64,000 bases of DNA from assembly GCA_051294905.1 (NCBI GenBank), contig CM119372.1, positions 20,400,001-20,464,000 of the forward strand, read 5' to 3'. Both the position numbers and the translations under genes were made by a program. The stretch's first letter is position 1, and the number at the start of each line of letters is the position of its first letter. Below are positions 1 through 64,000 of the stretch, piece after piece. The DNA comes from Botryllus schlosseri. Its lineage: Eukaryota. The notes beneath the pieces are model-generated. The model ran no database searches, was not told the DNA's origin, and was given only the letters and a program-made list of their open reading frames with translations.

Positions 1-584
1 TAGTGTCATGAGATCACACCAGTATAAGTGAAGTGAAATATATTCACCAGTTACGCCGTATCAAAAATGCTTTTTGTAGTTCTTGGCCGAACTCATTTCA
101 TAGCGATCTGTGACAATGCTCCGGCACTATTTCCATGAGCATGTGTAGGCCTACTTGCGTAGCCTTATGCTGCAAGTACTGGAATGCCGTGGTACCACCA
201 ATCAATGTTCCCTCTAATTTTTGACGCGGCTGCGCACACTCACCAACTCACTGCGCAGACCCTTGGACAACAGTGCATAAAGACTAAAAAAGGGGGAAGA
301 AACCATTGAAGCAATAAATGACAAAATATGTCTTTAGTGGGAACTGTGAAGCAGTGTCTACCTTCGAGTCGCAAGTCATTTCACAATTTGACTCAAAAAA
401 TCAAGTTGAATTTCCGAAGTATGAGGCATGGTTCAAAGTCAGTGCATTTTGTTAGTTGTTGCAAATAAAGGTGGAGTCACCAATTATTCTGAATTAAGGA
501 ACGAACGTAGTTAAATATACATTCAAAAAGGTGCTGTATCGCTCATGCATACGTACAACTGCTATACTACGAAACTGTATAGAC

Positions 585-2123
585 AAGTGTTTCTCAACCT
601 TTTGTCTCCTCGGACCCCTCAAGTTTTAGTTCAAATTTAGCTCAATCATGGTGCAACCGTGATCTGTCTTTTGTGAATATTTACTGCAGGCTAGTGACAA
701 ACAGAAACAAAATGACTCTTGAAAATAACACCGAGCTATTAATGTGGAAATTGGGTAGACGGTAGCGAATTCTGCTGCTGCATTTCTTGAAATACGTGGT
801 CGTGTCTTGGAAATCCGCGCCTTCGATTTGATATGAACGAGTGCCGAAAATTTATCTCCACAAAGATAGGTGGTGGTGAATGGTATCATAATGGGCAACG
901 CTTACGACGACCCCTTTGGGCAGACCCAATGATAGCCCATATGATATATATCATTGGTGATACGTTTCCAAATTCCCAATTCATAGAACAAGTCAATCAG
1001 TGCTCGTGATGAAACGATTAACGGGCAGGCGTGTCAAAATAAGAAAGGTGAGGGCCGACGGCCGAAATTCCAAGATTCGGAGCACTGAATATTAGCTTAC
1101 TTGAGTCAGGGGCGGATCAGTCCTTTAAGTTTGTGGCTAGCAGGTCGCCGTGGAGTATAATTTAAGTCGGTATTGTGGCAAAACACGTAGATATTCAGCT
1201 AAGGGAGGGCGAATTTCCGAAGCACTGCTAGTTTCCACCGACGACAAAGGCTATTTCACCAAGCTATACACTGCCCGGGAGGCTGCGACCAAGACAAGCT
1301 TTGAAGTAGGCCTGTCCTAAATACATTTCAATGTCTTGATAAAAAACGCGTCTGTTGGTTAAAAAGAGTTTAAAAGGTATCATGCCTACGATTGTTTTGA
1401 ATAATGACGGCGAATAAATATTATTTTAGTTGATTAACCCTCACTTTCTCATTGCCTAATATCAATACATCCACTGAGCACCATGTATCAACATGTGATT
1501 CACTGCTTTCAATTTAGAAATACAATTATTACGACGCAGAACATAGTTAAATATTTTGACTCGGGCCGCCTAGGTATTATCTGCTTTCATTTGGCCCGCG
1601 TGGACAACTAATTACCTACCCCTGCCTTTGGGTACGATCGCAATTTAACATACATGCCGCCAAAATTAAGACACTGATTTTTTATTGAACTATGACGTCC
1701 ATCCTAGCTATTTCTATCCAGCAGCTCATCTCGAAGTTGCTCTGGAATAGTGGTTATGTTATGTATATCACAGTAAAATGGATTTTTGCAAACATTTGAA
1801 TCACGCTGATTGACCTTACTATTCCTACTTGTTACTTGTTCCACAAACCCCAACAAAACATCTCTAAACAGCAATATGTTTGTATCAGTAGGCTATTGAC
1901 AATTTGGCAATTAAAATGAGTTTGTAGGAAGGATAGATATTTCATGTCAGAAGGTCATTCGGTTGATGCGACTCTGAAAATGTAGCAGTAATGAAGCGAA
2001 ACTGCCTCGTAATTTCTCTATTTCGAAAATGAAATAAAAATACGGTAATCAACCATCTTGTAAATTTAGAGGCTTCGCGGACCCAATGAAAATGCTTCGC
2101 GGACCCCCGGTTGAGAACCACTG
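585..2123 (-). mobile_element. Defective hAT (Charlie/Buster-like) DNA transposon
   Basis: Ends aagtgtttctcaacc (585) and ggttgagaaccactg (2123), flanked by 8-bp TSD GTATAGAC (577-584, 2124-2131). Minus-strand remnant IPFTTTYLCGDKFSALVHIKSK resembles the hAT C-terminal motif. A probable nested element lies at 921-1624 (CCTTTGGG on both sides). Confidence 0.85.
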
Positions 2124-3008
2124 GTATAGACGCTGTCTATGTTTGTCAGCTAAAATAGAAGGTAGAATACGAAAACAGAGAAAGTTTAAACGATTTGATA
2201 TGATGCAATACACTACCCATCAATACATCCATGAGATAACATCGCAGCCTGCTCCGATTGTTGGCGAGTAATATAAACGTACCACCTATAATCGTTTCAT
2301 TCAAGTCCTACAACAGGGTTGGTTAAGGCGAGCACTGAGCACTCAAGAAAACGGAGATACATTGCTATTAGATTACGGTAAGGCTAATTTGAGACAACAT
2401 GAGCTGTAGTCTGATCAATTCGTTTGCGGTCAATTGATTTGTCATATAATAGACCTACCAATGGAGGCACGGTAAAACTTAAAATCACGAGTCACACCAG
2501 CGTATTGCGAGCAATCGAAACACGCAAGATTCACTGATTTGGCGATTTCGTCGACTCCAGTTACTGGATGACTTGGCATGGACTTGTAAATTTTCCTCAA
2601 ACGTCGAGTCATACGAAAAAGTTGAATCGTCCCAGCACTGAAAGGGGGCGTACAATTTCAGTAGCCTAATTGAAAGCCTGTTCTTATTTGAGTACTCAAA
2701 CTGTTTCCAGTAGTCTGCGAAGGTAAGAAATCTAGGTGATATATTGGCATGATTGGCAGAATGCGTGCAACAAATGAGTAGTTCACCGATTATTTTGTGT
2801 CACATAATACATCTGCACACGTGTAAATAACGTGACTAAAATAAAGAGCTTAAGTAACTGCATTAAAATGAAATTATACTGCAACTGCATTGATAATTGT
2901 GTTTCACAGTCAATCGATCTCAATGTAAAGCCAGCAAAATCATGATGGCTGGCAGAATCTCTGATCACAAAAACCTTTGGGTTTACTGTCCAGTGTCCAT
3001 GCATTTCA

Positions 3009-6000
3009 TCAGTTTGACTTTTGAAGAGCGATCGTTAATTTGTCCTCCTTTCTGCCCACGAATGTCAACGTCTTTGTCTGATAGTAGTTGGCAGCAATTT
3101 CGATGTTTTGGATGATATCACTAAGCAAATGCGCCCTGGTGACAGTCGTCCCTGGGTTGAAATTGAAATGTGTTACAATAAGAAAAGAGACTTCACTACA
3201 GACACTGGGAAGATTTCAAATGGAGAATCTGACTATTGTTTTGAATATGCAAATTTCAGATCTATTCTCTGTATGAGGAATGGGCACTTTCTTCAGTCGG
3301 TAGGGTAGGATAACGGAGTGAAGTTTTCCAACAATGAAGTGATGCCGCACATCCGCTGTGACGCAGCAAAAACAGATGTCACAGAATGTGCGAACCCTTG
3401 CCGTGAGGGTTCAGACATCAACTAGACATATAGTTACGTTGAATATCATCCTCACCTGGCGCATCAAAGTCATTGTGTGTGAAATGAACATGGAGATGAT
3501 AATACGACGGCTGATAGTGAACATATATCCGCAACTTCTCCTTTGGAATGTTGTATTTGTCAAATATTGCTTTCTGAAACAAGATAAAAACAAGGTATCA
3601 CCATCACAGTATTTGTGCAACTGCAAATCCATTGCAGCTCCACAATGGACAAAGCCATACTAGCAATAATAATCATAGGTGATCACTAGGGCTATTTTTT
3701 TTTACCTACAAAGGAAGATTTTGACCTAATAAATCAAAATTTTGACATTTTTTGACCTTAAAAAACCTAATTTTGATCTAACGTATGCAAATTAGGTGTT
3801 TTCCCACATAATGCTATAATTGTACTACTTGTCTTCATATCTGGTTGGAAATGTCTGTCTTTGCGAAGTAGTTTGGACTGAAAAAACTTTTTGACTCAAA
3901 AACTTACAAATTTTTACATGAAAATACTTCATCTCAACGAAATCTGGCCCTATAAAGAATTCCAGTAGTTACGTCACGTATTATGGTAGAAATAATTAAA
4001 ATTTGTTGTACAACGAATGATACTTTTCTACATTCTCGGGTAGAAAGTGTCTGTCCTAAGTAAGTAGCTTGCCAAGAATGAAGAAAGAATGTTCAACAGC
4101 AGCACTTGTTCGCAGACAACGCTGAAGTTGTGCGTACACTGCTGGTGACACACCGTGTTGCTTCATTCTGACAGTGGTGTCTACATCACAATTTGCTAAT
4201 ACCGTTTATCTCTTACCTGTCCTTTGCTTAGAATTCCTCTCAAAAGCGGAAGGTGTTCTGCAGTGAGGTCCCTTAACGACTTTATGCCTCTTTTGTGAAT
4301 AAGAGCTGAAACAGAGGATACAATGCCCTTCATGGTACATATGCCAACAAGCTAGATTTCTACTGGATGCAGATTACTGGAGGATTGGTTGACCGTATAA
4401 AATGGCGTGATACCTTGTAGCTGTAGCCATAGTATACTAATGTATGATGAAGAGCTTCTTGGAGGTACAGAACTTCAATATACAATTAAATAGTATATTC
4501 ATATTGAAATGAACCCGAATATTTTCGGCTGACACTCGTCAGGGGTAATCGTCAGCAACTAGTAGAGAATTGGAAAGAACATTGTATATCAACAATCGTA
4601 TCACAAAATATGACGTCACCAGCATGAAATTTCGAATGAGAGAGCGTTCAATGTACTATTTTTAGGTGTACATTGAACGCTCTCTCATTCGAAATTTCAT
4701 GCTGGTGACGTCATATTTTGTGATACGATTGTTGATATACAATGTTCTTTCCAATTCTCTACTAGTTGCTGACGATTTCCCCTGACGAGTGTCAGCCGAA
4801 AATATTCGGGTTCATTTCAATATGAATATACTATTTAAATGTATGATGAGGTTATCGCCAGATATGGTGTGGTACTTCTACTTTTTCCGAGTACTTTAGC
4901 AGGTATTGTCCAATCGGTTTAGATTCAAGTGTAGGACCGCTTCTGCTTCAATAGTTTCCTGATAGAATCGCATCTTTTTACATGTGAAAGAACCACTGGT
5001 TGAAATATCAGAGTCACAGTACATAATTGCAAAACCACAGCTATAGTCATTCTGTGGTAATTGAGGTGATGGGTCGTGTAATGTCAAGTTTTGTCACAAG
5101 TGTCTGACTGATGGAATTATCCCAATAAAAGTATGATATACAAAGTACTTTTGTAAGAATCTTACTTCTATTTGAATAGCATCAATCACGACTCTGATCA
5201 TATCTGAATTCAGATACATTTTCACCAACCCTGACATCAGCATACTGCTTCTCTTCAAGGGGTCAGTTCTAACGGGGTGATGCAAAATATGATCGAAGTA
5301 CTATATTTGAATAGCGTATTCTCTCTTGTCGACAATTATACAGTAATGCTCTACCAATTAAGTAAAGAGAATTGAGGTCGCTGACGTCCCACTTCATATC
5401 AGGTAACAAAATAAATCCTGTTTCCAAGTCGTCATCTTCAAATACAATCCTCTCCGATTCGGTTTGCTTGTCTAATATGTTGAAAACCCACTGAAACACA
5501 AGGCATCATGAATACAACTCTGACGTCGTAGAATCGAGGCTTGAAACTTCTCACAATCCATACCCGCTTTCTGACACATAGCAAATGGCTGGTGACACCC
5601 CATAAAACGGAACTAAGGCAGTTTATTTTAGTTGGTGACACCATAGTGGACATGCGGAGGAACATAACGTTATCATGTCAGCACCTACATTTTATATACT
5701 CTTCACGCAAATCCCGAGAAGCCATGCCAGTTAACGAAGATATAACTGTTTCACAAGTAAGTTTTTGGATTTGAAGTCACCTACCAATTGAGAAGACGGG
5801 TACTCTACCGCTACTCCAACTCCATCAGTTAAAATGCAAAACAGCAGGAATATTATAAGAACCTCTGAGCAACACTTATTACAATACCTGCACACTGAAC
5901 TTATTCTCCTCCTCCAGATATGGGAGAGTGATGTTTTTATAATCGTCATACGTTTCTTCCACAACGACCACCTCTTGCTTTCTGTACTTGTCGATGTGCT

Positions 6001-7579
6001 TTTGCGTTGCCGGATAGATCATTGTTGTCTAAGGATGGCACTCACAATTAATTGTGATATTGCTATATTAACGACTGACAGCAAAGAAATAAACCCTCCA
6101 GTCTTGCTGGAGATTAACTGGTCAAAATGAACATAAAACATGACTATAGAGGCGAGGAATAGGAATACAAAGAGATGTGAGTATATATAAATTGAAGTAC
6201 TGGAATCCGAGCCGAGTAATGGATGACACGGTTTAAGTCTAGTATTGATTTTACATCTTTCTTTTTAGTACCTGTAACACCACCTAAATTTGCAACTGAA
6301 ATTTACTTGCCAAACAAGGATACTTAACACCAGAGGATGGCCATTAGCAGTGCTATGACATATTGCAAAGGTTCAGGATCACACGGAGTAACTTTGAGCT
6401 TCAAGGAATGGTTATCACCAAAGACTCAAGGTCATAGATATTCGTGGAAAAGTAACGGGATATCGCCTACATGAAACATAATATTCATTATTATCATTCA
6501 TCATTGATTAATCATGTGTTTGGATTAGCTCCCTTATAATCATTTATTAAATGTTTCAAAATCGGATTGCAAGGTGTTTTACAAGTATGTGACATAATGA
6601 TACTCCAATACACAATTTGACGACTAATACTCAGAATCGATACAGTCAAGTTTAATCGATTTTGCCCCGCCCTAAATATTAGGGTGGATAGATCACAGAT
6701 GTAGGCTATAGTAAATGTATTAGAAGTGGATTATTTTGATTAGCTAGTACAATATTGTATATAAGAAAGGAAATTACTGTTATAATTAGCTGTAAACAAA
6801 CAATGACACTGATCATAATTCCACATCATTGGTTATTATCAAATTCGGATATTTAAATGAAGGCAACAGGATAACCTTTAACATCCCATGCCTTGGTTTT
6901 GGTGTAGCAGAATAGGTGCTATAGATGTCATTTGATATAACTTGCTGAAGCTCCGTTTCACTCGAAAGTAACGACGCCAAGCCCTCTTCAGATGTGTCGA
7001 ATGGTTTCTTTTCCAGGATAACGACTGCCAAAATTAGAAGAAAAACATTAAGGATTTATAGCCTACCATATTTGAAAGACCGGCTTATTCTATAGGCAGT
7101 GTACAATTGTACCAGAGGACAATGACACTTTTATGGAACAGGGCTGTTATAGAGAATGTTACAGAGAAGTAGCCTAATATGCCTATATTTTGCAATCCTG
7201 AACCTGAAGTGAACGTTCAGGATGGCACATGCCACATCATTTTGTTGATTGCCTTTATATCCCCTGCCCGGCCTGCCTTGCTTTTCATACAGTGTACATT
7301 GCCTCAGCGGGTGTCTGATCTCAAAGACTACTCCCAAGTCGTTTCGACGCCTTCCTATCTTTTCATTGTACCACAGTTTTGTGGTGTTTTGAATTATGAA
7401 AATATTTATTAACTGATACAACTGATACCTGCATCTTTATTTCCAGGTTCAACCACAGCATGTAAGAAAACAGATTTCTTGTCCTTCAACTCATTCAGGA
7501 CGCGGGCTTCTTTAAATCCGTGAAATGGATGGATATCTATTTTCGCGACTTTGCAGGATGGTTCCGTGCTTGATTCCAT
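3009..7579 (-). CDS. DCPS: m7GpppX diphosphatase (scavenger decapping enzyme, HIT family)
   Basis: Coding exons 7579-7429, 7024-6876, 6028-5888, 5490-5355, 4305-4217, 3573-3456, 3151-3009 (927 nt, 308 aa; all GT-AG, phases consistent). Motifs [50 protein letters not shown] and [12 protein letters not shown] (HIT triad). Confidence 0.95.
4513..4556 (-). ncRNA. Minimal type I hammerhead ribozyme (opposite arm of the foldback)
   Basis: Reverse complement of the same motif, with stem I ACCC/GGGU. It lies on the DcpS sense strand. Confidence 0.72.
4768..4810 (+). ncRNA. Minimal type I hammerhead ribozyme
   Basis: CCC-CUGACGA-G(ugucagc)C-GAAA-AUAU-UC-GGG: intact catalytic core, stem I CCC/GGG, 1-bp stem II and palindromic loop III. 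Upstream GCUGAC (4768-4773) is complementary to loop II GUCAGC (4791-4796). Confidence 0.75.
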
Positions 7580-9073
7580 TTTACCAGTATAAATCTTTCG
7601 CGGAGTGTTTGAGCACTATACGGCTTGACGGCGGCTGCCTGCTGTACTATACATTTCTGTTGTGGGGAATACCCTATAACAAATGTACATGTGACATAAC
7701 TCATGCGTATCACTTGGTGCCGACAGGAATATCTCGCGCACCCGGAAAAGCTTTACTTAATCGACTTAATATCTCATTTGGTGACCAAGTTTCGTAACTT
7801 TCATCAAGCTATGAAATCTAATCTGGTTTAAAAATGAAATTAAACGACCAATCGATCTATCGCGGTGGAAGAGTATGAGATACCCCTTCGATTAATTAAC
7901 AAATTGACAATTTTATTGAGATTTAAAGTATGAAATAGAAATGTTCAAAATTTTACATTGCGCTCTACTCTGTTGATAACCAATCTGTATCAAAAAATTA
8001 CATTTACCATGATATTTATCCAACGTCTGCCTATCCCACTTGAAGTTTGGAAAATAGGCATTCTCATGCGTAAATAAAGATCCAGCGCTGAGGCCGACGC
8101 GGCGTTTTCACTGAGATTTAATGAGTGAAATAAATACGGCCAACGTAATCTTCTAACGATTCTTATTTCTCAACAGGTAAGGTATTGCCTACATATTTTG
8201 TACTTTAATTTTATTTCATCGTTCCTATGTTTTATTGCATGTGTTACCTTACATATACTTGTCCAGTGTCGAGCAATTTGACACGATTGCAAAGTTACCA
8301 AAATGGCAAATGACTTTTTTCGTTTGCAATTAATTTTGTTTCTTGTAAAAATATTTGCCCTAGTTATTATTTGGGGATTAACAAGGAGGCAAGGACTGTG
8401 CTCTTCCCTTCAGTCTTCAGCAATCAGCATTATACAAGCTTACAGCAGAGCATATTACCTCATCATGAACATTATTACTCCTATATAGGATATATCAAGT
8501 TAACCGTAATCTAGCAAAGTTTGGCGAGAATGTTTATCGCCTTGATCGTTTATACATGGGAAATTATTTGACTTTAACGGCAATGCATACTCTCATAAAG
8601 CCCTCTGTGATGAAACCAGACTTTAAGTTAACGATGTCAAAACATGTGAGCCTACTCAATCTATGTCATGTCACTAAATCTCAGCATATATTTTGACAAT
8701 GTCAGGATAAGCATACCATAACTTGAAACCTAACCTTACCCACTCCCTTACGCATAGGCTGACATCACCAAGCAAGGCAAAATCATATGCCGATATCAGA
8801 AATAACACCACAATATACACAATGTGACAATGACATTAAAATCGGTGAAATTGCCACCAAAGTGTACTCGTACTCGTACTTGTTGACATCGCCAGAACAA
8901 ATCCACCACTATTTCTCATATAGAACGACTTGATTCATATTTCATAGTATAGTTTAATTAAGTTCAACCTCACCTAAATCATATTCTGTGCACCTTTGTA
9001 GCATGAAATACATTTATAAAAACCATTATTTTTTCTGTTAGTTCAGTAATTGACACGGTAGTGCAGGTAACGC

Positions 9074-9439
9074 ATGCCTATGGAAGAACCAGCAGAAATT
9101 TCCGGCATCACAGACCTGGACTCCCCCCAAATAGTGGAAGAAGACGAGACTCAAGCAAATGACGAAGACTCTGGTGAAAAGTCTGAAAAACTCAGCAAAT
9201 TGCCGTTGGCCAGAATCCGAACGATCATCAAAGCTGACCCGGACGTAGCCGTCGCCAGCCAAGAGTCGGTGTTTCTTATTTCCAAAGCGACAGAGTTGTT
9301 CATCGACCGTTTAACGAAAGATATTTATCGAGTCACACAAGCGAATAAGCGAAAGACCATCCAAAGGAAAGATTTCGATATTGTGACTGACACGTGCGAA
9401 GAGCTTGCTTTCTTGGAAGGTGCTATTGACCTGAAATGA
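9074..9439 (+). CDS. POLE4: DNA polymerase epsilon subunit 4 (histone-fold protein)
   Basis: 121 aa, intronless CDS. KLPLARIRTIIKADPDV...ISKATELFI...KRKTIQRKD...LAFLEG matches the POLE4 histone fold. Confidence 0.9.
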   Translation: MPMEEPAEISGITDLDSPQIVEEDETQANDEDSGEKSEKLSKLPLARIRTIIKADPDVAVASQESVFLISKATELFIDRLTKDIYRVTQANKRKTIQRKDFDIVTDTCEELAFLEGAIDLK

Positions 9440-10283
9440 GTGTGACACATGACTATACGAAATGTCACAAGTTATACTCTCTGCGGCAATATGGGAGTGC
9501 CCCATGGATTTATGCAGGCATATCATTCATTTAGGCTTAGTGACTAACGCTGGGCACAAGATTTTTCGATTTTTTTCAGGATACCAAATTATGTGCTTTC
9601 ACACTAAGACATCAAAAACACGTTACCTGATTGTTTACAAAGTGAAAATATTTTGGAAGATGTGTAACCGGCATTATTTCCTTGTCGCCGCAAAAACTAC
9701 ATATTTTAACTTCCCGACTCATTGTTACTGTAACGACATCATAGCAGGCGGTACTTGAATATTCTACTCGGAATTGATTGATTCACCCAGATTATTCCCA
9801 ACCCAACTTGTGAGCTGTCAATTGTCATGATGTCGATATGTTTGGATCAAGTGTTCACAGGACTATATACACTGTTCAGGATGACAATGGTAATACCGTA
9901 CAAGTTATAAACTGAGATAACTGGGCATACCCAAAGAGTCCAAAGACCCACTGCAATAGTGACGCTGGGCTTCAATTCCAAAAAGATTTTTCTGAAAATA
10001 CTTTTCAGATCTGAACATTATAAAATGCTAAAATCTGTGCTAGATTGTAGTCGGAGTTTACTGACTGTGACTGGCCTGATGTTGTGGTTCAAGTCATGTG
10101 GTACCCCGGCCCGGAACATGATTCATGTCACAGTTGTCTTGAGAGATGTATAGAGTTTGTTCTGCATGATATCATTGGATGTACAGACAACGATTATTCT
10201 GTTTTACCACATTTTCTCATCTTTTTTTTAGGATCTCTATTCTATTGTTAGTGTATCAAACATACATTGTTACTCATGAGATC

Positions 10284-13200
10284 ATGGAGCTTTCTTTCTT
10301 ATCCTCTCTCAAAGAAAATTTAGGAGATCTTACAACGTCACCGCTTCCATTCCTACAAGGAGACACATCTACGTTTGAGGCGTTCAAGACTCAGTGCAAA
10401 AATATTTACGATTTTTCCAAGTCCCTGCACGTGTCTACGCGGCCCGATCCTATTCCAAAATTGTTGATCGACGGTTTTGATCAGGAACAAATATGGGGTC
10501 AACTCGAACTGCTCAACAAAAAGGAAGCAACGATATGCTCGAAGGCTGCGGAAATATTGACTGCAAATGAGGACGATATCACTTTTCATGATAAGCCCGA
10601 AAGTGAAATGTCTGATGAAGATGCTTCGTTAGATTCAGCACAAAACGATGATGATGCAGTTTCTGGCGACGGAGATCAAGGTAATGTCAGATCGTAATCA
10701 TGTTGTGGTACGGTAGATATAACCTGAAATTCTCCCCTTTGAGTACCTCACTTGACTTGTTTCAGCCGATATTCAAGAGATATAGCATCTAGCTTGAGGC
10801 GTCTTTCTAAAGCTTTGGAGCATTCATTTGAACAGCTTTACAGTCATTTCTATGATTGGTATAATATCAGCGTTTCTCAAACTTGATTGACACAATGCCC
10901 CCTTGGCCATAATTGAGGCACCAAGTGCTCCCCCCTACCCCTATCAACAGAAAGTTGTTTCGCTTTTTGCTCACTCAAATAAAGCTGACGCTTGTGGCCT
11001 TTTTAGGTCAATATAATTCATTGGCAGTATGCTACGTCATTACATGTTATTTCAACATCATAACTCTGTAGAGATCTGACGACGGACACTATCAAGGAAT
11101 AAAATTGTGCAAGCCAAATTCTCTTACATGTCACCGTACTTCATTGGGGTGCGTTAAGTTCTTGAAAATTCATCAAACTCTTTGTAAAGTTGTTTATATA
11201 TGTGGGTACAATAAGCCTCGCTAGCCAAGATTTTCGTTTGTTACGATCGATTGGTAAGAAAACTCAATTTTGCATCCTAGTGAACATCTATGAAGAGTGT
11301 TGGTGACAATTTCAGATTGAATGCGGCTTGCACAGCAGCCAACGTTGACCCCATATTCATATATCTCTTAACGCACGGATACAGATATTAATTAATGTTA
11401 TTATTAATGATGTTATCGGCGAACTTATAATAATCGATCCCACTGTAGTAGTGATAAATCATTCCACCTCTAAATCAGTAGGCCGCAGGTTCCAGTCCCA
11501 TTTGGGTCAGACCAGAGACTTGGTGTACCCTGCCGACTTGATAACTTAACAATTCCTTTGCATCCGTGTCGTCAATGACTGATAGTTTTACTTCCTTGTG
11601 GCACATTGAACATTTTTATGTTCATTTGTTCCAGAAAGCGATTCTGCGGAAGGTTTTCATTTCGAGGAAAGTGACGAGGACGAAGTCGACCGTGACGAAG
11701 GCGAGTTTGCCGACAGAAAGAAAATCCAAACTTTCGAAAGAACCGAGGTGGACGACGACTTTTTCAGCCTACGCAGAATGGAGAAATTCCTGGAGGAGGA
11801 AGACAGAAAATTTGAAACGGGACAAAAGGAACCGAACGAAGACGACGTCGATTACTTTGAGGACGTTTTGTCGTCGGCAGACGAAGAAGATTCCGATCAG
11901 GAGGAAGATGATGCTCGCGAGAAGTCCACGAGGCATTTGAAGTATTCGGAGTATTTTGACGATCCCGATAGTCTGAAGACTATGGACTCGAGTCAAGTCG
12001 CATCAAAATCCATGGAAGTAACCGATAAGGCGAACGCCGGTAAAGACGAGTCACGATTTGAGAAACATCAAAAATTGCTTGCGAGAAAAATCGCGGTGTT
12101 GGAAGATAAATCGTTAACGCAAGCCGAATGGCAAATGAGAGGTGAGAGTTTTACAGGCTTTTATCGTTCCGCTTTTTGCCTGAGTTTTGAAGTGTGGAAA
12201 TTTGGAATGTTCAAATGATTACTAGTAACTACGCCTGCATTCGAGCTACTTGCCACTTTTGCTTTTCACATCCACCGGATCTATGTCTGTCTGGTTGCAT
12301 CCGCCTTGTGCTAGTAAACTTCAGGGGTGGACAGTAACAAAGTAATTATACTTTTTGCAATTGTGGAAGTGGCCTACTTCTATTACTTACTTACTTCTTT
12401 TAGACTACCGGTACTTTTCATTTCCACTATAGTCGTTTTGAATTGGTCGCAAAGACGATCCATCTCTCGATTTTGAAAACTGGCGGCTCGGCAATGGATG
12501 AGCAAATATCTTCAAAGCCTCGTCCTGAGCTACTTCTACTTGTACTCGAGTACCAGTAATGACTACTTCGACCACATCAGAATCATAACATGCCATCAAC
12601 GCTTCTCGGCTCATCATCTGAATATGTACAGGGGAGGTAAAAGCTCACGCTAGACCGGAAAACAGTCTTTTGCAAGAGACGCTTCAATTTGAGAACGTAG
12701 CGCGGCCTCCGGTTGAAATCACTGAACAGCACACGAAAAGTATCGAAGACATCGTTAAGCAACGGATACTTGATGAAGCTTGGGACGATGTCAAAAGGAT
12801 ATACAAGCCAGAAGGTGATACTATCTAGTTTCTTCTGCCTTCTTGCATGATACGGTACTTCAACTGTTGGTTACTTACATTTTTTGCACTTTATTTTCTT
12901 TTGGCACTTTTTATTCTTCAACTTAACAAGCAACGTATCAGCAGGTATGGGTAACATGATGCTATTCTTACCGTGTATAGGCCTTTATTTTAAGATACAG
13001 AGACACTTTGAAATGATACAAGAAACTTCGAGTTGTTAAATCGGCAATTCTCAACCGTTCCCACCATGCAGCACCCTAGCGTTTTTAGTACTCAGAGTGC
13101 AAGATTCGGGAAGCTGATTACTTAAAAAGGCCACCACTATTCACAATATTAGTCACATCACCCACGATGTTATGGACATTCTCAAACCATCCTTTCTAAA

Positions 13201-16200
13201 TTTAGGCCTCTTATCACTGACCCATCATTTTTGTTGATACGTTTGTTTGCCGATTCCAGAGGCTATAGATTAGGAAACCCTCTCATAAAGCGTTAATCTC
13301 AAATAATTATATAGCGTCATATCTGTTATTTTCATTAGACGACCCGCAGGAGTACAAGAAGCGGATCCTACTCGATTCCAGTCAATCCAAACTAACTCTG
13401 GGACAGATCTACGAGAAGGAATACATGGAAAAGATGCAGAAGACTGGCAAGAAGGACGCAGACGAGAAGGAGACAGAGGATCACGTCGCTATTCGGCGAG
13501 AGATGGACGATCTCTTCCGAAAGTTGGATGCGTTATCAAACTTTCATTTCATCGCGCCTCCGCCGGAACCCGAGGTGAGATGTGTTCAGGTTTACTGCTC
13601 AGATGCTATCAGTAACAAAGTACTACTCTTTTGAAGTACGGTAAGTAGGTTTTGCCCACTTGAACAACATATTCGAGTGGTTATGTTTCAGACCATTGCT
13701 CTTCAACCTTTTCTTGGAGTGGTGCACCCTGGTGGTGTGCAAAGTTGTAGAGCTCTGTCTCATGCACATGCACCCCTGTCAGGTTCAGCTACATAAACTG
13801 CGTGTGTCACCTAAAAAGAAGGTCATCATGTCTGAAATTGTAATATATTGCTTAATACAACTAAAAAAAACTTTGCATGGCTTTCATCTGGCTGCCAAAT
13901 ATCGGTCCATTCCCAGAGGCTAATTACTGAAATTAGGTCGACAAAATCACGAGTTTCACCCGCCGGATATGAGGCCCTGATTTTAAGTACAATGTTTCTC
14001 ATGCACCCTTTTGTGCTGGTGCACCTCATGCAGATTCCGATGCACCCTGAGGTGCCCTGTCCACACCGGTTGAATATTACTGTTCTAGTCTAGTTCCACT
14101 TCTACATGATAGTTATTTTATCAAACCAACTTACTCTCTTATAGCAACAAGCGAAATTTATTCCACTTGAAGCTTTTCGACTGACTCTCATCAAATATCA
14201 GATATATACAATATATCATGCATTTAAATAGACTCGTGAAGAAGGTACAGAACTCCAATATACATTTGAATAATATATTCATATTGAATGAAACCCGATT
14301 ATTTTTGGCTGTCGTTCACCACTCGTTCTGCACCAATAGCTATTCAATTGCATATATCAAATATCATAAATGTTATGAATTTACCTCAATTAGATATTAT
14401 AATGAAATATTTAATTTAAAAAATAAAATCTCGCTCAAATTAGCACTAAAAATAGTGATGCAAATTATCCCAAACTACGCTCTACTTTTTAAATCCAAAG
14501 TATGTAATTAAGTAGTTCAAGTAGGCAAACATACTTAGGTACTCAGAAAAAGTTGAAATGCTTCCTTATGTACCATTGCACAACTTTGCACCTATGTTTG
14601 CATTCAAAACTGGGACCCTGTCAACAGATCAAGCTTATCACAAACGATCCCACGATCGAACGGGAAGAAGTTCAGCCTTCGCTCAACGCCGAATCTGACG
14701 TGCTGGCTCCTGAGGAAGTATTCTCGAAGAAAATGTCTGAGGAAAAGTCCTCTGTGGAGAAAACGTCGACTGACAAAAAACGCGAACGCCGGAAAAAGAA
14801 GTTACGGGTGAAGGTGAAGTTTCGTTTCGTCTATTCCTCATGAGATGCTGGTTTTCACGAGACCTTGATCTGTATTTCGAGTTCTTTCTGGTAGCTATGG
14901 TCACGCAACAGTCTCGTATGTTTCAGGCGCAATCAAAAGCAAAGTTGGAGCGTATGAAGAAGGTCAACCCCGAAAGCAAAAGGGTCAAACAAATCGAAGC
15001 TATCGATCAATTGAAGAAAGCTTCCAAGTTGCCGGGAAGTGGCACCAGAGTGCTGCAGGTATCCGTCACTACATCACAATAGATCCGTGAATTCAAGTCA
15101 TTGTCAAAATATTTTCGCTCAAACAAAATCTTCATCCTGGTTACGCCTATGAACACACAACCTACCCCCAACATAACCACTAATCCAGTTGTTCTCAACC
15201 AGTGTGGGTGTGCTGCGAGAAACTGGCAAACAAGGTCGACAACAAAAATTAGGGTTGAATCAAAATTCTGAGTGTGGCGTGATCAGTGGTTCTATTAGTA
15301 TCACTACTATTATTACTCAAGACACACAATATACAGTGCGATGCAATGAACAGATAGGAAGATGTCGAAACGACCAAGTGCGATCTCTCAATCTGATATC
15401 CTCAGTCTTAACCTTTCTTTTTTATGCTTACTCTCTTTTATCATTCTCTTCCTTGGATCAGTCCCTAATTAGTTATTTCTCTGGACTTTGGAGGATCTCA
15501 GATATACCTCTGACCCTTCGGAAGTTGCTACTGCCAAGAATCAAACGGGGGGCTCCAATTGTGATGGTACAGTAACTCGCCCACACATTGTAGCATTTGG
15601 GAAGTGATAACAAAACAATAGGTCAATTGGCAATTGAACCTTGATGTTGAGGTTTGGCTGAAGGTGTTGATCTTTTTTCTAGTCACCCCAGTCCTAATCG
15701 GGGGATGAACAGTGATATGGCGCAAGTTCATGACCTTTTTCTTTCTGTTTCTTCTTTTAGTCATCGTCTTGCCAAATTGACATCTGTGGTCATTTTACAC
15801 CACACCGATATTGCTTATTATGATTCCTGAGATGAACTTATAGCACGGCCCCCTTTTGCTCCAGACTTTTTGTAAGACACCGCTTATGCGGATCGGATGA
15901 AGAGGACGAGCCTAGGTAGACCCTCCAACACTTAGGATGGGATTCCGGAGTCGACCTGGGTCAGACTCAAACCTGCACCCCTTGAACTTAACCCAATAGC
16001 AGTTTACCGTGAAGAAGTATTTACAATTGAATAGTATATTCGAGATTCATATTGAAATATACCCAAATATTTTCGGCTGACACTCGTCAGGGGAAATTGT
16101 CAGCAACTAGTAGAGAATTGGAAAGAACATTGTATATCAACAATCGTATCTCGAAATAAGAGAGCGTTCAATGTACTATTTTAAGATGATACACGAACTC

Positions 16201-16569
16201 CTTTTGTTGACAAAGTATTTTGATAAAGGTCGACTCCATGGCACACATGAAAGTGTAAGCGGCCCCTCCCGATGATGCGAAATCTATCGTCTCGATAATT
16301 TTTCGCGCACGCGGAGAAATATTTGTTAGCATTGCCAATATATATTCAGTTATTCACCCATGATGTATGTGCAACGGAAAATAATTTGGTTGCATAAGCC
16401 AAGCACTCTGATCGCCTACTGAAGAAGACTCTTGCCACCTCGGTGTTTAATATGTGTTCTCTTACAGGGCGGAAAACAGTCGAAAGAGAAGATGACGTCA
16501 CAGAAATTTTTCTCAAAACTTCAGGAGAATAAAACAGCTGCGCCCGTGAAGAAGAAACGGCCCGTTTGA
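10284..16569 (+). CDS. MPHOSPH10: U3 snoRNP protein MPP10
   Basis: Exons 10284-10680, 11635-12141, 12632-12814, 13339-13574, 14628-14813, 14927-15058, 16468-16569 (1743 nt, 580 aa). Motifs GFDQEQIWGQLEL, VDDDFFSL, WQMRGEV..RPENSLL, LFRKLDALSNFHF, LAPEEV and FFSKLQ. Confidence 0.93.
13694..14082. mobile_element. Degenerate hAT MITE in an MPP10 intron
   Basis: Ends cattgctcttcaacc and ggttgaatattactg; internal TGCACC repeats; TSD degraded. Confidence 0.5.
16062..16104 (-). ncRNA. Hammerhead ribozyme motif (single-arm copy, last MPP10 intron)
   Basis: Minus strand reads GCUGACA-auuu-CCC-CUGACGA-G-UGUCAGC-C-GAAA-AUAU-UU-GGG: core intact, 7-bp pseudoknot possible, AUU cleavage triplet. Confidence 0.65.
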
Positions 16570-16687
16570 TTTTTAGTTGATTACTTTCAATCAAGCAGTA
16601 TGCTTTCGTGCGCAATAATATCACTACGTGTTTGTTGGTCGGTGAAACTACGGTTGTCGTGTGTGAAACTACGGTTTATGCTGTTGA

Positions 16688-16975
16688 CAGAGATGAGCAT
16701 GGATTAGGATTAGGATTTGAAAAAACAGGATTTGTGACATTTTGTCGGATTTGGATTATAGATTGTTTTCTGAACGGATTTGGATTGGATTCACCCATTT
16801 TCTGGGAGATCGATATGTCCTGTGGTGAATGGCGGCAACTTTATTCAGATCAGTTATTAATGTACTTATGGTTACTAAGATATCTTGAATCAAGGGAATC
16901 GTTGGTTGTGAAAGAAAATTTTCCAATTCCTCCCTTGCATAAATTAGCATTTTTTCTTAATTTCGAGTTAGGATG
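16688..16975 (+). mobile_element. Truncated copy of MITE family A (CAGAGATGAGC ends)
   Basis: Matches the 5' two-thirds of the copies at 50058, 59777 and 63033. Confidence 0.8.
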
Positions 16976-17269
16976 TTGATATTTCTTCGTCGGTCTTTTT
17001 AGACGCTATTTCTTGCTCCTTTCTTTCTTCATCGAGTCACGGGGGACGAGGATCGCTGGCGCTCACCACTACACGCTATCTCCCCCCGTCATTTGTTTCA
17101 TTCAAGTTTGATTTCAAAGATTAATCCAAGTCGTTTCGACATCTTCCTTTTTTTTCATTGTGTCGAAGTCTTGTGGTGTATTGAAATGATGAAATTGTTA
17201 ATAATAAATTGATTGATCAATTGACTGATTGAGCCATTGTGAAGGCTGAACAACTGAACTATATAAACA

Positions 17270-17750
17270 ACAAATGAACCAAATGAATGAATGAATTGAC
17301 GGGCCTCGAGTGCCTCCAGTGTGTGCTTCGAAATCTTTCTTCTCGATATCGACCCATCGGCGTCTTGCCATATTTCGCGGTTTCTTTCGCAGGTTAGCCT
17401 TGAGAATATTCTAAATGGGTTGCCAGATCTTCCACTAGTTGATGATGACAGAGTTAGATTTGTTGCGCAACGCTTAAGATGGTATAAAAGCATAGATATA
17501 TAGAACTTACTAATTATACACCCTTCCCTACACACCGCTAGGCTCAACAATAGCTCACTCATCCTGTTATTCTTGAAGTAATAAACCGACCCTATGTTCC
17601 TAACCTCCATTGTCGCGGTAATAAGATCGTATTTTCGATTATGACCTTTATCGGTATCATAAGTAGCTGATGCCCTAATCACCCATAATTCGATAGAGAT
17701 CCACCTGTACAAGCTCTCTTCACTATCCGCGTATCTGATGTTTCACGACG
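17270..17750 (-). mobile_element. Possible highly decayed RTE-like non-LTR retrotransposon relic
   Basis: Minus-strand fragments NIRYADS (YADD-like) and KKPRNMARRRWVDIEKKDF (RTE C-terminus-like), ending in a (TTCA)n-like tail; frames are broken. Confidence 0.3.
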
Positions 17751-18111
17751 CGTTAAAGTAGATCCTATTGTTGGCAACACCCTCATTTGTTTTGAGTTTG
17801 GCGCTTGTTATAAAATATTTTGCAGAAAATATCAATTGCAGCAGCGGAATCGTAACTTACTTGCTGGCTGCTGCAATGCCAAGGCCGTGTAATAATTAGT
17901 TCGACATAAACCGTCAGGAAGCAATAATACCTGATATGCTAATATTACAATGACGTTACAATACTGTAAATTTTAAATACAATAATGTTAGACAACATGT
18001 ATAATTAGTCACCATTATGTTATTGTGGTATTGATGATTTATAGATATATATATATATATTGTGACAGTCGAGACATAAAGTTGTTGGTATTCTGATGCT
18101 ATAGTTATAAA

Positions 18112-20103
18112 ATGGGTAAATGGCAACGTCAATGTGCCAGATTCAAGAAGGAATGGATGGAAGACCCAGACCTGGAGAGCTGGTTGAGACCAGTTGAAGG
18201 CGAAGAAGCGCAGGCGTTCTGTTTGGTTTGCAAGAAAAATATCCGATGCAACTTGAAAGATTTGAGAGCCCACGGAAAGACAAAGACTCACAAGAAAAAG
18301 GCAAACCCAAGTTTGTATGTTATTGTGAAGAATGATTCAAAAGAGCCGCCAAAACCGATGGATAGTAAAACGGCGGCGTTGAAAATCGCAGCTCATATTG
18401 CATGTCATTCCTCTGTGTTGACAGTCGATCACTTGGGCGCTCTCATTAGAGATATAACCCAAAAACGATTTTCCATGCACAGAACCAAATGCACCATGCT
18501 GATAAGGAAGGTATTGGGCCCTGAAATGCATTACGAATTCCTGGAGGACTTGAAACAATCCCAATACTCTTTGATAGTTGATGAAAGCACCGATCCATCG
18601 TACGAAAAACAGTTGCGAATAGCGATTAGATATTACAGCCTGCAACATAGGCGGATAATCACGTCTTTCTTGGGTTTGATGCCAATCGAGGGGTGCCATC
18701 CGGACTTTTCTGTATTGAACTTTTTGAAACAAAATAAGTTGAACATAGGCGACTGCTGCAGTATCGCCACTGACTGCACGGATGAGCCGTGCGAAAAAAC
18801 GGAGATTATTTCCAAGTTTTTAGAATACAATCAGAACATAATACACATCAAGTGTATGTGTAACTCCTTGCAGCATTGCATGGTGAAAGCATTTCAGTTT
18901 TTGCCGAAGAATATTGAGTTTATGATTTCGGAAACGTACAACTGGTTTCTACGATCCCCATCAAACCAATCGAAATACAAACATATGTACGAATGTATCA
19001 ATTTCGGCGACCATGCCATGAAGGTGATGATGTCGCCCGATTCGAAATGGCTCGTGGCAACCCCATGTTTAAACAAAGTTTTGGAACATTACGACGAGTT
19101 GAAGTTGTACTTCCAGCTCGTGCAGGCGCAGGAAAATAGCTACACCGCCGAGATATTGTTTCACATGTACGACGACTCGCTGAATAAGCTTTATTTCTCA
19201 TTCCTGCAACCTCTACTCAACGAGTTTTCAAGGGTTTACAAGCAAACTGAGAACGATTCAGGTGCTACACACAGGCTTGCAAAAGAATTCCTCGGCCTCT
19301 ACAAGCGTTGTCTTCAAATGATCATAAAGCCCGACGTAATATCTTCGCAGAAGGTGTTGTTGGAAATTAATCTGCAAGATTCCGATGTTCAATTGCCAAT
19401 GAACAGTGTGGATTTCGGAGCCAAATTTTCGATGGTTCTAAACGAGCTGAGCGTGGTGCATCCTACTCTTATAGACGAGGCCAAACGGTCGTGTTGGGAA
19501 TTTATTTTCGGGCTGTCTTCCCAGCTGCGTTTGATGCTGCCTCAGAGCATTCAAGTGTTGGAAAGTCTTTCGAATCTGTTGCCAAGCGTAGTGTTAGGAC
19601 CGAAAAAACCGAGACTCGCCAGCTTGCCGTTTCTTGCCTTGTACGGCGGGGATCTAATGATGCTGAATTCGCAATGGAGACGACTCGAAAACGTACGTTG
19701 GATCAAGACATCCGACACTACCGCGGAATGTTTCTGGTTCGAAGTGGCGAATCACACCGACAGCAATGGGCAGCGCGATTTCAAGGAGTTGGGAACGTTC
19801 ATGATAGCTCTCTTGACCATGCCGCTTACTAACTTTGGCGTGGACAAAATTTTCCAAAGCATGAATCTGGTTAAAAGCAAGCCCCGCAATCGAATGGGGC
19901 AGCAGCTGCTGGAAAATATCCTGCGTGTGAGAGCTTACATGAAAAGAAATAAGATTTGCTGCGACGAATTCATGCCCACGGAGAAGATGATGGCTGCGTT
20001 CCGAGCGGACATTTATAAATCTGATGCGCCCGAGGAATTAGAAATTGAAGTAATTACTAATCCAGACCCTGAAAATATGATAGTCAAGGCTGAAATTTGT
20101 TGA
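18112..20103 (+). CDS. hAT-transposase-derived protein with N-terminal BED/TTF-type zinc finger, probably domesticated
   Basis: Intact 663-aa ORF. W..W..CLVC..H....H finger; YSLIVDESTD (D157); IATD (D221); C-terminal dimerisation region LTMPLTNFGVDKIFQSMNLVKSKPRNRM. No terminal inverted repeats (TIRs) or TSD seen around it. Confidence 0.85.
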   Translation: MGKWQRQCARFKKEWMEDPDLESWLRPVEGEEAQAFCLVCKKNIRCNLKDLRAHGKTKTHKKKANPSLYVIVKNDSKEPPKPMDSKTAALKIAAHIACHSSVLTVDHLGALIRDITQKRFSMHRTKCTMLIRKVLGPEMHYEFLEDLKQSQYSLIVDESTDPSYEKQLRIAIRYYSLQHRRIITSFLGLMPIEGCHPDFSVLNFLKQNKLNIGDCCSIATDCTDEPCEKTEIISKFLEYNQNIIHIKCMCNSLQHCMVKAFQFLPKNIEFMISETYNWFLRSPSNQSKYKHMYECINFGDHAMKVMMSPDSKWLVATPCLNKVLEHYDELKLYFQLVQAQENSYTAEILFHMYDDSLNKLYFSFLQPLLNEFSRVYKQTENDSGATHRLAKEFLGLYKRCLQMIIKPDVISSQKVLLEINLQDSDVQLPMNSVDFGAKFSMVLNELSVVHPTLIDEAKRSCWEFIFGLSSQLRLMLPQSIQVLESLSNLLPSVVLGPKKPRLASLPFLALYGGDLMMLNSQWRRLENVRWIKTSDTTAECFWFEVANHTDSNGQRDFKELGTFMIALLTMPLTNFGVDKIFQSMNLVKSKPRNRMGQQLLENILRVRAYMKRNKICCDEFMPTEKMMAAFRADIYKSDAPEELEIEVITNPDPENMIVKAEIC

Positions 20104-21637
20104 GTCTTTCTGTATTATTTATGATGGATGAAAAATTGACAGCAATCGTTGCTGACCGTATTCGAGAGTATACCGACTGTGTTATAGAATGTTGGGTTGG
20201 AAGTCTGATTTTCATTGAGTATTGAAAACAGTGGGATTTCTCCAACATTATTTATGGCAACAAACCAGCTTGTAAACGTCTCTTTCCCTACACAGAAAAA
20301 CACTGGCTTCTCTTAAAACCTCTAATTGTGTTAGTAACATGATACTGATGTTGTCCATGGCCTTGTCAACTTAGGCGGATAACAATTCATTCAGTTAGGA
20401 TATGTGTCGGTATACTTGTCAATTAGGCTCGTAGTGATACCTGTTGTTGGGTTGCTCTATGCCAGGGGTCAGGGGTGGGCTATTATTTTTCCCGGCGGGT
20501 CAAATGTGAAGCAGATAATACGTTGTCGGTCCGAGACCAAAGTTTAGATTACGTCCTGCGGCGTGCAGTTTTATTTCTAAATTGAAGACAGTGAATTACA
20601 TTGTTAATACATGTTGCTAAGTGGAAGGGTTAACATTAGGTTACGTCCCTAGCTCTGTGTGACTTGGTAAAATATCTTCAATGTTTTGCTAGCTTCGCTA
20701 GCAGGTCCGCGTCAGCTGAGTGTATGTATTTGTGGCATGATTTCTCTCATAATGCCGACTCAAATTATATTCCTTAAGCACTGAGACGTGCTCAGTACTC
20801 GACATAAACTAAAAAGACCGGTTTACGGCTGACTTCAGTGAAATCTTTAGTGCTCAAAATCTCGTTGAAATGTCGACCTTCAGTCGCATCTTTCATTGCT
20901 TGACATGACATCATTTGTGAGTGAGGATGACCGCTAATCGCGAGCACTGATTGCATTATTTTACGAATTAGGATTTGGAAACGTATCACGTAACAGTTCA
21001 AAGCACAGACAGGGCAGCAAACAAAATTTGAATATGGAAACAGTGACTTGTAACTTTAATTGTTATGGCATAATTTGCTATGGGCTTTATTTTGAACCTG
21101 GATTACTCTCACGACATGCATAGGTTATGTAATCACGGTACCGGTACATAAATAAACTAGACTTCAAAGTAAAGGCATTTCAGGATCAGTTTATACAGTA
21201 GTTTTTGTCCACACATTAAAATTTAATAAATAGACTTTATATTCCTAGTTCCAAGGACCTTTTCACGGGCCGTACAATGCCTAGGTCTGCTCAATGCTAT
21301 ACTGCTCTCATCAAATCACCTTTCTCTGCCCATGTTGTATCACTAATAGAAGCATTGCTTTAGTCTTTATGATTGTAGCGTAGCGGCGAAACATGATCAC
21401 TAATAAAATAATTATAGGAAATTCTACCGAAGTCATTCTTATATGTGCTTATGCTTTGCATGTATTTCCTTCCAGTGGTCAATTGTGTTAATGAAGCTAT
21501 TTTGAATTCTACCCGGATTTTTACTTGGCGTACGATTACGATGTACTATATGTGTCCACTCGTGGGTTTACTCTGTTAATATGACCTTGACCTCGTTTAG
21601 TGTTCTTAGTCAAATTGGGGATACCGCTGTGTCACGA

Positions 21638-23248
21638 ATGATGCCTAAAGAAAGATCAGTTTTTGTTGAAGCGGGGAAGTGGCATTCAAAAGAGAAACTT
21701 CTTGTCAAGGTAATAGTCACACTGAATCATGTCCCTTTTCTTCAGTCACACTACATACGAGTAGGCTAATTGTGATTCGACGAGGTTACCCATTCTTTCA
21801 TTTGAAATAGACTGGCAGATATATAAAGAAGTATTTGTGGGACTGGATAGATTCATGCCAGCAGAAACTCATTCACAGGTGGTCAGTAACAATTGACTTC
21901 TACTTTCCGAAATACTGGTACTCAAAATAGTTTTGTCCGTACTACTTACTTTTTCTTCTATGGAAATCGTAACGTAGTTTTAGAATAGCTTTCACAAATT
22001 ATCAGTAAAATTTTCTAGACTAATAGCACCTATGCCCGCAACACAGACATTGCACCCATTTGCAGTGTCGTTAAGCATCTTGCACTGCTCTCAAAGCTTA
22101 ATCTAGTAAATTTTCAAGTTTAGCCATTTGAATAAATGCTAATAGCATGCAGCCACTTGAGTAGTTCTGCCGTGAATTGTAAATTGCTATATGTTTTTAA
22201 TTGAGTTTAAGTTAATGACATTACTTCTATTTGGAAACTAAAGTTGAGTACTTTGACGATCTCTGCTCGTATTGCAACTACCAATCGAAACTTCACAGTT
22301 TCACTTATTTTGTGTGACATTAATGTTGAAGGCATAAAGTTTGACACGCTCATTCAGTCGTTCACCCACACCAATTTTTTGTTACATATCTCTAAACTGC
22401 ACGCATGTCATGTTCAACAGTATCCAAGAACGCCACAGACCAAGTTACGGGGCGATAGGAACACTAGAGATACAAGGCAACGCTCGATCACTAACTTTTA
22501 CCGGAGGGAACTTCCTCAAAAACCGGATAAGTCAAGCAATGAGAATACGATTGACATCGGCCCTCTACAAAAATCCATAAAATCTTGTTCGCTGCCTACT
22601 GTAGTGAAAGAACGGACAACAGACGTAAATCCGGTATTACACGATCTCGGCAATCGCACCGTTTCACGAGGTGCACCTATAAAAGCTAGTTCACCGACTA
22701 CTGTGTCATGTACAAGGAAAATGCGGCAAACCACCATGGATACGGTGTTTGCACCCAAATCTGATCGATCGAGAGACACCCACCATTCGAATGAATCACT
22801 GGTGACAGGGCATGCAGCACGCTGCATTGAGTCAAATGCCAATAATGGCGAACCCGACATTGTCACTATCGATTCGGTCAAACCCCTCTATATAAACGAA
22901 TTGGCGTCGAAGAGGACATTGATGACCGCTACTGAGTACACGGGCAATGGTCCTATATGCTCAATGGCGCTTGATCAATGCCTTAGTTTAGATGGGACCT
23001 TTGCACCGACAGTCACATCCACCCAAATCCCATACGTACTATCGAATGACAGCATAGACTTTGATGATGGTACAGATAAACCGGAATCGACGTCTATTGC
23101 TAGCGGTGATCTCAACTTGGATACCAGCGGACATCCTTTAACCCCGGACTACAACCTATCCATGCGATTCACCCAAGACTCTCAAGGCAACCGAATATTT
23201 AGCAGACTGACACAGAAGACTGACGCAATTACGAGTCATGAGATGTAA
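21638..23248 (+). CDS. AUNIP/AIBp-like protein (tentative); main exon 22421-23248, small 5' exons near 21638-21709 and 21811-21886
   Basis: Low-complexity S/T-rich ORF with QRSITNFY (22478-22501) and C-terminal FTQDSQGNRIF (23168-23200), resembling the two motifs I recall from vertebrate AUNIP. The 5' splice path is uncertain. Confidence 0.5.
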
Positions 23249-23623
23249 TAAATGTACAATATCAACAGCTAGGCAGCTACGCAATACGATATGTGACTAC
23301 AAGTACGAGGTAAATAAATACTGATGCGTCAACAGTTTGTTACTGATTTCAACAATTTAAGTAACTAATATGATTCATCACTACATATATGTCAGTAAGT
23401 TAAGTATAACCGCAACACGTAGATGTGCATAACTAGGTAAATAGAAATGGATAAAATGGCAAGAAGTTTTAAGAGCACTTTTGTTATAGCTAACACGGCT
23501 TGGCTAACAAGGAAAGTCAATCTACGTGCATATGCAACACTCGTGCGTGGAGCTTCATTGACCACTAACTACCAGCCTTGATAAATGGAAGAGAACAATT
23601 TGTAAAGATATCAAAAAATCTCG

Positions 23624-26600
23624 CTAACACCAACTTCCACTTTTGGTTGTCATATCTACATGATGCGTGGCTAGAGCACCTAGTTCCTTTATGCCCCGTG
23701 ATTTCTCTTGATATAGCACCGTCGAACTGTAAGCTTCCTTCATTTGTAGAGCAATCCGGCCCGGCGGCATGTTACCCAATCCGCTGCACAGTGACGGGCT
23801 TAATACTGTCATTATTTCATCTTCAGGACGGCAATGTTGATTGTGACTTCTTACTGAAAATGGAGTGGAGTTAGTTCCCATTCTCTGCCCGAGTGTAAAA
23901 GTTTTAGCCCCGAGTGTAAAAGTTTTAGCAAGTATTAACCAGAGGTGGTCAGCTGGTCACAAATTAGTCAGTATTTGTACTTTAGTTAAAGTAGAGGTAA
24001 ACACCATAAAATGCTACTGAATTACAAGCAGAGGTAGTGATTCCAAGACATGTCAAAGCTACATCCAAGTGAAGCAGAAATAATGGTGTGAAAAGTACTT
24101 GGTAGTTGCAAAAATGTATATTTGGCCGAGGGCTCGCATTCATAATCCAAAAACTTCTCTGTACTTCACAAAATTGCAAGTGTAAAATCGAGTAGTCTTG
24201 CCTGAATATGTAGAAGTGGACATTGTCTAAAATATAATCAACGGGTTGAGTAAGTGGTGCAACTAGACAATATCTACTTGGTAAGCTACTCTGAAAAGTA
24301 AAGAACTTTGTTACTGACCACCTCTGGAATGAACGAACAAACATTAACAAGACAAATGTATTTTTTAGTTTATGGCAAAAAGTCAGCAAGATGATAACGT
24401 CGGTCGGTTTGCATTTTCTTTTTGTGTCTATATAAATGTTCGCAATTTATTGCATTAGAACAAAATTGAATCGTGACTGCACTGACTGAGGTAATAATCA
24501 GCGTTGTTTAATAGTTCAGTGGCCAACCTCGGGGAGGAAATGCTAGTTTTCGCGTTCATCTTTCACTTTCTTAGCTTCCTCTCAGTTACTTTTTGTTCAC
24601 TGTGCATGCCTCGATTTTGAACATATATTTCATTTTTATTACCTTTTGTGTCCCAAGGTGAGTGTTTGACTGAAAGACGAACACAAACCAAGTCATTTTG
24701 ACACCGTCCTGTTTTCAATATATGACGTCATTGACGTGTTTTAAATTAGTGGAAATATTATTAAAACTAATGTATGAATGTATGAATGAGTGAGTGCCAG
24801 TGAAGTGAAACCATTGTTTTTACTTTTTCTGTCTTCAATATATCATATAGGCCTACTGGTTTATACATCTGGCATGTATCATATATTTGATGTCAGTCAT
24901 GTCATTGTGATCAAGTGCTCCTTGATACAAATGACAAAGGAGGGGTAACATGCACATTGCACAATTATCAATCGACTTGTCCAGTAGTAGGATTCGTATT
25001 ATATCAGGTTTCAGGTAAATTCAAAATCATTACATCTGATGTATTGCATACATACAAAACACCATGTATGAATGTGTTTCCTCTTACCAGCTCTCATAGC
25101 AGCCCGAAATGCTAAATACGCATTTACAGTGTCCCCAACTTGCAGAGGCACTCGCATGATTGGTACATATATAACAAATTTGATACTGGTGAGATTTTCG
25201 AATTCATCCCGTTCCAACCGGATAATAAGTGCATCGCCCTGGAAATTTTTGAAGGTTCAGACTCGGCACACAAAAACCCGCAACAAGCATCCTTACCACA
25301 AGCATTTCACCATCATTTACTTCACGGATATGCTTCTGTACCTTTCTTTGTCTGAATATCAAATGTTTTGCCTCACAAAGCGGTTTTATTACACGGTTGC
25401 ACGCATATGCTCCTCTTGTTATTTTATGGGAGAGTGGACAGCAGTATGAATCATATCTCGTCACACTATAATTATCATGACACCAAGAATTATGCCTGTC
25501 AAAACATACACTCACATTTGCCATCCGAATTTCTCTGTGAATCGAAATTCCGGTTCGCCATCGAGGAAGCCAAAGCTGTTTCCAGGCACAATCTGCAAGA
25601 GACAGTGAGAAATGAATACTTGAGTCACGGCAATGACCAAAATCCTCTTACGACAGCGTCATGGTCAAATTTGCTTAGAAAGAAATCCCTGCACTGGACA
25701 GTAACATTTTCGTGACTGGCAAATACGCGTCTCCATTCGGAACACTGCGACTTGTCGGGGTCTCTGAGTTCCAGATATATTGCGGAAGGTTCCGGGTCCG
25801 AAACATCAGAATCTTGATGAAATAGAAAAGTTTTACGGCTTGTCTGGTACACTGATCAAAGTGCAAGACTGCGGGTCGTCCTACAAAGATCAAGTGCTCA
25901 CTCCTAGTCAAACATCATTCTCACACACATTACTTTTACTCTATATGCCTACTTTAGTAAACATTGCTTCTATAGTCAACGACTCCAAATACTTTGTTCA
26001 GCACGTGTGGTGATTTGTCAATTGAAACAATTACTTGGTCATACTTTATTAATACCTCAGTCTCTGATCAAACTATGAATGTCACCGATTTCTGAGGCCG
26101 AGCAAAGCCATTCTAACACATTAGTTGAATTCACATCTAAAGCTTTGCAGCGGTTTCTTCGAATTTCAGCATGCAAGGAATACTATTGCTATGGCACGGT
26201 ACTGTCACTAGGGATGGAAATTAGACAAAATAGAATTAGAGCCAATTCAATATACACGCCCAGATCAAATTACCTTCATCAAATATATCAATAATCTACT
26301 GAATTGAATTCACAAGAGGAGTCATTTGAGCTGAACATGAAAATAAATCACACAGTGCCCAGTAACGATGTCTTATTAACCTGACCATGCTTACATTTCA
26401 CAGTTGCACATAAACAGGGTTTGCTTTGATAGCTTATGTCGCTAGATGAATTTCGAAAGCAACATGCCCATTACATTATCTCGATTCACAGTTGCACATA
26501 AACAGGGTTTGCTTTGATAGCTTATGTCGCTAGATGAATTTCGAAAGCAACATGCCCATTACATTATCTCGATTCACAGTTGCACATAAACAGGGTTTGC

Positions 26601-29600
26601 TTTGATAGCTTATGTCGCTAGATGAATTTCGAAAGCAACATGCCCATTACATTATCTCGATTCACAGTATTTCCAGCATCATTAAATTGACTTTCTGAGT
26701 GAGTCAAAGTGGCTGGAACGCTACGATATATTTTTCGTTTCTCTCACATCAGTTTTCACTGCTATTGGGAGCTGTACACCAAAACTGCTTGGTAAGATTA
26801 GTACGGTATCACAAATACAAACTTACAAAGGTACCTGCAATGTTCATTAGGCCTACTATAATCAGTGATGAATGAAATCGATTCACTGATTGGAAATCCC
26901 TCCCTAACAGGACCCAAAAGTACGAAGATTCTGTGTTTGCCTGATAATGATATATCCGGTGGACGAAAGCATTTGTATCCTCAAATTTAGGGTGGGTATC
27001 TGATTAAAAAGCTACCCCAAGTCGCTTGGACAGCTCTTCCTATATTTTCATTCTATCACAATCAAAAATTTTTAAATGACTGATCGATTACTGCCATAAC
27101 AGCATATGTCAAGAGCAGCCTCGTATTAATAAAAACTTGATGTAGTTGAATTGCTGATCAAACCAAATGGGAGTAACAGTAATTTATGCGACTAGAAGTA
27201 ACCTACTTTCCAATAATATTTGAGCACAACGGTACCTACATTGTTGCCAAACATCATATATCACAGCAGAGTATAAGACAATAGAACAAGAACAATACAT
27301 ACCCAATGGCGATGATGTTGCAGTATTGCCAAATTCTTGAGTACAATCCTCATCTAGAGCCTCAGGCGATATAGTAAAATCACTGTAAAACATGCATACA
27401 GAATATGTGCAGGATCATCCATCCATATTATCAATGCGTGAATACCTCAATTGCTCGGAAGGATACGCAGACAGTTGTAATTTCAGGACCTTCTTGGAAT
27501 TGTGGCTGGTTTTATCAGATGTCTCACATGCTAGCGAGGATTGGCTATCTTTAAATCCAGAGCCATTACTGAACTCCCATTTCTCTTCACGTTCTCCTTC
27601 TTTAAATTTCATTTTCATCCCTGGTTTAAGATCTGGAGCACTTTGGATTTGGGCTGTCAAATTGTGTGCAGTTCAGGACAGGAAGGAAAACGAGATCAAC
27701 TGAACATGACATTTCAATGTCAAAATTGGGCACCATCACAGTTCAGTTCACTATGGTTACACTTCCGTGATATCACAGAAAAACAAGAGAAAGATTTTAT
27801 TGATTTCGTCAACAATGAAAATCAGAAGGCTATGTTAATATCCAATAACAATTGAAATCATGATGAGATCATTTTTATTTGCCAATATGACACTAGATTA
27901 GGGTTACCATGCGTCCTCTTTTAAGAGGATTTGTCCTCTTTTTTGAAAGTCGAAGTGACGCTCCGGTGGGTATTTCGGAGTGAAAAACGGTGATTTTAGC
28001 TCTGAGAGAAAAGATGACCTTTTTTTTTAGTCAACCGATCACAAAGTGGGAAAAATTCACCGGTTTTTGAGAACTCTTCTCCGGTTTTGCAAGTCTCAAA
28101 TTTCTGAAAAAGGTGTCCTCTTTTTAGATTTCCAAAATATGGTAAGCCTACACTAGATGGTATTGGCACGGAGCCCCGATATGACCAATGTCTTCGAGTT
28201 CAGTGACAAACGGACATATTTGGAAGTAAAAATCAATTCCTTCCCCCAGCAGCCCTAAAATGAAAAACTATAGGCAAGTCTAGACCAGCGGTTCCCAGCC
28301 TGTGATAATTCTTCAGGTCTCTGGTAGCTTACGACAGGTAACCGTCAAGATTAACTTACTTTCCATCATGTTCCTAACAAAGATCATTTGCTGGTGATTA
28401 GTGGCAAATGTGGATATCGGGGGGGAGGGTGGGGGGGGGGGTTCGCTTGGTATAAGACAAAATGTAGGAAAGTAGTGATGGCGTGCAGTTTAAGCATTAG
28501 TTAGAAATCGTAGTAAGATTTAGTTTTGCCTATTTAAGTGTGACTGTTCGACTGTGAAGCGTTAATGGCAGTGGAGCACACGCTGGGAGACTAGGTACAG
28601 GCACGTAGCCAGCCACGAGAAGAGGAGGGCGAGGTGAAACAAGAGGGGGAGGAGGGGCATTTTGAAAACAGACAATGTTCCAAATATGAATAGATTAATC
28701 GGGTTAAAGCTATGTACATTGTACAACTGTCAATGCAACAAGGATCAGATAATATTGCTCGTTTTAACTTTCTATACACATAAACATATGCCAGTTACGG
28801 TATATTAAAATATATACTAAGATAGATATTATACAATTCAGTACCGATATGTGAATAATGACTCACTCACGAAGCGAGAGGGAAGTGAATCACAAGAGAA
28901 TAATAAGGGTTTTTAAAAGGGGTTGAGTCAAGTTTGGTCTTCGGTTCTACCCCATAGCTACGTCCCAACTAGGTAGGCCTACATGTGAAAAAGAGCAAAG
29001 ATGACAGTACTGAATAGGAATAGGACGGAATATCTGTGCATATGCAATGCATACTGTAGCCTTGTAAGGCTTTCCGAGTCTTGAACCACCCCCTCCATGC
29101 TATATATATCGTTAATGCTGAGCGTCACATGAGGAAGTCATGGATACCAGTGTTACTAATCAGGTCGAACCCACACCCTACCGATCAAGAAGCAGGACGC
29201 TCCACCATTACACAATCTTGTCGATACATCTGTTGACACCTGTCCACAGCAACTATCCTTTCATATAGTGCAGTGGTTTCAAAACTGGTGGGGAGGGGGC
29301 GCGAACCCCTTGGAAGGCGAGCAAGCATCTGAAAGGGGCGCGAAGCAGCATTTGACTAAAAAAATTACCTCCAATTCGTGGTTGTGGCTCTGTGTATACT
29401 TCGAATTTCATAATTTAGAATTCTCTCATCATCAGTCATAACCATTCATGCCATCAAACTATCCGTTAAGATTGCTAGCATTCTGGTTGCATTTTGTGAT
29501 ATGATGAATAGGGGGCAGCAATTTTTTCAATATCATAAGGGGGGCATGTCTAAAGAAGTTCGCGAACCACTGATATAGTGGAGGAGTCAATGGAAATGTG

Positions 29601-30504
29601 GGTGCAAGCAACATTTCAATTTTTTTTACACATTTGAAGATTAACGAATATTATCCTAAATCGTTTGCAATATATCCACTATTGGGATCCAATATACCAA
29701 GCCTATCTAAAAGTTTCTGAGTGTGTAATTCAAAACTGATGCTACCCGGTACCCGCCAATGCCATAACTTCGCTTCAGGACAATGGATTCATGCCAATGC
29801 GTGCATTTCAAACTAAGAATTGAAATGTGGTCAATAGTTGAGGTAAGTTCAGATGATTGTAAATTTGGACGGAAGTAAACTAAATTATCAAGTACTGATA
29901 AAAATCCCAGCACATGCACAATGTACTGAATTACTGATAATTAAGGATGAATTAGCCTGTGAGTTGTCGCGAGCAAGTCGCATAGAATAACTATCTGACA
30001 ATCTATGTGTCCATACCAGGGACCAGCCATATAGGATACTGGTATATCGCTCCCGATCAAGCTCCTAATTAAAGCCTAACCCTAACTATAACATCATTTG
30101 CTCACTTTCATATCAAGCATGAAGCGTTGTAGCCGTAACAGAACTCCATAATGCGATACCCTACAAAGTTCAATTGCAAGTTCATCAAGACCAGAGACCA
30201 TTATCTTACCGGTTTTGTGATTGAGAAGAAAGGAGTCGGACAGGCTTAACTTCTTTTTAGGAAGCTGTGGCTGGCAAGTGATTGGTGAAATATCTTTGTC
30301 CTCCGAGTCTGTGGAGTAGCTTGAGCTGGTAATACCATCGTCATCAGCGGAGCTGAGCTCGCTCAATTCATCGAGATCGTTCCCACTTGCGTCACTATCA
30401 GACAAATTTGAGTGGCCTTCTACTGTGGTCAATGATTGCACTTCGGCTCCATCAACGACGCTGTCAGTCCTGGACTGATATATCCCCGAATCCACATCAT
30501 CCAT
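23624..30504 (-). CDS. Macro-domain (Appr-1-p processing-like) protein with long acidic/serine-rich N-terminus
   Basis: Exons 30504-30210, 27653-27446, 27382-27303, 25812-25652, 25592-25516, 25351-25297, 25238-25088, 23853-23624 (1257 nt, 418 aa, phases consistent). Motifs DAVIVPGNSFGFLDG, FGWQIQ, GEMLVGDA, PIMRVP..NAYLAFRA and VLSPSLCSGLGNMP..IALQM. Confidence 0.85.
23888..23929. repeat. 21-bp tandem duplication
   Basis: cccgagtgtaaaagttttagc x2. Confidence 0.9.
26397..26668. repeat. Perfect 88-bp tandem repeat, 3 copies plus 8 nt
   Basis: Unit ttcacagttgcacataaacaggg...cattatctcga starts at 26397, 26485 and 26573. Confidence 0.95.
27899..28150 (+). mobile_element. hAT MITE family B (TAGGGTTACCAT ends)
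   Basis: Ends tagggttaccat and atggtaagccta; TSD CACTAGAT. Relatives at 49430-53062, 54565-54831 and 60412-61029. Confidence 0.88.
29271..29572. mobile_element. hAT (Charlie-like) MITE
   Basis: Ends cagtggtttc and gaaccactg; TSD ATATAGTG. Confidence 0.85.
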
Positions 30505-32218
30505 CGAAAATACATCTGCTATCCACTCTCAATATCTTCACAAGAAGCCCGAAAATACGGCAGCAACGACAACGCTCACCAGCACTACCAGCACCAACCC
30601 AACTTCACAGCTGAGCTGAATGAATGTTTTGCTTCTCCGAATTACCGTGGTTACCGATGCTTATCGCAAACTACTTCCTAGGTACGGACAACGAGACAAA
30701 AATGAATTAATGAAACGCGTTTATTCATGAAATTGAATTGAAATAAGTGATGAAATTAAACTTTTAAGTATATATGAATGTAAATGTATATTGACGACAT
30801 ATTTATGCTACGCCGAAATATAGCTCAGTGATTGAAATCGGATCCGTCGACGTTCAGGCTTTACTTTCCGTTATTTCCTGAACTTCTATTTCTTCTGGCA
30901 CTTTCCCGTCTACCCCTTTCGCATTTTTGATCGTTTTGTTGCCGCCGGACAAAATACTGAAACCGTTCAAAAACAAAAGCCTCAATTTATGACGCAAGTT
31001 TGTAATTATATCATTAAATATAGGCCGATACCATTTATGTGAATTTTGATACCGACGCTGTTAAACAAACGCTTACATCGCAAATGTGCGGGGATGAGTG
31101 GCGCAGAACCGATTTCTTTTGTCGTGTAAGCTATTGGCCTATATGTGCCATTTTCTGCCACCATCCTTCATAGCGGATAGCGTTCCATTCTAACGTTTTA
31201 ATGCTAGCTAGGCCTCGCCCGCTGAAGGATTCGGAACTTTTGGAATCAATAAACCAATATTGCATTTCTACTGTTTCAGTCTGAGTGCGAAAATCTCCAT
31301 GAAAACAAAGTTATATCTTTTGGCTATTTATTTATCTCAAAACAACTTTACCGGTAATTTAAAAGGGGACTTAAAGCTGCATCAAAATGATAATTACAGT
31401 AGGTCTGCGATGAATTTATGAGCAGATGAGTAAGTCTGTTGATTGATAAATGCTTATTGCTTATGATCTGCGTATGTAAATGGATCGGTTGCGAGTTCAT
31501 CATCATGTTGTAGTTGGCAGAGCAAAGTCTCCTGGAGGAACTTCAAACCATACGAGGCACACAATTTCGGTCACGGGCGCATGGTAGCTAGCTCCCTACG
31601 CTTCGCTGTTACAACCCAACTATGTTGACTTATCGCCAGAAGTGGTCACCTGGTCAGTAACGATCGAAGCACTTCTACTTTCTCCGATTCATCAAGTAGG
31701 TTTTGCCTACTATATTAGTGAAATGCTTACTCAAGTGCTTCCAGGCTTTGGCTGCTTTCAATTTTACTTAGCAGTTTTTGGACAAAAAATTTGATACTTT
31801 TCAAACTTTGGATTTTGTAAAGTAGAATGTACTTTCGGGATTTGCATCCACATTCGAATAACATTGTCATGGCAACTGTATGGGCGAAAGAGCCCTGTAT
31901 CACGGTAACGGAATATGTTTTCGAAAATTGCACCTATTTGTGATGTCTACCGGTGATTATTGCGTTAGCCGCGAACACGCAACCTGCAATCTTTAAAAGT
32001 TGCACCTCCAATTAACCACTAAAAGTAAATTTTAAATAAAAAAAATATTTTGAATAACTATTATTTAATATATATTCAGTAAAATTGATTTTAAGTTTCA
32101 AATTGTATGTATTTAATTTATCATTAAATAGCAAAATTAAATTGAAATGGTTATTTCTACAAGTGATTGAGTGGAAAATTATACTTCTACTTCTACTCGA
32201 GAAGCAACGCTGACTACG

Positions 32219-35200
32219 TTAACCAACTCTGCTCATCGCACTATCCTGTATATTGCTGAAATGCCCATACCTCTGCAATCGCTTACTGCTGTAGTACGGC
32301 CTCTCGCCTCCGTCGTTCCTTTGCATGTCGTCACAAAAGCAAAGGAAGATCGTGTCGATCGCTATCGAGAAGACCGACATGAAGCATGACGCGATAAAGT
32401 ATGCACCCAAGCAGCAGATGATCATCGGGACGTAGAAGCCCACATCTGTGACGTCAGTCCCGGGTATCCAAATCCATCCGACTGCCGACACTGCGGCCAC
32501 GACCATTATTTTACCTGCATTGCATGAAAAGAAATGTAGAACATCCATGAAGGCAAGGATTTTATAACATATTCGGGACATTTTTACAAGCAAAGGGGGC
32601 CAGGAAAGGAGTAGGCCGCTACCCAGTAGAAAATTGCTCATTTTTGTCGGAGGAGTTAGCAAAGCGGTGACTAGGGTTGCGTTTCAAACAAAAATCAATT
32701 TAAAACAAACACATTTAAAACAAGGCTCTAATTTAAAACATGTTTTTTATGTTTTCTTTAAGCTATGACGTCACGAATTTTCAATTGTGACGTCATAGTG
32801 GATTGACATTGACAATTGAAAATGTAGTGTAAATATAGCTCCTTTCACGAAATATATGTACTATAGCTGTTGAACCGATTATTTTGAGGGTTCCAACCAT
32901 CGGATATCGATATACGTCGGCTATATCGGGTGATGATTGTCCGTAGGCTCATACAACATGTTTTTTGTAAAGCATTTACACCATTATGGCATAATTTTAC
33001 AACTTAAAAAAACACAATTTTGTTTTTTTAAGGCTTTTTTTAATACACTGTTTAAAACATGTTTTAAACAAAGTGTTTTAAAACACAGCTTGTTTTAAAT
33101 GCCACCCTAGTGGTGACGATAAGCACCTGCTACCAGGGCGGCCCGCGTTCGATTCCGCGTCGGATGTTTATCTGGGCTCCTCTACCCCGTGTAGCTGTTC
33201 TTACGGCAACAAAAAGCCCAGAAAAAGACCCGATGAAAGAACGCACTCACAGGGAATGGAAATAGCAAGAGCCGCGGAATAGAGATTATCATCGAAAAAG
33301 TACTGTGACATCGGGCACTAGGCACTATAGGCGCTAGCACTAGCACTAGCCTATAGGCGGATACCAGTTTAAAAGATCGCAACTGGTCGTTCGGTCCTCC
33401 TATCTGTTCATTACATCTGATTGTGTCTTATCGCGTTGTAGGTCTATACATTGTGTGTGTCTTTATCAGATGAAAGTATTATCCGACGATTATCGATTGA
33501 CTGATTGTAGTGTCTGCTCCGGTGATGTTTCGTTAGTCGTGCATTTTGCCTAATTGCATTGACTACACTTGACAATCGAATTGTTAGTCAAAACGACTTA
33601 CTTTTCAGACTTTGGACTTTGTAAGAAAGTCGTTTTAGGATGTCTCCATCACGTATATATGAATCAAACTGTAATAAAGACTGGGAGAAATATCCATTAT
33701 CACCGTATCACTGTAACTACCGAATATGAATATAATATATTATTTTTGAAAATTCCACTGAATTGTAATGTCATAGGGCAAGTTTTTGCAACTTTTGCAA
33801 CTTTTTTTTACAGCTTCCGGCAGCTTCCTAAATACTCGTAAGATATGTAGAATGCTGTTTTGAGCTGTTTGAAGGAATCTTATAGTGCAACTTTTTGCTG
33901 CTTTTGTCCATTTTTTTTCATGCAACTTTTCGCAACATTTTGCAACTTTCTCGATTTTTCTTGAAAGTATTTTCGATTTTGGTGAAATACACGGCCAAAT
34001 CCGTAAATCAGCACCGTAAATCAGCACCGAAGTAACGCTTTTACGGGTATTTCGGGAGCTGAGCCGGAAAATTGACCTTTTTTTAGTCAATCTGGGAAGC
34101 TGACCTTTTTTTTAGTCAACCGAGCAAAATGTGGTCAAAATGCAACTTCTGCAACTTTTTTAAAATATAAATGCAACTTTCCACGGATTTAACCGCAACA
34201 AAAACTTGCCCTACATTACTCGTGTAATTCGTTTTGCGTTAGAAGCAAAGATGCAAAATTCAATTTTGAAAGTAATCACCTCAATTATATTATTACGAAT
34301 TACAGTGAAAAGATCGGAAGGTGTCGAAACGACTTGAAGTAGTCTTTGAAATCAGACGCTGAGATCACCTAAGATCAACTACCAAGTAACTAGTTTCCAT
34401 AAGTAGGTTTGGACGAGGGTTCGGGGATGGCTAATTTCGAGGTCACACGGCGCACTCGCGGCACACTCGCGGCTGTCGCGAAATGACTATTAACACTGAT
34501 ACAAATGGGTGAGATTTTTTAAAATATATTCGTCTACCTTGATATAAAGCGGCTCTCTCTCTCTCTTATCTCGCCCAGTTGTTTCATCAATCTCACTCAT
34601 AAACGTGATACAAGTAGGGTTGCATTTAAAACAAATGACTGTTTAATAAACTTTGGTTAAAACATGTTTCAACAGTGTTTTTTACTAAGGCCTTTTCAAA
34701 AAAATTGTATATTTTTAAGTTGTAAAGTTATGCCATAATTATGTAAATACTTTCCAAAAAACATGTTGTATGAGCCTACGGACAATTATCACCCGATTAA
34801 GCCGACGTATCGATATGGGATGGTTGGAACCCTCAAAATAGCCGGTTTAACAGCTATAGTACATATATTTCGTGAAAGGAGCTATATTTACCCAATATTT
34901 TCAATTGCCAATGCACTATGACGTCACAATTGAATATTCGTGACGTCATGGCTTAAAAAAACAAACAATAAAAAACATGTTTTAAACAAGGCCTTGTTTT
35001 AATCATGTTTGGTTTAAATTGATTTTTGTTTTAAATGCAATCCTAAAACAAGCATATCCCTAAACTACGTTCTACTTCACAAAATCCAAAGTACAAAAAG
35101 TTAGTTTTGTCTGAAAAAGTGTCCTAATAGAAGTGGAATTATAGGCTCTTAAAACACAACTTGAGCAAGCAAGCATTAGTTGTTGTTTATTGAACAAAAA

Positions 35201-38200
35201 CGTTTGGCGCTTGTCCCCAGACGGCCTTTTGTACCACGGTCAACGAAATGCACATTGTAAACATACAGGCGAGGCATTTTAACAGGGTTGTAACCAAGTC
35301 TCAAGGCTCCGAGTCACAAGTCAATCTCAGTTTTATGGTTTTGACTCGAGTCAAGTCGAGTCATTTTCAATTTACCACCGAGTCAAGTCCGAGTCCAAGT
35401 CACCAAGCAGAGGGTCGAGTCCGAGTCATGGTATTATGACTCGAGTCGAGTCCAAGTCATTGTGTTGACTGCCCAGTTTCCAGTTAAAGGCTTGTTAAAT
35501 CCACTTTTTATAACTCTGTTTGGTGATATCGAATGGTTCGCATTTATAATATACTAATTTTCGTCATTTTTAGCAGTTTCTGACGCGTTTTCAAGTACCA
35601 GTACCAATAGACGAAATCTCAGTGTGATTACTTTACTATTCCTCGAAATTACAATGAAACGTCGGTCTTGGCCGTCTCAGTCTCGAGTCATATGACTTGG
35701 TTCGAGTCATGCGCAATGACTCGAGTCCAAGTCGAGTCAATACACAAATTGACTCGAGTCGAGTCGAGTCATTTCCGTATTTTGAGAAAATGATTCGAGT
35801 CAAGTCGAGTCATCTGAAAAACGTGACTCGAGTCAGACTCGAGTCGAGTCATGACTCGAGTCATTACAACCCTGCATTTTAAGGGACTGCATTGATACAG
35901 TGCGACGTGCCATACAAATATGACGTGATATACGGTATGCATCGTTACGTACGATTTCACATACCTAGAAACAAGCAGAACCCGCTGACGCAATTGAGGG
36001 CCAAGACGTGTTGAGCATTGCTTATCAACAGTCCCAGAGCTCTGCGGGCAGAGGCACAGAACCCTTCGCCGTACATCGCAATGCAGATGTACGCGTTCCT
36101 GTTGACGTATTTCAGCACTTTTTCGAAACAGCCAAGGCAGCATTGCAAGCACGTCAGCATGAACTTCGCCGCTTTGTGACCGCTGCAAAGTTATCGCTGT
36201 AGTAAGCAGGGGCGATCAAAGTAGTCGAGTTAACTTGAGTCGAGTCATTTTACGCATTTGAAAAAATGACTCGAGTCACCAGAAAATCGCGACTCGAGTC
36301 ATTAGAACCCTGAGTAGAATTAGTCTAGAATCATAATCAATGGAGTAAGTATAATGCAGGCAGGCGAAACCTACTTGATTACTTCAAAAAAGTAGAAGTA
36401 ATTCTTCTGTCACCACCTCTGATTAAGGATATATCATGTCGCCAACGATCTACATATCGCTCAACCATCAGAAGGAAATGCTCACGAATTTTTTAGTTTC
36501 TTCTGCAGATACGCAAGAATCAGTCTTATAAACCGGACGATGGCCACGATTAGAGATCCCAACGCTACACTTCCGAGATTATATTTCAACAGCTGAACGA
36601 ACGGAGTGCACAGAGCCTTCGGTGCAGCACACCTGCACTTCTTGCCCTTGCCTTGCTGAAAAAACCACGTCGATATCGCGCCGGCCAGGATTACCTATAG
36701 TACAGCAACAAATCGTCTTCGGATATCGCGGTATAGCGGAAAGTGTCACTCATTCGATCACCTCTTGACAGCCGAAAATAAATTCGAACGTCCACAGGAA
36801 GACGAAGACAAAAAAGACGAATCTTATTCTTCCAGACTCGGCGAAAGGCCTGTCAACGTACGCAATGATACCGTCCGCGTCGGGCAATGCAATCTGTAAA
36901 CATTCAATATTGGGGCCCACGGTTTGTCGTTACCATCAGCGATGCTCAGTAACAGACAGAGGGTTAGTCACTGGTCAGTAATGAAATACACACACTTCTA
37001 CTTTGACAGTTTTTATGACAAAACTACTTACAGTTCAGCTATAGATTTCGGAAAGTAGAGAGTAGTATCGGATATGTTTACTCACGTTCATGAGTGAAAT
37101 AGAGGAGTTAGCGTGTTGGTGACGATAATAAGCGCCTGGTGCCCGGGCGGGGGCTTATCTGGGCTCCTCTTCCCCGCGTCGCTGTTCTTACGGCGACAAA
37201 AAAGACCAGAAAAAGACCAGATGAAAGAACGCACTCCCAAGGAATGAATAGAGGAAGAAAGAACCGCGGAATAGAGATTAACATCGAAAAACGACTTTGA
37301 CATCAGGCACTAGGTCGTTCGCCATCCTCATATATCTGTTCATTACATCGCATTGTGTCTTATCGCATTGTACAATGTACATTGTGTGTGTCTTGTTAAA
37401 ATGAAAACATAATCTGATTATTGATGGTCATAAGAACCCCATGAAATAGCCTCTGTATACGGTAACTGAATACATTTTTTATAACTATAAACACCAGTTT
37501 GTAGTGGAATCAGTCATTTTGCATTAGTCGTGAAGATGCACTCCACAATTTTGAAAGTAGCAACCTTCGATTGTCTACTAAAATATGCGAACCGAATCTA
37601 CATTTAAAACTAGTTACTTGAGTGCTTTAGGAATCTTCTTTTTCTACCTCCACTTGATGTATTTTTGGCATGATTTTGAAATTCTACTTCTACTTGAACT
37701 TGAGTATGCGTTACTTGAACCCGCAACCCATTGGTGTTGCAGCTGTGGATTTTACCACTGCGCCATCTCGCTACGGTGCCTGCTTGCAGGACTTGTTCAT
37801 ATGCTTATGTTTCCAGAATACTTCCGACCACTTCTACATAAAAGTTTTTGATGCAAAACTACTTATATTTCATACTCCGTCTTTTATAAAGTAGAAATTC
37901 GTTTTGGGATTAGTTTGTAAGGGAGTGTGTGAGTGAAGTTATCATATTAACTGGGCGAAATTGCTCCTGTATCATGGTAGAAAAAGATATTTTCTAAAAT
38001 TGCTCTGTTAGTGGAGACATCGGACAAGTTGCGTTGTCGCGAAAGTAACCCACCTCCCATTTACTACTATAAGTATGCGACACCTCAACCAAATCTGTTT
38101 TTCTTTTCGTTTTCTTCTTCTATACTTGAAATAGTTTTGGAATGTCTTGTAAATCGCTGCTATTACTTGAGTAGCAATGCTAACAGCTTCGATCACCTCT

Positions 38201-41200
38201 TGTTGCTATCCTACAGTTGAGAGCATACCTGATCAGAAAGCAAAAACGCAGTGCCTATAAGAAAGGCTACCAAAATCGCGGAGAGCCACAGAGTGGTATG
38301 TAGAGGCTGAAGCAGTATACTTGGGTTGCTGAAAATAGCGACACTTGCTTCGTCGAACAGACGGACCGTTAGCCAAAGACTCTTCCTAGTCCAGATCAGC
38401 AAAACTGAATATACGTGATCAACGAAAATTAACACGTCGATTCGTTTTTACGAATGGAAGAGCGACGCATACTCCAGCTTATAAGAGTGAAAATAGTAGC
38501 TCCGATAGCAATCGGCAAGAGGAATTCGCTCTGATTGATCTTCTGAAGCATCAGGATTTGTGATAATCTGGCAGACGCGGACGAAACTGAACTTGTCGCA
38601 TTGGCTTCGATGCCAAGAATTTCTAAATAGCGAGCGTATATACATGAAAAAACTATCATGTAGCCTGCTATTACGCTATGCGCTGTCTCGCCTCTCGGTA
38701 CACGATATATATTACACTGCAGTCTACTAACGGTTTTGTATTTGTATTCGAATTTGTTTTTGACGCAAAACTACTTACTTGGGCTTTTGTAAAGTAGGAA
38801 GTAGTTTTCGGGTTGGTTTGCATTCCTTTTGCGAATAGCATGATCGTAATCATGCCGGGCGAAATAGCCCCTTTGTCATGGTGGTATAAATACGCTTCGA
38901 AAATAACTCTATTTGCAGTGTCATCAGTCACTTTGCGTTGCCGCGAAGATGCACCTCGAAATGTCCAAGGTCCGATATACTATACTAAAAGTACGCGACA
39001 CCTAGATCAAATCTACTTCTGACAACTACTTGCGTGAACACTTATCAGACGCTTCATCTTCTACTTCTACTCGAAGTAGATTTGGCCAGAGGTGGTCGAA
39101 GTTGGCAGCGTGTCTACTCAAGTAGAAGTAGAAGTGCAATTTCTAACTAAGTAAATAAGTAGGCCTATGTATTCTGGAATAGTTTTGCCTAGAAAACTGA
39201 AAACTGTTAAGCCGAAGTACTCCAAAAGCGTAACTGCTAGAAGTAGTGGAAGTCGGTAAAACATACTTGAAGTAGAAATAAAAGTAGAAGTACTTCGCTA
39301 GCGACTATCTCTGGTTTTGGCATGTATTGGCAATCTCTATGTCTACTTTTAATATAATTGAGTAGAACTTTATACCATTACTTCTACTTTTACTTGAGTA
39401 TAGCATACTGACTACTGTCACGTTCATTTCTTCTAAACTGCTTCCCGATTTTCATCCGCTCGCCTGAGTAATATGCGTAACAGCGCTCACCATTACCACT
39501 CGACAGGAGTGAACGCCATGCGTTCATGGCAGCGTCAGCCGGTATTTCTCCAATAGATACTCCATACGAATACCAAAGCCAAGCAGTTGCCGCGCCCGTT
39601 CCAAATCCGGCGATGATGATTAGGACGATGACCAACACTCGGGCAAAGAGCTGTTATGATAAGATGATATAAATGGAAACAATACAAGCACTATTAGCAG
39701 TCAATTTGTATTTCGAATTCCCGTGGAACGCTTATCGCTGCCAAGTTCGCTAGCTATTTTCAGAGGTGGTCAAAGTAGTCGAGTATACAAGTCGAAGTAC
39801 CGTTGTAAATTTCTACACAATTACTAGTAGTGGATATTTCCAAGTCATATCCAAACTAGGACCACTCAAGTGGCAGTAGAAATTGAAAGGTTCGAGAATT
39901 ACTGAAAAGGCAATACATCATCAAAAAAAAATTAAAATATTAACTTTTGATAATGACGTCATGAGTGGCACTGTGGCTACCTTGTCTATTAATAGCCTAA
40001 TAAGAGTTGACCTTGACGTGATGAAGTTCCTTCTGAAATTTTAGGGGTATACGCGCAACGCCAACAAAACTTGAAGGGGTCCGCGATCAAAAAAGTTTAA
40101 AAACTCGTGTCGGCATTTTTGACATTCCTGGTACAAAAGATCGGTTACACGTTGCCGTTACACCAATGTCCAATGGTAGCACGCTGCGAGCGTGGGATCA
40201 TCATCATTTTATTTAAATTGTTATCAAATCAATACACCACACTATGCGATATAATGAAAGGATAGGAGGGTGCCGAAACGACTTGGAGTAGTCTTTTAAT
40301 CAGACACTACATTGGCCTATACTGTATACACCATGTAAATAAGAGGGATGCACACTAGGGTTGTTCAGATTTGGGCATTTTTTTTAAATCTTGTTTTGCG
40401 TAATTGCAAATGATAGTTTAGTGCATAAAAACACTTCTAAAAGCGATTTTGGTCATTTTCATCGCGATCTTCCTTGCGCGCAAAGCCCCCAAAGACCCAC
40501 GGGCCAATTCTCCTTACTACCGACGATTCACCATTCCTGGTTTGTAGCTTTAGTGAAGTTTGCGGTAGAAAACGGCTGAGTAGAGCTGGGAAGTATCAGG
40601 TTGAATTATCTTTTTGCCGATTGAACATACCTACATTCCTATACATTCCAAATGTGGTTCACCTTCCCGTTTTTGACATAGGTAGCCGCGTGGTAGGCCT
40701 ATGTATGAACGAATACCGGCATTTTCTGCTTGTTTCAACTCAGTAAATGTTAATCAAAGACATATTGTATATGAATGTAATTTCGTCTTAATAGTAGCTC
40801 CAATTCGCCTAATGCGCATCAGGTTTGCAGTATTTAATGCGTCTGAAGGAAAGTTGACCCCCCCCCCCCCCACCTTCGAACACAAAAACTCAGGCCTGTA
40901 CTGTCCAAGAAGTTGTCACAGTAGCGAATACGGCCAAAATACCTAGGTTCATTGTGCAAATGTCAAAAGCTCACGATACTAGGCTTCTTCTCAAAAGATC
41001 ATGGTAGTTGAGTCTAAATGGGGGTCCTGATCCTCAACTAACAATGCATTCTGTCAGAAAACGTCCTCGGTGTTCTTACGGAAACAGAAACAATAATCTC
41101 AATGCATAGTTGTAAGCACATACCATAGTGGGTGACGACAATGACTAATATGCCATTTTGTAAGTAGTGTCAAAGTCGTTAATGACGCTGCTGAACGAGG

Positions 41201-43432
41201 AGTTAAACTCAACACCGACTTTTGCTTCGATCATCACAGATGATGAGCGCAAAAAAAAGTCTGCTGCAAGTTGTTGAGCTACACCATCAGAAGTATGACA
41301 ACTTCAATAAACCCACAATGAAATCCTATAAGCCTGCCTGAGACTAGAGCCTGTTGTTATCCACTTTTTGTTTTACGCTTACCCAATTCTCAATGTGCTT
41401 CAATGATAATAACTGTATTTTCATCCTTCACAATTGTCTCAATAAGTCACGTAAATGGTCGCCCTGCTATGTCCGGATTTGTGTTTTGCCTTATTCTGCT
41501 TTTCAAGTCTGATAAGGCAAATTTCCTTACAATAAATTCATCAAGTTTCAGAAACATTGTCTGTGCCATATCTTTTTTTTGTGAATTCAGTTGTAAGCAC
41601 ATACCATAGTGGGTGACGACAATGACCAATATGTATTGAGATTATTGTTTCTGTATCCGCAAGAACACCGTGGACGTTTTCTTACAGAATGCATTGGTAG
41701 TTGAGAATCAGGACCCCCATTTAGACTTAACTGTCATGATCTTTTGAGAAGAAGCCTAGTGTCGTGAGCTTTTGACATTTGCACAATGTACCTAGGTATT
41801 CTGGCCGTATTCGCTACTGTGACAACGCCTTGGACAGTAGAGGCCTGAATTTTTGTGTTCGGAGGTGGGGGCGGGGTCAACATTCCTTCAGACGCATTGA
41901 ATACTGATAACCTGATGCGGATTAGGTGAATTGGAGCTACTATAAAGATGAAGTTACATCCATACACAATATGTCTTTGATTAACATTTAGTTAATCAAG
42001 TTAAAACAAGCTGAAAATGCCTGTATTCGTTCATACATAGGCCTACCACGCGGCTACCTATGTCAAATACGGGAAGGTGAACCACATTTGGAATGTATAG
42101 GAATGTAGGTATGTTCAATCGGCAAAAAGATAATTCAACCTGATATTTCCCAGGTCTACTCAACCGTTTTCTACCGCAAACTTCACAAAAGCTACAACCC
42201 AGGAATGGTGAATCGTCGGTAGTAAGGAGAATTGACCCGTGGGTCTTTGGGGGCTTTGCGCGCAAGGAAGATCGCGATGAAAATGACCAAAATCGCTTTT
42301 AGAAGTGTTTTTATGCACTAAACTATCATTTGGAATTACGCAAAACAATATTCCAAAAAAATGCCCAAATCTGAACAACCCTAATGCACACTGAATAAAA
42401 GAAAGGATAACAAAAAAGTACGCGACCAAAATGCATGCGGCATGTGTCGGTATGCGAGGTCGATATGTCAGATTATGGTCTAGTAATCTTGCGGGCAGAC
42501 TGTAGTAGGCCTATTGATTCAGTAGAAATTTCTTGTATTTCGATTTTTGACTCGAGTCAATACACTAAAACATTGTGAATCGAGTCGGACTCGAGTCGAG
42601 TTATTATTCCAGTCACAATGCGAATGTTTCATAGGCAGAGCTGAATCGAGCGCGAATTTTTGCTTACCTGAAGTATGATGATGACAAGAAACGATGCACC
42701 AACGGCAATAAGAAGCAGGTATGTTAGCGTGGTTGCATTTTCCGCCACCGCCTGGATTGAACGCTGGGCAAAGTCGACCGTGCTTCTAATCTGAGTTGAA
42801 TCATTTGAAGCCGTGCCGTTCGTTGTTACAGCGGCAGCAGCTGCAAATAATGCCTGTTCCAGTCCTTTTCCCAGGGCTGAAAGTTGTTCAGGGACGCATC
42901 GATTAAGAATTGCCACATGAGGAACGACCACTCCACTGAGAGGACATATACGTCTCGTCAGTAGATCAGGAGAAACGTTGTAACCATTTTCCCGAACCAA
43001 GTCTTCGCAACTAGCAATATCGTCCGGGCAACTTTTAACGCAAAGAGCGCCCGATGACTGATTTACAAAACCAACCGCGGCCCTGGAAAAGCTGCGAAGA
43101 TCGGACAGAGCCAAGTTCAACTCAAACGTATAGGATGTCTTATCTAGACCTGAATTTTGTATCATGAGGTCAGTGCCATTTGTGGTTCTCTGCACCTTTG
43201 CGTTATCTTTTCTGCCGCAAATATTTCCCCAAGAATCCACTCCATATAGATATCTTTCTGGATTTCCAGCTGCGATTCCGTATTGAAGCACCAAGATTTC
43301 GACTGCAACAACGCTAGCGACGTAAAGAAAGAGAAAAGTTACATCTGTGCACTTCTTTGTCCGTACGGGGGTTGTCGTTGTTTCGTCTTTCAAGATTTTC
43401 ACTGCCGCGTCAGAGCCTATACAGCAACCCAT
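32219..43432 (-). CDS. Choline transporter-like protein (CTL/SLC44 family, CTL1-like N-terminus)
   Basis: Exons 43432-42668, 39650-39491 (or 39497), 38622-38473, 38404-38229, 36893-36762, 36694-36486, 36182-35965, 32514-32219 (about 700 aa; a further short last exon is possible). Motifs MGCC, KKCTD, YGVDSWGNICG, CVKSCP, NRCVP, YNLGSVALGSLI, CLGCFEKVLKYVNRNAYI and IDTIFLCFCDD. Confidence 0.92.
32650..33490 (+). mobile_element. tRNA-derived SINE interrupted by a MITE; second copy at about 37101-37420
   Basis: Head gaggagttagcaaagcggtgac, then the MITE insertion, then a B-box-like gttcgattcc (about 33147). The body is shared with 37101-37420. Confidence 0.6.
32672..33109 (+). mobile_element. 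hAT MITE family C (TAGGGTTGC ends, TTTAAAACA-rich)
   Basis: TSD GCGGTGAC/GTGGTGAC; an inverted copy lies at 34615-35045. Confidence 0.85.
33774..34213. mobile_element. MITE with TAGGGCAAGTTTT ends and GCAACTTTT repeats
   Basis: 13-bp terminal inverted repeat; an internal segment resembles family B; no clear TSD. Confidence 0.6.
34615..35045 (-). mobile_element. hAT MITE family C, inverted copy
   Basis: Reverse complement of 32672-33109. Confidence 0.8.
35283..35874. mobile_element. hAT MITE family D, rich in GACTCGAGTC palindromes
   Basis: Ends cagggttgtaa and ttacaaccctg; TSD CATTTTAA; fragments near 36225-36312 and 42548-42600. Confidence 0.88.
40356..42383. mobile_element. Non-autonomous foldback hAT element (hATm-like) with about 750-bp inverted arms
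   Basis: Arms 40356-41108 and 41630-42383; TSD ATGCACAC. The spacer encodes remnant VKVVNDAAERGVKLNTDF (41169-41222). Confidence 0.88.
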
Positions 43433-44206
43433 CCTCGATCTCGAAAATACACTCAATCAACAACAGTCGATAAAGGCCTACGTGAAGAATAAAATGTTGA
43501 CTTATCCAGTATGGGTTTCAGATGAACAAAACAAAAACTCTGTTTCGTCAGAACTGATGTAGAACTAATTGATGTGACGTCACAGAGTAAATGGTCGCGG
43601 ATAAAGTCCCAGAGAGAAGAAAAAGTTTGTGTGGGCTAATTTTGCCGTTATCATAGCTGTCGTTTAACTACTTCGTTGATTAGACTAGAAGTTTACAAAT
43701 AGCGAGCCGCTTCCCAAATTTGTATCGTGCTGAGACCTCCAAGTTTGAGTCACGAAATATTTTGGATTTACCGTGAATGTTATCCAAATCATTGCGAAGC
43801 AATCAGTCCTCTCTCCAACTTCTCTCACTATTAAAAAATTGCTTACGATCAGTGAGATGCGTCCCCCTTGACGATACAAAAAATCCGCGCTCCCGTTATC
43901 GTTAACTCAATGGAAGTGGGGTCGATAAAATTCCTTAGCCGTCACAATCCTGAACTGATGGGTTCTTAAAAAATCTTTATTGAATATATTCCGATATCAA
44001 CGTAGCTTCTGAAGAGAGTTTGCAACAAACTGCTTCGATACCTTGTTAATATGTTAATTTCAATACGAACAAATGACTATATAGGTTCAAAATGGCGTGG
44101 AATAGGAACGCTGAAAGGACACCTGAAAAATAAAAAGTCTAGAAGAAAATATGATGAAGCATTACTGCAGTACCGGCTTGCTTGTTGTGGTAAAGATGGG
44201 GTAAAG

Positions 44207-45695
44207 CAGGGGTTCTCAACCCGCGGCCCGCGGGCCGCATGCGGCCCGCAGACGTTTATTCTGCGGCCCGCGACATCTTTCATCATGAACGCAATTATTA
44301 GCGGCACGGTATTGTTACATATCAATTTAGCTACTTGGCTCTCTTATCGCACCGTCTCTGTTTCATTTGATTACTCATTCTTTGATGTGTTCTGGATTCT
44401 TGATATACGCTCGAGTTTAGATTGTTATTGTTTTGAATCGCCATTCCGCTGGATTCTGGTTCAAGGGGACCCCGCTTCGTAAAACACGTTTAAGGGGTGT
44501 TTTACTCACCGCGAATGATTTGAACAGAAACTGTAACAAGAAACAGGACATTAAACGTCGAAAACTGGGTTTGTAACTCTGCGCGCAACAATGAATTTGC
44601 TTTCTCGGATATAAACGGAAAACCAATGTGTCGTATCTGTCGAAGAACACTTGTAGTAAAGAAGGGTTGAAGCTTACAATGGTACCACGACAGTTTCTTC
44701 CGGAGCTACACATATCACCTGATCTTAGAAAAAACGCTGCTATCTAGGTGTCAAACCAAGCAATCCAAATTTCGAGACATTGTTAAAATTGCCGACGACG
44801 TTACAGACACATCGTTCAAAATTGATTGGAATATCGCTAAGCCAAAGAAATCTGTTAGAGAAGGTGTATTTCAATTCAACTTTAACATAATATGGGAATA
44901 TTCGCTGTTTCCGTAGCTTAGCACCAAGGACAACATCACCTGACAAATTTCGACGCTACAGTTGTCTGATTCAACCGTGACCAGATGAGTAACAGCAATG
45001 TCAGTCGATCTTTTACCGCATGTTCTGAAACACGCTGACGTGAAGACTACTCTATAGCCTCGCATTGGACGAATCCACTGGCTCCACATACATTGCAGCT
45101 CTAATTATCTGGGTACATTTATCAGAGTGGACATATTTGCAGACGAAATGCTGGCGGGGCAAAAGTGGGGAAGGACCAGCGAAAAACATCAACTTGACAA
45201 AGTTGACTTTTGTAACTATGGAAGGAAAGGAGACTGGTTGATTGGTTTGCTCAGAAATGACCCTGAATGCCAGACTTCTTCTCATATATTTGCAAGCTTA
45301 AAGTGATAATTGCCTCTGTACCGACAAAAGTGACAGTAATTCAATGCTTGCTTGCTCGCTCACGCATTGAAACAGAGAGTTCGGTTCTCTGGTGGAAGAG
45401 TTTGAAGGTGCATTATAACGACTTGGTAACGAATGCAATGCACGCTTCATGAAGGGATTTACTTGCGCTGCTGGAAGATACTTATTCTCACAAAAATATA
45501 GCAACTGCAAACTCACTAACGCGTCCCTCAAAATCAAAATCTCCTAAATGCCCGTATATGATCGGTAAAAAGGCGCGCTACAGAAGCCCAACTTTAATAG
45601 TAGCCCAAAAGTACACAGTAATAATGTTCTGCGGCCCGCAGCGTCATTTACTGTTGAAATGCGGCCCGTTATACAACGGAAGTTGAGAACCCCTG
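44207..45695 (+). mobile_element. Defective hAT (Charlie/SPIN-like) transposon
   Basis: Ends caggggttctcaac and gttgagaacccctg; TSD GGGTAAAG; transposase scraps KPMCRIC and YSLALDEST (about 45053-45079). Confidence 0.9.
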
Positions 45696-46104
45696 GGGTA
45701 AAGAATTCAGTTTGACTAATTTGTATTGGAGCTTTCACTCCATAAAGCTCAGACACTTAACACATAAAGTATTTCACCGGAAATATACTCTTTGCAAACT
45801 GTTGACGATACCCTTCGCCATGTTTCATCGTCTCACGGCAAGCCGTGAGGGGGTGACGTAGCCTATATGTCAAAGGATGATGGCCTGGCCATGGTCAAAG
45901 TCAAAATTATCAATACAAGCGCATCCGATCGCAATAGTCTGACGATAAATAGTTTTTTTTCGTGACCATTCGTTTCGCTGAATATATTAATTGTCCAATA
46001 TCCACTAAAATGGTAGTTGATATTTGCGTTAACATTAAAAGAAATTTTATCGATAAATATCAATATCGCGGGGTCGCCTAGAATCTGCCTTGCATAATGG
46101 GGGC

Positions 46105-46290
46105 TTCTTGGAGGTACATAAGCTCAATATGCAATTATGAACCCGAATATTTTTGGCTGACACTCGTCAGGGTTAGCCTAATCGTCAGCGACGTCAGCAA
46201 ATAGTAGAAAATGGGAAAGAACATAGCATTCTATATCAACAATCGTATCCGGTATCCCAAAATAAATCGCCCCGGCATGAAATTTCGAAT
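46105..46290 (-). mobile_element. Degenerate copy of the hammerhead-bearing repeat
   Basis: Aligns to 4455-4640; core GAAA is mutated to AAAA; carries a GCCTA insertion at 46176-46180. Confidence 0.7.
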
Positions 46291-46843
46291 GATCGGGGCG
46301 AAGAGAGAACTACGCAGGGTGTTCGTATATGAACTATTCTGCCAGTTAACACTTTGACTGCCAACAATCCTAAATTTAGGATTTTACTTAATCCCATAGA
46401 GTGCCAACGATCCTATATTTAGGATATTTTTCCTATGCGTACAGTGAAGTCCAGAATTGGTTCTATCCCCGGATTACGGGTGTATTCGAGGCTACTCATA
46501 AGGCTTGTTGTCAGAAACAGCCATTTTCGTTACCGGAAGTATTTTTTAAAAATCGCATCTGTATACAATAGGCCAACCATTTTTGGTTTGACCAATAGAT
46601 GGCTTTTCATAAAATGAGCATCCAAAAAATTGCAATATTTTTAAAACTGCTTGATATTGAATTTTTTTTTTATAAGATGCACAAGGTGTACACTTATCAG
46701 CACGCCCGATTCCAGCTAAATATCCAACTAGTCGAAAATTCATTGTTTGCTGGCGTTTACTGGTGATTTCCATAATAGGCCTTGGAAGCTAAAGTGTTAA
46801 GTATATTGTAAGCTGCTGTATCCGTAACTCATGGACTCGTTGT

Positions 46844-47241
46844 CAGTGGTGGCTTTTGGGGTGGGCGAGGTGGGTGGTCGCCCGGGGTCTTCCTGGTCGA
46901 AGGGGCCCTCTCTTAGGTTTAAGCACTTTTTACAAGGGTTTTAGCGAATAGACGGGGAAATCTGTGTACCGATCAAGATGATGATTCCGTACAGATTGGT
47001 CAATCATCAAATTTCTGCATTTGTAAGAACTGTCACATATCCCGATAATCATCAAGTCTCTGCATGCGGTAGAGGTACTTAGTTTAGATGTAGTCTATCC
47101 TTTCAACCATGCAATAATAGATATGGCCGAATCCAGCGCCTGGCTCAAACCTTGAGTCCCCCAGAGGCTGCGATTACATACTTACAGCCCCCCCCCCCCC
47201 GAAGTCTCGTCCAGGACCCGCCAATCGTCGGGCCACTACTG
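46844..47241. mobile_element. hAT (Tip100-like) MITE
   Basis: Ends cagtggtggc and gccactactg; TSD CTCGTTGT. Confidence 0.85.
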
Positions 47242-48163
47242 CTCGTTGTATATCATTACAGACTAATGGACAGACAGCCCTGCCTTCCATCAATGCCTAT
47301 CTGTCATCCAGATAAGAAAGTGTATTAATGCTCAGCTACTTTTTTACTAATACTAAATCTCCAAAATCATACAAATCATAAAGAAGTATACGTTTACTAA
47401 CTAGAAGCAACAAAATCATCGGGTGTTGACAAGAGAGTGTAACTATCTCAATCCATCGTTGAATTAATCGTTTATTACCGATTTCACCAGCTCAGTAACA
47501 AAGAAGTTATATTGTTCCGGGTAGGCCTACTCAAGTATACCAATAGGTTTATAACCACTTGTTTTACTAACTTGGGATGTTGGTAAATTACTTCTTCATT
47601 TAAAAATTTTGCAAAGTATAAAGCAGGTTCATGATGGACTTCCATTGTTCAAGTTAGCAAAACTACGATAAATGAGAATATAATCAAGCAGTAGGCCTAG
47701 GCCTATAGAGCATGTAAGTCAATTTATTATTATTACTTCGAATTCGCGACTATGCTTACTGGTAACACTATTTGCCATTCCACGTGTCTTTTGCGTTTTA
47801 GAAAATTGCTGCGGGGCATTGAATTAGTTATGTTTGAGACGTGTTGTCCTGATGCATTCTAGTCGTAATCGCGAGCAGATGGTGCCGAATTGAAGTGAAA
47901 AAATCACTCGAGGATAGTGCTGACCACAACTATAGGAAGCATAAACATCAGCGGACAATATCATAGTCGGACGGGTAGCCTACATGCAGCCTCCAGAATA
48001 GGGCCACACAATATTCAGCTATAGGCTACCGAGCATTGAAATCCGAGCAACAGCAAATGCGTTTCATCAGCTTTCAGAAAAGAATCCTTGTAGTATTACA
48101 ATTACATGGACTTCACTGTTATACAAACACATCTATTCAGATAATTATTGTCTCTACTGATGA

Positions 48164-48950
<787 letters not shown>

Positions 48951-50057
48951 ATTTCAAGATATATTGTAGGATGCTCATTCTTTGTAAATTTATGCGACTT
49001 GAGGTCTTGAATAAAGTAGACCTACCTCTACTTTTGTGTACCTAAATCGAATCACACGTGGCATTTTAAGTTTAGTCGACTATTATTCAAATATATACAG
49101 CAACGTCATGGTACGAACCGTCTGGATTTGTGCTTATTTTATTTGCTTCCCAAATCTCGCCCCTCTGTAACTTAGTTTAAATCAGGGGTGTCAAACATAC
49201 GGCCCGCGGGCCGCATCAGGCCCGCCAGACGATTTCATCCGGCCCGCGAAGCAATTCTGAGTAGAATGAAATATGCTGGAATTATCCCGCACCTTTGTAA
49301 AAAATGTTGAGATTTTTGAAGGAAACACTTCCATTAATTAATCCCTCAAAACAGCAAAAACCCGGCGTGTTCATAGGCCACTAACTACCGGACTGCGGTG
49401 TTGCGGTTTTACTCGTGTTACCATTAGTATAGGGTTACCATACGTCAGGGGCGGGCAACTTCTCCAGTCGGCGGGCCGGATTGCTGAATCGATACATTAA
49501 TAGCCCATTTATCCACATATACAAGGAATAAATCGTATTTAATGAATGTATTTTAACGACAGCAATGTAACTTCAAAGCCATTTCTCGCCAACAATGACG
49601 AAGACAATGTGGATTTGAGAACAGCATTGTCATACAGGCACCACCATGCCTGCTTCTCTCTGATCAATCAATACACGGTGCAATTATTAATTTATATTTC
49701 AAGGCGTTCGATAAGCCCGGTAACCCAAGTTTACCAATATATCAATTCTGTAGGGTTTAGTAGGTGACGAGATAGCGTGATTGTTCATGTTCAACTATGT
49801 GGCCTATTTTATCTCGATATTGAATTCGTGGGGGCCGCGGGACGCGGGACGCTTAAATTTGAAAGTGGCCCCGACCCGTTTTGAGTTGGCGACCCCTGGC
49901 ATAAGCGGTGTCTTACAGAAGCCTATAGAAGTGTGCCGTGCTACAAGTCGACGGTTACGGAATCAAAAATAAGAAATATCGGCCTGGTGTAAATGACCAT
50001 TGCAGTCGACGAACACCATCATGATTACCACAAATGGCATTATGGTTGAGTACATCG

Positions 50058-50485
50058 CAGAGATGAGCATGGATTAGGATTAGGTTTTGAAAAAACAGGA
50101 TTTGTGAAATTTTGTCGGATTTGGATTGGATTTGGATTAGACATTTTTTTCTGAATGGATTAGGATTTGGATTGGATTGACCTATTTTCTGGGAGATTGA
50201 AATGTCGTGTGGCGAATGGCGACAAACTTTATTCAGATCAGTTATTAATGTACTTATGGTAACTAAGTTATCTTGAATCAAGTGAATCGTTGGTTGTGAA
50301 AGAAAATTTTCGAATCCCTCCATTGCATAAATCTAGTATTTTTTCTGAATTTCCAGTTGGAATCGGATTAGGATTGGACATGGACTTGAATATGAAAAAG
50401 TTATGGATTAGGATTTGGATATGGATTTGAAGGTTCGGATTTGGATTGGATTAGGACATAGAAATTTCAAATCCGCTCACCTCTG
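50058..50485 (+). mobile_element. hAT MITE family A, full length
   Basis: Ends cagagatgagc and gctcacctctg; TSD GTACATCG; GGATT(A/T) subterminal repeats. Confidence 0.92.
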
Positions 50486-50595
50486 GTACATCGTAAATGC
50501 CGATCGTGCAATAAGTCTTCTCGCTTAGACGAATTTACGCGTAAGCTCCACCCTCGCTCGCTGTGCAAGTGCGCATACATGTGTATAATGACATA

Positions 50596-52547
50596 CAGTG
50601 GCGGCTCGTGACAATATCGGGTGGTGGGGCAAGGGCTGCAAGCGACTTTTTATCAAGATGACGTCACAATCGCGTTTTCCAACGTAAACAAGTAACTTAA
50701 TGATGGTACGGTAACATGAATTCCCGGCAACAGTGATTTTAATTTTTAATGTATGTGCCACGAGACTCGAGAGGTCCGCCGGTGAGCTGTGACTTGAAGT
50801 ATGGTAACTGCGTAAACGGCGTACGGAAAAAAGATTCAACACGGTTCATGTTCGCACTAGGCCTGACTAATTATCTGCAGAAATGGAAATGACTATAACT
50901 CGAGAGATAGCGTAAGCCTAATTGGAAAGGTCAACGAGTTCGGACAGATACGCAATTGTTATCTCATAGATTGGGCCTGTCATATTGAATCCAAAACATC
51001 ATTCTGAAGAACTAAGAATAGCAGCCTCGGAAATTCGGTCTCGGTACAGCATAGAAGATTTTGACCTTGAAACTGGAGACTGTAACACGACACATACGGC
51101 TTTATTACTGTCTATAGGTCTGCTGCGAAATCGCCTTTGGAATATATATATTACCGAATAAATACGTGGATGAAAGCCTTAAACTTAGTACACTGTTACA
51201 TGACATCATCGAGAAGTGTCCTCATGGCCCTTTTCGGTATGGCACACTGTCAAAATTAATGCGAACAGACCAACACCGAATTTTGCGTAAAATTTACTGA
51301 GGAATAGGCTGATCAAGTGATCAGCTGTTAGCCGCCATCGAAAACTAAATAGCTATCGCGCTTGAGGGGGTTGTAAGCAAATGGCTTGACGGCCACAATT
51401 TCACGGTGAAATTGACATTGGAGGATATAATATCAAAGTAAATATTTGAATGGAATCTGAGAATGATATCATCATCTCAGTTAACGTTACCGCAGATACA
51501 ACGGCTTTTGCGTGATATCCGCAATGCGTTGAAGGCTAAAGTGTCAGATCGGAGCGCATCTCTACCATGCTCGACCTTGATAACGAAATTACTGCCCTAA
51601 TCATTGAGTGTCAACCTTGAGACTTGGCATAGCGTTCGATATAAAAATCAAGACATACTGTTCAAAAGCTTATGACGGATCTAGGTAAGGAGCATCGTTA
51701 AAATCAATAGAGACCAATACCGGCTTTGCGTATAATCTGTTAGCGATAAATGAGAGTCAGCTCTCACTCGAATTAGGAAACGAAATTACCACTAACACAG
51801 TTCAGTGACAAACTTTACACTTGGTACAGCGTTCGATACTAACGTTAAGACTTACCGTGCCAAATGTCATAACCGATCTCAGTATTGAACATCGTCAAAA
51901 TCAATGGATTGGATACCAATACCAGCTTTTGAGTAACATCTGTTTGCGATACATGAAGGATCAGCACACACTCAACTTCGGAAACGGAATTACTACCCTA
52001 AACTTTAAGTAAAAACCCTGAAACTTGGGGCAGTGTTAAATACCACCATCACGACATGACATACCAAGTTTCAAGAGTTTTCATGGTGTGAAACACCATC
52101 AAAATCGACCTATACCACCAAAGGTCGACTAAACGCATATGACGGTAACCGAGTTCAGCTATAGATACGATTGTTACATCACACCTTAAGGGCACAGAGC
52201 TAATTTGCCCCGGTTGCTCGGTCATTTTATGAATAGGAGAGAGTAAATTACCGTTTCTTTATTGTGCGCGGCTTTGAGAGAATAGACAGTGAAAGCTTGT
52301 TATGAGCGCTACCGGGGCATGCCCCGGCTAGGCATTCGCAAAGCAAAAACACAGAAGAGAATTCGATTTTCGTAGAGACTTCGCTATATATGGGCATTCA
52401 CAAGCGAAAGGACAAGAAGAATACGATTTTCGCTGTGGTTTCGGTATATATAGATTGGTGTGCGTCTATAAATGGTAAAGAATTGTTATTGAAGAGAATT
52501 TTAGGTGGGGCAATGCCCCAGTTGCCCTATAGGACGAGCCGCCACTG
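50596..52547. mobile_element. Defective hAT-like element with apparent 6-bp TSD
   Basis: Ends cagtggcggctcgt and acgagccgccactg (14-bp perfect TIR), flanked by GACATA on both sides. Confidence 0.8.
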
Positions 52548-54564
52548 GACATACAGTCACTAAAAATTGCCGTATGTAAGCAAGTAGTGGAGAATCTCGG
52601 AAGACTGGGGCCGCGGGTCACAATATCATGTAAGACGGAAAACTGTCCACGTGCCAAACAAAATCCCTTCGCGGGCACGATCCGGCCCGCGGGCCGTATA
52701 TTGCCCGCCCCTGCCATACGTCCTCCTTTCGGATGACTTGTCCTGCTTTTTCAGGTTTTTGAAAATGTCCTCCGAGGACGCTTAAATGTCCTCCTTTTTG
52801 GCAATTCGTCCTCCTTTACAGCTTTTAGAGCTAAGATGATGGATAGATTCGAGTTAAAATGGGCATTTATATGACGCTAAACAGGAAATTCGTGGTTCGA
52901 ACGTAAGCGAAGACCGTTGAGTCGGAAGGTTGGCCTTTTTTTAGTGAAACAACCACAATTTCATGGTAAATTTACCATTTTTCCGGATTTTACTCCAGTA
53001 TTATAAGTCAGAAAATTTTAAAAAGTGTCCTATTTTCCCGATTCCAAAATATGGTAACCCTACCAATAAGAACTAGTCGGTGACATTGAAATTATATTTC
53101 GAGAAAGCAAAAAGTGCACAATCACTACATGCAGAGTTTTATGGAAAATGAACCCAAAAGCAGTTGTTCACAGAAACGAAAATGACAATGCGGAACCGTT
53201 AGATGCAGGGTACATGGAGTTAAATACACTAAGTATAATTCAAATATCTGTAGTAGCACTGCTGTATAACTTCTGACTCAAAAGAAGTCCGGCCCCCGGA
53301 GCAACCCTAATCGCGATTTAATAATATAATAAAACCAAATTCCAACGTCCGCGTTTACAGTTGAATCTCTTGTATACCCCACGACGCCTACTCGGGGCCA
53401 ATAACAGGTTACGACAACAAAGGAAGCATAGAAATATGCCAACTTATATCGTCGCTAGTGCCACTGATTAAGTGCTTCATTACTGTACTCAACCGGCTAA
53501 TTATCGCATTTTTGCCTATTCCACTGTTCACGAATAAAGATGTTGCTAGAATATTACCCCTATATGATCCGTTATATGAATTAATGTACTATTATGTATA
53601 AACACTTGATAATACAGTATTCAAGTGATAAATAAGGACGTGTGGTAACATTTTTGAATGAGTTGACTGATGGTCCGGCCCGCGATAGATCTGACGGTTT
53701 GAATCCGGCCATTTGAGTTTGACACCCATGGCTTAAAATATAGACCAGCAATTCTCAACATTCGGCCCGCAACATCTTCGATTATGAATGTAATTACCAC
53801 TGATATGTTACCTATTAATTTAGATATACACTTATTAGCTTTGTAATCGCACTATCACTGGCTTGAACAGATCGCGACAAGGGAAGAGAAATTAAACCAC
53901 GAAAACTGAATTTCCAACTCAGTGTGGAACAATAAATTTGCTTTCTTGGCCTCAGCCAGCCGACGAGGGTTTGAATTTCACTGCGTATTTCTCATAATGC
54001 TGATTTAATATATATCTCTAAACACGGCGACCTGCTCACCACGAAGAAAAATGACGGGTTGCCCTCTGACTTAAAGTGAACAAATATTTAGTCCTCCAAA
54101 TCTTCGTAAAATGTCTGCCTTCAGCCTCCACCTCTATTTGTTAACATGACTGTTCATCATTCATCATCTCACGTGCACTGATTGACTTTTTTTACGGATT
54201 ATGGATTAGAAACGTATGACATGACAATTTCAATCACAGACCGAGTAATTCGCATTGTAACAATGACATCAAAAACTATTGAACTATATGGAAACCGTTA
54301 CTTTTGACTTTAATTGATACAGTATACTTTGCTATATTCGCGACATTTTGAATCCAGATTATACGACATACCTATAGGCTGCGTAATCACTGCAAAGTAG
54401 GTTTGATTTTTAATATTACAGGCTACTTTTCGCCGGCCAGTCAGAACCACGGGCCGCACCTTATCGGGATCTGATATATTCCGCAATCGCTTGATTAACC
54501 TATTCAGTATTCACAGATTCACCGTAAATCCAGATTTCCTTACTCGATATTACCGTAAAAATCT

Positions 54565-54831
54565 TAGGGTTACATACACGTCTTCTTTGAAGAGGACTTG
54601 TCCTCTTGTTTGACTATTTTTAAAGTGTCCTCGCCCAAATATTCTGTTTTTTGAGATTTTGTCCTCTTTTTTGAGAATTTTGGTTAAATAAGGCGCAAAA
54701 TTCGACTGAGATAGATCAGCACTGAAGTAACGCTCCGGCGGCTGTATCACCAACTCCACCACTCCAGTATGTAAGTCTGAAAATTTTGAAAAAGTGTCCT
54801 CTTTTCAAATTTCCAAAATATGGTAACCCTA
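54565..54831 (+). mobile_element. MITE family B copy
   Basis: tagggttac ... atggtaacccta; TSD degraded. Confidence 0.75.
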
Positions 54832-57800
54832 ATATATCTTGGTAATTAATTTGGTAATAATAGATAGATTAAAGTCGGTAGAATTTTTTGAAACATGACA
54901 GGAAATGAAATATATTGGTAACGCCGTGTTATGGTTATCACATATAGTACGGTATCTCAAACGTTGTACAGGAAATGATCAATCGAACAAGACATGTTAT
55001 GTGATTTAATATGTGTATCGGGAGATAAGTATATTTATATACATTTCTGTGATACAACGTGAATATTAATTAATTAATTAATTCCTCAATTCATCAATTC
55101 GGATATATTCATTCAGCGTTAAGTTTTGGAACGAGTCAATAAATTTACAAGATGGCGAAGACAGTAACAAAGAAAGTTGTCCGTGTGATTTTGAACTGCG
55201 TGTGTACGAGTCAGGCTCTGTGGTACGTCAGCCATCAAGCCGTGCCATTGCCACTTGTTTTGTCACTTCATACAAACTCTTTTCCATTCTTGTTGACATT
55301 GTTATCAAAAACTTTCATAGAAATCTATATTTTCAAAATTATTCTTTTGACGGTTTTGGCATCCGACTCCCAGAATGCCAATAATAATGATGCCTGTTCA
55401 TAAGCAAAGAGATCGGAAGACACAAAACCATCCTACATTGTCAACGATTATGATACGTTTTTAATCACTTTTCAAAAGATCAAAAACCAGAATATCTGAA
55501 TGAATTGAATGTAAATATCGCGCAGCGAAAACTACTAATGCAAACATCGGAGAACCAATACTTGTTCAATAGGAATCGGTTTTCAATGATCATCGCTTTG
55601 AGCGACCATATCGTAATTCAGCAAATTCTGTGCCATGGTATCAGATAGTTTATCACTGTTTATCAATAACCAAACCACTTATTAGTGCTCGTGCCTATAA
55701 CAAACGCACCCCGTGTCGGCTACCGCGTAAGGTAAATCGGGTGGTATGGTTGCAATCCCGAAAGTCAATCACAGTTTGATAGACGCGGATGAAGGGCTAG
55801 GTAAATATGTAGAGTGAGGCAGGTATATAAGTTACGGTAGAATTATATATTCACTCAGGATAGTGGCGCTTGCCGCCTTTTCAGATCTTATAAGCCAACG
55901 ACAGTAGCCTAATACTCATGGATTTTCTAAGGAATCTAGGTAAATTCAACGTAAAAAATAATGTCCATTAGATGTAGCGAGAACTAAAATGCTAGGATAA
56001 AGTACAAAACATGTAACTTGGCTTGTTGAAGTGCAAGTAGTCTAAAGACATAATTAGTCGAGTAAGTAATTGAAGTAGCAAATACATACCTATACTCGAG
56101 TACTACTAAAAGTCTAATCACTTCGTTACTGATAAATGATCATCTGCTATCAATATCTATCTTACCTCGTAAAATGAACACGTCAATCAATTTAACTGCT
56201 CTCGCCCCTCCCATACTGACAACTGTGGTTGAAGTGATTCTCTGCACAATGCTTTTTATTGTAATATTGTAGTAGTGATTCCAAGATTAATACTGACTAT
56301 TACTTACATTTGTCCTCATTGTTCAAGGTTAAAGGGACTATTTTTTCTCTGCTGAGCTCGAATTCGAATCATCAATATGGAAGCTATTATGTCAAAATTA
56401 CCGGATCATTTGAAAGTATTAATAGCGGAGATGAAAGATGTGATGGCACAAGGTTTGGCTGCCGCTCCTGGATATGAAGGACCTGGCTGGAAGGGGTACC
56501 GGTTCGCGCTGTTATTCAACTCGGAAGCAGCAAAGAAAGTGTACGAAGAACATGATGTTCCTAACAACTCCATTATAGTGTCCTCTTTTCCCAAAACAGG
56601 TATATGCCTGCACCAAAATTCTAGCTAAATCACTCGATGGCTGATTGTAAATCTTAGTTTATCATGTTAGTGAGCTCATGTAGCTATAACTAACCAATTA
56701 CCCATAGACGTTTCACTTCAGCAGTGACGTGCCGTGAGGTTCGTGGCTTGTGAGGCACTGACCCTACACCCCCACCACCGGAACACACACATACACACAC
56801 GTAAAGTAGCCTATACCTGATAAAGATACACAAAGATACGAATAACAACAGCAGCAAGAGGAGGCGCGTAGGCGAGAGCGTTTTCTCTGCACCCTATTGG
56901 CCGTTATAATTCTACAATACATATTTCACTTTTTTCCTTCAGTAAAATATTCAGTTATGTAATGCAAATTGCTCAACGAAAAGGATGAAAGGAAAAACGA
57001 AAATCTATTTTATTCAAGGTCCTTATTATTTCGGTTTTATGTTCTCTATTGTCTTTTGCTAGTCCACTCTCTTTTTGTACAAGATTGAGATGGACACGGC
57101 ATCAGCAAAACTATAAAGACGGTACGTCACTCACTAACATCAAACTTAAATGGTTGAAAACATCATTCAGACTGTGGAAAATCAGGGTTAGATTCATGAT
57201 TGGGGATGCAGTTTTCCTTGGAATAGGATTCACAAACATATAAAACCTACAAAGTGAACTGATATTCGAGTTGACGACCTGTTTCTTATCAGATTAGCCA
57301 TCTTCACACGTCCACTATCTAGGCTTCTCCAGTGCTCCTCCCCATCTGATCCGCGTCGCGGTGTCTTACGAAAGTCTTGAAGATAGCATAATAGTGGAGC
57401 GTCCGGCTTCGGTGTAGGTAGTGGGTTCAATTCCAGTCTGGGTCAGACCAAAGACCCGATTAGGAACACTTGTATCCATGACTTCCCCGCTCGGCGCTCA
57501 TCATCACCGGGGTAGCATGGATGGTGGTGCAGGACTTGAAAAGCCTTAGAGGCTATATCTGCACCTTCCATGTCCAGCGGCATATGTATCTCATGCACTC
57601 ATGGTATGCATATGCAGAGATCGAGTGTATATGTGCATGCTGTGTATGTTATCATGAGTCGGTGTGTGCCGCAAATATATCAAGGATAAAAATATGCGAC
57701 ATCCTATTCCTAATTCCTATCCTGTTCTAGGAATAAATTTTTCGAGAAATACACTTCTAAATTCTACACTTCAGTATGCGACAATTGGGCATGCGACACT

Positions 57801-57847
57801 TGAGCATGTGGGTAAAATTGGGGGTTAGGACCGGGTATGATTTAGAT

Positions 57848-59172
57848 CAGAGGTCTCAAACTCAAATGTGCTCGTGGGCCAATTTCCTAGTTTTTAAGGA
57901 CGCCGCGGGCCGCAGCATCAATAATTGGGGTATTCAAATTCAATGTATTTTCAAGATTGCCTTATCTGACAGGACCTTGTAGACTGCTGGCATTCCACAC
58001 ACATCGTGAAAATCTTATGTAGGCTACTATCGTAATATTCACGCCTGACACGAAAAAAAAATCACAATTTTAAATATTTGAATAAAATTGTTGTTGGTGT
58101 ACTTGTCATAACTTGTCAAAATATTGAGATACAGACACAATGCAAGGGGACGAATGCATCATTTTGAAGCTAACTGATAGCAGATTAAATAACAACATAA
58201 AATTATTGTATCATAATAAAGAATTGTCCAATCGCCTAACAATCCATTGGTGTTACAGTTGTCACGACTTCGTTAATCTCCACATTTAATTGGCGATACT
58301 AACATGGATAGAGATCCAAGATGTAGCCAAGATGTAACTAATGGAGGAGGCAACATGGTGGCGAGATAGCGTAGTGGTATAATCCGCGGCTGCAACACCA
58401 ATGGGTTGCGGGTTCGGGTCCGACCGGGCTCGACTTCAGAATTCCTATACCTGGTGTTGGAGGTTTATCTAGGCTCCTCCTCGCCACATTATCGGCGTAA
58501 GCGGTGTCTTACGAAAAGCCTTGAAGTGGGTCGTGCAATAACTCGCGGCAGTTACGGACTAAAAACGGAGAATAATGGCCTGGTGTAAATGACCATAGTA
58601 GTCGACAAACACCATGAATATCACAAAACAAACAAACAAAAGGAGGCAACGTAATGCCAATGGTTGCCATACCGACATTGCTTAGATAACGAAATCCGCT
58701 ACGCTACACAACGCCGGCTACGATCTTCTTGACAGTTTGATAGTTTGTTTCGTTCGTAACTTTACCAACCCACGGCGTTTCAATTCACAAGTCATTCTCT
58801 AATTTGAACGTTTGAACCGACTCAACTCAAGTCATTTTCATTTTATATACCCCATAGTTAGTCCGAGTACTAGAAATTCTACGGAAGATCGACGATACGT
58901 CGAAATCACAATTTCCAGTCTCAAATCATCAACGGGTCGTGTTTTATCGCCATGAACAGGTAATGTGGTCTGCCACTGCGCAGTAGCCTTTGAAAGTGTT
59001 GCAATATCGAAGTTGGACGATTAGTTTAGGGTTTTTGGGAAGATTTGGAGTGAATTTCCAACTTTAAAATCTAAAAAAGATATGTGACGGTTAAATAATG
59101 TCGAATACTTGAAAATCCAAAATGCCGACGCGGTCCGCACAAAATGGACTGGCGGCGTGTTTGAGACCACTG
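57848..59172. mobile_element. Charlie-like hAT element containing a SINE
   Basis: Ends cagaggtctcaaac and gtttgagaccactg; TSD ATTTAGAT. Confidence 0.88.
58357..58640 (+). mobile_element. tRNA-derived SINE with (CAAA)n tail
   Basis: A box tagcgtagtgg, B box ggttcgggtcc, tail caaaacaaacaaacaaa, 12-bp TSD AGGAGGCAAC(A/G)T. Fragments at about 15780-15940 (-), 49900-50035 and 59390-59465. Confidence 0.85.
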
Positions 59173-59776
59173 ATTTAGATTGAGGATTGGGTTAGGCCGT
59201 TAGGGTTATGTTTGGGGTTGGGGTATATATAAGGGTTGAATTCGGGGTTAGGGTTGGGGTTGGGGTACGTTTTGGGATTGGGAAACCACATGCCAAAGTG
59301 ACGCATGATGAAGAGTCGCATGCTAATCTGTCGTTTTTCAATGTGTTGCATGCTCATATGTCAGGCAACCGGAATCATAATGTAGGTTATCGGCCTGGTG
59401 TAAATCACCATTGCAGTTGTAAAACATCATAAATGCCACAAACAACAACACCAACAATAACAACGCAGGGTCATTTCCATCCTGGACAACAAAAGTTGGA
59501 ACCACCACATAAAATTTATTTGTGGAAAATTGAACTCCGGGATCAAAAGTTACGTCATTTTGTCAATTAACGATTTTCTGCTCATTGCGGCTCCGTAGCA
59601 TTCAGGTTTTATCAATGTAAAATTTGAAAAGGTGTTGAATTACAGTTGAGATTTGGCAATCGGTTTTCTGAGTAGCTAGTCTATTGGTCCATATTCCCAT
59701 CGTATCACTCGACCGTGAATCACGTGTTGCGCATCTATCCGAAGGTTAGTTATCTATAATTAAATGCCATGCGATG

Positions 59777-60195
59777 CAGAGATGAGCATGGATTAGGATT
59801 AGGTTTTGAAAAAACAGGATTTGTGAAATTTTGTCGGATTTGGATTGGATTTGGATTAGACATTTTTTCAGAACGGATTAGGATTTGGATTGGATTTACC
59901 TATTTTCTGGGAGATTGAAATGTCGTGTGGCGAATGGCGACAAACTTTATTCAGATCAGTTATTAATGTACTTATGGTTACTTGGTTATCTTGAATCACG
60001 TGAATCGTTGGTTGTGAAAGAAAATTTTCGAATCCCTCCATTGCATAAATTAGTTTTTTTTCTGAATTTCCACTTGGAATCGGATTAGGATTGGACATGG
60101 ACTTGAATATGAAAAAGTTATGGATTAGGATTTGGATTTGAAGGTTCGGATTTGGATTGGATTAGGACATAGAAATTTCAATCCGCTCTTCTCTG
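59777..60195 (+). mobile_element. hAT MITE family A, full length
   Basis: TSD ATGCGATG/ATGCGGTG. Confidence 0.9.
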
Positions 60196-60411
60196 ATGCG
60201 GTGTAGTGTTAAAGGTTAAATTGAGGCGAAACTTGATCGATGGTCTGAAATCGGTCAAGCGTTGCACAATTTATAATGCGAATTGTTCAGACCCTATAAA
60301 AATATTCAAGCGAGTATGGTATCATATGAAAACTGGTTTCAAGGACAATTATTATCCATAGCTTTTTCATTTAGGTTTTTTGACTGTAAGATGGTGAAAT
60401 TGACTGTAAGA

Positions 60412-61029
60412 TAGGGTTACCAATTTGTCCTCTTTTTTGACTATTTTGAAAGTGTCCTCGGAGGACGTCATTTTGCCCTCTTTTATGAGATTTTGTCCTC
60501 TTTTTTGAGAATTTTGGTCATATTGATAGCCAAATTTGACTGAGATGCCGTAAATCAGCATCAAAGTGACGCCGAGCGAGATAGTGTAATGGTAATGCGT
60601 CCAGCTTCTCGATCGGTAGGTCGTGGGTTCAATCCCCGGCGGGTCAGACCAAAGACTCTAAAACTGGTATCCGCGGCTATCCAGCTAGGCGCTCAGCATC
60701 CATGGATAGCGCGGAGGAGAAAGATACGGTGGTGCAGACTAGATGACCTTGCTTAAAGGTCGTATCGCATCTCCATCGTCAAAGCATCTCGATGGTGCCG
60801 GCGAAAATAAATCTGATCTCTCTCTCTCCGGCGGGCATTTCTGGAGCTGGGCATTGTCAACCACCTGACAATGTGAAGGGAAAATGGTATTTGGACGCTG
60901 AGCGAGAAAGATGACTATTTTGTTTTAGTCAACCGACCGCCATATGGGAAAAATTTACCATTTTTTCAGAATTTTACTTCGGATTTGCAAGTCTGAAAAT
61001 TCTGAAATTTCCAAAATATGGTAACCCTA
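60412..61029 (+). mobile_element. MITE family B copy containing a SINE
   Basis: TSD CTGTAAGA. Confidence 0.88.
60571..60828 (+). mobile_element. tRNA-derived SINE with MetaSINE-like central domain and (CT)n tail
   Basis: A box tagtgtaatgg and B box ggttcaatcc, then gggtcagaccaaagactctaaaactggta...gcgctcagca. Degenerate copies at about 11478-11540, 29115-29220 (-) and 57382-57510. Confidence 0.8.
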
Positions 61030-61679
61030 CTGTAAGATGGTGAAATTGACTTTGTATATAGAACATGCACAAATACTGTTGCAAGCTTAGTTCTTCGTAA
61101 TTTCATATTCTATATCGATCGCTTGCCATACAATTATTAGGGACGAATTGGATGCAAGAAATCTTGAAGCAAATGATATTCGGCTTCGATGAAAAAGCAA
61201 TGGCGTTGTATAATGCTATTCCTAAACTATTCACATTACTGGAAGGTGTCAGAGGTGAGCGATTTACACAAGTTGTTATATACCATATGTATATCGTCGA
61301 GGTGTGTTAATATTCACAGGGGAAAAACTCGAATTGTGGAATTACTTATCATTGCCTCGGACACCTTTTATCACGCATCTATGCCCGCGCCTTTGTTGAA
61401 CTTCGAAAAGATTAAAAAAAGCAACTCGAAGGTAGGATCGTTGTTCGGGGACGTGTTTTCCAAACAGCTAGATGAAGAATTTCAAAATAGCCATCGCAAA
61501 ATATTTGTGTTGTTTTGCAGGTGATTGTAGGCTACCTATAAGAAATCCGAAAGACCAAGCAGTGTCGTGGTATCACTTCAGCAAAGGTCCTAATTTCGCA
61601 CGTTTAAGAGAGCATCTGAGCGTGGAGTGGTCACAGTTTTTCTTGGATTTCACTGACGGTATTGTAAATTTTCCCAAGC

Positions 61680-61710
<31 letters not shown>

Positions 61711-62343
61711 AACAAATAGGCAATTGGGCATATATATGAAAGGATTCACTCTTTATCTAACTCTTTCAAAATGCAAAGTAACTGCGACGAATTTTGTGGT
61801 TCATATTCACAGGTAAGCAACCGGTGCCGGCGACGAAACCGGGCGAGGGATATATCGAGTTCCTACTTGGATGGGATGAATACAGGGATGATCCCGACGT
61901 ACTCTTTGTGCAGTTTGAAAAGCTAAAGAAGGTTCTGAATCGTAATAGTAATATTCAAGTATAAATATTAAACAATAGTGAAATTAAAGTGCAGATACCG
62001 ACCGCTAACACTAAGGCGTATATCAACTGATAAACCTGCTATAGTTGTTACCTGAGTTCCATGTAAGTTGTGGCTAGCTAGATAATACTTAACTCGCAGT
62101 GGTAGACGCACTTTCCTTGCGTTAGTCCATGATATGACAACCTCAACGTGAATCTTACGACCGTATTGCCTCAGATAGATATATTGGTCGAATGGATGAA
62201 ATATACAGTAGGATATGGCGAATGAGTCAGGCATATAATTCAAATACAAGGGCTAATAAATTCCAAGTCGTGGTAGCGACAAGAAAGATATAAGTCACGT
62301 GATATACAGACATGGGGGATGTACCATAATGTGATGTTATATC

Positions 62344-62967
62344 ATAGTGTCCTATATGGTGTCGACACAGGCAAATCTCACGCCTCAGTGAAATTGTATC
62401 ACGTAACAATTTCCATTTGGCTACAGGCAATTTGACGGTCATTTTTGACCGGATTGCCGAGCATTAAATTTTGTCAAACGGGTATCAATCGAAAGCTGAC
62501 TCTGCACTGATTACGAAAATATAAATTTTATTCTGCTCGTGTCCCTGGAACTGCCACAATCAGTCTCGCATTTTTCATTGTTATGGAGATTGGCATTGGG
62601 ACGCAACAATGCTGTCTGGCTCTTTTTCTATTGAGCTACTCTCTCGTTACGCCAGACAGCATTGTGACGTCCTGAGCTACTCTCTCGTTTCGCCAGACAG
62701 CATTGTTGCGTCCCAATGCCAATCTCCATAACAATGAAAAATTCGAGGCTGATTGTGGGAGTTCCAGGGCCACGAGCGAAATAAAATTCATATTTTCGCA
62801 ATCAGTGCAGAGTCAGCTTTCGATTGATACCCGTTTTACCAAATTAATGCTCGGCAAGCCGGTCAAAAATGACCGTCAAATTACCTGTAGCCAAATGGAA
62901 ATTGTGACGTGATACAATTTCACTGAGGCGTGAGATTTGCCTGTGTCGATACCATATAGGACACTAT
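62344..62967. mobile_element. Foldback MITE with about 276-bp inverted arms (possibly Academ-related)
   Basis: Arms 62344-62620 and 62692-62967; ends (a)tagtgtcc and ggacacta(t); 41-bp tandem duplication at 62632-62713; no clear TSD. Confidence 0.75.
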
Positions 62968-63032
62968 ATGGTTATATCTTATAAGTGTATGAACCGCGAG
63001 AGGGCGCAGGGCGTTCCATAACACCTACCTAC

Positions 63033-63459
63033 CAGAGATGAGCGGATTTGAAATTTCTATGTCCTAATCCAATCCAAATCCGAACCTTCCAATCCAAATC
63101 CAAATCCTAATCCATAACTTTTTCATATTCAAGTCTATGTCCAATCCTCATCCGATTCCAACTGGAAATTCAGAAAAAATACTAATTTATGCAATGGAGG
63201 GATTCGAAAATTTTCTTTCACAACCAACGATTCACTTGATTCAAGATAACTTAGTAACCATGAGTACATTAATAACTGATCTGAATAAAGTTTGTCGCCA
63301 TTCGCCACACGACATTTCAATCTACCAGAAAATAGGTAAATCCAATCCAAATCCTAATCCGTTCTGAAAATAATCTTTAATCCAAATCCAATTCAAATCC
63401 GACAAAATTTCACAAATCCTGTTTTTTCAAAACCTAATCCTAATCCATGCTCATCTCTG
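63033..63459 (-). mobile_element. hAT MITE family A, full length, inverted
   Basis: TSD CTACCTAC. Confidence 0.92.
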
Positions 63460-64000
63460 CTACCTACGTAGTAGGCCTACGTAGCTTTCGAGGGTTGGCA
63501 ATTTGAGAAGAAAGATGTGGCGTTATAAACATTTTCCCAACTAGCTTGTTCGAAACGGTATTTTAGTATTTCAAGGAGATTTGTCGAATTTCTTTCCCGG
63601 TCGACGCATACATAATGCCTTGGTAGGAATTGTCAACGGTGTGTTTTCTGATGTCTGCTCACAGATGGCTGAGTCTATCGTACGGCGCCATATAGAGACA
63701 TATTCTCTGTGCAAGTTGCACTTATGCCATTTACCCTCGTACAGATCTGCTACCAGATGGCATAGCGTATCTCTAGGCCTACATATTAACGTACATTCTG
63801 GTGCAGGATCCGACAAACGAAATCCGAAGAATCGCAAAATTCCTTGCTATTGACTTGACCGATGAACAAATCTCCGTTGTGAGGGAGAGAACATCATTTG
63901 ATGCGATGAAAAAGAACCAAGACGATGCATCATCTGCTTCTAGCAAGAACGCTATGAAAAAATCAATGAATCGCATGCGGAAGGGTGTGTGTTAACAATG

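Follow-up and report, generated by a model that had tools for sequence, protein, structure and literature searches.

A polymorphic foldback insertion in a DcpS intron

The window, by which we mean the whole 64,000-nt stretch of DNA analysed, G000:C2:20400001-20464000, carries a DcpS gene on its minus strand, and one intron of this gene, inferred from the reading frame together with Pfam, houses a 387-bp insertion. The parts of the locus are as follows.

5355..5490, minus strand: DcpS exon upstream of the insertion (Pfam DcpS_C positions 1-35)
4306..5354, minus strand: DcpS intron, GT...AG, phase 1
4216..4305, minus strand: DcpS exon downstream of the insertion (Pfam DcpS_C positions 39-67)
4451..4837: 387-bp insertion, made of two 3' ends (pLTRs) of a Penelope/Poseidon element, both truncated on the 5' side and facing outward
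4439..4450: target-site duplication, left copy, 12 bp, identical to 4838-4849 and single in the empty allele
4838..4849: target-site duplication, right copy, identical to 4439-4450
4451..4668, minus strand: long arm, with the last 7 ORF codons (H-L-K-I-V-H-stop), the pLTR and the next ORF copy up to +52..+55
4451..4485, minus strand: 'tail' extension, in the long arm only, from the comparison of arm ends (tails are described in the available text of PMC8557442, PMC3846280 and PMC11167929)
4657..4668: hairpin loop and inversion junction, made of element sequence, not filler
4668..4837, plus strand: short arm, with the last codons V-H-stop, the pLTR and the ORF start to +16/+17; 169/170 identical to the tandem array L031 described below

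The exons on either side of the intron 5354-4306 are in frame once joined and correspond to neighbouring parts of Pfam DcpS_C, which bears out the intronic position given in an earlier account made from the letters without database searches (the sequence-only reading). The near-perfect foldback noted there was recovered as two inverted arms (4471-4656 and 4668-4853; 186 nt each, 97% complementary, spaced by 11 nt), whereas its proposed bounds of 4480-4844 gave way to 4451-4837 for the insert. Within the element the arms mismatch at a single base, 4546/4778, the 11-nt hairpin loop consists of the last codons of the ORF of a Penelope-like element (PLE), and the pattern spanning the inversion junction occurs once genome-wide, all genome searches having covered a 495.5-Mb assembly. 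An Rfam match to mir-310 at the hairpin apex, at 38 bits against a gathering score of 48, was rejected as a hairpin artefact.

In the empty allele, 4438 is joined to 4838 with no extra letters. This allele was found in the contigs of runs X1 and X6, two of three contig runs, while those of the third, X5, do not span the site; one of the two is the run that matches best, which may be the source sample, and the other carries the label of a different organism. Because an empty allele exists and the inversion junction is unique, the insertion is recent and polymorphic, and it is extremely truncated. Two more high-copy repeats, with very deep contig coverage, lie in DcpS introns at about 3700-4195 and 7334-7393.

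The insert ends 145 nt from the 3' splice site of the DcpS intron, and neither strong GTRAG donors nor poly(A) signals were found in it on the DcpS strand. In the DcpS pre-mRNA the long arm (4451..4668, minus strand) lies in sense orientation, and the antisense arm is transcribed first, just as had been claimed. Folding energies of -314 kcal/mol for the whole insert and -12 for the hammerhead motif alone make the claimed sequestration in a hairpin plausible, yet such sequestration is expected of any outward-facing PLE insertion. The ordinary RNA-seq run X23, about 6% of which was read, gave low DcpS depth, no splice joint among those listed, no excess of A>G/T>C changes and, as a weak test, no pile-up of ends at the predicted cut site; the run is uninformative on the DcpS locus because arm reads stem from all copies of the element.

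The source is a Penelope/Poseidon-type element

For the right arm, a first look at the genome returned 413 candidates, and the 40 scored were all 98-100% identical; in many of 30 extracted loci it stood directly after coding sequence, and the source element was located from eleven longer genomic regions. At L031 its units, 2692/2693 bp long and with an intact 848-aa ORF, follow one another in direct tandem. This single ORF contains an RT domain (Pfam RVT_1, E 7.8e-9, above the cut-off) and the motifs DKG, YVDD and GYVGRT, and its C-terminal part displays GIY-YIG features, namely GYVGRT with an upstream Y-x-Y and a C-H-C motif at residues 727-741. Pfam GIY-YIG made no call for the 848-aa ORF and reached E 0.0019, below the cut-off, in a 67%-identical sister family, and the ESM Atlas neighbours of the ORF were eukaryotic RT clusters, one of them with GIY-YIG in 27% of its members. 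The 848-aa ORF has no CxxC and no Zn-finger-like linker between RT and EN, the mark of Neptune/Nematis in the available text of PMC8557442. Its last 200 aa drew 8675 genome candidates, with 150 of 150 scored being 98-100% identical, and no candidate stretch for a protein relative was confirmed in the viral (0/164) and prokaryote (0/49) collections.

Both arms are at least 99% identical to the 3' end of this intact autonomous element; against the L031 tandem unit, the long arm (4451..4668, minus strand) shows 0 mismatches and one gap at the junction, and its end at +55 counts 3 nt common to the target. Each arm is a pLTR, running from the end of one ORF copy through the ribozyme-bearing spacer into the start of the next. 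Tandem units with a pLTR, an inverted truncated copy, a tail at one end and a target duplication, the features of PLE membership, were all found. Judged by its architecture, from which alone the clade is assigned, the source is an active autonomous Penelope/Poseidon-type element. The Penelope link and the inverted pLTR of the sequence-only reading were thus confirmed, the arms being 3' ends of an RT + GIY-YIG element, and the search it had suggested, for the arm beside Penelope ORFs or in tandem arrays, recovered full-length 2.69-kb RT + GIY-YIG tandem copies.

The L031 array (G000:C16:20953000-20962500) has at least three, possibly four, head-to-tail units at 99.9% identity, ends at +17, and may have been produced from a circular or multi-unit template. 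Elsewhere, at L034, three PLE families are nested in 8 kb, each interrupting another's end, with 67% and 51% identity to the present family, A (C-terminal 300 aa), and at L027 (1900-3100) short inverted pLTR fragments alternate 80-120 nt apart, with several partial hammerheads. The minus strand of the window itself holds three further fragments of the element family to which the insertion belongs (16019-16309, 46103-46292 and 14243-14311); they are older and more diverged, the first keeping the last codons of the endonuclease and the second having a duplicated pseudoknot strand.

Copies end at two places and pair one long with one short end

Among 93 distinct arms, copies end at two places relative to the ORF ATG, about +17 and about +47 to +61. 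Outward-facing neighbour pairs combined one long with one short end in 22 of 28 cases and two long ends in none; of the short-short pairs (6/28), three lie in the rearranged array L027 and three where the ungapped walk halted early, and two of the latter three actually run to +60/+61. As the first locus set was ranked on the short arm, it is of note that the pairs from loci chosen by protein were long-plus-short in 10/10. An 11-14 bp duplication was present in 19 of the 22 long-plus-short pairs, one of the 19, in L027, being doubtful. Where the two arms overlapped by 90 nt or more, they had variants in common in 13/22 pairs and differed at a common segregating site in 2/22, which fits one template, or conversion between arms. 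Two templates for the two arms, hinted at by the internal mismatch, were considered and rejected, since variants are mostly shared and the change occurs in 4/93 arms. Several short foldbacks elsewhere, about 340-670 nt between ATGs, vary in length and continue into the ORF. Folding gave no support for a hairpin in the tail (z -1.26; equal stability in 57/500 shuffles).

The anole Poseidon protein cuts and extends both strands, its RT initiating at two sites that bound the tail (Frangieh et al., PMC11167929, available text), and an inverted truncated copy with a one-sided 30-40 bp tail is described in the accessible parts of PMC8557442, PMC3846280 and PMC2377424. By analogy with these anole and PLE papers, both strands would have been primed at the two sites. 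We propose that the endonuclease of the element could nick both target strands 12 nt apart, that each 3' end would prime reverse transcription on one template, at about +17 or +55 of the ORF, and that both cDNAs would stop after 170-220 nt and then be joined head to head. The scheme starts from the observed source element, ends, target duplication and empty allele, and supplies by inference the nicking, priming and joining.

A pseudoknotted hammerhead motif in each arm

Each arm carries a type I hammerhead motif, composed as follows.

4768..4811, plus strand: type I hammerhead, with pseudoknot strand 4768-4774, stem I of 3 bp, core 4782-4788 and predicted cut after C4807
4779-4781 (CCC) and 4808-4810 (GGG), plus strand: stem I, by sequence match
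4782-4788 (CUGACGA) and 4798-4801 (GAAA), plus strand: core elements, by sequence match
G4789-C4797, plus strand: stem II of 1 bp, with loop II at 4790-4796, by sequence match
4801-4806, plus strand: loop III palindrome AAUAUU, by sequence match
4513..4556, minus strand: minus-arm hammerhead (core motif 4545-4514), with stem I of 4 bp and predicted cut after C4517

Both motifs stand where the sequence-only reading had put them, mirrored on the minus strand, and its loop II pseudoknot is there as well, GCUGAC at 4768-4773 being complementary to GUCAGC at 4791-4796, with 7 bp including a G.U. A4546, in stem I of the minus arm, is the majority allele. The motif is not due to chance, given that the genome matches its pattern 5229 times and the reversed control 0 times. 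The Rfam scoring that had been suggested returned no hammerhead family at E<=10, either in the window or in seven loci of other families. The long hairpin helix II by which minimal PLE hammerheads are recognised is absent here, only G10.1-C11.1 pairing as a hairpin; stem III has 2 bp as a monomer and 6 bp as a dimer; and for the family A motif on its own RNAfold favours a competing hairpin, in which the core pairs with loop II. Because the insertion offers one sense copy, has no partner in cis and has its antisense arm made first, the hammerhead at this locus, whose cleavage is predicted from sequence, is most likely inert.

The pseudoknot is conserved across families

Copies of the same young family cannot show selection, and therefore families were compared, seven from the genome (A-G) and four from metagenome contigs (M1-M4), as 13 representatives aligned with MAFFT. 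The pattern matched 561 times in family G and 46 times in family C. A metagenome scan kept 80 of 125 related loci; all 31 with at least 240 nt behind the ORF carry the motif or a decayed copy of it, 27 of the 31 belonging to the redundant family M2, and 16 loci with the motif pattern on viral contigs were left out of the comparison. The upstream strand and loop II read as follows.

Family A: GCUGAC/GUCAGC
Family C: GCCGAC/GUUGGC
Family G: GUGCC/GGCAC
Families M1-M2: UCUGAC/GUCAGA
Family M3: UCCGAC/GUCGGA
Family M4: UGACGC/GCGUCA

When loops and upstream strands were cross-compared in a matrix, the best partner for the loop of G, M1, M2, M3 and M4 proved in each case to be the upstream strand of that family itself. 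Over the 13 representatives, 82.8% of cells are paired against 73.2 +/- 2.4 after shuffling, a value reached in 0/500 shuffles, with the upstream strands of M3a, M3b and M4 set out of register by MAFFT, which mostly lowers the pairing counts; slid controls gave 25-49%. The covariation score, computed on rows that are kin, is 0.328 against 0.188 (0/500 shuffles), and two of five measures are not above shuffles (118/500, 394/500). Four of the seven pseudoknot pairs change on both sides, and a matching loop occurs in 44 of 46 copies with a changed upstream strand. Helix length is unremarkable in 5/13 representatives (shuffle p 0.10-0.64), and family D has a mismatch within the pseudoknot helix. 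As for the core, G10.1-C11.1 is kept in 13/13 representatives and C3-G8 becomes U3-A8 in 3/13, while family M2 (L121-L199) mostly has U3.G8 for C3-G8 and its start codon 3 nt past the cut, in stem I. Conservation of core and pseudoknot, on which the sequence-only reading had staked its ribozyme, thus holds between families (13 representatives), and the pairing of loop II with the 5' strand is supported by covariation as a conserved feature of the pLTR.

Loop III is exactly palindromic in 7 of 13 rows by a script test, reading AAUAUU in the window and AAGCUU in five other families and M2, and inexact in D and G. The letters of the palindrome vary among families (AAUAUU, AAGCUU, AACGUU), as would be expected for dimer cleavage. 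The palindromic loop III could therefore let the ribozyme cleave as a dimer in tandem transcripts, probably aided by the protein of the element, as judged from other PLEs.

Promoter-like motifs and the start codon bracket the ribozyme

Around the hammerhead, the pLTR shows the following.

4736..4767, plus strand: TATA-like motif 4736-4741 and initiator-like motif 4762-4767, just 5' of the pseudoknot strand, inferred at motif level
4588-4557, minus strand: mirror TATA-/initiator-like motifs, also at motif level
4822..4824, plus strand: ATG of the PLE ORF, 14 nt past the predicted cut; mirror 4502-4500

With loose patterns and no control, 5/9 sequences have TATA-like motifs 45-50 nt ahead of the core, and 8/9 have an initiator-like motif 17-23 nt ahead of it. 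From the predicted cut to the homologous start codon there are 14 nt in A, 10 in B, 4 in M1 and 3 in M2; in family M4 the first ATG is 41 nt away. Because the initiator-like motifs adjoin the pseudoknot strand and the start codon closely follows the cut, this arrangement suggests that the ribozyme may constitute the entire 5' UTR. On both arms the promoter-like motifs face outward into the DcpS gene. The palindrome TGACGTCA lies in the pLTR at window 4706-4713 (mirror 4611-4618) and is present in family B too; it may be a CRE/ATF site. In the available text of the respective papers, TATA/Inr motifs are given for a PLE pLTR (PMC3846280), an internal promoter without TATA for Drosophila Penelope (PMC2377424), and, for some RNA viruses, a ribozyme cut just before the start codon that drives cap-independent translation (PMC13725137). 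Every examined copy extends beyond the cut site, and therefore the template was uncut, or religated at the 3' ribozyme.

Discussion

Based on these findings, we propose that an active autonomous Penelope/Poseidon retroelement recently left a dead-on-arrival copy at the locus, with a pseudoknotted pLTR hammerhead that is probably inert here (probability about 0.9). The anatomy of the locus is known PLE anatomy. As far as the available text of PMC8557442, PMC3846280, PMC2377424 and PMC11167929 goes, EN+ Penelope/Poseidon elements likewise have a single ORF with RT and C-terminal GIY-YIG, tandem units and a pLTR overlapping the ORF start, together with an inverted truncated copy, a 30-40 nt tail at one end, a short target duplication and TATA/Inr-like pLTR motifs. 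What differs is the extreme truncation, with arms of 170 and 218 nt, a target duplication of about 12 bp against 8-10 bp given for rotifer PLEs, and the rule of one long and one short end, which is counted here, unlike in earlier PLE descriptions.

The ribozyme departs further from what has been described. In published metazoan PLE hammerheads helix II is long, helix III is short or absent and activity is low; they occur as pairs on opposite strands 100-700 bp apart, and 56/56 rows of Fig. S3 show helix II as a hairpin of at least 3 bp (Cervera and de la Peña 2014, PMC4209133, in the parts available); a review, available in the same measure, finds them usually without tertiary interactions (PMC6155905). 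The motif described here resembles them in pLTR position, type I order, G10.1-C11.1, short helix I, palindromic helix/loop III, the U3-A8 variant and the opposite-strand pairs at 100-700 bp, but has a helix II of 1 bp and a loop II engaged in a 5-7 bp pseudoknot with the 5' strand. The 1-bp stem II, which the sequence-only reading took as usual for PLE hammerheads, is thus an unusual feature, because in the published ones it is helix III that is minimal, helix II being long. Pseudoknots occur in about 40% of hammerheads, in all three types, and one with a 1-bp stem II and a 6-bp pseudoknot cleaved at >1.2 per min (Perreault 2011, PMC3088659; structure of a pseudoknot hammerhead in PMC11300833; both in available text). 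In these, too, a single pair is left of helix II, whose place is taken by a 6-bp pseudoknot linking the stem I and stem II regions; however, the assayed one is of type II, from a metagenome and with a stable helix III, whereas the present one is of type I, eukaryotic and retroelement-borne, with a helix III too short for a monomer. Animal non-LTR retrozymes share the type I hammerhead and the link to PLE pLTRs (PMC7229834; bioRxiv 10.64898/2026.07.22.740005), but the text available describes them as non-coding direct tandem repeats with canonical loop-loop contacts, in contrast to the inverted fragment of a coding element seen here; further comparison drew on the accessible parts of PMC6765202, PMC10085705 and PMC5737381. 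The locus is therefore ordinary, and the pseudoknotted PLE hammerhead with a 1-bp stem II is apparently an undescribed variant of a known pairing of ribozyme and retroelement, in that no paper on it was found in the literature searched, outside which subscription papers and preprint supplements largely lay. One that may show it is by Lünse et al. from 2017. These authors are said to have reported small PLE hammerheads that cleave as dimers.

The sequence-only reading had placed the foldback in a distinct non-autonomous ribozyme retroelement family, retrozyme- or MITE-like, which would move as the 387-bp unit. Other short foldbacks with about 340-670 nt between ATGs do exist, and PLE-derived non-autonomous retrozymes have been described (bioRxiv 10.64898/2026.07.22.740005, available text), but those foldbacks vary in length and run on into the ORF, the junction seen here occurs once in the genome, the arms match an intact autonomous element at 99% or more, the hairpin would bury its own ribozyme, and animal retrozymes are direct tandem repeats, so that we regard a family of this kind as extremely improbable. 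Hardly better are the prospects of the proposal that the foldback has been co-opted and now suppresses or adjusts self-cleavage of the intron in the DcpS pre-mRNA. The arm transcribed first is the antisense one, and the hairpin is far stabler than the motif, as co-option would have it; yet this geometry is common to every outward-facing pair, the arms are 99%+ identical to the active element and the motif has about 5000 copies genome-wide. Regulation of DcpS is unsupported because other alleles, including that in the contig of the best-matching run, are without the insertion.

A different matter is what the ribozyme does in the element at large, where the answers are compatible with a Penelope insertion as the origin of the locus. 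The pseudoknotted motif could be a real RNA structure that does not cleave in vivo and acts in binding or translation, or cleaves late with the aid of protein; we hold this to be a serious though doubtful alternative. That all examined copies pass the cut site, with templates uncut or religated, speaks for it, as do the U3.G8 dominant in M2, the competing fold of core with loop II, and the anole ribozyme, which in the available text of PMC11167929 depends on protein, can be dispensed with for in vitro insertion and has no read ending at the site. Against it stand G10.1-C11.1 in 13/13 and the change of C3-G8 to U3-A8 in 3/13, the pattern of a working core, and the fast cleavage cited above for a 1-bp stem II with a 6-bp pseudoknot (PMC3088659). 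Somewhat more tentatively still, and rather unlikely in its full form, in this Poseidon-type clade a competent pseudoknot hammerhead may be the whole 5' UTR: transcription would start a few bases before the pseudoknot strand, two copies in one tandem transcript would join through loop III and cleave, yielding a unit-length RNA that lacks a cap and whose AUG follows the cut by 3-14 nt; this RNA would be translated cap-free or circularised as the template of tandem arrays.

If the whole-5'-UTR reading is true, it would provide a fast PLE ribozyme and a handle on the purpose of PLE hammerheads, which have been described as minimal, free of tertiary contacts and nearly inactive, the pseudoknot being the contact that makes other hammerheads with a 1-bp stem II fast. 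The locus is one of thousands of PLE end fragments, and the form of the ribozyme matters more: it escapes hairpin-helix-II descriptors and current Rfam models, and sits in a family that is very active and includes intact copies of full length. The pairing of one short with one tailed end and the 12-bp duplication, for their part, give a genomic count that matches the two in vitro initiation sites of the anole element. Elsewhere in the window, on the plus strand, the ORF at 9071-9439 looks like a histone-fold protein, presumably of the POLE4/NC2-alpha type, and that at 10170-12218 looks like what we take to be MPP10.
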